Part shown: positions 1-61,921 of the stretch, piece after piece | Layout of the letters: every line of letters begins with the position of its first letter | How positions within the stretch are numbered: position 1 is the stretch's first letter | Assembly (NCBI RefSeq): GCF_002087085.1 | Contig: NZ_MWQY01000010.1 | Span: 124,001 to 185,921 of the forward strand | Direction: 5' to 3' | DNA length: 61,921 bases | Program-made: the position numbers and the translations under genes | The notes under the pieces: model-generated | Told to the model about the DNA's origin: nothing | The model's input: the letters and a program-made list of their open reading frames with translations, nothing else | Databases searched by the model: none

Positions 1-55
1 TACGGGCCGCATCGTTCTGCAGCATGAAATCGTCATCGAGAAACTGTTTTGCCAT
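1..55 (-). CDS. uxaC: Glucuronate isomerase, N-terminal fragment (runs off the window)
   Basis: AAGGAG RBS, then ATG at 55 giving MAKQFLDDDFMLQNDAAR, a typical UxaC N-terminus; directly downstream of a uxuB-like SDR. Confidence 0.7.
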   Translation of the reverse strand, partial: MAKQFLDDDFMLQNDAAR

Positions 56-78
56 AGTATACTCCTTTTTTTACTGCC

Positions 79-894
79 TCAGATATTGTGAACCAGGTAA
101 CCGCCGTCCACCGGAATGGAAACGCCCGTTACAAAGCCGGATGCTTTTTCGCTGCACAGAAAGAGCAGAGCCCCGGCAAGCTCCTGGACCTCGCCGAAAC
201 GGCCGAAGGGAGTATGGTCGATGATGGCCTGCCCTCTGGCGGTCAGATTTCCCGTGGCTTCGTCCATCAGGAGGGCCTTGTTCTGCTTGCCCACAAAGAA
301 ACCCGGTGCAATGGCGTTGACCCGGATACCGTCGGGGGCGAACTCCCGGGCACCGGCCATGGTAAGGTTCAGGACCGCCATCTTGGCGGCGCCATAGGCG
401 TGGGTTCCGGAAAGGGGAATGTAGCTGGTCATGGAAGTCAGGTTGATTATGCTCCCCTTGATCTTCTTCTCTTTCCACTTCTTTACAAAAACCTTGGTGG
501 GAACCATAAGACCGGCTACCAGATTGAGGTGAAGGACCTCTTCGAAGGTCTTCATGTCGACGTCCACCCAGTCGGATTTTCCCCGGTTGCCTCCCGCGGC
601 GTTAATCAGTACATCCACGGAACCGAACTGTTTCTCCGTCTCTTCATAGGCTTCAGCTACAGCTGCCTCGTCGCCCGCATCGGCCTTGACCCGCTGCAGC
701 TGGTCCTTCAAACCCGTAGCCCTGGCAAGCTTATCCAGGTTCTCGTCGATGGAGGGATACCGGTGACCCCAGAGTGAAACATTGGCCCCCGCCTGAAGCA
801 GGGCTTCACCCATGGCGTAGGCGATGTTTCCGCCGCCGCCGGTAATTACGGCGGTTTTTCCTTTTAAACTGAACATCTCTTCCAAATAATTCAT
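79..894 (-). CDS. SDR oxidoreductase, probable D-mannonate oxidoreductase / fructuronate reductase (UxuB-like)
   Basis: TGGGGNIA nucleotide-binding motif, NAAG, catalytic YGAAK, VNAIAPG, PFGRFG; uxaC context. Confidence 0.8.
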   Translation of the reverse strand: MNYLEEMFSLKGKTAVITGGGGNIAYAMGEALLQAGANVSLWGHRYPSIDENLDKLARATGLKDQLQRVKADAGDEAAVAEAYEETEKQFGSVDVLINAAGGNRGKSDWVDVDMKTFEEVLHLNLVAGLMVPTKVFVKKWKEKKIKGSIINLTSMTSYIPLSGTHAYGAAKMAVLNLTMAGAREFAPDGIRVNAIAPGFFVGKQNKALLMDEATGNLTARGQAIIDHTPFGRFGEVQELAGALLFLCSEKASGFVTGVSIPVDGGYLVHNI

Positions 895-955
895 AATCCG
901 TTCCTTAAAGTTAATTTTATCCCCCGGACTTCACGTCCGGGGTCGGTATCCGGGC

Positions 956-1732
956 TTAAGCGCTGTTTTCAGCCGGGTAGTCGGCAATCAGAACATCGAT
1001 TTCCGCCGCCCGCATATTTTCCTCTCCGGAGAAATCCCTGTCGGTAATCAGTACATCCACCCCGTCGGCCCGGGCAAAGACCGAAAACGCGGTGTACTCG
1101 AACTTCGACGAATCCGCCAGGATTACCCGCCGTTCGGAAACCTCCAGGGCACGCTGCTTGAGCTGGGCCTCCAGGATATTCTGGGACGAAAATACCCCCG
1201 CGGCGGAAAAGCCGGTGGCCCCCATAAAACAGGTCCCGATCTGAAAGTCCCGCAGGTTCTCTATGGCTGTCGGCCCGAGAAAACTGCCGGCCTCCTTGTG
1301 ATAGGCTCCCCCCACGGCGATCAGGCTTATTCCCGGTCTGTCCGCCAGGCGGTTCATCACGTCGATGGAGTTGGTGACTACCCGCAGGGCAATATCCGCC
1401 ACCGCCTCGGCAAAGAGCATGCAGGTGGACCCGGAATCTATGTAGATGGTGTCCCCTTCCCTGACCAGTTCCGCCGCCCTGGCGGCTATGGCGAGTTTCT
1501 TTTCCCGGTTCTCGTTGCGCCGCATGTTCAGGGTCCGCCGAAATCTGCGGTCCTCCGCCAGCTCTGCTCCCCCGTGGGTGCGGATCAGAAAGCCCATCTC
1601 CTCCAGGGTTGTCAGATCCTTGCGGATGGTAACCTCGGAAACCTTCAGCCTCGCGGTAAGATCTCCCACGCTGACGGAGCGTAATCGGGAGAGGATGGTA
1701 AGTATTTCATCGTGCCGTCTGTTGGCTGGCAT
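956..1732 (-). CDS. DeoR/GlpR family transcriptional regulator
   Basis: HTH VSEVTIRKDL, RTHGGA, IDSGST, DSSKF. Confidence 0.93.
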   Translation of the reverse strand: MPANRRHDEILTILSRLRSVSVGDLTARLKVSEVTIRKDLTTLEEMGFLIRTHGGAELAEDRRFRRTLNMRRNENREKKLAIAARAAELVREGDTIYIDSGSTCMLFAEAVADIALRVVTNSIDVMNRLADRPGISLIAVGGAYHKEAGSFLGPTAIENLRDFQIGTCFMGATGFSAAGVFSSQNILEAQLKQRALEVSERRVILADSSKFEYTAFSVFARADGVDVLITDRDFSGEENMRAAEIDVLIADYPAENSA

Positions 1733-1911
1733 TTCGTTTCCTTTCGGTTTCTACAGTAGTACGCAATACGGTGGGTGTCAATGAGAAAATGTAAGGGTTT
1801 ACAAAACTTGACACAGCCCCGTTGACATAGTACAAGTTTCATTACAGACTGATAAACGTAAGCGTACAAAACTATCGTATCCCGCCGGTCTTGTACCGTC
1901 AAGGAGGAATA

Positions 1912-2796
1912 ATGAGCGACCCAGTACAGGAATTAAAGGATTTCAAACCCCGGAAGGAGTTCTTCGTCGGTATCGATTCCGATGGCTGCGCCTTCGACTC
2001 CATGGAGATCAAACACAAGGAGTGTTTCTGCCCCCAGTTCATCTACCACTTTGGTCTGCAGTCGGTCTCCAAATACGCCCGGGAGGTATGGGAGTTTGTA
2101 AATCTCTACTCCAAAAACAGGGGCTGTAACCGCTTCATGGCTATCCAGTACGCCACAGAGCTTCTTGCCGCTCGTAAAGAGGTAAAAGACCGCCACGCCG
2201 AGGTTCCGGTGCTCAAGGACCTGGCGGACTGGTGCAAACGGGAGACGAAACTCGGGAATCCCGCCTTCCTGGCGGAGGTGGAACGGAACCCCTCCGACGA
2301 GATGAAGATGATCAAAGCCTGGTCCCTGGGGGTCAACGAAACCATCGCCTGGTTCGTCAAAAACGTTCCTCCCTACCCTCTGGTTGAAGAGAGCCTTCAG
2401 AAAATGACCGAAAAAGCCGACGCCCTCGTCGTCAGCCAGACCCCCACCGAAGCCCTGGAAAGGGAATGGGGTGAACACGGTATAGACAAGTATGTCCGAA
2501 TGATCGCCGGTCAGGAACGGGGAACCAAAACGGAACACATCAGGTTCGCCGCCGGCGGAAAGTATCCTGCGGAAAAAATCCTGATGATCGGGGATGCACC
2601 GGGGGACTACAAGGCAGCCAAGGCAAACGACGCTCTCTTCTTCCCCATCAACCCCGGACACGAAGAGGCGAGCTGGGAAAAGCTCTACAATGAGGGACTG
2701 GACCGCTTTTTTGCCGGGACCTTTGCCGGGAGCTACCAGGAGGAACTTCTGAGGGAGTTTGATCAGTACCTCCCCGAGAAGCCCGGCTGGAATTAG
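1912..2796 (+). CDS. HAD-superfamily hydrolase
   Basis: Motif I IDSDG, motif IV GDAPGD; AAGGAGG RBS before ATG 1912. Confidence 0.85.
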   Translation: MSDPVQELKDFKPRKEFFVGIDSDGCAFDSMEIKHKECFCPQFIYHFGLQSVSKYAREVWEFVNLYSKNRGCNRFMAIQYATELLAARKEVKDRHAEVPVLKDLADWCKRETKLGNPAFLAEVERNPSDEMKMIKAWSLGVNETIAWFVKNVPPYPLVEESLQKMTEKADALVVSQTPTEALEREWGEHGIDKYVRMIAGQERGTKTEHIRFAAGGKYPAEKILMIGDAPGDYKAAKANDALFFPINPGHEEASWEKLYNEGLDRFFAGTFAGSYQEELLREFDQYLPEKPGWN

Positions 2797-2817
2797 GGCC
2801 GAAAGGAGAGAGGAGAA

Positions 2818-4098
2818 ATGCTCTATTACGCCGCAGGCTCAGAAGACAGGGTTATTTCCGATGATGAACTCAAAAGCATCGTCGAAAGCACCTTAAAGAA
2901 ACTGGGGAACCCGAAGAAAGTCCTCGCCCTTCCCCCGGACATGAGCCGCTTTCATTCCCAGGCCGGAAAGATTACCACCTTCTTATACGACTACTACGGC
3001 AAGGCCCTTACGGACATCATGCCGGCCATCGGAACCCACGCTCCCATGAGCAGGGAGGAGACGGACAGGATGTTTCCGGGTGTTCCCCGGGAACTCTTCC
3101 GGGAACACCGCTGGCGAAAGGACCTCTTCACCCTGGGGACGGTTCCCGCTGACTTTGTACGGGAACAGACCGGAGGCAAGCTCGATTTCGACTGGCCCGC
3201 CCAGGTAAACAGCCTTCTTGCGGACGGCGGTCATGATCTTATCCTGTCGGTTGGACAGGTGGTCCCCCACGAGGTCATCGGCCTGGCGAACTACAACAAG
3301 AACATCTTTGTCGGGACCGGCGGTCAGGAGGGCATTAACAAAAGCCATTTTGTGGGCGCCGTCTACGGAATGGAGAGAATCATGGGAAGGGCGGACAATC
3401 CCGTCCGGGCCATTCTGAACTATGCCTCTGAACACTTCGGCGATAAGCTTCCCAAACTGGTCTATATCCTCACGGTTATCGGCAGGGCGGAGGACGGAAG
3501 CCTCCCCATCCGGGGCCTTTTTATCGGGGATGATCACGAGTGCTTCTATAAAGCCGCGGAACTCTCCCTGAAGGTCAACTTTACCATGCTCGACAGGCCC
3601 ATAAAAAAGGCGGTGGTCTATCTGGATCCCGAGGAGTTCAAGAGCACCTGGATCGGGAACAAGAGCATCTATCGTACCCGCATGGCCATAGCCGACGGAG
3701 GAGAGCTCATCGTTCTGGCCCCGGGTGTAAAGGAGTTCGGGGAGGACTCTGAAAACGACCGGATCATCCGCAAGTACGGCTACGTTCGTACCAGCGAGGT
3801 GCTCCGACTGGTGGATGAGAACGAGGACCTTCAGCAGAACCTGGGGGTCGCAGCCCACCTGATTCACGGTTCTCCCGAGGGGCGTTTCTCCGTAACCTAC
3901 TGCCCGGGACACTTGAGCCGGGAAGAAATTACCGGGGCGGGTTACAACTACGCCGATATCAATGAGATAACCCGGCGCTACAACCCGGAAAGCCTCAGCG
4001 ACGGCTGGAACACCCTGCCGGACGGTGAAGAGATCTATTATGTATCCAATCCTGCGGTGGGCCTCTGGGCCGTACCGGAGAGGTTTACTGACAACTGA
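2818..4098 (+). CDS. LarA/DUF2088-family hydroxyacid epimerase, probable D-mannonate/D-gluconate 2-epimerase (GntE-like)
   Basis: PPDMSR, AIGTH and PHEVIG..NYNK correspond to the LarA His/His/Lys motifs; lies between a uxuB-like gene and gnd. Confidence 0.75.
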   Translation: MLYYAAGSEDRVISDDELKSIVESTLKKLGNPKKVLALPPDMSRFHSQAGKITTFLYDYYGKALTDIMPAIGTHAPMSREETDRMFPGVPRELFREHRWRKDLFTLGTVPADFVREQTGGKLDFDWPAQVNSLLADGGHDLILSVGQVVPHEVIGLANYNKNIFVGTGGQEGINKSHFVGAVYGMERIMGRADNPVRAILNYASEHFGDKLPKLVYILTVIGRAEDGSLPIRGLFIGDDHECFYKAAELSLKVNFTMLDRPIKKAVVYLDPEEFKSTWIGNKSIYRTRMAIADGGELIVLAPGVKEFGEDSENDRIIRKYGYVRTSEVLRLVDENEDLQQNLGVAAHLIHGSPEGRFSVTYCPGHLSREEITGAGYNYADINEITRRYNPESLSDGWNTLPDGEEIYYVSNPAVGLWAVPERFTDN

Positions 4099-4134
4099 CA
4101 GTATTATTACAGAGTAAGAGTATAAGGAGTCATT

Positions 4135-5595
4135 ATGGCGGAAAAAAAAGCGGATATCGGCCTCATCGGCCTGGCGGTTATGGGACAGAACCTTGTCCTC
4201 AACATGAACGACAAGGGATTCAAGGTGGCGGTTTTCAATCGGACCGTAAGCAAGGTAGACGATTTCCTGAAAGGTCCGGCCAAAGGCCGGGACACCATCT
4301 ACGGTGCCCACTCCGTGGAGGAGTTTGTAGCTCATCTGGAACGTCCCCGGAAGGTCATGCTGATGGTAAAGGCGGGAGATGTTGTGGACAGCTTCATCGA
4401 AATGGTCCTGCCCCACCTTGAAGAGGGAGACCTGATTATTGACGGCGGGAACTCCCATTTTCCCGACACCATTCGCCGCACCAAAGCCCTGGCGGATAAG
4501 GGGATTCTCTATATCGGCACCGGCGTATCCGGTGGTGAAGAGGGAGCACGCCTGGGACCATCAATGATGCCCGGGGGCAACAAGAAAGCCTGGCCCCTGG
4601 TCAAGAACATTTTCCAGTCCATCGCCGCCAAAACCGACGACGGAGAACCCTGCTGCGACTGGGTCGGCGAAGACGGTGCCGGTCACTACGTGAAGATGGT
4701 CCACAACGGTATTGAGTACGGAGATATGCAGCTGATCTGCGAAGCCTACATGCTTATGAAGAATGCCTTAGGGATGGATGCCGACGAGATGCACGAGGTA
4801 TTCAAGGAGTGGAACACCGGAGACCTGGACTCCTACCTGGTGCAGATAACCCGGGATATCCTGGCCTTCAAGGATGAGGACGGATCGGCCCTGGTGGAAA
4901 AGATTCTGGATACCGCCGGGCAGAAAGGTACCGGCAAGTGGACGGGAGTCAGCTCCCTGGATCTGGGGGTACCGGTAACCCTGATCGGCGAAGCGGTTTT
5001 TGCCCGCTGTCTTTCCGCCATGAAGGAGGAACGGGTGGAAGCCGGCAAGGTGCTTTCCGGACCGGATACCAGATTCTCCGGCGACAGGGCCACCTTTATT
5101 GAAGACATAAAGAAGGCCCTCCTGGCGAGCAAGATCATCTCCTACACCCAGGGCTATATGCTGATGCGGGAAGCTGCCAGGGAATACGGATGGAACCTGA
5201 ACTACGGCGGAATCGCCCTCATGTGGAGGGGCGGATGCATTATCCGTTCCGTCTTCCTGGGACGCATCAAGGAGGCCTTCGACAAGAAGGCGGACCTGAA
5301 CAACCTGCTCATGGATGACTGGTTCAAGAACAAGATCGACGAGTGCCAGGCCTCCTGGCGTAGGGTCGTCGCCAAGGCCGTTGAACTGGGGATTCCCACC
5401 CCGGCCTTCTCCACCGCTCTGGCTTTTTACGACGGATACCGGAACGACCGGCTTCCCGCCAACCTGCTCCAGGCCCAGCGGGACTACTTCGGGGCCCACA
5501 CCTACGAACGCGTGGACAAGCCCCGGGGCCAGTTTTTCCACACAAACTGGACCGGAACCGGCGGAGACGTTTCCGCCAGTACCTATAACGTGTAG
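4135..5595 (+). CDS. gnd: 6-phosphogluconate dehydrogenase, decarboxylating
   Basis: GLAVMG, DGGN, GVSGGEEGA, KMVHNGIEY, QKGTGKW, QAQRDYFGAH. Confidence 0.98.
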   Translation: MAEKKADIGLIGLAVMGQNLVLNMNDKGFKVAVFNRTVSKVDDFLKGPAKGRDTIYGAHSVEEFVAHLERPRKVMLMVKAGDVVDSFIEMVLPHLEEGDLIIDGGNSHFPDTIRRTKALADKGILYIGTGVSGGEEGARLGPSMMPGGNKKAWPLVKNIFQSIAAKTDDGEPCCDWVGEDGAGHYVKMVHNGIEYGDMQLICEAYMLMKNALGMDADEMHEVFKEWNTGDLDSYLVQITRDILAFKDEDGSALVEKILDTAGQKGTGKWTGVSSLDLGVPVTLIGEAVFARCLSAMKEERVEAGKVLSGPDTRFSGDRATFIEDIKKALLASKIISYTQGYMLMREAAREYGWNLNYGGIALMWRGGCIIRSVFLGRIKEAFDKKADLNNLLMDDWFKNKIDECQASWRRVVAKAVELGIPTPAFSTALAFYDGYRNDRLPANLLQAQRDYFGAHTYERVDKPRGQFFHTNWTGTGGDVSASTYNV

Positions 5596-5619
5596 CAGAA
5601 TCCGTATACAGTGATAGCA

Positions 5620-5648
5620 GCCGCCGGGACCCCCCGGCGGTTTTTTTT
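5620..5648 (+). terminator. Intrinsic terminator after gnd
   Basis: CCGCCGGG/CCCGGCGG stem followed by T8. Confidence 0.85.
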
Positions 5649-5694
5649 GGCGCTGTACCGGTTCAAATTTTCCTTAAGAAATTCATCGAAAAAT

Positions 5695-5723
5695 TTGACT
5701 TCCGGAATACGATGGACTACATT
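5695..5723 (+). promoter_or_regulatory. Sigma70-type promoter
   Basis: TTGACT-17 nt-TACATT. Confidence 0.6.
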
Positions 5724-5729
5724 GATGGT

Positions 5730-5984
5730 GTTGGATGTTTCTTGTTATAAGGAGGCACCGATGGAACAACCGCCTGTAAGGACAGGCCGGGATCAGCCCC
5801 GGCATTCGGATCGTGTTGGTAGATTCTAATTTTATCAAACGGGAGGCGCCTATAGAAATACACTATAGAGTGGCTTACCGAAGAGGTAATTTCGAACTCC
5901 TTTTGGAGTAACAAAACGAAATACCGGTTCCTTGCAGATTACAGGAACGATATTTACAAGCCGGCTTCAGGCCGGCTTTTTTTT
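5730..5984 (+). ncRNA. Putative structured small RNA, or mRNA for a 22-aa peptide (5761-5829)
   Basis: Bounded by its own promoter and terminator; a string of short hairpins; no long ORF. Confidence 0.35.
5958..5984 (+). terminator. Intrinsic terminator
   Basis: AAGCCGGC/GCCGGCTT stem followed by a T-run. Confidence 0.85.
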
Positions 5985-6045
5985 ATATAGATCCATGCGG
6001 ATTTTTTGCATTCCCCCGGGTATCTGCATATAATTGTAAATACCA

Positions 6046-6243
6046 ATGAACGAAAGAGATCGACAGGAACGGCGGCTCCGCAGAATTGAGGGCTTCCTTT
6101 ACAGGATCAGTGTATTCCGCCACAGTAAACCTGTTTCACAGACAGGGCAAAAGCACTCCTTCTTTATCGGGCCACACAGGGCCCAGGCCGTGGATTTTGC
6201 CTCGGAGGATCTTAAAAAATACAGAAAGGCCCATCGGAATTAA
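6046..6243 (+). CDS. Small basic hypothetical protein (65 aa), near-leaderless
   Basis: TTGCAT-17-TATAAT promoter at 6006-6034 just upstream; fills the gap to the convergent CobW gene. Confidence 0.4.
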   Translation: MNERDRQERRLRRIEGFLYRISVFRHSKPVSQTGQKHSFFIGPHRAQAVDFASEDLKKYRKAHRN

Positions 6244-6245
6244 TA

Positions 6246-7187
6246 TCAGCGCAGGTGTACTTCCGTCCCGGTTTCGTCCTTCCAGAGAGAAGCAAAACCT
6301 TCAGCGACCTCCCCGTCTCCCGGAACGATAATTACAAGCCCCAGAACCGGGGACTCCCCCTCCCGGTGATCGCAGACCAGGTTTTCGTCCACACAGTCGA
6401 CGAGAAAGTAACCACCCTTCCGTGCGGGGAGTGCGCCTTTAATCCGGAAGGCTTTCTGCGCCGCCCGCCGCAGAAAGCCTTCCAGGGCCTCCTGCAGAAC
6501 AGGTTCGGAGGAATGAAGATAATAGCTTTTGGGCCGGCCGGAACTGCCCCAGCCCATATATTCCTGTTCGGGTTCACGGATCTCAGGTTTTCCTCTCAGG
6601 GCCTGCTCAATATCCCTCAGTCCGATTTGCCCCTGGGAAGCGAAAAGCAGCGGAACATCAGGACGAAGCTCCCGCAGCAGGGATTCCGTGGATGCGATCT
6701 GCTCAGATGACATCAGGTCGGTCTTGTTCAGGACCACCGCGGCGGCATACGCCACCTGCTCCCGGATCGCCTGAACGGTCCGGCTGAGAACGGGGTAGCG
6801 GGGCCCGTCGACAATGCATATGAGTCCGGCGAGTTCGATTCTGCCGGCGCTGGTTTTACTGATTCCTTCCACCATGTCTTTCAGGGTCGAGGGTTTGGAA
6901 AGGCCAGAGCACTCGGCGAGAATGAGGTCCGGACCCCTTTCGGCAAGCCGGATAAGGCTGGAGGCCAGAGGAGCTGCAAGGCAGGCACAGAAGATCTGTC
7001 CGTTGTTCAACTCGAAGATCTCCCCCGAGGCGTCCTGCACCCTGGAGGCATCTATACCCACGGCACCGAACTCGTTGATTATAAGCCCCGCCCGGCGTCC
7101 GTCGAGGCTGTCCAGCAGGCTGTTCAGGACCGTCGTTTTACCGGCGCCGAGGAAACCGGCGATAAAGTAGAGGGGAACCGGTTTCAT
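6246..7187 (-). CDS. CobW/COG0523-family G3E GTPase (metallochaperone)
   Basis: GFLGAGKTT, INEFG, GQIFCAC, ECSG, NKTD. Confidence 0.9.
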   Translation of the reverse strand: MKPVPLYFIAGFLGAGKTTVLNSLLDSLDGRRAGLIINEFGAVGIDASRVQDASGEIFELNNGQIFCACLAAPLASSLIRLAERGPDLILAECSGLSKPSTLKDMVEGISKTSAGRIELAGLICIVDGPRYPVLSRTVQAIREQVAYAAAVVLNKTDLMSSEQIASTESLLRELRPDVPLLFASQGQIGLRDIEQALRGKPEIREPEQEYMGWGSSGRPKSYYLHSSEPVLQEALEGFLRRAAQKAFRIKGALPARKGGYFLVDCVDENLVCDHREGESPVLGLVIIVPGDGEVAEGFASLWKDETGTEVHLR

Positions 7188-8536
7188 TTTTCCAGCAGGC
7201 CCTCTATTTCCCTAAAGAGTTCATCCCGGCTGGGAATTATGGAGGAGTATTTCAATTCGCCGTTGATATAGATGCTGGGAAGCTGCTTGACCCCCATGGC
7301 ACCGCAGCGGGCTATATTCTCGGGAACAGTATATTTGTACTCCACCACATCGATTCTGTCCCCGTAGTGCTCCTTGGCATCCAGGGCGGAGGCCATCATG
7401 TAGGTACAGGCGGCACAGGTGGCGGAATCCAGGGTAAAGACCTCGATAAGGGGCCTCTCCAGGTTAGGATAATCCGGCAGTTCTCCCTCGAAGACCAGGT
7501 CCTCCTTGGTGTAGTTGGCAACCATGGTTCGGGTGGCTTCCGTGTTATGGACGGCCTGTTCGGCGGCGATGGTGTTTTCGATGGGGGTGGCATAGGGCAT
7601 ATCGCAGCCCGGGGAGATGATCAGGTTATCGTGGGAGACGGAGTCCATGAGGTCTATGACGGTCTTCATGTTATCCTGCTGGTTGCCGAAGAGCATAACT
7701 GAGGTAAGGGGGATGTTTCCTGCCAGCACCACATCATACCTGTCGGTAATCTCCTTGGCCGTCGCCAGGTCTACATTCTCGTCCACGGAGATATTGTCCG
7801 GTTTTGTGCGGCACATGGGTTCGATGTTGTTCGTGGCGTTTCCGCAGACAAAAAACGACGAAAAGGCCCCCCGGTCGCGGATGCAGTCGAAGAGTTCGGT
7901 AAAGGGTTTTTCCATGAACTCGGCAAAATGATCAGGCGAGATCTGCGAGATGAGGGGATCCACCGCGGCTATAACGTCCATCCCGGCATCGATGAAGTAT
8001 CCCGCCAGGACCTTCGCCACCCTGTTGGTATACTCCAGCAGCCGATGGACATACCCGGGGTTCATGATCATATCCATGAAGATATTGGTCCCCCGCAGAT
8101 GAGATGCCAGGGTAAAGGGGCCGCAGAGAAGGCCATAGAGGGCGGTAGTATCCCCCACCCGCTGCTTCATCTGCTTCATGGTTTCGATCTCGAGGGCCAG
8201 GCGACCGTCCGCGGCGGCGGGAATGGTATCGGGGATCTCGTCGGTATCCGCCAGGGGGTGGGTTTTAACGGTGGGAGGAGAGTCTTCCGCCCATACGAGC
8301 TCACAACCCAGAATCTCAGCCTCAATCTGCAGGTCGAACATTACCGGCTGTCCGTCGGGTTTGTAGATTCTGTTGACCTCCAGCAGGGATTCAAGAAGTT
8401 TTGCCCCCTCCGTGGAAACCTCCCGCGCCGTATAACCCTTCAGCTTTCCGGCGTGGACACCGGCGAAAGGAACCCAGGGGACGGTATCGGGGTAGTTATT
8501 TTTCATGACCGCGTAGATGCGCTCTTTTCCTGTCAT
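7184..8536 (-). CDS. UroD/MtaA-CmuA-family methyltransferase fused to a C-terminal thioredoxin-like domain
   Basis: GPFTLA, FVCG, GNIP, SPGCD; C-terminal TCAAC...LPSIYING. Confidence 0.85.
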   Translation of the reverse strand: MTGKERIYAVMKNNYPDTVPWVPFAGVHAGKLKGYTAREVSTEGAKLLESLLEVNRIYKPDGQPVMFDLQIEAEILGCELVWAEDSPPTVKTHPLADTDEIPDTIPAAADGRLALEIETMKQMKQRVGDTTALYGLLCGPFTLASHLRGTNIFMDMIMNPGYVHRLLEYTNRVAKVLAGYFIDAGMDVIAAVDPLISQISPDHFAEFMEKPFTELFDCIRDRGAFSSFFVCGNATNNIEPMCRTKPDNISVDENVDLATAKEITDRYDVVLAGNIPLTSVMLFGNQQDNMKTVIDLMDSVSHDNLIISPGCDMPYATPIENTIAAEQAVHNTEATRTMVANYTKEDLVFEGELPDYPNLERPLIEVFTLDSATCAACTYMMASALDAKEHYGDRIDVVEYKYTVPENIARCGAMGVKQLPSIYINGELKYSSIIPSRDELFREIEGLLEK

Positions 8537-8648
8537 TGCTCCTCCATTCTTTACTGCCGTAATCCCATCCTAATGGAGGGGACCCTGTTTCTCTTGTAGT
8601 TTTTTCCGATCCTTGGAATTTTCAGCTTCGGTTGAACACGCAGGCAAT

Positions 8649-8674
8649 AAAAAAGCCCGATCCTGGGACCGGGC
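8649..8674 (-). terminator. Intrinsic terminator after the corrinoid protein gene
   Basis: Minus strand GCCCG...CGGGC stem followed by T6. Confidence 0.7.
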
Positions 8675-8697
8675 AAAAATCTGTTTTCAGTTCCGAT

Positions 8698-9333
8698 TCA
8701 GCTTGCGCAGGCGGCAACAGCCGCTTCAGCGGCGGATGTGGCATCAGCGGAGTAGATATCAGCACCGATGGACTCACAGAAGTTCTGGGTAACCGGTGCG
8801 CCACCGACCATTATGGTAATGGAGTCCCGCATTCCGGCCTCTTTTACCGCCTTTACCACGTTCTCCATTTCCGTCATGGTGGTGGTAAGAAGAGCCGAGC
8901 ATGCAATTATCTGCGCCCCCTCTTCCTTTGCGACGGTTACGAACTTTTCGGTAGCCACATCAGCTCCCAGGTCGATGACTTCAAGACCCTTGCCTTCCAT
9001 CATTATTTTAACCAGGTTCTTTCCGATATCATGGAGGTCGCCTTTTACGGTTCCCAGTACAACCTTGCCCTTTCTGTCTCCCGGGCCGCCAACCATATGG
9101 GGTTTCAGGACTTCGATTCCGGCGTTCATAGCTCTGGCAGCGATAAGAACCTCCGGTACATATACTTCATTCTTCTTAAAGCGCTCACCGACGATGCCCA
9201 TTCCGAGCATGAGACCTTCGTTAAGGATCTCCTTGGCACTGGAACCTTCATCCAGCGCTTTCCTGCAGAGATCTGCAACCTCTTTGGCCTTTCCCTTCTG
9301 CAGCATTTCAGAGATTTCATTCCAGTCAGCCAT
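8698..9333 (-). CDS. Corrinoid (B12-binding) methyltransferase protein
   Basis: GDLHDIGKNLV (DxHxxG), SALLTTTM, MVGGAP; AAGGAG RBS before ATG 9333. Confidence 0.95.
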   Translation of the reverse strand: MADWNEISEMLQKGKAKEVADLCRKALDEGSSAKEILNEGLMLGMGIVGERFKKNEVYVPEVLIAARAMNAGIEVLKPHMVGGPGDRKGKVVLGTVKGDLHDIGKNLVKIMMEGKGLEVIDLGADVATEKFVTVAKEEGAQIIACSALLTTTMTEMENVVKAVKEAGMRDSITIMVGGAPVTQNFCESIGADIYSADATSAAEAAVAACAS

Positions 9334-9473
9334 TCCGTTCTCCTTTTGTGTGTGTCTGACATTATCCAATGCCTGTTAGCCCGCGTATTGAAAAAAATGG
9401 ATTCTTTTTGAATTTTCTTTTGACCCTTTCTACTATTTTACCACAAATCCCGGAATTATACCTTACAGTTATT

Positions 9474-10754
9474 CTAATGTATCTCCTGGTTCTCTCCTGC
9501 AGATCTGCCCCGGGACTCCCGATACCTGCCGGGGGTCACACCGGCTATCTTTTTAAACACCTTGGAGAAATAGGACTGATCCTCGTACCCGACCATTGCC
9601 GCCACATCGACGAGGGGAATGCTGGTATTGCGAAGAATATTCCTTGCTTTATCTATCCTGTACCTGTTCAGATAGTTGTTGAAACTCACCTTGAGTTCTT
9701 CCTTGAATACCTTGGAGAAGTAAGCAGGAGACAGGTAGACCTCCCTGGCAACGGCATCCAGGGTAATCTTTTCTGCAAAGTTCTGGTGAACGAACTGGAC
9801 CGCCCGGTAGATGGCATCGGCATGCTTCACCTCCCGCAGATCGAAGACGAAATCGGTAAAACGCAGCATGATTCGGGAGAGCCAGGCCGCCAGATCGTCA
9901 ACGGAACTGAAGGTGTGAATCTGTCTCAGGTATTTGAGGTTGAGCCCGAAAACCTGCTCAACCTCGGCCCCCCCTTCGACGGCAGCCCGGGAGAGCAGTA
10001 CCACCAGTTCCAGCACACGGGATTTGACAACTTCGAAATTCCTTCCTGCGGAAAAGAATACACTCCCCAGAATCTCGTTCAAGAGACGCTGGGAGCCCTT
10101 CTTGTCGCCCTGGGAAATCAGCCGGAGAAGCTCTCGTTCCTTCTCGAAGGGGTAGCTGTGAGTCTCCGCATCCTCCAGATCCTTGATATACTGAATGTAC
10201 TCACTGATCTTCGACTGCTGCTCCAGGGCCTCGGTGGACACCAGAAAACGGGAGTCCCCCTGAAAAGAGAGATGTTCCGCGGACACGGCTAGAAGCTCGC
10301 TCAAGGCGGTTACCCTGTCGGGAGAAACCTGTCTGACAGTTCTGAGCTCCCCAAGGATCTGTTCAAGACCCTCGCTGATTCCGTACTTGCGTGTCAGCTC
10401 ATCCAGGACTTCCTCCGGTTCAATCATTAAAACCGGCCCCCCCACAAGGACGCCCTGCATGATTCCGTCGATTACGATGGGAGAGGCCCAATGGACCAGG
10501 GAGACCGGGCAAAAATAGATGTACTTGCCACCGAAGCGTTCAGCCTGGTACCCGCCCCAGAGATGCACCTGCCGGCAGTTGAGCCTCTCCTTGAGAAGAG
10601 GCTGCAGGGCCGAACAGAACCTGCAGATATCTCCGGGATACAGGGTATCCCCGGTATTGTCGATTACCGAACACCCGCAGCCCGTGGCCTTGGCGTAAAC
10701 CCCGGCGAGCCGGCGGGCCTGTTCCCTGTTAAGTTCGTGTACAGCAGAATCCAT
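9474..10754 (-). CDS. AraC-family regulator with a PocR sensory domain
   Basis: N-terminal Cys pattern CRFC..C..H..YFCPVSL; C-terminal AraC HTH VGYEDQSYFSKVFKK. Confidence 0.9.
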   Translation of the reverse strand: MDSAVHELNREQARRLAGVYAKATGCGCSVIDNTGDTLYPGDICRFCSALQPLLKERLNCRQVHLWGGYQAERFGGKYIYFCPVSLVHWASPIVIDGIMQGVLVGGPVLMIEPEEVLDELTRKYGISEGLEQILGELRTVRQVSPDRVTALSELLAVSAEHLSFQGDSRFLVSTEALEQQSKISEYIQYIKDLEDAETHSYPFEKERELLRLISQGDKKGSQRLLNEILGSVFFSAGRNFEVVKSRVLELVVLLSRAAVEGGAEVEQVFGLNLKYLRQIHTFSSVDDLAAWLSRIMLRFTDFVFDLREVKHADAIYRAVQFVHQNFAEKITLDAVAREVYLSPAYFSKVFKEELKVSFNNYLNRYRIDKARNILRNTSIPLVDVAAMVGYEDQSYFSKVFKKIAGVTPGRYRESRGRSAGENQEIH

Positions 10755-10779
10755 GGTTACGGAAAACTATAGCAAGTTT

Positions 10780-12621
10780 TCAGTGTTGGGAAAAGAACAT
10801 CTGTTCCACGTACTTTTCCTGGAAACTCATACTCCCCGAAAGCTCCACGTAATCAACCTGCCCGGCGAGTTCCTGAACATGTTTGAAATCCCGGGCCGAG
10901 AGAAGCACCCGCAAGGCCCCGGCCCCGGCGGTATTGCCCGCCGGAACAATACGTTCGGTCAAAGCCCCGGGCAGAAGTCCTGTGGCCACGGCACTCTCTA
11001 TATCGATGAAGCTGCCGAAACCGCCGGCCAGGTGGACCCTGCTGATTTCCTCAGGGCCGATACCGTATTCCTCCAGAAGAACCTCAATCCCCGCCGCAAC
11101 GGCGGCCTTTGCCAGCTGTACCTCCCGTACATCCTTCGCGGTAAAGAGAAGATCATGCCCGTCCCTGCGGCGGGCGATAAAAAAGCCTTCCTCCCGTACG
11201 CGGGCACGCAGATCCTCCGGAACATCCCCGGGGAGCTCATCCGGCGGCAGCAGTCTGCCTGTCTCATCCACAAGCCCTGTCCGTACCAGAAGAGCCATAA
11301 GGTCGATAATACCGGAGCCGCAGATGCCAAGGGGCAGATCGTCCGCGATGGTGGTCCATTTCATTTCTTCCGCCGGGGAGAGAAATACTCTGTTGATCGC
11401 TCCGGGGATTCCCCCCAGTCCGCATGAGATGGTGGCGCCTTCAAAAGCCGGTCCGGCAGCGGTGGAACAGGCGACAATACGCCTCCGGTCACCCAGGACG
11501 ATTTCTCCGTTGGTACCGATATCGATGAGCATTGCGGGCTTATTCTGCTCCCGGATTCCCGTGGCCAGCATGCCGGCCACAATATCCGCCCCGATAAAAC
11601 CGGAAATTGAGGGCAGCAGAATCAGGGGTATCGTAAGGGGCAGTCGGGGCAGAAGTAGAGCACTGGACTCGATTCTCATCTCGGTGAAAGCCGGAATAAA
11701 AGGGGCTGCCGCTATAGTTCGGGGATCGATCCCGGCAAACAGGTGCATCATAACCGTATTCCCCGCAATGGAGACCCCCCGAAGATCCTCCCAGAGGATG
11801 TCAGCCTCCTCCACCAGTCGGTAAAGCATACGGGAGAGCTGACCGGCAATGGCCCTCTGCTGTGGCCCGGGTCCGGAATCGATTACCGCCTGTACCCTGG
11901 AGATGACATCTCCCCCCCAGGATTTCTGCAGATTCAGTCCCGATACGATCCCCCCGACCTTTCCGGACCCCAGATGAACCAGGTAGGCCACCACCGTGGT
12001 CGTTCCTATATCCACCGCGACACCATAACCTGGGCCGGCATCCCGGGGCAGTACTGCCCAGGGAAAACCGTCAAGAAGAGACAGGGTGAGACTGCTGCCT
12101 GTATCGCTGACCAATCCGGAAAGCCGGTTAAGCAGATGAAGGGGAAGCTTCACAGAACGATACTGTTCGTCCTGTTCGAGGGCTCTGGTCAGGGATTCAG
12201 ATACCCGCACCGTATTACTGCGCTGGTCATCGAGGGAGGGAGGAGCATACTCAATCCTGACAGCCTGAAAGGGAGGATCAACTGTGCCCTCATAGACGGC
12301 ATGATCGCTTACGATGGCTGCTCCGCTGGAGTTGAAGAGGGGGCTTACGACACAGTCTCCCTGCAGTGTAATCATGCAGGCAAGACGTTCCCCCTTTTCC
12401 AGAGTCAGGGAAGATAAAAAGCGCTTTTCCTGCGGTTCCGGGGCCGAAACCTCGCCGTCCACAAGGACCCTGCATTTTCCGCAGGTGCCTTTTCCGCCGC
12501 AGGGGGCATCAAAATCAAAATCATCGAAGCCCTGCAAGGCTTCAAGCAGGTTCGTTCCCCGGGGGACCTTCCGGACCTCTTCGATCCCCTCCCGGAGCAT
12601 GGTAAGCTGTACAGTCTTCAT
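10780..12621 (-). CDS. ATP-dependent corrinoid reductive activase (RACo/RamA-type ASKHA protein, DUF4445) with a 2Fe-2S domain
   Basis: CGGKGTCGKC..RLAC; DIGTTT, DIGTNGE, AGPAFEG, GICGSG, LAGGFG. Confidence 0.93.
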   Translation of the reverse strand: MKTVQLTMLREGIEEVRKVPRGTNLLEALQGFDDFDFDAPCGGKGTCGKCRVLVDGEVSAPEPQEKRFLSSLTLEKGERLACMITLQGDCVVSPLFNSSGAAIVSDHAVYEGTVDPPFQAVRIEYAPPSLDDQRSNTVRVSESLTRALEQDEQYRSVKLPLHLLNRLSGLVSDTGSSLTLSLLDGFPWAVLPRDAGPGYGVAVDIGTTTVVAYLVHLGSGKVGGIVSGLNLQKSWGGDVISRVQAVIDSGPGPQQRAIAGQLSRMLYRLVEEADILWEDLRGVSIAGNTVMMHLFAGIDPRTIAAAPFIPAFTEMRIESSALLLPRLPLTIPLILLPSISGFIGADIVAGMLATGIREQNKPAMLIDIGTNGEIVLGDRRRIVACSTAAGPAFEGATISCGLGGIPGAINRVFLSPAEEMKWTTIADDLPLGICGSGIIDLMALLVRTGLVDETGRLLPPDELPGDVPEDLRARVREEGFFIARRRDGHDLLFTAKDVREVQLAKAAVAAGIEVLLEEYGIGPEEISRVHLAGGFGSFIDIESAVATGLLPGALTERIVPAGNTAGAGALRVLLSARDFKHVQELAGQVDYVELSGSMSFQEKYVEQMFFSQH

Positions 12622-12760
12622 TAGTGAAAGAGATTATCATTTGTCAGACACATTTGCTTGTACTTTTTTTTGAAAGGTGCAAAAAAGGCGGGGAAATGCG
12701 GCTTGACAGGTCACCGTCTATTGCCTAGGGTGCATAGATACTTTTCACCCTGAAAGGCGG

Positions 12761-13528
12761 ATGATCTCGATGTTTGAATTCCTGCACTCCTTCAATCTTG
12801 ACGTCTGGCAGTGGCTGCTGGCGATAATCGCGGTTGCCGGTATCGGCGCAAACAAAACAGGAATTGTGGGCATCAATCTGCTCTCGGTTGCCATCCTGGC
12901 GGCCATCTTCGGAGGAAAAGCATCAACCGGGGTTCTTATGCCCTTTCTCATCATGGCCGATATATTCGCCATCAGCCATTACCGCAGATCGGTCCGCTGG
13001 AAACACCTGTTTACCATTCTATTCTGGGCCCTGCTTGGGGTCTCTGCGGCTCTGTATGTGGGAGAAATCATTGCGGACGAGTATTTCAGAATAATACTTG
13101 CAGCTGTTATTTTTACCCTCCTTGCAATGACGGTTCTGAGTGAAATGAGCGGGAAGCGTTTTCATCCGAAAAAACACTGGTATGTTACAATTTTCATCGG
13201 ACTTATCGGCGGGTTCACTTCCATGATCGGCAACGCCGCCGGACCTATTTTTACCCTCTATTTTGTCTCCTTACGGCACACGAAAAACGAATACATCGCC
13301 ACCAGGGCCTGGTTCTTTTTTATCATCAACCTGATAAAAATTCCCCTTCATCTTTTTGTCTGGGAAACCATTAACCCCACAACCCTCAGTTTCAATCTGG
13401 TTCTTGCTCCGGCGATTTTCCTTGGAGCGGTAGCAGGAATACTCATTGTCAGGAGAATTCCTGAACGGGGGTACAAGGTCTTCATTCTGACGGCCACCCT
13501 GGTATCCGCAATCATGCTGTTGTTTTAA
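12761..13528 (+). CDS. TauE/SafE (sulfite exporter) family membrane protein
   Basis: Hydrophobic protein with KTG and GGFTSMIGNAAGP. Confidence 0.8.
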   Translation: MISMFEFLHSFNLDVWQWLLAIIAVAGIGANKTGIVGINLLSVAILAAIFGGKASTGVLMPFLIMADIFAISHYRRSVRWKHLFTILFWALLGVSAALYVGEIIADEYFRIILAAVIFTLLAMTVLSEMSGKRFHPKKHWYVTIFIGLIGGFTSMIGNAAGPIFTLYFVSLRHTKNEYIATRAWFFFIINLIKIPLHLFVWETINPTTLSFNLVLAPAIFLGAVAGILIVRRIPERGYKVFILTATLVSAIMLLF

Positions 13529-13540
13529 GACGCACCGGGT

Positions 13541-14368
13541 TTACATCATCTTCATGTTCCCCTTGTGAAAAGCAAGATCCAGGACCATGACCATGGCGCC
13601 CTGCTTCTTTTCCATATCTCCGGTAATTCCCTCGATTCCTTCAAGGACTTCATTTATTTTATCCTCCGGAACCAGGGCCATGATGGTACGGCTGCGGTTT
13701 CTGTCGGCTTTCATAAAGCCGATAAAATCAGCGAAGAGAGGTATGTTGGAGATAAACTGCCCCATTCCGAAGGATTCGATGATGGTTGCTCCTTCAATAC
13801 CCTCCTCGATAAAGAATTCCAGCACATTGTAGAAAAAATCCTCCAGGTAGAGGTTGAGGATCAGAAGCTTCATCTTTTGCGCCTTCCCGCTCTGCTCCGC
13901 CGCTGCCGCACGGCTATGGCGGATAAAGGCCTCATACATTGCAGTCTCCGTGGGGGCCCTGAGAATCTCGTTTCGTATCGCCGGAATCCCCGCAATACGG
14001 GAAATCGCCGCCAGGATCTGCAGATGCTCGTTAACCGCAGACGAAGGTCCGAGGATTACAAAAATGAGCTTTACCTTCTTTTTGTCCAGGGAATCAAACT
14101 CAACCCCTTTTGGGGCCACGGCGAAAAAGACCAGAAACTCATCCATCTCATCCAGCCTGGCATGGGGAATGGCGATCTCCCCGCCGAAGGCGGTGGATCC
14201 CTGCTCTTCTCTTTTTTGCAGGGCCTCGAAAACATCGTCCTGGGAGAGGGTTTTCAGCTTCTCGCTCTTATGTGCAAGCTCAGCAAGCTTCCTGAGGACT
14301 TCCTCTTTCGTTCTGCCCTTCAGGCCGAGTTTACAGCATTTTTTCTCGGTGAGTTGATACAGTTCCAT
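13541..14368 (-). CDS. PTS EIIA (Ntr/Fru-type) domain fused to a C-terminal PII-like domain
   Basis: REEQGSTAFG..IAIPHAR phospho-His motif; C-terminal GATIIESFGMG..RTIMALVPE..GAMVMVLD with PII-like pattern. Confidence 0.75.
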   Translation of the reverse strand: MELYQLTEKKCCKLGLKGRTKEEVLRKLAELAHKSEKLKTLSQDDVFEALQKREEQGSTAFGGEIAIPHARLDEMDEFLVFFAVAPKGVEFDSLDKKKVKLIFVILGPSSAVNEHLQILAAISRIAGIPAIRNEILRAPTETAMYEAFIRHSRAAAAEQSGKAQKMKLLILNLYLEDFFYNVLEFFIEEGIEGATIIESFGMGQFISNIPLFADFIGFMKADRNRSRTIMALVPEDKINEVLEGIEGITGDMEKKQGAMVMVLDLAFHKGNMKMM

Positions 14369-15618
14369 CAGGCCTCCATTTCGTTGCCCCGGATCAGGGC
14401 ATATTTTGAGATCGGCGGGCCGATAAGCTCATTGATAAACACGGACAGCAGGATAATATTAACCATGGTGTCGATAATCACAATCTGCTCAGGAGGCAGG
14501 TAGGAAACCAGGGGAGATGCCTGAATCATGAGAACCAGCCCTATGGCGACTCCCGCCTGGGGCAGCATACAGAATCCCAGGTAGGTACGGATTGTTCCCC
14601 GGACCTTCCCCAGAAGGCTCCCGAAATATACGCCGGAGTACTTTCCCAGTGCCCGGAACAGGATATACCCCCCTCCCAGCAGTAGGATCTTCGTCTGTAT
14701 CAGGATTGCGGGCTGCAGCTCCGTTCCGGCTATCACGAAAAAGAGGGCATATATGGGCGGAGTCAGAGGTTCCAGAATACGAAAGATACGGTGATTCGAG
14801 GGGGAAAGGTTGATAATAACCGCCCCGGCGGCCATGTTCGTCATGAGAGGCGAGAGCTCAAAAATGACCGACACGGCGGTGGCAAGGAACACGAAACCCA
14901 GGCTTATTATCATGATCTCGTTGCTGCTCTTCTTCCGGGTAAAACGGTGAATAAGAAAACCCGCCACGGCCCCTGCCGCCAGAGAAAGCAGAACCTCCCC
15001 CAAAGCATGGATGATTACCAGGACTGCACCATGATCGGCTCCGGAGACACCAAGAAGCCCCGAAGCCATGGCAAAACTAAGACCGAAGAGTATGACCGCC
15101 CCCGCATCATCGAGGGCTACAACCCCGTACAGGTAATCGACGAAAAGTCCCGTCGCCCTCAGGGACTGCACAATCGCGACGGTCGCAGCAGGTGCGGTAG
15201 CCGAGGCTATGGCCCCCAGCATGAGGGCGTAGGGCAGGTCAAAGCCCAGGAGAGTCATGCCGAAAACCACGGCACCGAAGGAGGCAAGAAGCTGAACAAT
15301 GGTAATAATTACCACCTCTTTACCTACCCGCTTCAATTTTACCCAGTAAAACTCGCCGCCGATGGTCAGGGCAATAAGCCCCAGGGCCACTTCTGTAACA
15401 ATCTTGAGGTTTTCTCCCATGTGGTGGGGAACTATGCCGGTAACGGTCTCTCCCATAATCAGGCCTGCGACTATGAAGCCGGTGATTTCCGGCAAGCGAA
15501 ACAGGGAGGCGAGCTTTCCTGTAAAATATCCGATAACCAGGAGCATTCCCAGGGTAAACAGGGCATGGTTGCTCATTAAATCGCGGAATTCGACTAAAAA
15601 AGAGATCAGAGTTTGCAT
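14368..15618 (-). CDS. Cation:proton antiporter (CPA2 family)
   Basis: About 12 TM segments, ATAPAAT, ALDDA, PQAGVAIGL. Confidence 0.9.
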   Translation of the reverse strand: MQTLISFLVEFRDLMSNHALFTLGMLLVIGYFTGKLASLFRLPEITGFIVAGLIMGETVTGIVPHHMGENLKIVTEVALGLIALTIGGEFYWVKLKRVGKEVVIITIVQLLASFGAVVFGMTLLGFDLPYALMLGAIASATAPAATVAIVQSLRATGLFVDYLYGVVALDDAGAVILFGLSFAMASGLLGVSGADHGAVLVIIHALGEVLLSLAAGAVAGFLIHRFTRKKSSNEIMIISLGFVFLATAVSVIFELSPLMTNMAAGAVIINLSPSNHRIFRILEPLTPPIYALFFVIAGTELQPAILIQTKILLLGGGYILFRALGKYSGVYFGSLLGKVRGTIRTYLGFCMLPQAGVAIGLVLMIQASPLVSYLPPEQIVIIDTMVNIILLSVFINELIGPPISKYALIRGNEMEA

Positions 15619-15736
15619 TACAACCTCCCGCGTTCTATATATATACTATCGCCGGGAGGCTTCTTACGCAATGAAATTACAGTTGTAATATTGACAGCGC
15701 CTGTCTCCCTGCGCATAGTTTAAGAAGAGGTTTATT

Positions 15737-16105
15737 ATGGATAAAAGAAGGTTTTCCCGCACAGGTTTCCAGACATCCGGAGAAATCCTCCTGGGGGACA
15801 GACGCATTGAGGTATCGGTAATCGACCTCTCCCTGAAAGGTGCGCTCTTCTCCTCGGATGCCGATATCTCCGTCGGCAGCGCTGTTGAGCTTCTGATACA
15901 CCTCTCCAACTCAGAACTGAGCATAAACACCGAGGGAAAGATCGTACACCGGGAGGGCAGCAAGTACGGAATCCGCTTCTCCAGCATCGATGCGGAGAGT
16001 ATGATTCACCTGCGCAGCCTCATGGAATACAACACCGAAAATTATGACAAAATCGGCTCGGAACTGGCCTTTCTGTTCCACGAAGAGGATACCGAAGAGA
16101 ATTAA
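15737..16105 (+). CDS. Stand-alone PilZ-domain c-di-GMP receptor
   Basis: RRFSR (RxxxR) and DLSLKG (DxSxxG). Confidence 0.85.
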   Translation: MDKRRFSRTGFQTSGEILLGDRRIEVSVIDLSLKGALFSSDADISVGSAVELLIHLSNSELSINTEGKIVHREGSKYGIRFSSIDAESMIHLRSLMEYNTENYDKIGSELAFLFHEEDTEEN

Positions 16106-16815
16106 CGCCGATGGACCGCGGCGAATCCATCGGTACGGACCGTCTGCTCCGAGACACTTCCGCTGTATTTGACGGAACCGAATCCTGCAATCTTTCCGCT
16201 CAAACGCCCCCCCATCAGATGGAGTTCCACGTTGGATGCTCCCGCCAGGTTCAGATCAACATTCATGAAACTGCTGTCGGATAGATCGATGTTGGAAGCT
16301 CCCGCGGTCCTCAGACTCAGGTTGTTCGCCTCCAGCCCGATACCCCTTACGTTGGAGGCTCCGTCGAATACAAGCTCGAGCCCGTCGCCGCTGAAATCGC
16401 GAATTTCAGCGTCAGCTGCTCCCTCGACCATAAGCCGAGTCAAGGTATCGAGTTCCAGCTCAGCCCGGAAGGGCATGTTTTCTCCGGGTTTGAAATTCTT
16501 TCCAAGACTCAGCTGCAGTGTATCCCCCTCCCTGCTCGTCCTGAGCATATCCCGGGCTTCCACGGGCAGGTTCAATTCTCCCCGGTTTTCCGACCCCTGC
16601 TTGAGACGTATCTGCCAGCCTCCGGTAAAATGGAGGGAACGGATATCCGCTGTATCCAGCGGAACCGTAACCCGCTCACCGCTGTAATCGAGGCCTGGTC
16701 CGCTTACAATTTCAAGGTCCCTGCCGACATTAACCCGCAGCAGGAACAGGGAAACAATAATTACAAGCACCGCAAGGGCTATTCCTGCGGCCAGCAGCAG
16801 GCTGCTTTTTTTCAT
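16102..16815 (-). CDS. DUF2807/GIN-domain membrane-anchored protein
   Basis: N-terminal TM segment and repeated GASN beta-helix rungs. Confidence 0.7.
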   Translation of the reverse strand: MKKSSLLLAAGIALAVLVIIVSLFLLRVNVGRDLEIVSGPGLDYSGERVTVPLDTADIRSLHFTGGWQIRLKQGSENRGELNLPVEARDMLRTSREGDTLQLSLGKNFKPGENMPFRAELELDTLTRLMVEGAADAEIRDFSGDGLELVFDGASNVRGIGLEANNLSLRTAGASNIDLSDSSFMNVDLNLAGASNVELHLMGGRLSGKIAGFGSVKYSGSVSEQTVRTDGFAAVHRR

Positions 16816-16821
16816 TTACTT

Positions 16822-16954
16822 CTCCTCTTTCACGGTCGCCGTCGGGCAGAAGCCCTCCGACTCCGCTCTGCCTTCGTTCAGGACCGGCAGAGCCGCTCCT
16901 TCACTCTTTCACGGTCGCCGTCGGACTTTCGTCCTCAGACTCCGCTCTGCTTCG
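16822..16954. repeat. About 1.6 copies of a 79-bp REP-like unit, homologous to the 81-bp array at 53.0-53.4 kb
   Basis: Units begin ACGGTCGCCGTCGG at 16832 and 16911; share CTCCGCTCTGC and internal hairpins. Confidence 0.8.
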
Positions 16955-17324
16955 GTCTGGTATGTTCTTCCTTGTACTTATCGTAGTACTCCCGGACCTC
17001 GCGGAAATCGATGTCCAGCACCTCCATGGAATGAAAGACATCCGGAAGGGTGTGGCGAAGAAAGTTCTCCTTCCGGGAGGCCAGCACCCTGTTCCGGGCC
17101 CCGATGCTGACGAAATATCCCAGGCCCCGCTGGTTATGGATTATCTGCTCATCCTGAAGCTGTCCGTAGCTTCTGAGCACGGTATTTGGATTGACCTCCA
17201 TTGCGGCGGCCATGTCCCTCACCGAGGGGATCCTCTCTCCCTCCGGGTACTTTCCGTTCAGGATCATGTCTCCCATATAGTCCCTGATCTGCATAAAGAT
17301 GCTTCGGGATTCATCAAAGCGCAT
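16935..17324 (-). CDS. GntR-family regulator, YtrA subfamily
   Basis: IPSVRDMA..VNPNTVLRSY..RGLGYFV; short C-terminal domain. Confidence 0.92.
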   Translation of the reverse strand: MRFDESRSIFMQIRDYMGDMILNGKYPEGERIPSVRDMAAAMEVNPNTVLRSYGQLQDEQIIHNQRGLGYFVSIGARNRVLASRKENFLRHTLPDVFHSMEVLDIDFREVREYYDKYKEEHTRPKQSGV

Positions 17325-18096
17325 TCTTTACTTCCGCCTCCCGGACCCTCAGGTATGTAATCAGCCAGCAGAAGGGCGCCGTGAGCCAGAGATAGAGGGT
17401 CTTCACTATCCTCAGAATCAGCTCTCCCGTCTCGAGGGTGTTTCCAAAAAAACGGTCTCCCACATGAATGCTCATATCAAAGGAGAAAGCCTCGTGAAAG
17501 TAGGAGCCAAAGATAATTCTGGCGGCGATAAGAGAGAAAAGCCCCAGGCTTATTCCAAGGAGACTCAGAAATAGTACGGACTTGAGAAACTGATGACGGC
17601 GAAACCAGGCGCCTCCTGCGAAAAACAGGGACTGCAGAATAATATAGTGATGAACCGCGCGCAGCAGAACCGGTGACAGAGGATTGAAGAAGGCTCTGAA
17701 CTCCCCGATGACAAGGAAGCGCAGGATTTCACCGACCAGAACACCCACAAAGAAAACAAGGTTGATGTACAGCCACCAGCCCGCAGAAGCGGCAAGAAGA
17801 CGGGAAAAGAACTTCTCTTCCGTGGATGCCGGAAGCATCAGCCAGTCGTGGCAGGTATCCCGGGAATGCATGTTCCTGAAGGTTCCTGCGGCCGTCAGAG
17901 CGCCACCGGCGAAAAGAAACATGAGAAAAAGAGTGTTCATATACTCGGTTCCGCCGCCCCGGAATCCCGTCAGAAGAAGAAGGACCGCCACCGAACCGGC
18001 AATTGCCAGGGCGCTGAAAACAAGGGAGTGCAGGCGCATGAACTCTTCCCGCTTTGTCAGAAGCAGAAAACGTCTGATATTGAAATACTCATTCAT
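17314..18096 (-). CDS. ABC-2 type membrane permease
   Basis: Six hydrophobic segments, LMLPASTEEKF motif; in an operon with an ABC ATPase. Confidence 0.75.
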   Translation of the reverse strand: MNEYFNIRRFLLLTKREEFMRLHSLVFSALAIAGSVAVLLLLTGFRGGGTEYMNTLFLMFLFAGGALTAAGTFRNMHSRDTCHDWLMLPASTEEKFFSRLLAASAGWWLYINLVFFVGVLVGEILRFLVIGEFRAFFNPLSPVLLRAVHHYIILQSLFFAGGAWFRRHQFLKSVLFLSLLGISLGLFSLIAARIIFGSYFHEAFSFDMSIHVGDRFFGNTLETGELILRIVKTLYLWLTAPFCWLITYLRVREAEVKNAL

Positions 18097-18947
18097 ACCC
18101 TGTCCTCCTCTCTTCCGGGCTGCATGATTGCTGCAACATCTTCACCGCGTTCAATTACCATATTGAAAAAGACCTCCAGATCCACATGGGAGTCATACCC
18201 TTCATGATTCCTGCGCACCACCGAGTATCCTCCCGGGACCCTTTCGAAATAGAAAGCCTCCTGCGGCAGAGGTTCGGTTGTTTCCAGACTCATGTGGAAT
18301 TTTCCTGCGATGGAATCGATGGCCCCTGAGAAAAGGATATGTCCGGAATCGAGAATAATCACCGGATCGATCAGGTTCTCCATGTCCCGGACCTGGTGGG
18401 TGGAAATCAGTATTGTCTGGTCCTCCCCCAGGGATGATGCCGCCAGGCGACGGAACTGCCGTTTGGAGGGGATATCGAGACCGTTGGTCGGTTCATCCAG
18501 AATAAGAAGGCGTACCCCGGAGGCAAGACCGAAGGCCAGCAGGAACTTCTTTTTCTGTCCCAGGGAAACCTGCGAGAGGGCCCACGCCGGATCGACCTGA
18601 AACCCCTCACATAGATCGAAAAAGCGTTCCCTGTCAAAGCGCGGATAGAACGGTGAGTTCAGCGCCACGTACCGTGTTCCGGTCAGCCGGGGTACCGGAA
18701 ATTCCTCCGGGAGGAAGTAGATGTCCCGGAGCATTCCGGGCTGCCGCAGGCGGGGATCGAATCCAAGGACATCCAGGCGCCCCCCTGACGGGAAAAGCTG
18801 GCCGGAAATCAGGCGCAGCAGGGAAGTTTTTCCCGCCCCGTTTTTACCCAGAAGGCCGTAGATCATCCCCGGTTCCAGCTCCAGATCCAGGTTGCGGAAG
18901 AGGCCTTCCCCGGAGTACCCGAAGGAGAGCTTTTCTATTGTAAGCAT
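18093..18947 (-). CDS. ABC transporter ATP-binding protein (YtrB-like)
   Basis: GKNGAGKT, SLGQ, LDEPT; AAGGAG RBS before ATG 18947. Confidence 0.92.
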   Translation of the reverse strand: MLTIEKLSFGYSGEGLFRNLDLELEPGMIYGLLGKNGAGKTSLLRLISGQLFPSGGRLDVLGFDPRLRQPGMLRDIYFLPEEFPVPRLTGTRYVALNSPFYPRFDRERFFDLCEGFQVDPAWALSQVSLGQKKKFLLAFGLASGVRLLILDEPTNGLDIPSKRQFRRLAASSLGEDQTILISTHQVRDMENLIDPVIILDSGHILFSGAIDSIAGKFHMSLETTEPLPQEAFYFERVPGGYSVVRRNHEGYDSHVDLEVFFNMVIERGEDVAAIMQPGREEDRV

Positions 18948-18972
18948 CGGCAGATTCTCCTTAGTCAATTAG

Positions 18973-18992
18973 TGTACTACTTTACTATAACA
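18973..18992. promoter_or_regulatory. Probable YtrA-type operator
   Basis: Imperfect palindrome TGTACTACTTTACTATAACA just upstream of the operon. Confidence 0.55.
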
Positions 18993-19052
18993 GTATAACG
19001 CACATACGCTGCTTAATCAAGGGAAATTTTGTTTATGCGGAAAAAGCTGTTA

Positions 19053-19760
19053 TCAGTGCTTCCCTGCAGCACAGCTCCAGGAAGACCAGGATGACGGAAG
19101 CCCCGGCTCATCCAGCAATACAGACAGTTCCTCAAGATAACGGGACCGGGGAATATCCTCGGCGCCAAGGCTGCTGAGATGATGGGTATACACCTGACAG
19201 TCGATCAGTTTTACTCCCTGCAGGGAAAGAGTCCGGACCAGTCTGATGAAGGCAGCCTTGGATGCATTGGGAGAGTGGGCGAACATGGATTCCCCGAAGA
19301 AAATTTTTCCCAGGGAGAGGCCGTAGAGACCGCCCACAAGCCGCCCCTCCTGCCAGGCTTCGGCACTGTGAGCAATACCCAGACGGTGGAGCACGGAGTA
19401 GGCATCCCGCATGTCCTTGGTAATCCAGGTGCCGTCCTGCCCGGGGCGCTCCCTGGCGGCGCATTCGGCTATAACCCGGTCAAACGCAGTATCGAAGGTG
19501 ATGGTGAATACGCCGCGCTTCAGGACCCGGCGCATGCTTTTTGAAACATGCAGCCCTTCGGGGTACAGCACAAAACGGGGATCGGGACTCCACCAGAGGA
19601 TGGGGTCTTCGTCGCTGAACCAGGGGAAAATCCCCTGCCGGTAGGCGGAGACCAGCATACCTGGAGAGAGGTTACCGCCGGAAGCAACGATGCCAGGCGG
19701 TTCAGCCTCCCGTGGGTCGGGGAACTGAAAGGAGTCGTCAGCCGACAGATAGGGAAACAT
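19053..19760 (-). CDS. aat: Leucyl/phenylalanyl-tRNA--protein transferase
   Basis: AYRQGIFPW, WWSPDPR, GGLYG, FFGESMF, ASKAA. Confidence 0.96.
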   Translation of the reverse strand: MFPYLSADDSFQFPDPREAEPPGIVASGGNLSPGMLVSAYRQGIFPWFSDEDPILWWSPDPRFVLYPEGLHVSKSMRRVLKRGVFTITFDTAFDRVIAECAARERPGQDGTWITKDMRDAYSVLHRLGIAHSAEAWQEGRLVGGLYGLSLGKIFFGESMFAHSPNASKAAFIRLVRTLSLQGVKLIDCQVYTHHLSSLGAEDIPRSRYLEELSVLLDEPGLPSSWSSWSCAAGKH

Positions 19761-22066
19761 CAGCTCTGGTTTTGCTCCGCCGGGCTTATTACGACCTCGC
19801 CGTCCAGGTAGTCAGCAACCGCCTTTCCGCCCGCAGAAAGATCACCGAAGAGTACGGCATCCACAAAGTAATGCTTGATCTTCTCGCTTACAAGCCTGGC
19901 TATGTTTCTGGCGCCGAAATCGGGACTGTAGCCCTCCTCCGCCAGATACTCCCTGCAGGCCTCGGTGAGTTCCAGTTCGACGTTCTTTTCCTTGAGCTGC
20001 TGCCTGAAGGCATCGATCTCCTTGTCCACGATGTTCAGAACCACCCGTTTGTCCAGACGGCCGAAGGTGACTATCTTGTCCAGCCGGTTACGGAACTCAG
20101 GCGAAAAGGCCCGGTCCACCGCGTCGCCGATGGCCTGTTCGGTAACATTCCGTTCCCCGAATCCGATCATGGGTCTGCCCATCTCCCGGGCACCGGCGTT
20201 GGAGGTCATAATGATAATCACGTTACGGAAGTCCGCCTTGCGTCCGGCGTTGTCAGTAAGGGTTGCGTAATCCATTACCTGGAGCAGCACGTTGAAAATG
20301 TCCTGGTGGGCCTTCTCGATTTCGTCCAGAAGCAGCACAGCATGGGGGGTTTTGCGGATGGCATCCGTCAGAAGGCCTCCCTCCTCGTAACCGACGTAAC
20401 CCGGAGGAGAGCCCACAAGGCGGGAAACGGTATGCTTTTCCTGGTATTCACTCATATCGAAGCGGTGCAGATGAATCCCCAGAAGGTCCGCCAGCTGCCG
20501 GGCAAGCTCGGTTTTTCCTACCCCGGTGGGACCGACAAAGAGAAAGGAGGCCACCGGTTTGTCAGGACCCTTGAACCCGGCGCGGCTTCGTTTGACGGCC
20601 TGCACCACCGCATCAACTGCGGCATCCTGGCCGAAAATCCTGTTCTTCAAGTCGGACTCGAGACTCTTGAGCCGGTCTGTTTCAGTAACGGAGACGCTTC
20701 GCTCGGGGATTTTTGCGATCTTCGAGATTACCTTTTCCACCAGGTCCTCGCCGATCTCCTTTGTGTCGTTGTTTTCGGCATTCTCCCGGAAGGCCATGAT
20801 ACGGGTATAGGCTCCGGCCTCGTCGATTACATCGATGGCCTTGTCCGGCAGATGGCGGTCGTTGATATACTGATGGGACAGGTCCACGGCGGTGCGCAGG
20901 GCTTCGTCGGTGTAGTGCACATTATGATGCTCTTCGTAACGCTGCCTCAGTCCCAGCAGGATCTGGTAGGTCTCCTCCGGGGTCGTCTCGTCGATCTCTA
21001 TCCGCTGGAAACGCCGTGAGAGGGCCCTGTCGCGCTCAAAGAATTTTTTGTACTCGTCATAGGTTGTGCTTCCCATACAGCGGATCTTGCCCGTCGCCAG
21101 GGCCGGCTTTAAAAGGTTCGAGGCATCCATGGAGCCTCCGGAGGTCGCCCCGGCCCCCACTATGGTATGGATCTCATCTATAAAAAGGATCACCTTCTCC
21201 TCTTTTTCCAGCTCCTTGAGAATCATCTTGATCCGTTCCTCGAAGTCGCCCCTGAACCGCGTGCCGGCAAGAAGAGAACCCATATCCAGGGAAAAAACCC
21301 GGTAGTCCTTTAGCATGGCCGGAACCTTGTCCTCGGCGATTCTTGCGGCAAGTCCTTCGGCGACAGCGGTCTTCCCTACCCCGGGATCGCCGACAAGAAT
21401 CGGGTTATTTTTGAGCCGTCTGCACAGGACCTGGATTGTACGTTCCAGTACATCCTCCCGGCCGATAAGGGGTTCCAGAGAACCATCCCGGGCAGCCTGG
21501 GTAAGCTCCCTGGTAAAGGAGTCCAGGGCTTTGCGCTTCTTTTTTCCCTTTTCCTGTTCTTCCCCGGCTTCCTGATCAGGTTCAAGTTCCGCCTCTTCGT
21601 CCTCGCCCATGCCCCCGGAAATCCCGGCCCCGTCCCCGGAAAAATCTCCTGTTGTATGGGAGATTATACTCAGAAGGGTATAACGGCTTATGCCCGCCTT
21701 CTTGAGATAATAGGCACCGAAGGACTCCTTCTCATCCAGAATCGATACAAGAAGGTCCCCCACCTCCAGAATCTTGGAGGAGGAAGCTTCGGTATGAAAC
21801 ACCGCCCGTTCTATGACCCCCTGAAAACCGATGGACTGGACCGGTTCGGTATCTTCCACCCTGGGGACCTTGTCGTCGAAATACGCGACCAGTTCATCCT
21901 TAAGCTCGTCGGGATCCGCACCGCAAAGGCTGACGATCTCCCGGGTGGAGTCAAAGAAAAGAGCGGCATATAATATATGTTCGGGAAGCAGAAACTCGTG
22001 TTTTCTGTTTTTCGCGTCCAGATACGCGGCATTCAGAATGCTCTGAACGTCTTCACTTACCTTCAT
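19760..22066 (-). CDS. clpA: ATP-dependent Clp protease ATP-binding subunit ClpA
   Basis: Two AAA modules (GDPGVGKT, GPTGVGKT), no M-domain; between clpS and aat. Confidence 0.96.
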   Translation of the reverse strand: MKVSEDVQSILNAAYLDAKNRKHEFLLPEHILYAALFFDSTREIVSLCGADPDELKDELVAYFDDKVPRVEDTEPVQSIGFQGVIERAVFHTEASSSKILEVGDLLVSILDEKESFGAYYLKKAGISRYTLLSIISHTTGDFSGDGAGISGGMGEDEEAELEPDQEAGEEQEKGKKKRKALDSFTRELTQAARDGSLEPLIGREDVLERTIQVLCRRLKNNPILVGDPGVGKTAVAEGLAARIAEDKVPAMLKDYRVFSLDMGSLLAGTRFRGDFEERIKMILKELEKEEKVILFIDEIHTIVGAGATSGGSMDASNLLKPALATGKIRCMGSTTYDEYKKFFERDRALSRRFQRIEIDETTPEETYQILLGLRQRYEEHHNVHYTDEALRTAVDLSHQYINDRHLPDKAIDVIDEAGAYTRIMAFRENAENNDTKEIGEDLVEKVISKIAKIPERSVSVTETDRLKSLESDLKNRIFGQDAAVDAVVQAVKRSRAGFKGPDKPVASFLFVGPTGVGKTELARQLADLLGIHLHRFDMSEYQEKHTVSRLVGSPPGYVGYEEGGLLTDAIRKTPHAVLLLDEIEKAHQDIFNVLLQVMDYATLTDNAGRKADFRNVIIIMTSNAGAREMGRPMIGFGERNVTEQAIGDAVDRAFSPEFRNRLDKIVTFGRLDKRVVLNIVDKEIDAFRQQLKEKNVELELTEACREYLAEEGYSPDFGARNIARLVSEKIKHYFVDAVLFGDLSAGGKAVADYLDGEVVISPAEQNQS

Positions 22067-22107
22067 CTATACAACCTTACCTTTCCACTTTGCAGTATAT
22101 CCGGCGT

Positions 22108-22425
22108 CTAGGCCGGTTCCACGGTACAGCGAAGGGGGAACTCCCGCTCCTTGGCTATGCGATGGACCCGGGTTGCCCGGGTCGAGGCTACATCCCAGGT
22201 GTAGACACCGACAACGCCCCGTCCCTTCTTATGCACGTCAAGCATAATCCGGGTGGCATCGGGCACCTCTTTATGAAAAACCACCATCAGAATCTCAACC
22301 ACAAACTCCATTGTCGTGTAATGATCATTGTGGAGAACCACCTTGTACATCTCCGGTTCCTTGAGACGCTGGTCCGATTTTTCAACTACTTCCGAATCGA
22401 AGTTCCGGGCACCCTGATCGGACAT
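22108..22425 (-). CDS. clpS: Clp protease adaptor ClpS
   Basis: YKVVLHNDHYTTMEFV, MLDVHKKG, FPLRC. Confidence 0.96.
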   Translation of the reverse strand: MSDQGARNFDSEVVEKSDQRLKEPEMYKVVLHNDHYTTMEFVVEILMVVFHKEVPDATRIMLDVHKKGRGVVGVYTWDVASTRATRVHRIAKEREFPLRCTVEPA

Positions 22426-22558
22426 ACTGCACAATACTCCTGACTGAAACATAGTAGCCGGCCTCCCTTTTGCAGAGAGGCCGACGGGAGTAAATTTAGC
22501 TAAACTTTCGTCGATGATCAACGGTAAGAAGAGGAAATATGAGGCAGGCCGCGGAAAA

Positions 22559-23449
22559 CTACCCGACGGGCTTCAGATCCAGTCCTTTCAGGACAGTTCT
22601 GAGTTTATCCCGGGCTTCGTCACTCAGGGGACGTACAGGGAGTTTCGGTTTTCCCACATCCACTCCCATCAGGTTGAGCCCCTCCTTAAGGACCGCAGGA
22701 AAGGTACCGAGACCGAAAGCCTGCCGTAAAGGTGCAAGTTTCTGCTGCAGCTCGAGGCTTCTGCCCGGATTCCCCTTCTGAAAACTCTCGTACAGTTCAA
22801 CAATCAGTCCCGGGGCGATATTTCCCGATGCCGGAACGGCACCGGAACCGCCGGCGGAAAGGGTCGGATGAATAATCATGTCAAACCCGCAGAAGAAGGA
22901 AAAATCCTTTCCGCAGAGTCGGATCATCTCCACCGCATTTCCCATATTGCCGCTGGAATCCTTTATCCCCACTATGTTTTCTATCTTCGCCAGGCGTGCA
23001 ATTGTATCAGGATTGAGATTGACTCCCGTACGTCCCGGATTGTTGTACAGAAGAATGGGCAGCTTTACCGCCCCGGCTATTGCCTTGTAGTGATCATACA
23101 ATTCATCCTGGGTGGGAGTAATAAAATAGGGAGTTACAATGGAAACCGCGTCCGCCCCGGCAGCTTCAGCCGCTTTTGTAAGGGAGACAGTCTCTTCTGT
23201 TGTAATGCGGGCAGTCCCGGCAAAAACAGGAACCCTGCCCTTTACCTCATCAACGGCGATTTCCAGAGCTTCGATCCGCTCCGCATCGCTCATGGCATAG
23301 GCTTCGCCGGTACTCCCGGCTATAAAAACGCCATGCACCCCGCCGTCCATAACATAGCGGATAACCCTGCGCAAGGCATCACCATCCAGTTTTCCGTTGT
23401 CCTTAAAAGGGGTAACAAGGGGGGGAATAATTCCATGAAAATCACTCAT
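22559..23449 (-). CDS. DapA-family (DHDPS/NAL/KDG aldolase-like) lyase
   Basis: GSTGE, LYNNPGRTG, GIKDSSG (Schiff-base Lys); catabolic context. Confidence 0.88.
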   Translation of the reverse strand: MSDFHGIIPPLVTPFKDNGKLDGDALRRVIRYVMDGGVHGVFIAGSTGEAYAMSDAERIEALEIAVDEVKGRVPVFAGTARITTEETVSLTKAAEAAGADAVSIVTPYFITPTQDELYDHYKAIAGAVKLPILLYNNPGRTGVNLNPDTIARLAKIENIVGIKDSSGNMGNAVEMIRLCGKDFSFFCGFDMIIHPTLSAGGSGAVPASGNIAPGLIVELYESFQKGNPGRSLELQQKLAPLRQAFGLGTFPAVLKEGLNLMGVDVGKPKLPVRPLSDEARDKLRTVLKGLDLKPVG

Positions 23450-23471
23450 TCTATGCATCCTTATTGATAGT

Positions 23472-24425
23472 TTATTGGAAAAACTCTTCCGTCTTCTTTT
23501 TCTCGAACTCCTTGAACAGCGCGGTCGCTTTTACCGCTTCGATTAAGGAGGTTTCATTTTCGCTCAAATAGGGCTCATCGACGATCCGGACTGCACTCTT
23601 CAGGTGTTCCACATTGCCTGTACCATACACAACGGTCGTTACCTCATTGAAAGAGAGACACCACTTTAAAGCAGCCTGCGCCAAGACTTCCTTATCAGTG
23701 ATACCGGCTTCCCGGGCCATTTCAAACAATGCGCCTTTCATAAATGCCTCCCGGGAAATGAATCCCAGCCCTTTTTCCCGGACCCTGGGGAGAACCTTTT
23801 CAATGGCACCATAATCACCGAAGTTAAAGTTCATATAAATGGTATCGAAGCTGCCATTCTCTATCTGCTGAAGGTAGGTGTATTCCCCCGAAAAGGTGTC
23901 GGCACAGGCATATTGAATCAGACCTTCCCTTTTCAGGGCTTCAATGTTGCAGTTGATTTTTTGAATGTAATCAGGATCATTATCCAGCGCTTCCTTCATA
24001 AAAGCAAAATTGAAAAACTCGATCCGTTCCCGTCCAAGAAGTTTTAATATCCGCAGGACCTCCTTCTTCAGCTCCTCATATTTTGCCATTCGCTCATTGT
24101 TTTTATCATAGGTATAGACAAAACCTTCCGGCCGCGTCTGCACATACACCGGAAAAGGAGGAACGATCTCCTTAAGATTACGGCCAAGGGCCTCCTTCTC
24201 GGAATCATGAGTTACATCAAGAAAATTAATCCCATTTTCAAAGGCAGTTTTCAGAATCTTCTTCCGGTCTTCACCGCCGAAACCCTCAAAAATATATCCC
24301 GGAGTAATGGCTTTTGTAAAATCCTCATTAAATCCCCGTGATTTTTTATTCGGAAGATATTCGTGCCCCCCAAGGGACAGTACTGAAACTTCAGCCTCGG
24401 TTCTACCCAGTCGTCTATATTTCAT
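23472..24425 (-). CDS. Aldo/keto reductase-fold protein with an atypical active site
   Basis: MKYRRLGRT..VSVLSLG, GINFLD, ALKWCL..VTTV..G. Confidence 0.75.
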   Translation of the reverse strand: MKYRRLGRTEAEVSVLSLGGHEYLPNKKSRGFNEDFTKAITPGYIFEGFGGEDRKKILKTAFENGINFLDVTHDSEKEALGRNLKEIVPPFPVYVQTRPEGFVYTYDKNNERMAKYEELKKEVLRILKLLGRERIEFFNFAFMKEALDNDPDYIQKINCNIEALKREGLIQYACADTFSGEYTYLQQIENGSFDTIYMNFNFGDYGAIEKVLPRVREKGLGFISREAFMKGALFEMAREAGITDKEVLAQAALKWCLSFNEVTTVVYGTGNVEHLKSAVRIVDEPYLSENETSLIEAVKATALFKEFEKKKTEEFFQ

Positions 24426-24461
24426 CGTCCGTCAATAATCCTCTCTTTCTTTGATTTCAGG

Positions 24462-25742
24462 CTAACCGTACAGCAGATTGGGTGCTGCCAGGATTATTTT
24501 TGGAAAAACCAGGTATATGAAAACAGTTACGAGAATGACAAAAATAAACGGGATACTCTCTCGAAGATAGTCTTCCAGCTTGCTTCCCAGAATTCCATTT
24601 ACAACATACATGGCAATACCGAAGGGGGGAGTTAATACTCCCATGGTAACAACAACAGTAGTAATGATACCGAATAAAACCGGATTCACACCCACAGCCT
24701 CCACAAGAGGCAATAAAATCGGAGTTACAAGAATAATGACAATAGCGCCATCCATGAACATACCGAACAGAATGAGAATACCGATTACTATAGCCATGGT
24801 CAGGAAGGTGCTTCCGGTAAAACCGGTAATCAGTGCGCTTATTCGCGCAGGAACCTTGTCTATGGGAATTCCGTAGCCGAAGATCGCCGACATGGCAATC
24901 ATGTACATGATACCGCCTATATCCCGTACCGATTCGAGCAGTGTCGTGATGAGCGATTTAACTGTCAGGTCCTTGTATACGAAAAAGCCGATGACAATTG
25001 CGTAGACACAGGCCAGTCCGCCGACCTCGGCTGGAGTGAAGATACCTATCCGCAGACTCCCAAGGAGAACAAAGGGGAATATCAGCGCCCAGATTGTCTC
25101 CTTCAGGGAACCAAGGATGTCCCTGATGGTAGCGCGCTGTTCCCGTCCCCGTGGGAAATGCCGTATCCGGGACATGATGGCAACACCGATCATCAGGGTT
25201 CCCATGAGTATCAGCCCGGAGGTAAGTCCCGCTGCAAACAGGCGACCGATGGAAACCTGCCCGACAGTACCATATAGAATCATTCCGATCCCCGGAGGAA
25301 TCGTCGATGTGATCAAAGCAGTAAAACCGATTACAACGGCGGTAAAGGCTTTCGGATAGCCCTGGCGTTCCATTTCCGGGCCAAGGATTCGTGCCTCCAT
25401 GGCTGCATCCGCATTGGTGGACCCGGAACAGCCCCCCATCAGCGTACTCAATACGACGCTGACCTGGGCCATCCCTCCCCTCATGTGTCCCGCCAGGAGC
25501 ATAGCCAGCTTGACCATACGCCTGGTAATTCCGGAGGCATTCATAAGAGTACCGGCGAAAATAAACAGAGGAACGGCCAGCAAGGTCACGTTCTGGGTCT
25601 GGGAAATCGGCAGCTGAACCATGGTAATAAGAGGCAATTCCGGATGCTGCAGAAAGAAAGTCGCCCCGGCTATCCCCACAGCGAAGCCCACCGGCATTCC
25701 AAGAAAAAGCAGTACAAGAAAAACGATCGTAACAAGTTCCAT
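24462..25742 (-). CDS. dctM: TRAP transporter large permease
   Basis: LLAVPLFI, SGSTNAD, IPPG, TPAE, LTPPFG. Confidence 0.93.
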   Translation of the reverse strand: MELVTIVFLVLLFLGMPVGFAVGIAGATFFLQHPELPLITMVQLPISQTQNVTLLAVPLFIFAGTLMNASGITRRMVKLAMLLAGHMRGGMAQVSVVLSTLMGGCSGSTNADAAMEARILGPEMERQGYPKAFTAVVIGFTALITSTIPPGIGMILYGTVGQVSIGRLFAAGLTSGLILMGTLMIGVAIMSRIRHFPRGREQRATIRDILGSLKETIWALIFPFVLLGSLRIGIFTPAEVGGLACVYAIVIGFFVYKDLTVKSLITTLLESVRDIGGIMYMIAMSAIFGYGIPIDKVPARISALITGFTGSTFLTMAIVIGILILFGMFMDGAIVIILVTPILLPLVEAVGVNPVLFGIITTVVVTMGVLTPPFGIAMYVVNGILGSKLEDYLRESIPFIFVILVTVFIYLVFPKIILAAPNLLYG

Positions 25743-25745
25743 CTA

Positions 25746-26234
25746 TCAACTCCTGGTAACAAGTGTCCGGTAGACTTTGATGGACAAGCTTATAAGCATT
25801 AAAAACGAGCATATGGGCATGCTTATGGTCACCCAGGTAAAACTCAAATGAGGGATTCCCTGGAAAGAACGATGCTTGGTAGAAATCGAGAGATCTATTC
25901 CATGGTAGAGCAGGGCGATCAGAAAAACCGCCATCAGAAGATAAAGAAACAGAGAAACAACGGTCTGCAGTTTTCCCGGCAGTCTTGTATACACAAAGTC
26001 AACGTTCACAAGCTTGTCTTCCCGAAATGCGACATCCGCCCCCAGGAAAACACCCCAGGTAAATACAAGCAGAGCTGTGTCCAGAGCCCAATGTATGGGA
26101 ATATCAAAGGATCTGAAAACAGCAAGGGAGAAAATCACGACAACTGTCGTGATCAGACATACGGCCGATAATGCAGCCTCAACTGCACACATACCCGCGT
26201 ATGTTCTTTTTACTATGTTTCTAAGGGTGTCCAT
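25746..26234 (-). CDS. dctQ: TRAP transporter small permease
   Basis: Four TM segments, W..FLGA; between dctP and dctM. Confidence 0.88.
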   Translation of the reverse strand: MDTLRNIVKRTYAGMCAVEAALSAVCLITTVVVIFSLAVFRSFDIPIHWALDTALLVFTWGVFLGADVAFREDKLVNVDFVYTRLPGKLQTVVSLFLYLLMAVFLIALLYHGIDLSISTKHRSFQGIPHLSFTWVTISMPICSFLMLISLSIKVYRTLVTRS

Positions 26235-26332
26235 GTGATGATCCTCTTTTAAAAGAGCCGTCCGGCAGCCCGGACAGGTTCACTGTCAGGAAGGCTGCCG
26301 GATCAGCTTGATGCGTTTTTCGGGCTTGAAAA

Positions 26333-27337
26333 TTATTTGCCCAGTTCTTTGTAGATAGCTTCCTTGGCTTCGACGACACCCAGCTCTTCATAGCTCTGCT
26401 GACCTGACTTGATAAACGCCTCTGAATCCAGTTCCTCCCAGGGAATCAGGGTCATACCGTTGTCAAGAAGATACTGCATGTCCGTACCGGCCTTGGCTTC
26501 AAGAGCCTGAGTTGCTTCGAGTCCGGCTTTATCTGCCTCTTCAAGAAGAATATCCTGATACTCCTTCGGAAGAGAGTTAAACCACTCGGCACTGGCCACA
26601 AGAACATTCATCTGATAGATATGTCGGGTTTCAATCAGGTAGTCCGCGACTTCTTCAACACTGAGCGCTCTGGCCGCAGAAACAGGAAGCTCCGCACCGT
26701 CGACAACACCAGTCTGGATACCATTATAAAGTTCGCCGTAGGGAAGACCAGTGGCGGTTGCCCCAAGGGAATTAACCGTTGCAAGCCATGCGGGAGCGGG
26801 AGCAGTCCGGATGCGAACTCCTCTCAGTTCCCGGGGGCTTCTGGCCTGAACATTTGCCATAACATTCCGAAAACCCTGGGCATAGGCGTAGGAGAGAACC
26901 TTAATGCCGAACTCATCCTCGAGTTTTTTGGACCAGCTGTTTATTGTGGGAGACCCGAGCAGGCCTTCAAAGTCGTCATATCCGGAAAGCAGATACGCTC
27001 CGTACAGAACGGAAAACTCTTCCACATAGTCTCCAAGCCGTGCAGGATCGGTTTGCCAGCCCACATTGCTGCCTTTTCTCATCTGCTCAAGGATATCTTC
27101 TTCCACGCCCAGCTGGGCATTGGGATAGACCTCTATGACGAAATCACCGTTGGTCCGTTCTTTCACAGCCTCGGCCCATCGAATATAAGCTTTATGATAC
27201 TCTTCCTTCTCTGTCTGCACGTGGCCGAAACGCAGCATGTAGCTGGGTTCACCTTCCTTTGGTTCACCCTTCCCGCCGGCGCTTACGCTGAAACACAGCA
27301 CCGCAATAAGTCCGATCACAATGATTGCTTTCTTCAT
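26333..27337 (-). CDS. dctP: TRAP transporter substrate-binding protein
   Basis: VYPNAQLG, GFR, LRGVRIR, GELYNGIQTGVVDGAE; signal peptide. Confidence 0.93.
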   Translation of the reverse strand: MKKAIIVIGLIAVLCFSVSAGGKGEPKEGEPSYMLRFGHVQTEKEEYHKAYIRWAEAVKERTNGDFVIEVYPNAQLGVEEDILEQMRKGSNVGWQTDPARLGDYVEEFSVLYGAYLLSGYDDFEGLLGSPTINSWSKKLEDEFGIKVLSYAYAQGFRNVMANVQARSPRELRGVRIRTAPAPAWLATVNSLGATATGLPYGELYNGIQTGVVDGAELPVSAARALSVEEVADYLIETRHIYQMNVLVASAEWFNSLPKEYQDILLEEADKAGLEATQALEAKAGTDMQYLLDNGMTLIPWEELDSEAFIKSGQQSYEELGVVEAKEAIYKELGK

Positions 27338-27445
27338 CCGTTTCCTCCTAAAGAATTTTAATCAAACGAAACCAGCACCTTATCGATAGATACCGTTACC
27401 TCCTCATCTCGACTCAAAAGCAGCCGGTGACGTCTGATTGATACT

Positions 27446-27484
27446 TGGTATAGTAATGGTATTCCAGCATTATCGTCCTGTCAA
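27446..27484 (-). promoter_or_regulatory. dctP promoter with overlapping GntR-type operator half-sites
   Basis: Minus strand TTGACA-17-TACCAT; TGGTATTCCA (27457-27466) resembles the perfect TGGTATACCA at 27677-27686. Confidence 0.55.
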
Positions 27485-27669
27485 TGATTTATTTTTCTCA
27501 CCAGGCCTTCAGAACACACAAGCTCAAGCAGGTCCCGGCCGTGAATTAGCCCTTAATTTCTTTATATACAGCATTTTAACCTGATCAGACCATTTCTCTT
27601 TACAGATACGAAAAAATGTAATATTCTATAACTCTATTGATACTTGAACCTGTAACGATGGGATAAATC

Positions 27670-28365
27670 ATGAGCTTGGTATACCACAGTGATGATGTCT
27701 ACAAGGATCTTAAGCGCCGGATTATCGAAGAAGACCTTCGGCCCGGGGATGTCCTCGTGGAACGTGATGTGAGCCTCAATTATAATGTCAGCAGGACTCC
27801 CGCCAGAGAAGCTCTTCGGCAACTGGTATCTGACGGGCTTGTTGTGCTCATACGCGGTCGCGGTTACTCGGTACGTCAGCTGAGCGTTGAAGATATTATA
27901 GAAGTTTTTGTTGCCAGAGAAAGTATAGAGGGAACCCTTGCAAATCTGTCGGCTTCGCACTTGAATGAAAAAATGCAGCATCGCCTGGAAAACCTGAAAA
28001 ATGAGATGGAGGAGATCGATCCGGAAATCAGTCCTGAGAAGGTAATAGAAACGGGCAGCCGACTGCATAATCTGATAGCAGAAACTGCCCATAATACCAT
28101 GCTCTACAAATTCTACCAGGAACTCTGCACCGTCGCCGCACTTACCAGAAACCTGGGCAAGTACACCTCAAAAATAGAATCCATCTCCCGGGACGAGCAC
28201 ATCCTCATCATAAACAGCCTCATCGCAGGAAATCGTGAAGACGCAGAAGGTTACATGAGACTGCATCTGCGCCGCACCTGTGAACGCATCGTCAGCTCCT
28301 ATCTGCAGAAGCGGACGACGTCTCACCATTTTCTGCATCACACGGAAGCTGGATCACTGCCGTAA
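27670..28365 (+). CDS. GntR-family regulator (FCD domain)
   Basis: VSRTPAREAL HTH; EH..II..L..G FCD motif. Confidence 0.92.
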   Translation: MSLVYHSDDVYKDLKRRIIEEDLRPGDVLVERDVSLNYNVSRTPAREALRQLVSDGLVVLIRGRGYSVRQLSVEDIIEVFVARESIEGTLANLSASHLNEKMQHRLENLKNEMEEIDPEISPEKVIETGSRLHNLIAETAHNTMLYKFYQELCTVAALTRNLGKYTSKIESISRDEHILIINSLIAGNREDAEGYMRLHLRRTCERIVSSYLQKRTTSHHFLHHTEAGSLP

Positions 28366-28838
28366 ACCAGGTCCTCCGCAGAGAACATTTTCCCCGTATC
28401 GAGAATCATGACAAAGCTCTCCTCATGCTTACCGATTCCTTTAAGGTACGAGGTATCTCCGCTTCTGACGGACCCGCCCACTTGAGGCGGCTGATCGATC
28501 ATATCCTCCCCGATATGCAGAACCGCATCCACCGTATCGGTGAGGACCCCCAGGGAGGCAGCCAATCCTCTTTTGCTCAAATCGAGAACGATAATCGATT
28601 GAGTACCGTCTTCCGTTTCCATGAGCTCGGATTCGAATTTCATCCGAAGATCCACTACCGGGACTACCGCCCCCCGAACATTTATAATACCCCGCATATA
28701 GGCTGGAGCCCCGGGAATCCGGGTGATTCTCCTCAGGTCCAGGACCTCCCGAACCTCCTCTACCGGAAGGGCGTAGCGTTCGCCCTTCAAACTGAATACA
28801 AGATACTGATTACTTGTCTCTTTTGCAGTCTCGTTCAT
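28338..28838 (-). CDS. cheW: Chemotaxis adaptor CheW
   Basis: ITRIPGAP..GIINVRG.VVPVVDL. Confidence 0.93.
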   Translation of the reverse strand: MNETAKETSNQYLVFSLKGERYALPVEEVREVLDLRRITRIPGAPAYMRGIINVRGAVVPVVDLRMKFESELMETEDGTQSIIVLDLSKRGLAASLGVLTDTVDAVLHIGEDMIDQPPQVGGSVRSGDTSYLKGIGKHEESFVMILDTGKMFSAEDLVYGSDPASV

Positions 28839-28871
28839 ATAATAATCCCCATTGTACAAGATCAGTCTGTT

Positions 28872-30584
28872 TTAGAATGTTTCAAATTCCGTGTCGATTT
28901 CATCCACCTGGGAAGAAACAGGAGTCTGGGTAAATTCATCCATGAAGATCCCCTTCTCCCTGGTTTTCCCTGCAGTTTTCCGGTTGCCATTGCTGTTTGT
29001 TCCGTGTTCCAGTGTTCCGGCATTACTGGTAAGCTGTCGTATCTCCTTTTCCGTTCTGGAGGAGGATTCGTTGTCGATTTTAAAGAAAAGAAGCGCCTCT
29101 TCCAGCTGCTCCGCCTGACTTGCCAGCTCAGTAGCGGTGGTGGAAATCTCTTCTGAAGCTGAAGCATTCTGCTGTATAACACTGTCCAGCTGGATAATAG
29201 CCTCGGTAATCTGCTCTGCACCGCTTGACTGTTCGTTGCTGGCCGCACTTATCTCCTGCACCAGCTCTGCAGTCCTGCGGATATTCGGAACGATACTGTT
29301 CAACAGTCGCCCGGCATTTTCGGCCACGGTTACACTGGATTCCGAAAGCTCGTTGATCTCCCGGGCAGCTTGCTGACTGCGTTCGGCGAGTTTTCTGACC
29401 TCCGCGGCAACGACGGCAAAGCCCCGTCCATACTCTCCAGCCCGGGCGGCCTCGATGGCGGCATTCAGGGCCAGCAGATTCGTCTGCCGGGCGATCTCTT
29501 CGATTATCGAAATCTTGCCGGTTATCTCCTGCATGGCACCTACAGTCTGAACAACTGCCTGTTCCCCCTCGGCGGTATCAGCGGCAGATCGGTTGGCGAT
29601 GCTTTCAGTCTGATTGGAGTTATCCGTGGTCTGCCGGATTGTCGCCGACATCTCTTCCATGGAGGAACTTACCTCCTCGGCGGAGGCGGCCTGTTCCGTC
29701 GCTCCCTGAGAGAGCTGTTCCGAAGCGGTACTCAGCTGCTGACTTCCGCTGGCTACATTTTCCGCGGAGATTTTTACGGATCTGACGATCTCCTTCAGTT
29801 TTCGGGAAGCCTGATTCAGCGCAGATACCAACTCGCCGGTTTCATCCCGGCGGTCAATATCAATCCTGAAGGAAAGATCTCCCCTGGAAATGGCGTTCGC
29901 CAGGGAGAGCCCTTTTCTCAAAGGAAGACTGATTACCCTGGAGATGAACAGTCCAAGAAGAATTCCAATAAGCATGCCAGCGGCCACAAGAATAATCATG
30001 AACTTGAGACTATCTCTGTAGGTATCCGTTGTGACCACGGCGGAATCAGCCGCGTTTTCCTCTTTAATATCTCCAAGCTGCGTCATGAGCTTATCGACTG
30101 CATCGAGTTTTTGCCGGCCGTCCCCCATGGATAGATCCCGGGACTCCCTCGCCTCAGCCGTCCCCTCCCCCAGGGCGATCTGCACAACCCGGGCACTGGT
30201 GATACGCCACTCATCAACAGCATTGTAGAGGTTCTGGAACATCTCCTCGGCTTCAGTTGAGTAGAAAAGCGGCTCGGCCTGTTTCAGCAGACTGTCCATC
30301 TCTTTAATGAAGGCACGATAATCATCATAGTAGCCCTGCTGTTCTTCAGCGCTTGGGGATATCAGGATATTCTTCTCCGCCCGGGTGGCATAAATAAGCT
30401 GAATGTTGGCCTCTTTTACGTAATAAAGACCCATCAATTCAGTTTCATACATGTAATCAGCCAGATTATTAATTTTCCCCATGTTGGAGATACCGATAAA
30501 ACCGACGAGCCCTGTTATGGCCATCAGCAACATGAAAGCGAGTATTAGTTTGTTCGCAATCCGCAGATTATAAAACCATTTCAT
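28872..30584 (-). CDS. Methyl-accepting chemotaxis protein (4HB sensor, HAMP)
   Basis: Two TM segments, [38 protein letters not shown]. Confidence 0.96.
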
Positions 30585-30692
30585 ACCCATTACTCCCCAC
30601 AAAATATATTTGTTGGAGATTATAGATATTGCCGAGTTATTCGTATGTAGTTATTATTTGACTAATTCTGTAGTAGTAATACTACACACGGC

Positions 30693-31328
30693 TTACAGGA
30701 GTCTGTGACGGATGGCATAGAGAGTCAATTCAGCATTGCTTGAAGCGTCCATCTTTTTCAGAAGCCGGCTACGGTACGTGCTGACCGTCGTAGAACTCAG
30801 ATTCAGCTTCGCTGCGATTTCCCTGATCTTGAATCCCCGGGCCAGTTGCAGCATTACATCAAGCTCCCGGTCAGAGAGGTAACTGTGAGGGTTCTCGCCT
30901 TCTGTGGAGGAAAAGGATTCCGCAATCCTCTCCGCGGTCTTAAGGCCGATATATTTGCGCCCCGATCCAACGCTCCGGATCGCCTTTATCAGTTCTGTCT
31001 CCACACTCTCTTTCGAAAGATAGCCGGAAGCCCCGGCTTTCAAAGCGCGGACTGCGTACTGTTCTTCCTGTCCTCCGCTCAGGATAAGAACCGGAACTGT
31101 ATTGCCCTCGCTGCGTAGCTGCTTTAGGACATCCATTCCGCTAATATCGGGCATCGCCATATCCAGAACCAGCACGTCAGGATCGGCCTCACGCACCTTT
31201 TCCAAGGCGGAGAAACCGTTCTCCGCCTCGCCGCAGACATTGATATCCCTGGCATTCTGAGCGATGTATTCGAGGCCGCGCCGCACGATGGGGTGATCGT
31301 CTGCAATAAGAATGTTGATTGTAGCCAC
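30693..31328 (-). CDS. NarL/UvrY-family response regulator (orphan)
   Basis: ADDH, VLD, GYLSK receiver; LSDRE..TVSTYR LuxR HTH. Confidence 0.92.
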   Translation of the reverse strand: MATINILIADDHPIVRRGLEYIAQNARDINVCGEAENGFSALEKVREADPDVLVLDMAMPDISGMDVLKQLRSEGNTVPVLILSGGQEEQYAVRALKAGASGYLSKESVETELIKAIRSVGSGRKYIGLKTAERIAESFSSTEGENPHSYLSDRELDVMLQLARGFKIREIAAKLNLSSTTVSTYRSRLLKKMDASSNAELTLYAIRHRLL

Positions 31329-31350
31329 TACTGTCTATATATACAAAGAA

Positions 31351-32871
31351 TTATCGCCCTTCGTCCACACTCTCTTCAATGCAAAGATCCGAGCCCCGGA
31401 TCTCCCAGCGCACAGCAGTCAGTTTATCCCGAAAAAACCGGTCATGGCTGATCAGAAGAAGTGCTCCGGGCCAATCGGCAAGGGCCTGTTCAACTGCCAT
31501 ACGGGATTCAAGATCAAGATGGTTGGTCGGCTCATCGAGGATTATCAGCTCCGCATCCTGCAGCAGTCCGAAAGAAAGCAGAAGTTTACGCAGCTCTCCT
31601 GAGCTCATGCTCTTCACATCGGCGAAACCCTCAGGATCCCCGTTCAGGCGGGAAAAAAAAGCCAGGAGTTCTCCTTTCAGCGGGTCGGAAAGCTCACCGT
31701 ACTGCTGCTGGAGCAGGAGAAGGGTCTCCCCGGAAATCTCCTGGGGTAGAACCAGCCAGTTATCTGATAACTCCCGCTTGGTGTGAAGAATCCTTCTGAC
31801 CAGGCTGCTCTTTCCCGACCCGTTGGGGCCGTTCAGGGCTATCCGGTCACCAGTCTGAATACTCAGTTCAGGATGACGGAGAAACCGGCCTCCCCCGAGA
31901 AATACAGCACCTTCCTCAAGACGCAGCAGCCTGCGGCCTCCGGCTGCGGCTGCCTTAAAGGTAACCCCGGTCTTCTGCTTCCCGGAAATGGCAATATTCT
32001 CAAACTTGAGTTCCGCCTTTCGGGCCCGCTCCTGCATGGTCTTATATAACCTGGCACCGACAGCATCCTTCCCGCTAAGACGCAGACCATCGACTTTTGC
32101 CTTGGCATCGTGATCCCGGGTACTCAGTCCGCGCTTGGAGAAGTCCCTGCGATGCCTGTCCGCTTTTTCCTTCTGGAGCTGAGCCTGTTTCTTCAGGCGC
32201 TTATACTCTTTTCGCTCCTGTTCGTAGCGTCGGTGAGCTTCCAGGCACTCCCTCTCTTCCTGCTCCAGGGCGCTGGAGAGGGGTCCGGGACGCCGCAGAA
32301 TTTTTCCCTGCCGAATAAACAGGCAGGCATCACAGAGACTGTCGACAAATTCCCGGTCGTGACTTACCAGCAGAGCTATGCCTCGGTACTGCCTGAGACC
32401 GTTCAGCAGCATGTCCCGGGCCTCCTCATCCAGATGGTTCGTCGGTTCGTCCAGGGCAAGGAATTCCGGATTGGCATGCAGTGCGACGGCCAGCTGAGCC
32501 CGCTTTCGTTCACCTCTGCTCAAGGTTTTCCAGCGCAGGGGCCAGTCGTAGTCCATTCCGAGAAGAGAGAACAGGCGTCCGGCATCCTTGTCGCCGCCAT
32601 ACATGGAATAGTAAAAATCGTCCAGCCCCTCAGGTATTTTTTCGGTAGTCTGGGAACAGTAAATCCTGGAGACCGGGGTGGAAATACTTCCTGTCCGGGG
32701 CGGGAGTTCGCCCATGATGAGGCGCAGCAGGGTTGTTTTTCCAGAACCGTTTTTGCCTGCCAGGGCGGTAAAACCAGGCGGGAGGGTCAGACTGAGTTTG
32801 CTGAAAAGAGGAAAGGGAGAACTATCATACTGAAAGCTTACATTGGATATAATAAGATGAGACTGGCTCAT
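31351..32871 (-). CDS. ABC-F family ATPase, possible antibiotic-resistance (ARE) ribosome-protection protein
   Basis: Two ABC domains (GKNGSGKT, GPNGSGKS; two LDEPTNHLD), no TM segments, long charged interdomain linker. Confidence 0.85.
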   Translation of the reverse strand: MSQSHLIISNVSFQYDSSPFPLFSKLSLTLPPGFTALAGKNGSGKTTLLRLIMGELPPRTGSISTPVSRIYCSQTTEKIPEGLDDFYYSMYGGDKDAGRLFSLLGMDYDWPLRWKTLSRGERKRAQLAVALHANPEFLALDEPTNHLDEEARDMLLNGLRQYRGIALLVSHDREFVDSLCDACLFIRQGKILRRPGPLSSALEQEERECLEAHRRYEQERKEYKRLKKQAQLQKEKADRHRRDFSKRGLSTRDHDAKAKVDGLRLSGKDAVGARLYKTMQERARKAELKFENIAISGKQKTGVTFKAAAAGGRRLLRLEEGAVFLGGGRFLRHPELSIQTGDRIALNGPNGSGKSSLVRRILHTKRELSDNWLVLPQEISGETLLLLQQQYGELSDPLKGELLAFFSRLNGDPEGFADVKSMSSGELRKLLLSFGLLQDAELIILDEPTNHLDLESRMAVEQALADWPGALLLISHDRFFRDKLTAVRWEIRGSDLCIEESVDEGR

Positions 32872-32905
32872 AGAACCTCCTTAAGGGCGGTTGATATGAG
32901 CGGCT

Positions 32906-33035
32906 AAAAAGTAAACAGCAGAGAGAAAGCGCCGCGTAATAAGGTGTTATTTCTCTCCGTTTACAGTCTCATCGTCTCTATTTATCCTCGTAGACAGGGT
33001 TATGCAATCTTATGCCGGCACTAAGGTAAAGTCAA
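32906..33035 (-). promoter_or_regulatory. Ribosome-dependent attenuator: promoter, 3-aa uORF MRL* (32972-32961) and terminator hairpin
   Basis: TTGACT-17-TAAGAT; ATGAGACTGTAA; GTAAACGG-AGAGAAA / TTTCTCT-CTGTTTAC followed by T5. Confidence 0.7.
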
Positions 33036-33049
33036 TATCCGGAGTCCCT

Positions 33050-33988
33050 TCAGGAGGGACCGCGGTAACGATAAAAGATTCCCCGTCTTTCGGAAACAGC
33101 TTCAATCCGACCTGCAGCTTCCAGAACCCCCAGGTACTTGTTCAATTCGTTTTCGTGGACGCTGAGTATTCTCACCAGGTCAGATAGGGTGCAGGGACGC
33201 CGTTTGAGGGTTTCCAGTATGGCAGATTCCATGTCGGTTCTGTAGGCCCGGGTTTTCTTCCGTACCTGCGGGGTTGCGATAATTTCCACGTTGTCCAGGC
33301 CCCAGTATTCGATGATTGTCCACAGGGTCTGGTCGTCAGCGGCCTGGAGTTTTTTAACAGCTCCCGGCCGATCGAGACTGTTCAGCTGAACCCTTTCTGG
33401 ACCGATGCGAAGGATGGACTTCTTCAGCAGGGTGAGATCTTTCCTGTTGTCATTATAGCCGGGCAGGATCATGACCTCGAGCCAGATTTTTCCTGAATAC
33501 TCCCGCCTGAAATCGACGAGTCCCTGAATATAGGTCTCAAGGTCCACACCCCTGTGAGGCCGGTCAATACGGCGGAAGGTCCCTTCCGAGGCGGCGTCCA
33601 GGGACGGGAGGACCAGGTCGGCGGGAAGCAGCTCTTCCCGTACTTCAGGATCGCTGAAGAGACTGCCGTTGGTCAGCACCGCCACCGGGATATCCGGATA
33701 GCGGCGCTTTATGACTGCCAGTACCCGGCCGATCCCCGAGTTGAGGGTCGGCTCCCCGGCGCCGGAGAAGGTAAGGTAATCGGGTTCCGGGTTGTCCTGC
33801 AGAAAGCTGTACAGCTCTGAGAGGACCTCGTCAGCCGGGATGTATTCCCGGCGCTCAAGGGTCAGCTTTGTCGTTATGCCGCACTCGCAGTAGACGCAGT
33901 TGAAGGTACAGACCTTGTGGGGAACAAGATCTATCCCTAATGACATTCCAAGCCTCCGGGACGGAACCGGTCCGAACAGGTGCTTCAT
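33050..33988 (-). CDS. Radical SAM protein (TYW1-like subgroup, function unknown)
   Basis: GPVPSRRLG.SLG, CTFNCVYC, GAGEPTL. Confidence 0.9.
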   Translation of the reverse strand: MKHLFGPVPSRRLGMSLGIDLVPHKVCTFNCVYCECGITTKLTLERREYIPADEVLSELYSFLQDNPEPDYLTFSGAGEPTLNSGIGRVLAVIKRRYPDIPVAVLTNGSLFSDPEVREELLPADLVLPSLDAASEGTFRRIDRPHRGVDLETYIQGLVDFRREYSGKIWLEVMILPGYNDNRKDLTLLKKSILRIGPERVQLNSLDRPGAVKKLQAADDQTLWTIIEYWGLDNVEIIATPQVRKKTRAYRTDMESAILETLKRRPCTLSDLVRILSVHENELNKYLGVLEAAGRIEAVSERRGIFYRYRGPS

Positions 33989-34022
33989 CAGACGCAGCTT
34001 CTATCGTACAGCAAAGACATGA

Positions 34023-34361
34023 TCAGAACTCCGTCAGCTTTCCCTGTCTGAAGGCCTCGTAGGCTTCCGCGACCGTCATGCTGCCGGCCCCGGTATAAAT
34101 CTTTATGTTCGACTGGGAGAGGGCCGTAGCGGCATTGCCTCCGGGACCGTTCCCGGTAATCAGAACATCCGGTTTGATTTCAAATAGTTTCCGGGCGGTC
34201 TGAGGGCCGGCCCCGTGAGCGACTCCGTCAATTTCACGGTTGTCGAAGCTCGTGTATTCATTCTTTTCTTCATCAAGAACAAGAATAAACTCGGTTCGTC
34301 CGAACCTTGGGTCCATCATCGATTCAGAATCTGTTCCCTTTGCAGTAAATGCGATTTTCAT
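34023..34361 (-). CDS. NifB/NifX-family (FeMo-co-binding fold) protein
   Basis: MKIAF..DPRFGR..HGAG..LITGNGPG. Confidence 0.85.
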   Translation of the reverse strand: MKIAFTAKGTDSESMMDPRFGRTEFILVLDEEKNEYTSFDNREIDGVAHGAGPQTARKLFEIKPDVLITGNGPGGNAATALSQSNIKIYTGAGSMTVAEAYEAFRQGKLTEF

Positions 34362-34374
34362 ATGCGTATGCTCC

Positions 34375-35253
34375 TTATGCATTGGCAGTATCGAGTATTC
34401 TGTTCCAGCAGGCGGATATCTGGTTTTTCAGTTCGCCGCTGTCCAGTTCTACTATTGTTTTTCCCTGCACCATGGCCCGGGTAAATGACTCGTCATAGGG
34501 TAAATCCGCCAGATGCCTGATTCCCGCTTCGGCAAGGAATGCCTTAACCTGCTCCGTGGTTTCCGGGTTCAGATCGGATTTATTGATTATGCAGCCCGAC
34601 GGAATGGAAAACCTGCGGACCAGTTCATGGACCCGCTTTAAATCGTGAAGCCCTGAGACCGTCGGCTCGGTAACAAAGACTACAAAGTCCGCCCCGGAAA
34701 GGGACGACACCACAGGACATCCGATTCCCGGGGAACCGTCCACAAGAACGATCTTGCATTCCAGTTCCCGGGCAATCCGTTTTGCTTCGTTCTTGACCTT
34801 GGCTACCAGCTTGCCGGAGTTCTCCGCCCCGATGCCAAGCCGGGCATGGACCATAAGTGTTCCGGTTTTGATCCGCGATTCATACCACTCGCCCACGTTC
34901 TGGTCTTCCATGCGTATTGCTTCCCGGGGACAGATCCTGGCGCAGTAACCGCAGCCCTCGCAGTTCAGGGGGATAACCGAATAGACGCCGTCTTTTTCTT
35001 CCAGAGCATCGAAACGACATACCTCGTCGCAGGCCCCGCATCCTGTGCAGAGAGCCGGATCTATGGAGGCGAGTACGCCGCTGTAGAAGTCCTCCGCCTT
35101 TTTGACCTCCGGCTCCAGCAGGATATGCATGTCCGCGGCGTCCACGTCGCAGTCAGCGGTGACCAGGGATTTTCCTCCCAGGACGGCGAAGGATGCGGTC
35201 AGCGAGGTTTTTCCCGTACCTCCCTTGCCTGATATTACTACTATCTCTTTCAT
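34375..35253 (-). CDS. MinD-superfamily P-loop ATPase with inserted 2x[4Fe-4S] ferredoxin
   Basis: SGKGGTGKT, CTGCGAC..C, CEGCGYC..CP, DGSPGIGCP. Confidence 0.9.
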   Translation of the reverse strand: MKEIVVISGKGGTGKTSLTASFAVLGGKSLVTADCDVDAADMHILLEPEVKKAEDFYSGVLASIDPALCTGCGACDEVCRFDALEEKDGVYSVIPLNCEGCGYCARICPREAIRMEDQNVGEWYESRIKTGTLMVHARLGIGAENSGKLVAKVKNEAKRIARELECKIVLVDGSPGIGCPVVSSLSGADFVVFVTEPTVSGLHDLKRVHELVRRFSIPSGCIINKSDLNPETTEQVKAFLAEAGIRHLADLPYDESFTRAMVQGKTIVELDSGELKNQISACWNRILDTANA

Positions 35254-36119
35254 CAGGCCCGCTCCTCTTCTGCCAGCCTCTGCAGAAAGGCGTCAATATT
35301 TTCGAGTTCCCGGGCAACCTCAGGCAGTGCCTGGTAGAGAAGCTCTCCCCGGGAATACATTTCCGCTATCTCCCGCCGGTTCGGTATCGCGGCGATAATG
35401 TCGATTTTTTCCGCCTCGCAGTAGGATCGTACATCGGCATTGCCAAGGCCTTCCCTGTTTATTACCACGGCAAAGGGCTTATTAAGCCCCCGGACAGTCT
35501 CCACCGCCAGCTTCAGATCGTTGAGGCCGAAGGGTGTCGGCTCGGTAACCAGCAGAACAAAATCGATGTCCTTTACCGCCTCGATTACCGGACAGGAGGT
35601 TCCGGGGGGGGAATCGTATATCTTGCATACATCGTCGGGAAAACACTCATCCACGTAGTCGAGGGTCTGAGCAATCAGGGGTACCGCCTGCTCCTGCCCG
35701 ATATCAAGGCGACTGTCTATAAAGTCGACGCCGTCTACCCGGTAGCGCCTGACCTCCCCCATTTTTACCGGGACCATGGGAAGAGACCCGGCGGGACAGA
35801 GCTCGGAACAGGCGTAGCAGCCGTGACACAATTCCGGAAAGACCATGACCCGGTCTCCCATCTTGATTACTGCATTGAAATTGCAGACCTGCTGACAGAG
35901 ACCGCAGAGGGTGCAGCAGTTAGAATCCCAGGAAGGTACCATGCGGTGCATCTCTTTGGACTCTTCCAGCCTTCCATGAAGAAAAAGTCCTGAATTCGGT
36001 TCTTCCACATCCAGGTCCGTCAGTACCACCGGACGCTTCCGGGCCAGATAGGAGGCCAGATTTACGGAGAGTGTGGTCTTTCCGGTACCGCCCTTCCCGC
36101 TGGCTATCGCGATTTTCAT
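35253..36119 (-). CDS. MinD-superfamily P-loop ATPase with inserted ferredoxin (paralog)
   Basis: SGKGGTGKT, CTLCGLC..C, CHGCYAC..CP, DSPPGTSCP. Confidence 0.9.
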   Translation of the reverse strand: MKIAIASGKGGTGKTTLSVNLASYLARKRPVVLTDLDVEEPNSGLFLHGRLEESKEMHRMVPSWDSNCCTLCGLCQQVCNFNAVIKMGDRVMVFPELCHGCYACSELCPAGSLPMVPVKMGEVRRYRVDGVDFIDSRLDIGQEQAVPLIAQTLDYVDECFPDDVCKIYDSPPGTSCPVIEAVKDIDFVLLVTEPTPFGLNDLKLAVETVRGLNKPFAVVINREGLGNADVRSYCEAEKIDIIAAIPNRREIAEMYSRGELLYQALPEVARELENIDAFLQRLAEEERA

Positions 36120-36121
36120 CC

Positions 36122-36364
36122 TCAGCCTTTCCGCCTGTGGTTGTACAGTTCTTCCCGGACCATGGTGTGGCCGCACTTGGGGCATTTGATTTGTGTGCAG
36201 GAGACTCCCTGCTGATGGGCAACCGTGGTTCCGCACTTTACGCAGATACAGCTGCCGCCGGGACCATAGGCGCCACCGCTGTTTCGGCCCCGTCTGTTGA
36301 AACCCAGACCCCGTCCTGTTCCGGCACCCGTTCCGTCGGGTCCCGTACCATCACCTCTCGGCAT
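36122..36364 (-). CDS. DUF5320-like Gly-rich protein with a C-terminal zinc ribbon
   Basis: MPRGDGTGP..TGRGLG; CICVKC..C..CPKC. Confidence 0.75.
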   Translation of the reverse strand: MPRGDGTGPDGTGAGTGRGLGFNRRGRNSGGAYGPGGSCICVKCGTTVAHQQGVSCTQIKCPKCGHTMVREELYNHRRKG

Positions 36365-36824
36365 TATCTTCCTCTCCCATTTCCCGGCCGTACTGCCGGC
36401 AGCAATTTCCATGTCCGAAACCATCGGCCATATCCTCTATATCAGCAGAACCGCAGATCGGGCAGACTGGAAGCTCGCCGTCAAAGCCTGAACTGAATAA
36501 TTCGCCACAGCTGAGACAGCGCATCAGGTTCCTCCGGAAATGAACACAGCCGCCCTCTATACAAAGCTCCCTGCCCTCCACCAGAAAGGCGGCGACTTTT
36601 TTCCGGGCCCTTTCCAGAAGCCGGGTAAAGGTGGAGCGGGAAATTTCCATCTGCAGAGCCGCCTCTTCATGTTCCAGCTGCAGATAATCGGCGAGCCGCA
36701 CCGCTTCATACTCATCCAGAGAGAGAGCTATCTGCTCAAGCCCCCGTTTGCGTATTCCCGTGGGTTTGAATGAAGAGTAGAGAGGGGGCTTGCTGACGAT
36801 TCTGTTCTTCTGCGGCCGGGGCAC
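36351..36824 (-). CDS. DUF134 (UPF0251) predicted DNA-binding protein with a zinc ribbon
   Basis: MPRP, DEYEAVRLADY, MEISRSTF..L..AR.K, CLSC..CPIC. Confidence 0.88.
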   Translation of the reverse strand: MPRPQKNRIVSKPPLYSSFKPTGIRKRGLEQIALSLDEYEAVRLADYLQLEHEEAALQMEISRSTFTRLLERARKKVAAFLVEGRELCIEGGCVHFRRNLMRCLSCGELFSSGFDGELPVCPICGSADIEDMADGFGHGNCCRQYGREMGEEDNAER

Positions 36825-36859
36825 GATATCCTCCAGGGGTCATTACCTGACAAGCATAT

Positions 36860-36873
36860 TGCACATATGTGCA
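36860..36873. promoter_or_regulatory. Perfect 14-bp palindrome in the DUF134 promoter (candidate operator)
   Basis: TGCACATATGTGCA between minus-strand TTGACA (36882-36877) and TATGCT. Confidence 0.6.
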
Positions 36874-36963
36874 TAATGTCAAGACAGGAACTTCTTTATC
36901 TGTGTTTGATTATTTGATTTCCCTTCGTATCCTTCTTATTTTATGAGACAGGAGGTCATATTT

Positions 36964-37530
36964 ATGAGAAAACATATGTGCCTCAAACCCCGGGGATGTC
37001 TGATGATAGAGCATCGCCTGATTGAACGAGCAATAGAGATCCTGGCGGTTGAGAGGGACCGCTTGAAGGCCGGTGGAACCCTGGATCCGGTGTTCATTGA
37101 CAAGATGGTGGATTTTATCCGCACCTACGCGGACCGCACACACCATGGTAAAGAGGAGGATATTCTCTTTGAGAGTCTTGAAAGCAAGGATCTGTCCCAG
37201 GAAGAAAAAGACCTCATGCGTGAACTTATCGACGAGCACAAATACGGCCGCAAACTGACAGAGCAGCTGGTAAGGTCAAAAGAGGCTGTTCTGGAAGGGG
37301 ATAAGGCTCAGCTCGAGAGCTTACTGGATGCGGTGAACAAACTTGTCGAGTTCTACCCCGAGCATATACGCAAAGAGGATGAGCGTTTCTTTCCCGATAC
37401 GGAACGGCACTACGACAAAGAGGAACTCGACGCCATGCTGCGGGAGTTTTATGACTTTGACATGCAGATGATCCACGAGAAGTACCGCAAAACCGTGGAG
37501 AGCATCGAGGAAGAAAAAGAAAGCGTATAG
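36964..37530 (+). CDS. Hemerythrin-domain protein (start uncertain)
   Basis: EH, HHGKEE.ILF, EH..GR, HIRKED. Confidence 0.88.
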   Translation: MRKHMCLKPRGCLMIEHRLIERAIEILAVERDRLKAGGTLDPVFIDKMVDFIRTYADRTHHGKEEDILFESLESKDLSQEEKDLMRELIDEHKYGRKLTEQLVRSKEAVLEGDKAQLESLLDAVNKLVEFYPEHIRKEDERFFPDTERHYDKEELDAMLREFYDFDMQMIHEKYRKTVESIEEEKESV

Positions 37531-37537
37531 CCGTATT

Positions 37538-37966
37538 TCAGGTCTTTTTCAGCTCTTCATCAATAAGCTTTTCGAGGATGCCGCCGATCCGCGCGATTAC
37601 GTTGTGGCATCCGATTACCTCGTCGCGGTACATCTCTTTTAAACGGTCGCAGTCAGTTGAGCCAAGCTCATCCTGGACCCGGTTAAAGAGTTTCCGGTTG
37701 ATCTCTTTAAAGCGCTCGTCAACCTTGGCCCGGTCTTTAACAAAAATGGTACTGATGGCCATGATGCCGCCGGTTATTGCTCCACAGCTCTTCTCCACTC
37801 CCATGCCGCCGCCGAAAGCCGCCGAGAGCTTGAGAGCTTCCGGCGGCAGCTTGAGCTGATAGGCCTGGTTCGCGGCGAAGAGTATGGTTTCAGCGCAGTT
37901 CAGGTTTTCCCTCCCTGCGAGTCCGGCGTTGACTATGTCCTGAATCGATTCTTTTTTCCGAATCAT
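37538..37966 (-). CDS. C-GCAxxG-C-C family putative redox protein
   Basis: NCAE, FGGGMG..CGAITG, C..L, C. Confidence 0.85.
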   Translation of the reverse strand: MIRKKESIQDIVNAGLAGRENLNCAETILFAANQAYQLKLPPEALKLSAAFGGGMGVEKSCGAITGGIMAISTIFVKDRAKVDERFKEINRKLFNRVQDELGSTDCDRLKEMYRDEVIGCHNVIARIGGILEKLIDEELKKT

Positions 37967-38006
37967 GGAGATAAGTGTAATCCATGAAGCGGCAGAGCTC
38001 AATAGC

Positions 38007-38393
38007 TCAGGCCAGCCGGTCGGCTCCGGAATAGACCTCTTCAACAGTCAGATAGAAGGCCGCTTTGGGAGTCATCTGAGGGTGCTTTACATGGACCCAG
38101 TCCACGACCTCCTGGTACCTGGCACCATCAAGAGCGCAATCCACCGTACCTTTGATCTGATAAGACTTTCGCGTATCCGGATCCAGCACAACCACGCTTA
38201 ATCGCGGATTCTCTTCCAGGTTCTTCCGGGTCTTCTGAAACTTGTTGTCCGCCACCACCATGGTCTGATCGTCAAGGGCTTTGACATAGGTCACGTACAC
38301 AATATTCGGAACGCCGTCGGCGCTGGATGTGGCAATACAGGTGGGATTTGTCTTTTCGATAGCAGTAAGCACTTCTGTCGGCAATTTGGCCAT
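38007..38393 (-). CDS. Pyridoxamine 5'-phosphate oxidase-like FMN-binding protein
   Basis: ATSSADGVPN, KTRKNLEENP, YQIKG. Confidence 0.85.
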   Translation of the reverse strand: MAKLPTEVLTAIEKTNPTCIATSSADGVPNIVYVTYVKALDDQTMVVADNKFQKTRKNLEENPRLSVVVLDPDTRKSYQIKGTVDCALDGARYQEVVDWVHVKHPQMTPKAAFYLTVEEVYSGADRLA

Positions 38394-38486
38394 GGGGACT
38401 CCTTGTTGATATTTATTCTCATTGCATTCTACAGGGAGCGCTGCTATGAATCAAGATAGAGTGTTTCGAAACTTAGTGACAGGTCT

Positions 38487-39140
38487 CTAGAGTATTCCGT
38501 ATTTCTCGAAGGTTTTTACAATACCCGCACCTGCACGGAGCTCCTCCCGCACAGTATTCTCTCCCTGTACCTTCTGCCAGGCCTTCTCAATCACCTCCGG
38601 AGCGATCTTGCCGGGAACGACTACCACGCCGTCTACATCGGCATAGACGAGGTCTCCGGGGCAGACCCGGATGCCCCCGCAGACCACCGGGATGTTCCGC
38701 TCCTTGCCGTCCATACGTCCCTGGCTGTCGTAGGGGATGAGCCCCCTGCAGAAGACCGGAAAGCCCAGTTCGGTAATTTCGTGATAATCCCGGGCACCCC
38801 CGTCGGTCACGACCCCCGAGGCCCCCCTTCCGACCGCCGCGTTGGAAAGCAGCCCGCCCCAGAAGGCGGAGAGGTTCTCTGCATTGCACTGGGCCACGAC
38901 AATCTGCCCCCGCTCAAGATCGTCGATGAGTTCCATCTCAAGCTGAAAGGGCTTTGCCGGGACCTCCGTGACGGCTTCCTGATAGATGGTAACTGCCTCT
39001 CCCCAGGCTTTCATGCTGTGATTCAGGGGCCGGATGGAGGGATCCATGCACTGAATTCTGTAGCCCATGGCGTCCATTACGTCCATGAGGACCGCGGAAT
39101 AACAGGCATCCAGTTTTTCCTTGTACTGCAGGTATTTCAT
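38487..39140 (-). CDS. RraA/HMG-aldolase family protein
   Basis: WGGLL, GVVTDGGARD, V.PGDLVYADVDGVVV. Confidence 0.88.
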   Translation of the reverse strand: MKYLQYKEKLDACYSAVLMDVMDAMGYRIQCMDPSIRPLNHSMKAWGEAVTIYQEAVTEVPAKPFQLEMELIDDLERGQIVVAQCNAENLSAFWGGLLSNAAVGRGASGVVTDGGARDYHEITELGFPVFCRGLIPYDSQGRMDGKERNIPVVCGGIRVCPGDLVYADVDGVVVVPGKIAPEVIEKAWQKVQGENTVREELRAGAGIVKTFEKYGIL

Positions 39141-39194
39141 ATACCTCAAGCATAGGACGGAATACCCGGATCTGCAAGGAAAAGCAGTTACGGC

Positions 39195-39419
39195 TCAGAC
39201 CTCAAAGATTCCCTGTATCTCTATTCCTGATTGATCCACCGCTTCTTTTGCCGCTTCGGAATCCGAAGCGGCAAAGCGTACGCAGGTTCCGCAGTCAGAG
39301 GAAAGATGTCGCGGGACAGGGACAAGTCTGCAGGGGATTTCCCGCTCCTTGAGCATCTTCTCGATCCTCAGGGCGTGGCTCGTTGAATAGACAAGCAGAA
39401 CGCTCATTGGAACTTTCAT
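39195..39419 (-). CDS. DUF3343 protein (putative Se/S carrier-like)
   Basis: STSHAL..EK, VPVPRHLSSDCG. Confidence 0.85.
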   Translation of the reverse strand: MKVPMSVLLVYSTSHALRIEKMLKEREIPCRLVPVPRHLSSDCGTCVRFAASDSEAAKEAVDQSGIEIQGIFEV

Positions 39420-40573
39420 TTCGAAGTTCCTGCGGCCAGGCTTTCCACTGCGCGTACAGCAGCGTCGATATCTTCATCGCCAGTAAAAGCCCCGACAGAC
39501 ATGCGGACGGTGCCGGAAGGAAAGGTGCCGATGGTTCTATGGGCCGAGGGAGCACAGTGCAGACCGACCCGGGTAAGTATGCCGTAATCGGTATCCAGGA
39601 CCTCCCCCAATTCGGAAACTTCATGACCTTCCAGAGTAAAGGAGAGAACCCCCGTCCGCATGCTCGCATCCGCCGGTCCGTACAGAACAAGTCCGGGGAT
39701 ACCGGACAGGCCTTCCGCCAGGCGGGCAGATTGTCTCTGTTCCTCCTTGAGAATCACCTCCCTGCCCCTCTCCAGGAGCCACTGAAGACCGGCTCTCAGC
39801 CCGGCGATTCCCGCTGCATTGCAGGTACCGCTTTCAAAACGGTCCGGCAGGAACTGCGGTTGTTCCTCAGTCTCCGACCGGGAGCCTGTTCCCCCCTCTA
39901 TCAGGGGACTGACCTCCGTCTCCCGTATGCGGGATCCAAAAATCAGCCCCCCCGTACCAGGTGGCCCGTAGAGCGACTTGTGACCTGTAAATACGAGCAG
40001 GTCAATTTTATCCTTCTCCATATCCAGGGGCAGCACTCCCCCCGCCTGGGCTGAATCGACAAGAAAAACAGAACCCTTTTCACGGACGATAGCGCCGACC
40101 TCCCCGACGGGCATGATTGTGCCGGTAACATTCGACGCCGCAGACATGACCACCACATCGGCTTTCTGTCTCAAGGCCTTTTTCAGGTCCGCCGGGTCGA
40201 GGGTACCGTCCCGGCCGCAGGGAACAACTGCAAGCTCTATCCCCTCCTTTTCCAGGGACCTGAGGGGGCGCATGACCGCGTTATGTTCCATTCCCGTTGT
40301 AATGACCCGGCTGCCGGGTTTCAGGATTCCCTTCAAAGCCATGTTCAAACCATAGGTAGCATTATGGGTAAAGATTACCCGCAGGGGATCCGGTCCGCCA
40401 AAAAAATGGTTCAGGGCTTCTCGAGCCTCATACACGATCCGTGCCGCCTCCAGTGATAGACCGTGAGCCGAGCGTCCGGGATTTGCGCCGGTGCGGGTCA
40501 GAAAATCATAAACCGCTTGTGCAGTTCCGGCGGGTTTCGGGAAGGAGGTCGCCGCATTGTCCAGATATATCAT
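39416..40573 (-). CDS. Cysteine desulfurase / selenocysteine lyase-like class V PLP enzyme
   Basis: IYLDNAATS, GHKSLYGP, RVGLHCAP. Confidence 0.9.
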   Translation of the reverse strand: MIYLDNAATSFPKPAGTAQAVYDFLTRTGANPGRSAHGLSLEAARIVYEAREALNHFFGGPDPLRVIFTHNATYGLNMALKGILKPGSRVITTGMEHNAVMRPLRSLEKEGIELAVVPCGRDGTLDPADLKKALRQKADVVVMSAASNVTGTIMPVGEVGAIVREKGSVFLVDSAQAGGVLPLDMEKDKIDLLVFTGHKSLYGPPGTGGLIFGSRIRETEVSPLIEGGTGSRSETEEQPQFLPDRFESGTCNAAGIAGLRAGLQWLLERGREVILKEEQRQSARLAEGLSGIPGLVLYGPADASMRTGVLSFTLEGHEVSELGEVLDTDYGILTRVGLHCAPSAHRTIGTFPSGTVRMSVGAFTGDEDIDAAVRAVESLAAGTSK

Positions 40574-40779
40574 GCTTTGCTTATCACCATCCGGAAACCT
40601 TCGCCCTCTTCAGAGCTTTCTACTGTGCAGCCTTTTTTTTCAGCGATCCTGGTAACGTTCTCCCGGGAGGTTACCGTATCCACAAGAACGGAGAAGGGGA
40701 AAAACCCTTCCCTGATTGCATCGGTGGTCAAAATAACCGGTTGAGGACAGGAGAGTCCCCGGGCATCCACTTCCTTCAT
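40570..40779 (-). CDS. TusA/SirA/YedF-like sulfur or selenium carrier
   Basis: VDARGLSCPQP. Confidence 0.9.
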   Translation of the reverse strand: MKEVDARGLSCPQPVILTTDAIREGFFPFSVLVDTVTSRENVTRIAEKKGCTVESSEEGEGFRMVISKA

Positions 40780-41879
40780 ATTTTACGCTCCTTCATAGCA
40801 AAACCAATAAATATGCATAAACAAATCCCTATAAGAACCGCCGCCATACCGTAGGGACTCACTCCCCCGACCTGAAGACTGCCCCCGGCAAGACTGTCGG
40901 GTTTTCCTGCAAAACCAAAATTGTGAGAAATCGCCGCCCCTGCAATCATGCCAAGAACGAACACGGTGGAATCCCCGTCACCTTCACCGGATAGAATCAG
41001 CTGCCGCCCGGGACAGCCGCCAGCAAGGCAGAAAGCGAGCCCCGCCAGGAACATGCCGAGGAAATTCCAGAGATGATTCGAATGAGCCACAGGCTGCAGG
41101 GTAAATCCGAAATCAATCCTGCCGAAAATCAGGTTGACAGCGGCGGCCGACAAAAGAAGGGCGACAATGCCGCTCAGGAGATGGGTGTCCCGCATCAGGA
41201 GAACGTCCCGAACAGATCCCATGGTACAGAAGCGGGTACGCTGGGCAAGAAACCCGACACCCAGGGAAACCGCCAGGGAGATAACAAGCGGGGCACTCAT
41301 GGACCCGGGACCGGCGCTGCTGCGAAGGAGGGCTGGGAAATCTGCAACGAGCAATACAAGAAAGAGCAGCATAACAGCGGGCAGGACCAATCCGGCGGCC
41401 TGATTATCCGGTCGTGACCGCCCCAGAGTGTAGCCCGACCTGAGAAATGCGACTCCAACAGCGATTCCCGCCGTGAGACCTGCGATACCGACCACGGCGT
41501 TGAGGTCTCCCCCGGCAAGACGCAGCAAGGCCCTCCACGGGCAACCGAGAAAAGCAAGGGCGCCGATCATGGCAAAGATACCGAGTATGAAGCGGACCGC
41601 CGGAGCAGACCCCGATCTGGCTTTGAACTCACCAAAAATCATGGCAGCGATCATCGAGCCGAGAACGAAACCGGGGATCTCGGGACGCAGATACTGCACA
41701 ACCTCAGCTCGATGAAGTCCCAGGGCCCCTGCGATGTCCCGCTCGAAACAGGCAACACAGATACCCATATTGGCAGGGTTTCCCCATACCGAGAGAAGAG
41801 CAGCAAAAACTCCGATAAAGCAGCCTGTCAGAATAATACCAGTACGGGACGAGAAAAAATGTGTCAGCTTTTCTTTCAA
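40776..41879 (-). CDS. yedE: YedE/YeeE-family membrane protein (selenium-metabolism subtype)
   Basis: GNPANMGICVACF.RD.AG, LGCP, RFC, GGCPGRQ; TTG start with GGGAGG SD. Confidence 0.88.
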   Translation of the reverse strand: MKEKLTHFFSSRTGIILTGCFIGVFAALLSVWGNPANMGICVACFERDIAGALGLHRAEVVQYLRPEIPGFVLGSMIAAMIFGEFKARSGSAPAVRFILGIFAMIGALAFLGCPWRALLRLAGGDLNAVVGIAGLTAGIAVGVAFLRSGYTLGRSRPDNQAAGLVLPAVMLLFLVLLVADFPALLRSSAGPGSMSAPLVISLAVSLGVGFLAQRTRFCTMGSVRDVLLMRDTHLLSGIVALLLSAAAVNLIFGRIDFGFTLQPVAHSNHLWNFLGMFLAGLAFCLAGGCPGRQLILSGEGDGDSTVFVLGMIAGAAISHNFGFAGKPDSLAGGSLQVGGVSPYGMAAVLIGICLCIFIGFAMKERKI

Positions 41880-41939
41880 GGAAGATACCTCCCAATAGTA
41901 TGCGGCATCCTCCGGGACGGCAGAACAGACAATAGACTT

Positions 41940-42029
41940 TTACATTAATCTGCCTGACAAGGAACGGGAGTTTGCCCTGGATAAGACATCAACTGATGCC
42001 CGTGCATTTGCTCATGAACGGAGAAACAC
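41940..42029 (-). CDS. Putative leader peptide MFLRS-U-ANARASVDVLSRANSRSLSGRLM (UGA at codon 6)
   Basis: AAGGGGGT SD 9 nt before GTG; in-frame TGA at 42014-42012 followed by a SECIS-like hairpin. Confidence 0.45.
41984..42001 (-). promoter_or_regulatory. SECIS-like hairpin
   Basis: GGGCAUC-AGUU-GAUGUCU, after a 10-nt spacer from the UGA; GU in the apical loop. Confidence 0.45.
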
Positions 42030-42061
42030 GCCCTGGCTACCCCCTTATTATTTAATAATGA

Positions 42062-42090
42062 ATCCTAACATCAGTAAGATGAGCTGTCAA
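42062..42090 (-). promoter_or_regulatory. Sigma70 promoter of the yedE operon
   Basis: TTGACA-17-TAGGAT, implying a 5' leader of about 175 nt. Confidence 0.7.
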
Positions 42091-42142
42091 TGAAACAGTT
42101 TATTTCTCAATGAAAAACGCGGCAGATTCATTCAGGAAAGGT

Positions 42143-42979
42143 TTATCCCTTGACCGCGCCGGCAGTCATACCGGAAATGAGCTGTTTCTGTATAAAGAAG
42201 AACAGTACGATTACCGGGAGGGCGCTCAGGACTCCTCCAGCCGTCAACAAGCCCCACTCGATCTGGTACTCCCCGATCATGTTCTGCAGAGCGATCGGAA
42301 TGGTACGGACCCGGCTGTTTGTCAGGATAGCTGCGTACAGGTATTCATTCCAGGAGGTAATAAATATGTATATGCCGGTTGAGAAGATACCCGGCATGAC
42401 TACCGGAATAATGACCCGCACCATGGCGCCGAAGCGGGAACAGCCGTCAATCTGTGCGGCCTTGTCAAGATCGGTGGGAACGGCGTTGAAAAAACTGGTC
42501 ATCATCCAGGTTGAAAAGGGGATTGTAAATGTGGAATACGCAATAATCAGGGCAAAGTAGGTGTCCATGATGTTCAGTACTTTCATCATAATAAAGAGCG
42601 GGATAATCAGGAGCATGATGGGGAACATGTTGATTACAAGGAACTGCATAAGAAGATATTTTCTGCCCCGGAATTTATATCGGGAAAAACTGTAGCTGGC
42701 GGGTACTGTAAGGAAAAGCCCCACAAAGGCGGTAGTCAGGGCGACAATAAAGCTGTCCGCCATATTCGCTGCGAAATTCAACTTGCTGAAAAGACGCACA
42801 TAGTTTTCCCTTGTTGGATGCTCAGGAAAAAAACGAAAATCGGGGCGGTAGAGTTCCTTCTCCTGGGTTATGGATGAAATGAAGGTCCAGAGGTACGGTC
42901 CCAGGGCAAACAGGAGGATCAGAATAATCGGAAGATATATTGTGAATATTCGTTTAACCGGATGCTTTTTTGCCGTCAT
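42143..42979 (-). CDS. Carbohydrate ABC transporter permease
   Basis: KAAQIDG loop, SWNEYL. Confidence 0.92.
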   Translation of the reverse strand: MTAKKHPVKRIFTIYLPIILILLFALGPYLWTFISSITQEKELYRPDFRFFPEHPTRENYVRLFSKLNFAANMADSFIVALTTAFVGLFLTVPASYSFSRYKFRGRKYLLMQFLVINMFPIMLLIIPLFIMMKVLNIMDTYFALIIAYSTFTIPFSTWMMTSFFNAVPTDLDKAAQIDGCSRFGAMVRVIIPVVMPGIFSTGIYIFITSWNEYLYAAILTNSRVRTIPIALQNMIGEYQIEWGLLTAGGVLSALPVIVLFFFIQKQLISGMTAGAVKG

Positions 42980-42980
42980 A

Positions 42981-43883
42981 TCAGTTCTCACTCTTCAGAA
43001 TGCTTCGGATATACCCAAAAACAATGATCATGAGGAAGATGGTCAAAAAAACCGCCAGCGTTGAAGCATAGCCGAAATCCATACCCTTATATGCTTTGAT
43101 ATAGGAGTACACCGGCAGGGTGTATGTGCTGTAGCCGGGACCACCGCCGGTCATGATAATGATTATATCAAGAGAATTTGCCACCCAGATCGTTCGCAGC
43201 AGTACGGTTGTCAGGATTATGGGCTTGAGCATGGGAAGGGTAATCCGGCGAAAACCGGCCCATTTCCCCGCCCCGTCAATGGAAGCGGCTTCATACAGCT
43301 CCTGCGGTATTGCCTGCAGGCCCGCCAGAAGCATGACTGCAAAAAATGGAAAACCCTGCCAGATCAAGGCAAAAATGATTGCTCCCAGGGCGGTTGATTT
43401 ATCGGCAAGGAAGGGAATGAACTCATTTATAAGCCCCAGACGTCTGAGAATCTGATTAATCAATCCATAGTTGCCATCGTACATCCATCGCCACATCAAG
43501 GCCGTAATTACACTGGGAGTAACCCAGGGTATAAGTACGAGAGAACGGGCAAGACCCTGGCCGCGAAAGTTGTTTTTCAAAATCAAGGCCGTTACAAAAC
43601 CGAGGAGGAACTGGAAGGTGATGATCCCCGCAATCCAAAAACCTGTATTCAGTAACGAAGTATAAAAAAGGGGGTCCGAAAAAGCCTGAATATAATTTTC
43701 CAGACCGCTAAAGGCCTTTTCCTGAGGTTTGTACAGAATGTACTGCATCAGGCTGTACATCATGGTTCGGAACATCGGAAAAAAGACAACGGCCAGAGTT
43801 ATTATTATGGCGGGAGAGACAAGGGCATAAGGGAAAATATCCGGTCTGCGGCGTGTTTCCGTCACAGGCAACTCCTCTTTCAA
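42981..43883 (-). CDS. Carbohydrate ABC transporter permease
   Basis: LYEAASIDGA, MTGGGP. Confidence 0.93.
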   Translation of the reverse strand: MKEELPVTETRRRPDIFPYALVSPAIIITLAVVFFPMFRTMMYSLMQYILYKPQEKAFSGLENYIQAFSDPLFYTSLLNTGFWIAGIITFQFLLGFVTALILKNNFRGQGLARSLVLIPWVTPSVITALMWRWMYDGNYGLINQILRRLGLINEFIPFLADKSTALGAIIFALIWQGFPFFAVMLLAGLQAIPQELYEAASIDGAGKWAGFRRITLPMLKPIILTTVLLRTIWVANSLDIIIIMTGGGPGYSTYTLPVYSYIKAYKGMDFGYASTLAVFLTIFLMIIVFGYIRSILKSEN

Positions 43884-43957
43884 AGATACGGAGGGACTGC
43901 CGACACTCGAAGGATGAATCGGCAGCCCCGTTCTTTCAGGATTTCCAGCCGGACAGC

Positions 43958-45199
43958 TTATTTGGCGAAGTGATCTTCAATCGCCTGCATCATCTCGGCG
44001 CTGGTAATTTCACCTGCAAAAGCCTGCTGCATCAGGGCCGGCCACAGGGATTCGACGAACTCCGCAGTTCCGGGATGGGCAGGAAGGACGCCGGCAAAAT
44101 CAGCTGAATCAGTTGTAGCCTTGAGAAATCGATCGGCATCTGCCCTGGCATTGCTCTTGTTAATGGAAACCTGCCCGCTGGACTTCTGCCAGATGGCATT
44201 GTTTTCAGCTTCAGCGAGGAAGGCTGCCCACTTGAAAGCGGCATCCGGAACCTCGGTGGCTGCAAAAACCGCGTTTTCCTCATCGCCGAAGGAGGTCCAG
44301 TAGCCCTCTGTTCCCCGGGGTACCGGAGCAGCGGAAATCCTGTCGCCCAGGGCTTCTTCCATCTGCGCAGCACTTCCCAGATGATGTATGGTCATGGCGG
44401 TCCGCCCGGAAATCATGTTGGCGATTATCTCCTTAAAACCGTCGCTGGGTGTTGTGGGAGGACTCACTTTGTGCACCCGGTAAAGATCGATGAACCACTG
44501 ATTGGCCGCTATGGCCTCCGGTGTAGTCAGTCCTGAATTGCCGTTTTTGTCAAAGAACTGTGCGCCGCTTGAGAGAACAAAGGTTCCCCACCAGTCGTGA
44601 CCGCCCCGGGCTCCGCGGATACCAAAACCGTAAACATCGACAACACCGTCGCCATCGGTGTCCCGGGTAAGCTTTTTCGCTGCGTCCAGGAATTCTTCCC
44701 GGGTTTTCGGGACCTCAAGCCCCAGTTCATCGAACATGTCCTGCCGGTAGTAGAGGTAGAGGATTACCATCTGCAGGGGCATGTAATACTGTTTGCCGTC
44801 GGTGTACCTGGTAAGCTCCCAGACGTTTTCGTAGATGTCATCTTTTCCGTCCCAGGAGGCGATGTAGTCGTCCAGAGGAAGAAGAGCGCCCATTTCCACC
44901 AGCTGAGGCTGCCACCAGAGTTTTACCTGAGCTACATCCGGCGGATATCCTCCGGCAACAGCGGTAAGCAGTTTCTGGTTGTAGACATCCCAGGCAACCC
45001 GTTCCGCTTCGATTCTGATGCCCGGCTTCTCCCTTTCGAACTTCTCGATGAGAGGATTCAAAGCAGTTTCCGGATTATCAAAGTGATACCAGAATTTCAC
45101 CACCTGCTCTTCAGCTTCCGAGGCCTCGCTTCCTCCTCCCGCAAAAAGTGCCGGGCAGATCAGCAACAGAACCAATACAAGAATACTGGATTTCTTCAT
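43958..45199 (-). CDS. Carbohydrate ABC transporter substrate-binding protein
   Basis: Signal peptide, PPDVA, LYYRQDMF. Confidence 0.9.
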   Translation of the reverse strand: MKKSSILVLVLLLICPALFAGGGSEASEAEEQVVKFWYHFDNPETALNPLIEKFEREKPGIRIEAERVAWDVYNQKLLTAVAGGYPPDVAQVKLWWQPQLVEMGALLPLDDYIASWDGKDDIYENVWELTRYTDGKQYYMPLQMVILYLYYRQDMFDELGLEVPKTREEFLDAAKKLTRDTDGDGVVDVYGFGIRGARGGHDWWGTFVLSSGAQFFDKNGNSGLTTPEAIAANQWFIDLYRVHKVSPPTTPSDGFKEIIANMISGRTAMTIHHLGSAAQMEEALGDRISAAPVPRGTEGYWTSFGDEENAVFAATEVPDAAFKWAAFLAEAENNAIWQKSSGQVSINKSNARADADRFLKATTDSADFAGVLPAHPGTAEFVESLWPALMQQAFAGEITSAEMMQAIEDHFAK

Positions 45200-46152
45200 A
45201 AATCCCTCCTAGTTTTTTTATTCAGGACATGCCTGACGTTTTCACAGATATCCGAGGACGTGAGTCCGTATTTTTCCAGAATCTCCTGCGGCTCTCCCGA
45301 TTCACCGAAGGTGTCCTGGACTCCCACCATTGCCAGGGGAACAGGCGATTCCCGGACAAGCAGATCCGCACAGGCGCTTCCCAGGCCGCCTATAACGGAA
45401 TGCTCCTCGGCAGTTACCAGGGAACCGCACTCCCCTGCAGCCTTAAGAACAGCATCTTTGTCCAGAGGTTTAATGGTATGCATGTTGATGACCCTGGCCC
45501 TGATCCCTTCCCCGGCAAGACGGTCGGATGCTTCCAGAGCTGCACTGACCATCATGCCCGCCGCGATTATTGCCACATCCCCGCCGTCCCTCAGGGTAAC
45601 AGCCCGTCCAGGAACAAAGGGCGTTTCTGTACCGGTAATTACCGGCGTGGGGATTCTTCCCAGGCGCAGGTAGACCGGGCCGTTCATCTCTGCCGCTGCC
45701 CTGGTAGCCTTGTAGGCTTCATTGGCATCACAGGGCACCAGGACAGTCATCCCCGGAATCAGCCGCATGAGGGCGATGTCTTCGAAGCTCTGATGGGTTG
45801 CTCCGTCGGCACCCACGCACATTCCCCCGTGGCTTGTCGCAATTTTTACATTGGCCTGATTATATCCGACCGAGACCCGAACCGCCTGATTCGCAAGACT
45901 GGTCGCGAAGACCGCAAAAGTAGTTGTAAAAGGAACAAAACCGTCTATCGCCATTCCGGCGGCGGTGCCGATCATGTCCGATTCCTTGATCCCCATCTGA
46001 AAGAACCTTTCGGGAAAAGCGTTCTTAAATGCGGTCACCTTTACCGCATCCGTCAGATCGGCGGTCAGAACAACGATCTTTTTATTTTCCGCCCCAAGAT
46101 CTACAAGGGCATCACCAAAAGCTTCTCGCATTGCCTTGTTACCAGCGTACAT
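45196..46152 (-). CDS. Transketolase, C-terminal subunit
   Basis: MGIKE, DGATHQ, GPVYLRL, EEH; TGATG overlap with the upstream gene. Confidence 0.92.
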   Translation of the reverse strand: MYAGNKAMREAFGDALVDLGAENKKIVVLTADLTDAVKVTAFKNAFPERFFQMGIKESDMIGTAAGMAIDGFVPFTTTFAVFATSLANQAVRVSVGYNQANVKIATSHGGMCVGADGATHQSFEDIALMRLIPGMTVLVPCDANEAYKATRAAAEMNGPVYLRLGRIPTPVITGTETPFVPGRAVTLRDGGDVAIIAAGMMVSAALEASDRLAGEGIRARVINMHTIKPLDKDAVLKAAGECGSLVTAEEHSVIGGLGSACADLLVRESPVPLAMVGVQDTFGESGEPQEILEKYGLTSSDICENVRHVLNKKTRRDL

Positions 46153-47051
46153 CAGGCTGTCTCCCCGGCTTTCCACGCCTCCGGCAATGGGAAATCCTGA
46201 AATTTTTCCGAAAGACCAAGCGCCGTCAAGGCTTCGGCTGTCTGGATGTCTGAAGGACAGCTTCCGTGCCACTCGGCTTTGTCTTCCATAAAAGGAACGC
46301 CCTTTCCCATTTTTGTTCTGCCTATAATCACAGAGGGTAATCCCGACTTATTCCCGCAGATTTCCAAGGTTTCAACGATGGACGGAATATCGTTTCCATC
46401 GATTTCCACGGCGTGCCATCCGAAGGCCTGGAAGCGTTCGATCAGAGGATCAATCTTCATGACAGCGTCCACGGGTCCGTCTATCTGCAGATTATTGTAG
46501 TTGATGAAGACCAGCAGATTATCCAGATGATAATGGGAGGATGTCATGGCCGCTTCCCACACCTGTCCTTCCTGAAGTTCACCGTCCCCCAGGACACAAT
46601 ATACTCTGCCTCTGGATCCGCGGAGCTTCATGGACATGGCGATTCCATTGGCCACGGAAAGCCCCTGTCCCAGCGGTCCGGTGGAGGTTTCGACGATTCC
46701 CGGCAGCATCTTGCGCGCGGGATGCCCCTGCAACGGAGAGCCCATTCGACGAAAAGACGACAGACTCTCCAGGGACAAAAAACCTTTTCGGGCAAGAGCG
46801 GCATACCAGACGGCACAGGTGTGCCCGTTACTCAGAACCAGACGGTCCCGATCCGGATCATCAATCCTGGAGGGGTCTGAAGTCATCCCCCCGCCATAGA
46901 GTACAGCCATGAAATCCGCCAGCCCAAGGGCTCCGCCTATATGGCCATGGCCGGCATTCCTGATCATCCTGACTGTGTCCCGCCTCAACTGGAGAGCGAA
47001 ATCCCCCAGGGCTTCGTAATCCTTCAAAACAGTTTTTTTCTTTTCTTCCAT
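46152..47051 (-). CDS. Transketolase, N-terminal (ThDP-binding) subunit
   Basis: GHIGG, LSNGH, LQGHP, GDGE..EG..WEA, NN. Confidence 0.93.
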   Translation of the reverse strand: MEEKKKTVLKDYEALGDFALQLRRDTVRMIRNAGHGHIGGALGLADFMAVLYGGGMTSDPSRIDDPDRDRLVLSNGHTCAVWYAALARKGFLSLESLSSFRRMGSPLQGHPARKMLPGIVETSTGPLGQGLSVANGIAMSMKLRGSRGRVYCVLGDGELQEGQVWEAAMTSSHYHLDNLLVFINYNNLQIDGPVDAVMKIDPLIERFQAFGWHAVEIDGNDIPSIVETLEICGNKSGLPSVIIGRTKMGKGVPFMEDKAEWHGSCPSDIQTAEALTALGLSEKFQDFPLPEAWKAGETA

Positions 47052-47077
47052 TGACTTTTCCTGCTGCTCCTTTGGTA

Positions 47078-47767
47078 CTATGTCGGACTCCCCGGATCGA
47101 GTCGCCGTATTCTTGATTGCATCATGTGATTTTCCATGGCCGCTGCGGCTCCAGCGGGGTTCCTGTTTAAAATATTCTTCAGCACATCCTCATGTTCATG
47201 GAGGCTGCTTTTAAAGACCAGGTTCTGGTCCTCCTTGAAATTCTTGTTCATCGCTATGATCTCCGGAGTAATCTGGGTAATAAGAGATTCCAGAACCTTA
47301 TTCTTTGATGCCTTGACTATGGCCAGATGAAACAGATGATCTTCTTCCAGCGTCGACCGCTTCAACTTGAACGCCTGCTGGAAATCCTCGTTTGCCTGTG
47401 CAATCCTGGTGTGATCCTCTGAATCTCCCCTTTCCGCTGCAAGACGGGCGGAGAAGATTTCAAGGTAGGATCGGGTCTCTATCAGATCCTCCAGGGCAAA
47501 GGCGTCAAAATTGCGAATATTTGTGATCAGAGCATCCAGGGCAATCGGACGCATACCGGACAGATAGATCCCCTTCTGAGGCCGGATTTCCAGAACACCG
47601 TAGAACTCAAGTTTCTGAAGCGCTTTGCGGACGTATCCCCTGCTCGTTTTCAGTCTTTCCGCAAGCATTCGCTCGGATGGAATCTTCCCACCGGGTTTGA
47701 TAGTTTCAGCCCGGAGCATTCGTTGCAGTTCATGAATAATTACATCTACCGGATCATCTTTACCCAT
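47078..47767 (-). CDS. GntR/FadR-family regulator
   Basis: IPSERMLAE..SRGYVR.AL; FH..I..AS.N. Confidence 0.92.
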   Translation of the reverse strand: MGKDDPVDVIIHELQRMLRAETIKPGGKIPSERMLAERLKTSRGYVRKALQKLEFYGVLEIRPQKGIYLSGMRPIALDALITNIRNFDAFALEDLIETRSYLEIFSARLAAERGDSEDHTRIAQANEDFQQAFKLKRSTLEEDHLFHLAIVKASKNKVLESLITQITPEIIAMNKNFKEDQNLVFKSSLHEHEDVLKNILNRNPAGAAAAMENHMMQSRIRRLDPGSPT

Positions 47768-47796
47768 AAGCGACTCTTCGATATAGAATAACGCAA

Positions 47797-47847
47797 CTGG
47801 TTAACCAGATACCTCTCCATGGTAGCACTGGTTAACCAGTTTGGCAA
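47797..47847 (-). promoter_or_regulatory. Promoter with two FadR-type operators
   Basis: CTGGTTAACCAG at 47797-47808 and 47828-47839; minus strand TTGCCA-17-TACCAT. Confidence 0.75.
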
Positions 47848-47855
47848 GCTTTATT

Positions 47856-48004
47856 TACTGTTCAGAATCGTGGGGATGGAACGCGAATAAGTCCTGTTTT
47901 GTGAACAGATTATTCGTTCTGTCGTGCTTTCTCCGGGGAATTTTCCTTTTTGGTGAAATAATCCGACGATCAGGTTATTTTCATCCCCACGGTTCGGAAC
48001 AGTA
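47856..48004 (-). mobile_element. MITE-like element, copy 1 (149 bp)
   Basis: Terminal inverted repeats TACTGTTCAGAATCGTGGGGATG / CATCCCCACGGTTCGGAACAGTA. Confidence 0.7.
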
Positions 48005-48027
48005 AGCAGGTTTATGAGGGGCCTTAT

Positions 48028-48064
48028 AAAAAAAACCCGGAAGGTCCAGAAGACCATCCGGGTT
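48028..48064 (-). terminator. Terminator after tRNA-Arg
   Basis: AACCCGGA/TCCGGGTT stem followed by a T-run on the minus strand. Confidence 0.7.
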
Positions 48065-48073
48065 ATGAACGAC

Positions 48074-48147
<74 letters not shown>

Positions 48148-48316
48148 ATGATCACTTAAGATCGGCGTTCAGAATAATCAGAGCATGCCGTTGTGTCAAG
48201 ACTTTCGGGATCAGGCACTGCAGTAATGCACCAGGGGCCTGCAGAAAAGGCATGGAAAAATGAGGCCGTGCTGCTTGACACTTTTGCAGCCCTTCGGTAT
48301 AAATATCCCCACGAGT

Positions 48317-48389
<73 letters not shown>

Positions 48390-48395
48390 CCTAAA

Positions 48396-48432
48396 CACCG
48401 TATTTGCCGGTAACGGCGGATACGGTTTTTTT
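48396..48432 (+). terminator. Terminator after tRNA-Phe
   Basis: ACCGTATTTGCCG/CGGCGGATACGGT stem followed by a T-run. Confidence 0.8.
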
Positions 48433-48456
48433 ATGTCCCAGGACTTTAGACTTGTG

Positions 48457-48604
48457 TACTGTCTCGAACCGTGGGGATAAAAGAACCTTTCAGCCGGCTT
48501 ACACCGCTATAATGGAAAAATCATCGGATACGGAACAGCCCCACGGATAATTCATGTGACAAACAACAGTTAGCCGTCACCCATCCCCACGATTCGAGAC
48601 AGTA
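48457..48604 (+). mobile_element. MITE-like element, copy 2 (148 bp)
   Basis: Terminal inverted repeats TACTGTCTCGAACCGTGGGGAT / ATCCCCACGATTCGAGACAGTA; interior aligns with the reverse complement of copy 1. Confidence 0.7.
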
Positions 48605-48623
48605 GTTTCTGGCCAGAAACCCA

Positions 48624-49277
48624 TTACAGGTGCCTGAGTTCGGCTGAGACCTTCCCATCCCCGAAATCCGCCACGGCATAGCGCCCGTCCTTCAAACTCC
48701 CAGGATTTACCAGCAGGGATTCGCCGAAGCTGGAAACGGAACACGACTCGTGGATATGACCTGTGCAGACCAGGGAAGGACGGTAGTTCCTGATAAACTC
48801 AGCCACGGATGTGCTTCCCACATGCTTTCCGGCGGCTACCCGGTCGGCCTCGCTATCTGCCGGAGGCTGATGCACCAGGAGTATCCACTCCCTTCCCTCT
48901 ATACCGTCCGGGAGGCCTTCAAGTTCGGAAGCCGCCTCCTCTTCGCTGTAGGTGGAGGGAGTCGGTATGGGTGCAGGCAGGGAACCGCCCAGGCCGATAA
49001 CCGGGACCCCAGCCACAGTTACCAGCTTTCCATGGGCGAAGATTCCCTCTTCTGCGAGCAGATCCATTACACCCGGCCGGTCGCAGTTGCCGTGAATCGC
49101 CAGAACCGGGATCTTGAAGCTGCGAAGAATCTCGACCACCGAAAGGGCGTCCTTTCTGCCCCCGAAGTGGGTAAGATCCCCGGCGAGAAGCAGCAGATCA
49201 GCCGCCCTCTCCTTTTCAGATAACTTCTGAAGTTTATCGATTGAAGCGTGGATGTCCGAGATAATCAAAAGTTTCAT
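48624..49277 (-). CDS. Metallophosphoesterase (Icc-related)
   Basis: SDIH, AGD, GNCD, H.PP, GHIHE. Confidence 0.92.
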   Translation of the reverse strand: MKLLIISDIHASIDKLQKLSEKERAADLLLLAGDLTHFGGRKDALSVVEILRSFKIPVLAIHGNCDRPGVMDLLAEEGIFAHGKLVTVAGVPVIGLGGSLPAPIPTPSTYSEEEAASELEGLPDGIEGREWILLVHQPPADSEADRVAAGKHVGSTSVAEFIRNYRPSLVCTGHIHESCSVSSFGESLLVNPGSLKDGRYAVADFGDGKVSAELRHL

Positions 49278-49293
49278 GCTCCCTTCCCCCTCA

Positions 49294-50019
49294 TTAACTC
49301 CTCTTGTCAAGTATGCTTCTGTAGAGTTCAGCCTCCACTGACATCAGCCGGGGATCCTCCAGACGACGTTCTGCCGGAGGCACCGGGTTTTCTATCTCCT
49401 TTATGATCCGCGCCGGGGGGGCAGAAAAAACAGTGATATAATCCCCCAGGATCATCGCCTCCTGGATATCATGGGTAACAAAGACGGTCGTGGGGGTCGT
49501 CTCCGCCCATAAGGACAAAAACCACTCCACAAGGTCCAGCTTTCGTGCCAGATCCAGGGCCTGTAGGGGTTCATCCATCAGCAGAATCTCCCCAGGGTAG
49601 GCGAAGGCCCTGGCAATGACAGCCCGCTGCCGCATTCCTCCCGAAAGTTCCGCGGGATAAGCATCCGCAAAGTCCCGCATACCGACCCGGGCAAGGGCTT
49701 CCTCCGCCCGTCTGCGAACCTCAAGTCGCTCGGTAAGCCCCTCATTTCCCTGAAGAACAAACTCCAGGTTGCCTCGGATGGTCCGCCAGGGGATGAGTCT
49801 CGGCTCCTGAAACAGATAGCTGATCCTTCGCGTCCCTACCCCTTCGATCCTTCCGCCCTCGGGCTGCAGAATCCCTGCCAGCATGTTCAAAAGACTTGTC
49901 TTGCCGCAGCCCGAGGGTCCGAGGATTACCGAAACCTTTCCCCCCGGAGCCCTCAGGTTCAGGCCGTCGAAGAGCAGCAGTTCCCCGAAGCGCTTCTGCA
50001 CATTAACCAGGCGGATCAC
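49294..50019 (-). CDS. NitT/TauT-family ABC ATPase
   Basis: GPSGCGKT, LSGGMRQR, LMDEP. Confidence 0.92.
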   Translation of the reverse strand: MIRLVNVQKRFGELLLFDGLNLRAPGGKVSVILGPSGCGKTSLLNMLAGILQPEGGRIEGVGTRRISYLFQEPRLIPWRTIRGNLEFVLQGNEGLTERLEVRRRAEEALARVGMRDFADAYPAELSGGMRQRAVIARAFAYPGEILLMDEPLQALDLARKLDLVEWFLSLWAETTPTTVFVTHDIQEAMILGDYITVFSAPPARIIKEIENPVPPAERRLEDPRLMSVEAELYRSILDKRS

Positions 50020-50786
50020 AGCACTCCCCCTCCGCGGCGGATCCCCGTGAAAAGCCGGCTACTGCGGCCCAGAAGGAATTCGCTCAAGGCGGACAAAAGA
50101 ACCGCGATTACCGTCCAGGCGATAACTTCAGCGGTCTCGATGTAGATCTTTGCCTCATACATGGCGCTTCCCACGGCGGCTTCCGGACGGCTCAGTATCT
50201 CCGCGGCAATAACCGCCTTCCAGATAATCCCCAGGGCGGTCCTGGCTCCGGCACTGAAGTAGGTGTAAATTCCCGGAAGCAGTATGCTCCCGAGGATTCT
50301 TCTCCGGGGGACCCGGTAAACCCGGGCCATCTCTATCAGTCTGGGGTCCGCATTACGTATTCCCGCCACAACGTTCTCATAGATGATCGGAAAAGCCATC
50401 AGTACGGAGACAAACACCGGGACGAGGCCGGAGGGAAACCAGATCAGCGCCAGCAGTATAAAGGACATGACCGGTGTGCTCTTGATGATAATGACCAGGG
50501 GTTTGACAAGATTACGGAATACCGGCGACAGACCGGCGGCTACACCGCAAATCAGTCCCAGAACGGCGGATAGAAAAAAGGCCGCCGCACCCCGCAGGGA
50601 ACTGGCCCCCAGGGCGGACACGAAGCCCGGGGATCGTACCACTTCCAGCAGAGAGACGGCCACCCGGAAGGGTCCGGGAAGAAGGACCTCAGTCCCCACG
50701 TACAGAGCCCCCAGCTTCCAAAAAGCGATTATCAGTACACCCCCCGTCATAGGGATACTGAGGGGATTCCTATTCGTAGAACTCAT
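50016..50786 (-). CDS. NitT/TauT-family ABC permease
   Basis: EMARVY, WKAVIAAE. Confidence 0.9.
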   Translation of the reverse strand: MSSTNRNPLSIPMTGGVLIIAFWKLGALYVGTEVLLPGPFRVAVSLLEVVRSPGFVSALGASSLRGAAAFFLSAVLGLICGVAAGLSPVFRNLVKPLVIIIKSTPVMSFILLALIWFPSGLVPVFVSVLMAFPIIYENVVAGIRNADPRLIEMARVYRVPRRRILGSILLPGIYTYFSAGARTALGIIWKAVIAAEILSRPEAAVGSAMYEAKIYIETAEVIAWTVIAVLLSALSEFLLGRSSRLFTGIRRGGGVL

Positions 50787-51759
50787 CCGACGGGACGCTC
50801 CCCCCAACGGAAGCGGCAGCAAAGCTGTGGAGTACCCGGTACAGCTCATCCACCCTGGGGCGCGCTTCCGCGGGACGCTGCAAATGCAGATTGAGCCGGG
50901 GTACCGCCGAGGCGATTATCCCCGCCGGCATCTCCATGAACTCCTCGGCAAGAAGGCCGGTCTCCTTAGGATGGGCAATTACCCAGTCTATGGCTGAGGA
51001 ATATTCCGAGAAGAAGGCGTCCACCGTCTCCGGACTGGATTCCATGAGCTCAGCTTTAACCAGCACCGCGGTTATCGGATAGGTCTCCCCGGTTCCTGAG
51101 GTCCGGGCCCAGATCTTCTGCAGATCGATGACCGGCTGAACCTCGGGGTTTTTTTCAGAAACAATGCTTACGAAGGGTTCCGGCAGCACCGCCAGATCGA
51201 TCTTCCCGGCCGCCAGCTGAGGGGTAATCGATACCTGATCGAAACTGAAATCGATGCTGACATCCTCATCTGGATCGACGCCGCTCCGGTCGAGGACATA
51301 ACGCAGGATAAACTCCGGAGTCGATCCCTGGGCAATGCAGTAGATCGTCCTGCCCCTGAGGTCCTCCATGGAGCTGATATCCTTCCGGGAGCTGACTACA
51401 TACAGCAGTCCGTCCCCGCTAACTGCTCCGAAGCGATAGGGGACGCCTTTGTTGTGCAGAACCGCAGCCAGATTGATCGGAACGGCGGCAATATCCACCT
51501 CACCGGACATTATCCGGGCGAGCATTATTTGAGGTTCCTGGACGATCCGATACTCAGCCTCAAATCCCTCGGCGAAGACGGGACGATTCTTGAAAAGAGG
51601 AAGCATTCCGATTGAGGTTGGGCCCTTGAGTCCGGCTACCTGAATTGATACGGGCTCCCGGGAAGCTTCCGGGGCTGCTTCCCCCACCCCTTCGGCTGTG
51701 AGATTGAAATTGAGAATGATAAGTATAAGAACACTAATGCCTGCGGATAATCTTTTCAT
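50770..51759 (-). CDS. NitT/TauT-family ABC substrate-binding protein
   Basis: Signal peptide, LKGPT.IG, GSTPE, AVLPEP. Confidence 0.88.
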   Translation of the reverse strand: MKRLSAGISVLILIILNFNLTAEGVGEAAPEASREPVSIQVAGLKGPTSIGMLPLFKNRPVFAEGFEAEYRIVQEPQIMLARIMSGEVDIAAVPINLAAVLHNKGVPYRFGAVSGDGLLYVVSSRKDISSMEDLRGRTIYCIAQGSTPEFILRYVLDRSGVDPDEDVSIDFSFDQVSITPQLAAGKIDLAVLPEPFVSIVSEKNPEVQPVIDLQKIWARTSGTGETYPITAVLVKAELMESSPETVDAFFSEYSSAIDWVIAHPKETGLLAEEFMEMPAGIIASAVPRLNLHLQRPAEARPRVDELYRVLHSFAAASVGGSVPSDEFYE

Positions 51760-51781
51760 GCTACCTCCGGTCAATCTAACC

Positions 51782-53020
51782 CTACTGAAGGGATAAGCCT
51801 TGGTCAATATCGGAGGTTCTCCTCCCGACAAGACTGTTCAGCCTCTCGGAGGCCGCAAACATGACGACCAAAAAACCGAGGAGAATAAAGGGCAGCAGGA
51901 CAAGCCCCGTATACTGCAGAATGAATCCCAACAGGGGCGGCAGGTAGGCGGATCCCACATAGGCAAACCCCATCTGGAATCCTATGACCTTGCGGGAAGC
52001 CTCCCGTCCGAAGCGTGCCGGGACCTCGTGAATCATAGCGGGGAACACCGGAGAAAGCCCCAGCCCCACCATTACCAGAGCGACTCCAATAAGGGCATCC
52101 GGCAGGGGCAGAAGCAGGATCAGGATACCCGCGAGGGCTGTAATTATTCCCATTCTGATCATCCGTACATTGCTAAGCCTGAAGGAGATTATCCCGGACA
52201 GAAAACGGCCGGCGGTGATCCCGCCGTAGTACATGGCAATCCAGGAGGCAGCCCCCTCGATACTGAAGTTACGTGTATGCACGAGATAACTGCTGCCCCA
52301 TAAACCCAGGCCGACCTCCACTCCGCAGTATAGAAGCATGGTCATAAGAGCGCAGACAACTCCCGGCAGTTCGAAGACCCCTGGGCAGCCCTTCTTTTGT
52401 GTCGTTCCCGGCTGCGGCGCCCCCTGCGGATTAATTAGAACCTGGTGCTTTTTCCAAAGCGGAAAACTTACCAGAATAACAGCTGCCATGAAGAGCTGTA
52501 GAAAGGCCAGGGTGCGGGCGCCGGGTTGCCAGGAACCAGTCTGTTCAAGAGCATATGACATTATAAGCGGCCCCAGGGTGGCGCCGATCCCCCAGAAGGA
52601 GTGGAGCCAGTTCATGTGATGAGCCCTGAAATGGAGGGCAACGTAATGGTTCAGGGAGGCATCCACTGCTCCTCCGCCTACCCCGAGAGGAACGGCAAGA
52701 AATAGAAGCCAGACAAATGAGGGAGCCGCGAAAAAACCGAAGAGCGCCAGGGATGTCATGAGGATACTGATAAAGGTAATCCTGGATGTGCCTATCTTTT
52801 CGGTGATGTAACCGCTCAAGAAACTGTAGATAATCCCGCCGCTGATGGAGACCATTGAGATAAGGCCCGCGGTGGACAGCTCGATTCCCCACTCCCGCTG
52901 AATTACCGGGATCGCCACCCCCAGAATGGAATCTGGAAGTCCGAGACTGATGAATGCCAGATAGATAACCAGCAAAAGCAGTATGGTAATGATGGTATGC
53001 TCCTCTTTTACGGTCGCCAT
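51782..53020 (-). CDS. MFS transporter (start uncertain, see findings)
   Basis: YLAFISLGLPDS, MNWLHSFWGIGATLGP; about 12 TM segments. Confidence 0.88.
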   Translation of the reverse strand: MATVKEEHTIITILLLLVIYLAFISLGLPDSILGVAIPVIQREWGIELSTAGLISMVSISGGIIYSFLSGYITEKIGTSRITFISILMTSLALFGFFAAPSFVWLLFLAVPLGVGGGAVDASLNHYVALHFRAHHMNWLHSFWGIGATLGPLIMSYALEQTGSWQPGARTLAFLQLFMAAVILVSFPLWKKHQVLINPQGAPQPGTTQKKGCPGVFELPGVVCALMTMLLYCGVEVGLGLWGSSYLVHTRNFSIEGAASWIAMYYGGITAGRFLSGIISFRLSNVRMIRMGIITALAGILILLLPLPDALIGVALVMVGLGLSPVFPAMIHEVPARFGREASRKVIGFQMGFAYVGSAYLPPLLGFILQYTGLVLLPFILLGFLVVMFAASERLNSLVGRRTSDIDQGLSLQ

Positions 53021-53386
53021 CGGACGCTTCCCGTCCTCCGGCTCCGCTCTGCATCGTTCAGGGACGGCAAAGCCGTCCCTTCGCTTTTTTACGGTCGCCG
53101 TCGGACGCTTCCCGTCCTCCGGCTCCGCTCTGCATCGTTCAGGGACGGCAAAGCCGTCCCTTCGCTTTTTTACGGTCGCCATCGGACGCTTCCCGTCCTC
53201 CGGCTCCGCTCTGCATCGTTCAGGGACGGCAAAGCCGTCCCTTCGCTTTTTTACGGTCGCCATCGGACGCTTCCTGTCCTCCGGCTCCGCTCTGCATCGT
53301 TCAGGGACGGCAAAGCCGTCCCTTCGCTTTTTTACGGTCGCCATCGGACGCTTCCCGTCCTCCGGCTCCGCTCTGCATCGTTCAGG
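53006..53386. repeat. Tandem array of an 81-bp unit, about 4.7 copies
   Basis: Units start ACGGTCGCC at 53010, 53091, 53172, 53253 and 53334; nearly identical; two hairpins per unit. Confidence 0.97.
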
Positions 53387-53387
53387 T

Positions 53388-54413
53388 TTATTTCCGTACG
53401 AGTTCGAACTCGCAGGACATTTTCGTCAAGGCGAGATACTTGAGGCCCTCCACGTAGCTGTCGTGAATATCCTCCTGGAATATGAGACCGGGGACGTGAC
53501 CGGCGGGAGCTTCATCTGCGACCTTCTGCAGGACAAGCTCCCTGATTTCCGGAGTAAAGCTGTATCCGGAGAGGACAATCGTTCCGGGATTTATAATAGC
53601 GTTGACCGACAGGACCGTTTTTGCGACATAATTGCTGAAGCGCCCCTTGTCGCCCTGTATCTTTCTCTGCAAATCGGTGGAAACTCCCAGGGGAAGATAG
53701 GATACTTCTCCGGCAAAATTGGAGTTCCCCTGCAGAATCCTGCCGTTGACCACGATTCCCGCTCCGGGATTCCCCTCTTTCGGATAATATATGTAAGCGA
53801 GGCTCTCGGAACTTTGATCTGTCTCCGCTCTGAAATAGCCGATGGCGGTACAGTTGACATCGTTCTCTATTACTGTTTCCAGACCGGTCCTCTCTTGCAG
53901 GTATTCGGCGAGTGGAAACCCGATCAAAAAATCAAAATCGCAGAGTTCGATGATGCCCGTGTTGACTACCCCTGGAACCCCGATTCCAATGACTTTAAGA
54001 CCGGCGAAGGAACTGCAGAAGCTGTCGACAAGGGACTCTAACTCGGCAAGACCGATCTCGCTAAAACAGGAACGTTCTTCACGCAGCACCAGCCCGCCCA
54101 TATTGATTACTGAGGTGTAGATGATCTTCTCCGCCCCTTCCTGCCTCAGATACATCATCAGCAGACGGGCGTAATCCTGATTGTAGACAAAACGGCGGGA
54201 AGGACGTCCGCCGGTTGAGCCGGCCAGGTCCATCTCCAGAACCTCCCCGGATTCGAGGAGCTCCTTCAGGATGTTGCCGCAGGTAGCTACACTCAGTCCC
54301 GTTGTCCCGGAGATGCTCTTTTTTGTCCCATGACCCGACTGCCTCAGGGCCGAACGGATAAGCTCTGTATTTATCTGCCGGATCTTTACAGTATTTGCCG
54401 CCACTTTCATCAA
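53388..54413 (-). CDS. ROK-family transcriptional regulator
   Basis: HTH GLSVAT, GGRP, IGVPG, ENDVN, G.GIVVNG..AGEV. Confidence 0.9.
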   Translation of the reverse strand: MMKVAANTVKIRQINTELIRSALRQSGHGTKKSISGTTGLSVATCGNILKELLESGEVLEMDLAGSTGGRPSRRFVYNQDYARLLMMYLRQEGAEKIIYTSVINMGGLVLREERSCFSEIGLAELESLVDSFCSSFAGLKVIGIGVPGVVNTGIIELCDFDFLIGFPLAEYLQERTGLETVIENDVNCTAIGYFRAETDQSSESLAYIYYPKEGNPGAGIVVNGRILQGNSNFAGEVSYLPLGVSTDLQRKIQGDKGRFSNYVAKTVLSVNAIINPGTIVLSGYSFTPEIRELVLQKVADEAPAGHVPGLIFQEDIHDSYVEGLKYLALTKMSCEFELVRK

Positions 54414-54509
54414 GTCTTATTATAAGTATTTTGTTTACTTCTGCAAGATGAAAAGCGTTTTTTTAAAAGATATGTTGGTCTCCCTGCCCGGGTCTGCTAC
54501 TATGGAAGG

Positions 54510-55568
54510 GTGGAAACAGTCTTTCTCAGAACCGCCCCGGGACTTGAAGATCTCAGCAAGCAGGAGGTCCTGGAAACACTTAAAAACGATACTCGGGAAA
54601 CCCGTATAAAAGCCCGCAGCGGCAGGGGCTGGATAGAGATAGCAGCGCCGCCCTCGATCGTTCCGGAGGAGATTTTCAATAATCTTCGTACGGTCTTCCG
54701 CAGCATGATTCTCAAGAGTTCCGCTCCCCGAGGGGAGGGGAAACCCGGGTCCGAAGCCCTGAAGCTGGTTCAAAAAGGAGGTTTCCACGATCTGCATCAC
54801 AACTCACCTTTCCGCATAACCTGTTATGCCTCCGCCGAACCCTCGGGAACCCGCCGTATGGTAGAACAGCTTATCGGTACGGAAGCTGTCAGGGCCAGCG
54901 GGGCCCCGGTGGATCTTACCCGTTATGATCTGAATTACGGTCTCGAATTCCTGGACAACAGGATTTTCTTCGGAACCGTTTTCAAGGACGAAGAGGAGGC
55001 TCCGCGGTACAGAAAAAGCTTCCAGGTCCGCTCATCGGCAAAACCTCATATTGCCGCTGCAATGCTTCGTCTCGTCGGTTTCTCATCGCGGCCGGGAACC
55101 CTCCTGGATCCCTGCTGCGGCTCCGGGACAATCCTGCTGGAGGCTGCATCGACCCGTCCTGAATCACGGCTCTACGGCGTTGACGTCGATCCCCTCTGCG
55201 CCAAAGGGGCCCAGAAAAACCTGCTTAAGCTCTTTCCAGGCCATGGGGGGAGCCGTATCTACCAGGGGGATGCAAGAAAACTGGAAGAACTTTTCCCCGC
55301 AAGCGGCCTGGACTACCTGGTCACCAATCCCCCCTTCGGAATCAGAACGGGGACCCGCATCAACTTCTACTGGTTCTACCGGGGGCTTCTCAACGGGGCA
55401 AACCGGCTTCTCAATGAAAAAGGCAGGATCGCCCTTCTCGTCGGACGACAGCGGGGTATATTCAACCGGGCGGTAAAAGAGGACGGCAACTTCAGGGCCA
55501 TCCACATCCGGGTAATTGACGCCTCCGGACTCTTCCCGGCCCTCTATGTACTGGCGAGGACAAGCTGA
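54510..55568 (+). CDS. THUMP-associated RNA methyltransferase (UPF0020 family)
   Basis: LDPCCGSGTILLEA, VTNPPFG. Confidence 0.8.
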   Translation: METVFLRTAPGLEDLSKQEVLETLKNDTRETRIKARSGRGWIEIAAPPSIVPEEIFNNLRTVFRSMILKSSAPRGEGKPGSEALKLVQKGGFHDLHHNSPFRITCYASAEPSGTRRMVEQLIGTEAVRASGAPVDLTRYDLNYGLEFLDNRIFFGTVFKDEEEAPRYRKSFQVRSSAKPHIAAAMLRLVGFSSRPGTLLDPCCGSGTILLEAASTRPESRLYGVDVDPLCAKGAQKNLLKLFPGHGGSRIYQGDARKLEELFPASGLDYLVTNPPFGIRTGTRINFYWFYRGLLNGANRLLNEKGRIALLVGRQRGIFNRAVKEDGNFRAIHIRVIDASGLFPALYVLARTS

Positions 55569-56563
55569 TGGACTTCCTTTTTGAAAGCCGCTTTAACGCC
55601 CTGATGGAAGGAATCAGCGGGCAGTTCGGCACGACTCCCCTGGGGCTGCTGATGTTTCTCCTGGCCCTTGCGTCGCTGCCGCTTTTTCTCTCCCTTCTGT
55701 ACCTGCTGCAGAAACACCGGGAAAGGCAGGCCCGTACACGGCGGAGCGGAGAAATCATCAGAAAGCGCTGCGATAGAATCGGGCTCAGTCCCGCGGAAAG
55801 AGACCTGGTGAAAAAGCTTTCCGATTATGCGGGAGGATCGGAATCGGCTTATCTGGTTCTTTTTGACGAGCCCCGGTTTAACAAAACCGCCGAGGAACTT
55901 CAGAAACACGAAACAGAGATCGGCCCTAGTTCCATAGCCGCCCTCAGGGTCAAACTGGGATTCAGCAGAGAACCCCTTCACAGGCTTCACTCCACCGCCC
56001 AGTTATCCCCGGGAGATCCTCTGCTTGTCCGGCCGCAGAAAAAGCAGGGAGTGTTCAAAGCGCTTATTACCGCAGTCAGGACCGACGGTTTCGAGATCGC
56101 CATGGACGGTAGCAACCTGCTGACCTCGGGCGACTCGGCGGTATTTCAGTATCAGAACCGTCAGGGCAGCTTCCTGTTCAAAAGCTACTGCGTCAAGCGG
56201 AGGGGCGGCAGAATGCTGATACGGCATCAGGAAAAGCTGAAGCTGCGACAGAAGAGGGCCTATTTCCGGGCTGTATACACGGGAAAACTGCAAGTCGGGT
56301 ATTTTGACAAGGACGAGCGTTTTCCGACCCGTTTTGTCGATATCGGTGGAGGCGGCGCGAGCCTCATCAATCCGGAAGAAAGTTTTGATCAGGGGGATTT
56401 CCTTGAACTGGTTTTTTCCCTGCCCGGCACCAGTGAAATGCTCAACCTCAAAGGCAGTGTAATCAGAACCTCCCGGGGCAGAAAGCTGCTTCATGTCAAA
56501 TTCGAGGGAATCCAGGAGAACCAGCGGGACCGGATACTGGGACTGGCCTTTAAACCCCGGTAA
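55568..56563 (+). CDS. Membrane-anchored YcgR-like PilZ-domain protein
   Basis: N-terminal TM segment, QKRAYFR, DIGGGGA. Confidence 0.8.
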   Translation: MDFLFESRFNALMEGISGQFGTTPLGLLMFLLALASLPLFLSLLYLLQKHRERQARTRRSGEIIRKRCDRIGLSPAERDLVKKLSDYAGGSESAYLVLFDEPRFNKTAEELQKHETEIGPSSIAALRVKLGFSREPLHRLHSTAQLSPGDPLLVRPQKKQGVFKALITAVRTDGFEIAMDGSNLLTSGDSAVFQYQNRQGSFLFKSYCVKRRGGRMLIRHQEKLKLRQKRAYFRAVYTGKLQVGYFDKDERFPTRFVDIGGGGASLINPEESFDQGDFLELVFSLPGTSEMLNLKGSVIRTSRGRKLLHVKFEGIQENQRDRILGLAFKPR

Positions 56564-56585
56564 GATTCCGGGTAATATCTGGTCC

Positions 56586-57431
56586 ATGGATTTTGAACGC
56601 CGATACAGCCCCCTTCCCCGGTCCGCGGATATTGATGAATTCAGACAGGAGGTCCGGAAGTTTTACGCCGCCGAAGGGCGCAGCTTTCCCTGGCGACGGA
56701 ACACATCTCCCTACAGCGTATTCGTATCGGAGGTCATGCTGCAGCAGACACAAGTCTGCCGAGTGGAGCCTAAATACCTCCGCTGGATGCGGGAGGTTCC
56801 GGACTTTCCTTCCCTGGCAGGGCTTTCCACCGAAGGCCTCCTGGGGCTCTGGCAGGGCCTTGGTTACAACCGCCGGGCCCTTGCGCTTCGGGAGTCTGCG
56901 TTAAAAGTCATAAAGGAACATGATGGAATACTGCCCGATGATCCGGAGCGGCTGAGGGGGTTTCCGGGAATCGGCCCGGCCACGGCGGCCTCGATCTGCG
57001 CCTTCGCCTTTAACTGTCCCGTTGTCTTTATCGAGACCAACATCCGGCGGGTATTCATCCATTTCTTCTTTCCCGAACGGGAAGCGCCGGTCAGCGACAG
57101 AGATATCCTTCCCCTGGTTGAAGCAAGCCTGCACAGGGAATCTCCCCGGGACTGGTACAATGCCCTGATGGACCTGGGAACGCTGCTCAAGAGCCGGATA
57201 CCCAATCCCAACAGAAGGAGCCGCCACTATACGCGGCAGGCCCGCTTTGAAGGCTCCAACCGGGAAGCCCGGGGGGCCATTTTGAAAGCCCTGCAGAAGG
57301 CTCCCCTTCAATCCGCCGGGGAACTCTCGGAAAACACCGGAATCGATTACCGGCGGATTATGCGTGCCGCTGAGGAATTGGAGAAAGAGGGCTTTCTGAG
57401 CGCGGAAAATGGTATGTTCAGACTGGGGTAG
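56586..57431 (+). CDS. mutY: MutY-like HhH-GPD adenine glycosylase, short and lacking the Fe-S cysteines
   Basis: FPWR, VSEVMLQQTQV, WQGLGYNRRA, PGIGPATA. Confidence 0.8.
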   Translation: MDFERRYSPLPRSADIDEFRQEVRKFYAAEGRSFPWRRNTSPYSVFVSEVMLQQTQVCRVEPKYLRWMREVPDFPSLAGLSTEGLLGLWQGLGYNRRALALRESALKVIKEHDGILPDDPERLRGFPGIGPATAASICAFAFNCPVVFIETNIRRVFIHFFFPEREAPVSDRDILPLVEASLHRESPRDWYNALMDLGTLLKSRIPNPNRRSRHYTRQARFEGSNREARGAILKALQKAPLQSAGELSENTGIDYRRIMRAAEELEKEGFLSAENGMFRLG

Positions 57432-57526
57432 GAAGGTTTTAACAAAGATGGACAGGGTGAGAAAGATGAGTACGTTATTTCAGGAGAATATATTTTTATA
57501 TTAAGTTATCATTCTAATTGTATTGG

Positions 57527-57624
57527 AACAATGTGTTTCACGCCATAGCGGATCCTAACAGGCGAAAGATTCTCGTCTTTTGAAGAAAGCTAGGCTGAAC
57601 GGCGGAGAAATTTCTCAGAAATAA
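57527..57624 (+). pseudogene. Frameshifted, truncated ArsR/SmtB-family regulator remnant
   Basis: NVFHAIADPNRRKIL, then a shifted frame giving RLLKKARLNGGEISQK*. Confidence 0.6.
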
Positions 57625-57729
57625 AATAGATGCATCGCTAAAAAGTGCTTTTTTACCCTAGTTAAACGGGAAGATTTAGTGGGTGGAAAGTACCGAAGAT
57701 GTTGCCTATAAACAACATCTCCTTCAACG

Positions 57730-57768
57730 GAGATGGGTTGTACGAGAATATTCGAACAACCCATCTCT
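57730..57768. terminator. Long hairpin downstream of dctP copy 1
   Basis: GAGATGGGTTGT/ACAACCCATCTC stem. Confidence 0.55.
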
Positions 57769-57855
57769 TATAATGTATTTACATACTTTACCTATATGAG
57801 TGCAGCAAGATCATATTCACCATTTATGATCTCAACGTATTACAAAGAACCCCTG

Positions 57856-58872
57856 CTATTTCCGCTCAGCCTCTATTTCGGCCATTACAAAGTTGTAAAT
57901 ATCGATTCCGCATTTTTCAACTATCTGGTTCTTCACCGCACCGTTCATGATTTCTCCCATCGCTCTTCGCGCCTCCAGAGGAACTTCATTCACCTCGATT
58001 CCCAGACCGGGAAGTTTATCCAATATCTCTTTTTCCGACGCGGCGATAAGCTCACGATCCAGGCGAATCGTCTTCTTCGCCGCTTCTTCAATCAAAGACC
58101 GATGTTCCGCCGAAAGACCGTCCATGAAATCCTTGTTGGCATACCAGAGCCAGTTCGTATAAACATGCTTTGTCAGCGACCAGTACTTTTGCGCCTCGTA
58201 AAACTTCGCATAGTAAAAACTGGATGTAGCACACTCCTGGCCGTCAATCAGATTCTGCTGCAGAGAAGTGAATACTTCTGACCAGGAAAGGCTGGTCAGA
58301 ACACATCCTACCGATTCCCAGGCGGCAATCTGAATAGGACCCCAACCCCGTATCTTCAATCCTTTCACGTCCTCCGGCTTCATTATGGGATTCTTTCGAT
58401 TCGAAAAATTCCTGAAACCAATCTCCATGTATCCCAGTCCAACAAGATTCATGGATTCCAGAGGCTTCATCAGTTCGATCCCGGCCTTGCCGTCCAGTAC
58501 CCGGTGCGCATGGGTGGCATCATCAAACATATAAAAAGAATCCCAGATGGCAAACTCGGGGATCGTCTGGGTAAAAAGTGTTGTCGCCGTGACGCTCATC
58601 TGAATATCACCGCGCCGGGCCTGCTCGAACATATCCTGTACGCTGCCAAGCTGCCCCCCAGGGAAAACCTGTACTTCAATCTGACCCTGCGATTCTTCTT
58701 CCACAATTTTCTTGAATTCGAGAAATGCTTTGTGTCCGGGAGTCTGTACGTTGTTATCGTGTCCAAGTTTGATCACGATCTTTTCCGCCCCCTTCTCTTT
58801 CTGCCCGTCCGCGATCAAAGTAATGCCACAAAGAATAGACAGCACCATGATGATCATCAATACCTTCTTCAC
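57856..58872 (-). CDS. dctP: TRAP substrate-binding protein, copy 1
   Basis: VFPGGQLG, GFRNF, KGLKIR, EVFTSLQQNLIDGQE; GTG start after AAGGAG. Confidence 0.93.
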   Translation of the reverse strand: MKKVLMIIMVLSILCGITLIADGQKEKGAEKIVIKLGHDNNVQTPGHKAFLEFKKIVEEESQGQIEVQVFPGGQLGSVQDMFEQARRGDIQMSVTATTLFTQTIPEFAIWDSFYMFDDATHAHRVLDGKAGIELMKPLESMNLVGLGYMEIGFRNFSNRKNPIMKPEDVKGLKIRGWGPIQIAAWESVGCVLTSLSWSEVFTSLQQNLIDGQECATSSFYYAKFYEAQKYWSLTKHVYTNWLWYANKDFMDGLSAEHRSLIEEAAKKTIRLDRELIAASEKEILDKLPGLGIEVNEVPLEARRAMGEIMNGAVKNQIVEKCGIDIYNFVMAEIEAERK

Positions 58873-59009
58873 AATCCTTCTCCTTACAAATATTTTCCGA
58901 GTGTATACGTATACACTCATTTTTTTGTTTGAGCTATAAAATTGAATATGCTATTGGCTCCGCTAGTATGTCTGCCTCCTCAGAAGCCGAAACCATGCTG
59001 CATCTTCTC

Positions 59010-60302
59010 TTAAATACGCATATTCAACAGCTTCGGTAACCATAAACTGATATTGGGCACGTAGGTGACTACGAGCAGTACAACAATCATGACCGCTATC
59101 CAGGGTAAAATGGCCTTTGCAATGTCATCGAATTTAATATCACTTATCTGGCAAGCCATAAAGAGGTTACATCCAAGTGGAGGAGTTACAAAACCAATTG
59201 CCAAGTTGAGAACCATAATCACGCCGAAATGGATGGGATTCACTCCAAGGGCAGTCACAACCGGAAGCAAGATCGGAACGAGTATTATTATTGATGCATT
59301 GGTCTCCATAAACGTACCGACAATAAGCAGCAAGATGTTTATAAATATTAGAATAACAATCTTATTCGAAGTGATCTCCAAAATGGAGTTTGCAATCATT
59401 ACGGGGATATTGGTAATTGTAAGGATTCTTCCGAAGCCGGCAGAGATTCCGATGATCACCAATACTGCGGCACAAAGAAGGGCCGCATTATATCCGATGG
59501 ATAATAGATCGGAAATTTTCACCTCTTTATATACAAATACGCTTACTATAATTCCGTAGATACAAGCTACAGCAGCAGCTTCCGTGGGTGTAAAAACCCC
59601 GCCATAGATTCCCCCCAGAACAAAAACAGGCACAAGTAAAGCAGGCACGGCTTCGACAAGAATCAGTATAATATCTTTAAACGAATGCTTTTCGCGGGAA
59701 CCTTCATACCCTTTCTTTATAGAATAAATTAGAGTATATAGCGACAACCCAATACCTATCAGCAATCCGGGTCCGACGCCAGCCATAAACATACCCGTTA
59801 CGGATACACCGGCAGCGACCGCATAGATGACCATGCATACACTTGGCGGTATGATTACCCCTACAGTACCCGCAGAGGCTATAAGCGCACCGGAAAAAGT
59901 TTTTCCATACCCTTTTCTCACCATTTCAGGAATCATAAGCAATCCGATGGCCGCTACCGTCGCCGACCCCGTTCCTGAAATCGCTGCAAAGAAAAGACAA
60001 GCCGCAATAGATACCAGCCCCAGACCTCCTTTAAATCGCCCGAAAAGTAATCCTGTTACCTGAAGCAATCGCTTGGAGATACCTCCTCGTCCCATTATGT
60101 CACCGGCAAACGTAAATAGCGGCACAGCCATCAGAGGGAATGAATTTAATCCCTGGATCATTGTCTGCGTAAAGGACTCGATGCTGATTGGTTTCGCGGT
60201 CAAGATAGTGACCACAGAGGCCATTCCCAAAGAAATACCGATCGGTACGGAAATCATCAAGAATAATATGAAACTTCCAAACAAGGTCATCGTCACCATC
60301 AT
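59010..60302 (-). CDS. dctM: TRAP large permease
   Basis: SFPLMAVPLF, ISGTGSAT, IIPPS, FTPTEAA, TPPLG. Confidence 0.95.
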   Translation of the reverse strand: MMVTMTLFGSFILFLMISVPIGISLGMASVVTILTAKPISIESFTQTMIQGLNSFPLMAVPLFTFAGDIMGRGGISKRLLQVTGLLFGRFKGGLGLVSIAACLFFAAISGTGSATVAAIGLLMIPEMVRKGYGKTFSGALIASAGTVGVIIPPSVCMVIYAVAAGVSVTGMFMAGVGPGLLIGIGLSLYTLIYSIKKGYEGSREKHSFKDIILILVEAVPALLVPVFVLGGIYGGVFTPTEAAAVACIYGIIVSVFVYKEVKISDLLSIGYNAALLCAAVLVIIGISAGFGRILTITNIPVMIANSILEITSNKIVILIFINILLLIVGTFMETNASIIILVPILLPVVTALGVNPIHFGVIMVLNLAIGFVTPPLGCNLFMACQISDIKFDDIAKAILPWIAVMIVVLLVVTYVPNISLWLPKLLNMRI

Positions 60303-60889
60303 TCTACTCCTTCACACGCTCTTACAGTTTCTTTTCGTACGGACTTCGGGAGAAAGCAGATATGCCCCGCGCCGGAATAAATTCCTGCATAGTTTTCGAA
60401 GATTTCCAACGAATCGTGGAATTTATTCAACTTCCATACAATACTCTGAATCAGGCGTATGACCACCAAAGCAAAACCAACGACTCCGGCACCGTATACA
60501 ATATTAAGGGATACATTTATAGTTACCGCCATATCCTTAAAGCGAAAAACGGATTCACAGACCTTCATGGCCGCAATAAAAATCTGGATTGAAAACAACA
60601 GGAATATGAAGTCAGTGGCTAACATGAAATATTTCTGTACTTTTTCACTGAATCGTTTAATCAGTATAGTAACACGAATATGTCTTTGATTTCGGGTGGC
60701 GTAAGAAATACTGAAATACATAAGCCACACAAACATGAACCTGGCAACTTCTTCACCCCAGGAGAAACCGGCAGCAAAGACAAATCTCAGCACTACCTGG
60801 ACAGCAATCAAAATGGTTATTGCGTAGAATAGCACAGCCATCATGACAGGTTCAAAGTTTATATCAATCCATTGCAGGATTTTCCTCAT
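60299..60889 (-). CDS. dctQ: TRAP small permease
   Basis: QVVLR, SWGEEVAR, HIRV. Confidence 0.92.
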   Translation of the reverse strand: MRKILQWIDINFEPVMMAVLFYAITILIAVQVVLRFVFAAGFSWGEEVARFMFVWLMYFSISYATRNQRHIRVTILIKRFSEKVQKYFMLATDFIFLLFSIQIFIAAMKVCESVFRFKDMAVTINVSLNIVYGAGVVGFALVVIRLIQSIVWKLNKFHDSLEIFENYAGIYSGAGHICFLPKSVRKETVRACEGVE

Positions 60890-60962
60890 TTCTCTCCCCT
60901 CCTTACCTAATTTTAACCTGTTTCCCGACCTACTATTTTTCGAGTCGGGAAACTAGGATGAC

Positions 60963-61921
60963 CTATTTCCGCTCAGCCTCTATTTCGGCCATTACAAAGT
61001 TGTAAATATCGATTCCGCATTTTTCAACTATCTGGTTCTTCACCGCACCGTTCATGATTTCTCCCATCGCTCTTCGCGCCTCCAGAGGAACTTCATTCAC
61101 CTCGATTCCCAGACCGGGAAGTTTATCCAATATCTCTTTTTCCGACGCGGCGATAAGCTCACGATCCAGGCGAATCGTCTTCTTCGCCGCTTCTTCAATC
61201 AAAGACCGATGTTCCGCCGAAAGACCGTCCATGAAATCCTTGTTGGCATACCAGAGCCAGTTCGTATAAACATGCTTTGTCAGCGACCAGTACTTTTGCG
61301 CCTCGTAAAACTTCGCATAGTAAAAACTGGATGTAGCACACTCCTGGCCGTCAATCAGATTCTGCTGCAGAGAAGTGAATACTTCCGACCAGGAAAGGCT
61401 GGTCAGAACACATCCTACCGATTCCCAGGCGGCAATCTGAATAGGACCCCAACCCCGTATCTTCAATCCTTTCACGTCCTCCGGCTTCATTATGGGATTC
61501 TTTCGATTCGAAAAATTCCTGAAACCAATCTCCATGTATCCCAGTCCAACAAGATTCATGGATTCCAGAGGCTTCATCAGTTCGATCCCGGCCTTGCCGT
61601 CCAGTACCCGGTGCGCATGGGTGGCATCATCAAACATATAAAAAGAATCCCAGATGGCAAACTCGGGGATCGTCTGGGTAAAAAGTGTTGTCGCCGTGAC
61701 GCTCATCTGAATATCACCGCGCCGGGCCTGCTCGAACATATCCTGTACGCTGCCAAGCTGCCCCCCAGGGAAAACCTGTACTTCAATCTGACCCTGCGAT
61801 TCTTCTTCCACAATTTTCTTGAATTCGAGAAATGCTTTGTGTCCGGGAGTCTGTACGTTGTTATCGTGTCCAAGTTTGATCACGATCTTTTCCGCCCCCT
61901 TCTCTTTCTGCCCGTCCGCGA
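60963..61921 (-). CDS. dctP: TRAP substrate-binding protein, copy 2 (5' end outside the window)
   Basis: Matches 57856-58814 except for one synonymous SNP seen. Confidence 0.93.
   Translation of the reverse strand, partial: ADGQKEKGAEKIVIKLGHDNNVQTPGHKAFLEFKKIVEEESQGQIEVQVFPGGQLGSVQDMFEQARRGDIQMSVTATTLFTQTIPEFAIWDSFYMFDDATHAHRVLDGKAGIELMKPLESMNLVGLGYMEIGFRNFSNRKNPIMKPEDVKGLKIRGWGPIQIAAWESVGCVLTSLSWSEVFTSLQQNLIDGQECATSSFYYAKFYEAQKYWSLTKHVYTNWLWYANKDFMDGLSAEHRSLIEEAAKKTIRLDRELIAASEKEILDKLPGLGIEVNEVPLEARRAMGEIMNGAVKNQIVEKCGIDIYNFVMAEIEAERK

Follow-up and report, generated by a model that had tools for sequence, protein, structure and literature searches.

A UGA-containing leader ORF with a SECIS-like hairpin upstream of yedE, a probable selenocysteine-responsive attenuator

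Described systems closest to the yedE leader

Amino-acid operons such as trp, his, leu, thr, pheA and ilv are controlled by attenuators. In the trp type, a short ORF led by a Shine-Dalgarno (SD) sequence contains one or more regulatory codons, and the position of the ribosome on it selects among the folds formed by segments that pair as 1:2, 2:3 or 3:4. The leader family considered here, found before the yedE gene, is predicted to be laid out in the same manner, down to tandem regulatory codons in some copies (5/56). It differs in that its putative regulatory codon is a stop codon read as selenocysteine (Sec), the 21st amino acid, a decoding that would need a SECIS hairpin and SelB; regions 1 and 2 flank this hairpin, which is placed in the loop between them; a release factor, and not just an empty A site, would compete at the codon; and the copy in the stretch analysed here probably ends in occlusion of a ribosome-binding site (RBS), without a terminator.

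Control of selenium genes by a SECIS-type hairpin has a precedent in Escherichia coli: Thanbichler and Boeck reportedly found in 2002 that a SECIS-like element in the selAB leader binds SelB. That element has in common with ours a SECIS-type hairpin in the 5' leader of selenium-pathway genes and feedback via the Sec machinery. It is not known to need a translated UGA-containing upstream ORF (uORF), the SelB complex binding near the start site, whereas conservation in the leaders described here extends to the SD, the start codon, the UGA, the open frame and the placing of the stop.

The principle of leader-peptide attenuation is set out in the introduction of PMC3892789, and the accessible text of the same paper describes selenium control of fdhF(Sec) transcription in Treponema primitia via translational uncoupling. 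As presented there, this case resembles ours in that, in a spirochaete, an undecoded UGA-Sec codon alters downstream transcription. However, the event takes place within the selenoprotein gene and lowers its own transcript without selenium; no leader ORF, alternative helices or control of other genes figure in that text, and the polarity predicted here is the opposite. The same source cites attenuators engineered for unnatural amino acids (Liu et al., cited in PMC3892789), for which, according to it, no natural counterpart has been reported. In these too, attenuation depends on whether a recoded stop within a leader peptide is decoded, but they are synthetic, whereas the present leader is natural and widespread. 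Going by the accessible text of bioRxiv 10.1101/834739, the cysteine-responsive poly-Cys short ORFs of mycobacteria likewise report the supply of one amino acid through translation of an upstream ORF, but they use sense codons, are leaderless and have no recoding element. Finally, in the TnaC/RF2 system, as covered by the accessible part of PMC8429421, a ribosome is held at the UGA that ends a short leader peptide and downstream RNA events depend on it; there, however, free tryptophan is sensed through the nascent chain and the UGA is a true stop.

Rfam returned no family at gathering or E-value thresholds for the leader analysed here or for six other leader loci, and three leader peptides, with TGA read as U, had no match in Pfam or NCBIfam. 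A full-text literature search, beyond whose reach most subscription journals lie, recovered no Sec leader peptide and no yedE attenuator, and no cis-acting bacterial selenium sensor was found described in the searchable literature. Neither 'leader' nor 'UTR' occurs in the accessible text of the comparative-genomics study in which YedE, YedF, DUF3343 and a LysR-type regulator were proposed (PMC5322559), and a 2026 review of the prokaryotic selenoproteome, in the part available, mentions YedE only as a selenoprotein family. We consider it rather probable that the element represents ribosome-mediated attenuation, a known principle, with UGA-Sec as the sensed codon. If so, it would be the first natural attenuator with a recoded stop as its regulatory codon, extending a textbook mechanism to selenocysteine, and the cell would gauge usable Sec-tRNA/SelB and not a selenium compound.

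The leader in the window and its recurrence

The window is a stretch of 61,921 nt (positions 124,001 to 185,921 of contig NZ_MWQY01000010.1, RefSeq assembly GCF_002087085.1). The leader is located after the stop of an ABC-permease gene on the minus strand, and has the following features:

42062..42090, minus strand: sigma-70-type promoter, with -35 TTGACA (42090-42085), a 17-nt spacer, -10 TAGGAT (42067-42062) and a TG before the -10
42046-42039, minus strand: SD of the uORF, AAGGGGGT, read from the sequence; doubles as part of region 1
42044-42032, minus strand: region 1, predicted 5' strand of helix 1:2, overlapping the uORF ribosome-binding site (42032..42046)
41940..42029, minus strand: leader ORF, with GTG (42029-42027), TTT CTC CGT TCA, TGA, 23 codons and TAA (41942-41940)
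42014-42012, minus strand: in-frame UGA, codon 6 of the uORF and proposed regulatory Sec codon
41984..42011, minus strand: SECIS-like element, a 10-nt spacer (42011-42002) followed by a 7-bp stem with a 4-nt loop
42001-41984, minus strand: SECIS-like stem-loop, with GGGCATC (42001-41995), loop AGTT (41994-41991) and GATGTCT (41990-41984)
41966..41980, minus strand: region 2, CCAGGGCAAACTCCC, within the uORF directly 3' of the hairpin; predicted partner region 1 or region 3
41904..41913, minus strand: region 3, the switch strand, GGAGGATGCC; predicted partner region 2 or the yedE ribosome-binding region
41893-41888, minus strand: SD of yedE, GGGAGG, upstream of the TTG start
41889-41880, minus strand: region 4, GGTATCTTCC, the end of the yedE SD and the spacer; predicted partner region 3
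41879-41877, minus strand: TTG start of yedE, 60 nt after the uORF TAA and in the same frame as the uORF
39195..41879, minus strand: putatively controlled operon yedE-yedF-sclA-DUF3343, from family profile matches
41879-40776, minus strand: yedE (TIGR04112, 470.6 bits)
40779-40570, minus strand: TusA/YedF-like gene (PF01206)
40573-39416, minus strand: SclA-like cysteine desulfurase gene (TIGR01977, 452.4 bits; NF040779, 390 bits, under its cut-off)
39419-39195, minus strand: Se/S-carrier (DUF3343) gene (PF11823)

The promoter, SD, GTG, TGA, spacer, hairpin, 23 open codons and TAA had all been named in the original prediction, and each was recovered at its place on the minus strand. A promoter scan independently picked the same -35/-10 pair (10/12 matches) as the sole promoter-like site in 41700-42300. 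With its TGA read as Sec, the leader ORF conceptually translates into a 29-residue peptide. The hairpin is weak, two of its seven pairs being G-U; its segment folds at -9.8 kcal/mol, the fold of the whole leader has a z-score of -0.11, and the promoter/terminator scan returned no terminator-like site in the leader. Taken by itself the window leader is unremarkable, and the case depends on comparison. Metatranscriptome contigs from three runs of one study span 41776-42032, i.e. the 5' end of yedE and the leader up to the uORF start, with nothing upstream of 42032 in the same runs; as the contigs show neither starts nor strand, and DNA may be present, this coverage is a weak hint of a transcript starting near the predicted promoter.

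Work on E. coli fdhF gave as SECIS criteria an upper stem about 11 nt after the UGA and a G in the apical loop. In the window leader, the UGA is in a translated-type frame and a hairpin with the loop AGTT lies directly 3' of it after 10 nt; the general bacterial definition in the accessible text of PMC5322559 is a hairpin immediately 3' of the UGA. The genome encodes Sec machinery in the form of tRNA-Sec (selC, 66.4 bits), selA (486), selB (310.5) and selD (355.2), all above cut-offs and clustered on one contig. Its selD carries one in-frame TGA, and the stem that comes 10 nt after this Sec codon has a loop of 4 nt, which is the geometry of the leader hairpin. tRNA-Sec was detected above cut-off in all 11 leader-bearing genomes tested (this one and 10 others), and adjoins the yedE locus in two of the 10 others.

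Of the yedE loci compared, 25 of 110 from genomes and 57 of 80 from metagenomes have the same architecture upstream of the gene, making about eighty related copies, a relatedness by which these counts overstate the number of independent events. No leader was detectable at 84 of the 110 genome-derived YedE loci. A same-genus relative retains the region from the promoter onward, including the TGA, hairpin and open frame, though the gene upstream differs. In a class-wide sample, YedE is present in 51 of 401 genomes, and 10 of the 30 loci fetched from this sample show an SD, a start, 2-9 codons, TGA, 10-13 nt and a hairpin, several of the 10 differing in stem sequence. Within one genus with complete genomes, the leader is present in some members and absent in others. 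An alignment scan with YedE at one genome per species yielded 578 relatives, of which the best 80 loci were examined: 15 of them carry the architecture, and one more (L077, with a 3-nt loop and a 7-nt spacer) is doubtful and was left out of the seed alignment. The 15 copies come from Anaerolineae/Chloroflexota, one Bacteroidia record and one Dehalococcoidaceae record.

We quantified this recurrence in two ways. A mechanical scan for an SD, a start, at most 12 codons, TGA, a hairpin and an open frame gave 0.20 matches per 300 nt in the regions before yedE, with 21 of the 110 loci matched, versus 0.0106 in the remainder of the same loci (both strands, 1.08 Mb) and 0.0095 in shuffled upstream regions, so that the architecture is about 20 times commoner upstream of yedE than in control DNA. 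Further, a covariance model was built from 22 leaders and applied to 80 metagenome loci fetched through YedE similarity alone; the covariation in the seed alignment itself is partly circular because its 22 rows were chosen for having the hairpin. The model matched 57 of the 80 loci, every match lying on the strand of the gene, 150-350 nt upstream, and at least six of the 23 unmatched loci have less than 300 nt of upstream DNA. E-values of this custom model are rough, and a match at L045 (E 0.75, 1.1 kb from yedE) was not counted. In the genome of the window the model matches this one site only. This comparison shows the observation to be real and beyond chance.

Competing helices and the proposed switch

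The Anaerolineae-type copies possess a terminator-type expression platform: in 50 of 56 copies an intrinsic terminator (-12.7 to -32.7 kcal/mol) is situated between the uORF and yedE, 50-85 nt past the stop of the uORF, and those of L050 and L047 were found independently by the scan tool. Covariation in a structure-blind MAFFT alignment of 43 leaders (A5; near-duplicates L173 and L143 dropped from 45) supports three competing helices, 1:2, 2:3 and 3:4, arranged as in the trp attenuator. Helix 1:2, in which the five codons before the TGA and the TGA itself would pair with a G-rich box late in the uORF, is 74% paired, versus 37-60% in slid registers, with a covariation of 0.30 versus 0.10-0.18. 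The antiterminator 2:3, in which the RNA from just past the hairpin through the G-rich box would pair with the 5' arm and loop of the terminator, is 82% paired versus 27-64% when slid (covariation 0.32 versus 0.06-0.13). The SECIS and terminator helices together are 83% paired with a covariation of 0.38. Cognate antiterminator duplexes average -23.5 kcal/mol versus -18.4 kcal/mol for non-cognate ones, and in six of 11 leaders at most three of 200 shuffles were as good. The same comparison is uninformative for the box at the uORF end against the terminator 5' arm alone (cognate -17.8, non-cognate -17.4 kcal/mol) and modest for the yedE SD paired with a CU-rich box that follows the uORF stop (-15.2 versus -12.1 kcal/mol). 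In the reference leader, four structures are similar in energy (-22 to -32 kcal/mol), and minimum-free-energy folding with masked ribosome footprints gave no consistent switching of the terminator across 11 leaders or of RBS accessibility across 12; such thermodynamic modelling counts as evidence neither way and does not decide the polarity. Separately, by eye, the CU-rich box seems to covary with the yedE SD in several Anaerolineae-type loci.

For the type found in the window, a spirochaete-type alignment of six rows from five lineages was made, running from the SD to the yedE start. Helix 2:3, which would join 41976-41967 with 41913-41904 (duplex -15.1 kcal/mol), is supported by this alignment: it occupies identical columns in all rows, is 92.6% paired versus 30-52% when slid, and has three pairs changed on both sides. 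Helix 3:4 (41913-41904 with 41889-41880, -17.5 kcal/mol, a value equalled in 2 of 100 shuffles), which would occlude the yedE RBS, is plausible, being 88% paired versus 50-63% when slid, with no compensatory change and with one row, L014, without a good helix of this kind. Helix 1:2 (the uORF SD region 42044-42032 with region 2, -17.9 kcal/mol) is weak, as the six-row alignment did not discriminate it from slid registers. When 15 leaders without a terminator were scanned generically for strands like region 3, significance was reached for 3:4 in only seven and for 2:3 in three. By analogy with the Anaerolineae type, the window leader is most likely a translational (RBS-occluding) version of the same switch.

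Mutually exclusive pairings downstream of the hairpin had been part of the original prediction. The idea of a switch is supported by the terminator/antiterminator covariation in the relatives, but the helices that are conserved are other ones: the pairings GGCAGA/UCUGCC and UGCCGUCC/GGAUG..GCA are in the sequence yet not conserved beyond the same genus, and neither is the proposed fold-back of the yedE SD (GGAGG-UAU-CUUCC), so that this earlier set was ruled out as the conserved switch. The CUUCC that precedes the yedE start more likely pairs with the switch strand than with the yedE SD. An anti-SD-like CUCCC, pointed out at the same time, is indeed present; it belongs to region 2 and would pair with the uORF SD or the switch strand.

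We propose, with good confidence, that the leader is a ribosome-mediated attenuator with UGA-Sec as the regulatory codon, in which a stall at the UGA gives the ON state and read-through the OFF state. A ribosome would start on the short uORF and arrive at the UGA, codon 6 in the window, and the SECIS-type hairpin about 11 nt from it would recruit SelB with Sec-tRNA(Sec), with Sec insertion predicted just 2-9 codons after the start; the outcome at the UGA would then select among the competing RNA helices. In the Anaerolineae type, segment 1 is the exact stretch under a ribosome with the UGA in its A site, and segment 2 belongs to the stretch of the uORF that is translated only if Sec is inserted. 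Hence a ribosome held at the UGA would cover region 1 and leave region 2 free to form the antiterminator 2:3, allowing the selenium genes to be transcribed; if Sec is inserted, the ribosome would cross region 2 to the stop about 25 codons on and the terminator 3:4 would form; and if the uORF is untranslated, helix 1:2 would give the OFF state. In the window, the switch strand 41913-41904 would pair with either region 2 (41980-41966) or the yedE ribosome-binding region (41889-41880), region 2 being alternatively held by the uORF SD region 42044-42032. The output would here be translational, a held ribosome leading to the anti-sequester helix and ON, and read-through to RBS occlusion and OFF. 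Since region 1 of the window is located upstream of the footprint expected for a ribosome at the UGA, the freeing of region 2 by a stall is, in this copy, argued only.

RF2 normally releases the ribosome at UGA. Its expected ending of the wait at this codon is the weak point of the stall model, which calls for stalling in place of rapid release and raises the question of how RF2 is kept from acting. The residues before the TGA are alike across copies and end in ..HHRRT, with codons varying synonymously, and they might slow release at the UGA; this role is ambiguous because the same codons form one strand of helix 1:2. Taking the proposal to its full breadth, we lean, with some reserve, towards a natural and widespread family of trp-like attenuators that reads the 21st amino acid by stop-codon recoding in Chloroflexota/Anaerolineae, spirochaetes and one record each from Bacteroidia and Dehalococcoidia, in which RF2 would be kept at bay by the conserved nascent ..HHRRT peptide and/or by SelB on the SECIS, and whose selenium regulon (yedE, selD, sclA) would draw in unexpected members, a double-cubane-cluster reductase among them.

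As for polarity, classical attenuators switch on under shortage. From this logic, together with a rise of yedE mRNA by 5.3 log2 units upon selenium depletion in Methanococcus maripaludis (in the accessible text of PMC11097638), we infer that Sec shortage likely causes the stall and turns yedE ON, and that Sec sufficiency allows read-through and turns it OFF. The direction, which the original prediction held to be undeterminable from sequence, thereby becomes amenable to a reasoned choice of this kind. Sec insertion is slow in E. coli, and the helix logic says only that a ribosome held at the UGA gives the ON state, the condition that lengthens the dwell not being given by the sequence. The same device could thus run with reverse polarity: slow Sec decoding would prolong the dwell when selenium is present and turn the genes ON, as a form of substrate induction, and without Sec a quick release by RF2 would lead to helix 1:2 and OFF. 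We regard this as unlikely, though the best of the alternatives, given that a ribosome that has inserted Sec crosses region 2 and so favours the terminator, that both the classical precedent and the M. maripaludis response point to activation under shortage, and that the need for selenium uptake and selD would be greatest then.

Signs of translation, other explanations and genes preceded by the leader

Among the metagenome matches, an in-frame start and an SD are present in 54 of 56 copies. Past the TGA, the frame continues open for 18-37 codons (mode 25) to a positioned stop in 56/56, whereas each of the other two frames closes before 15 codons in 15-16 of the 56 copies. TGA is the sole invariant triplet in the MAFFT alignment of 43 leaders and is found in all 56 rows spanning its column (one row cut at the 5' end excluded); in 5/56 copies a second in-frame TGA, two codons upstream, forms a tandem. 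Between the TGA and the hairpin, 44 of 50 copies have a spacer of 11 nt and all 50 have one of 10-13 nt; G occupies the second position of the loop in 50 of 51; and the SECIS-like stem is 98% paired versus 39-53% when slid, six of its seven pairs being changed on both sides. We infer that the hairpin binds SelB and directs Sec insertion. The original prediction, that UGA/SECIS decoding reports the Sec-tRNA supply and switches the yedE operon, called for a conserved SD-start-UGA-hairpin spacing with stem covariation and for selA, selB and selC in the genome; both this spacing and the full selC-selA-selB-selD set in the genome of the window were found, and the comparisons support it.

These features weigh on the explanations that dispense with one or the other part of the device. 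If SelB, with or without Sec-tRNA, acted on the hairpin alone as an operator that shifts the fold, as reportedly in the E. coli selAB leader, the uORF would be incidental; the SECIS geometry of the hairpin and its position in the 5' leader of selenium genes would suit such a role. It is nonetheless improbable in view of the conserved SD and in-frame start, the invariant TGA at a fixed distance, the open frame with its positioned stop, the tandem TGAs and a region 1 that is exactly the stretch covered by a ribosome at the UGA.

Somewhat less credible still is a small selenoprotein gene of about 30 residues that is merely the first in the operon. Decoding of the UGA would indeed yield a Sec peptide, and the similarity of the pre-Sec residues across copies (..HHRRT) might be read as conservation of a protein. 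However, these conserved codons make up one strand of helix 1:2, and the residues after the Sec follow the RNA helices, compensatory changes in the stem rewriting the peptide (GAGWRP, IAGRRS, ASVDV); in addition, a terminator separates the peptide from the operon in 50/56 copies, and Pfam and NCBIfam hold no match to it. An equally slim chance attaches to a mini-ORF with an ordinary UGA stop, in which a TnaC-like nascent peptide senses a small molecule and blocks RF2 without any Sec insertion. That the stop is always the RF2-specific UGA and is preceded by a basic peptide motif would accord with this, but it leaves unexplained the open, length-constrained frame after the UGA, the 11-nt hairpin spacing, the loop G and the tRNA-Sec in 11/11 tested genomes. 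A chance hairpin after a chance TGA, a caveat of the original prediction to which the unremarkable window copy alone would give room, is refuted by the comparison across copies, with its roughly 20-fold enrichment, 57/80 metagenome matches, stem covariation and invariant TGA, and is left with a negligible probability.

Under the attenuator reading, the leader could serve as a compact selenium-responsive genetic part, and its position lends indirect support to YedE as a component of selenium uptake. The range of genes it precedes was surveyed with the covariance model in 151 genomes of the class of one Anaerolineae record, giving 20 matches in 18 genomes. Thirteen of the matches precede yedE, and three lie ahead of selD genes that contain a Sec codon, immediately so in one case (340.6 bits) and at a distance of 0.4-0.85 kb in the other two. 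The remaining four each stand before a different gene or gene pair: an SclA-like gene; MntA-like and chorismate-mutase genes, which are not selenium genes (L223); a double-cubane-cluster reductase gene (NF040772, 462 bits); and a gene for a 309-residue protein without family (L219). As a sequence marker for new selenium genes, the leader would nominate the last two as candidates.

Copies of the leader in front of genes other than yedE

The yedE leader, the proposed selenocysteine-sensing attenuator in which an SD and a uORF with an in-frame TGA are followed by a SECIS-like hairpin, also recurs in front of other genes. The relevant features, in coordinates of the fetched loci or contigs, are:

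L205, about 1501-1590, minus: leader, with a uORF ending in ..HDRRT before the TGA, then the hairpin and a terminator
L205, 59-1333, minus: gene for a double-cubane-cluster anaerobic reductase (NF040772, 462 bits; PF06050)
L214, 315-1334, minus: one of three loci with a leader preceding selD
L223 (G448:C76), 1787-2260: gene downstream of the leader copy
G245:C74, 9091-9178: tRNA-Sec gene beside the yedE leader locus
G027:C37, 16833-16919: tRNA-Sec gene beside the yedE leader locus

At L205 (G401:C185) the copy preceding the reductase gene is a second, full one, and its position hints at a selenium-linked role for the double-cubane-cluster reductase family. The selD genes found downstream of leader copies (L214, L208 and L206) contain a Sec codon themselves; the leader lies immediately upstream of selD in one of these loci (340.6 bits, with the TGA read as U), and at a distance of 0.4-0.85 kb, with intervening apparent gene remnants, in the other two. 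At L223, a leader copy with its terminator is located upstream of genes for an MntA-like nucleotidyltransferase antitoxin and a chorismate mutase, and yedE on the same contig has another copy 2.7 kb downstream of the first; the copy at the former genes may be a leader that was displaced or duplicated. The tRNA-Sec gene directly adjoins the yedE leader locus in two of the genomes that carry a leader.

Presence and absence of the leader at yedE

In one family of the window's class (L021-L024, L026, L028, L029, L031, L034, L035 and L037) yedE has no leader and is divergent from a cysteine-desulfurase-like gene. These loci instead show a short inverted repeat of the CCATTG .. AATGG type, which overlaps an AT-rich promoter-like stretch and may serve as the operator of a regulatory protein. 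Within a single genus with complete 2.8-Mb genomes both states are found: in some members (L025, L030, L032, L038) a leader of ~190 nt separates the promoter from yedE, whereas in others (L027, L033, L036) the yedE ribosome-binding site is joined straight to the promoter. They constitute a natural presence/absence pair suited to experiments.

Variation within the leader

Five leaders from metagenome loci (L199, L177, L179, L139 and L185) display a double in-frame TGA with one Ile or Val codon in between, reminiscent of classical attenuators with their tandem regulatory codons. Anaerolineae-type leaders, most of which have an intrinsic terminator ahead of yedE (e.g. L044, L049-L052, L083), show a CU-rich box 10-20 nt past the uORF stop and immediately before the terminator. 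This box is complementary to the SD region of yedE at the same locus and, as judged by eye, co-varies with it; such pairing, if true, would be an additional control layer, acting on translation. In the window copy, metatranscriptome contigs from three runs carry a plus-strand C>T at 41977, which makes the RNA read A instead of G; it is a strain variant within region 2, a proposed pairing strand inside the uORF.

Other genes of the window

35253-39149, minus: RraA-like, PNPOx-like, C_GCAxxG_C_C redox, DUF134 and ParA/4Fe-4S genes, 3' of the selenium operon
48074-48147, minus, and 48317-48389, plus: divergent tRNA gene pair (64.6 and 71 bits)

Selenoprotein forms of the C_GCAxxG_C_C family are listed in PMC13188914.
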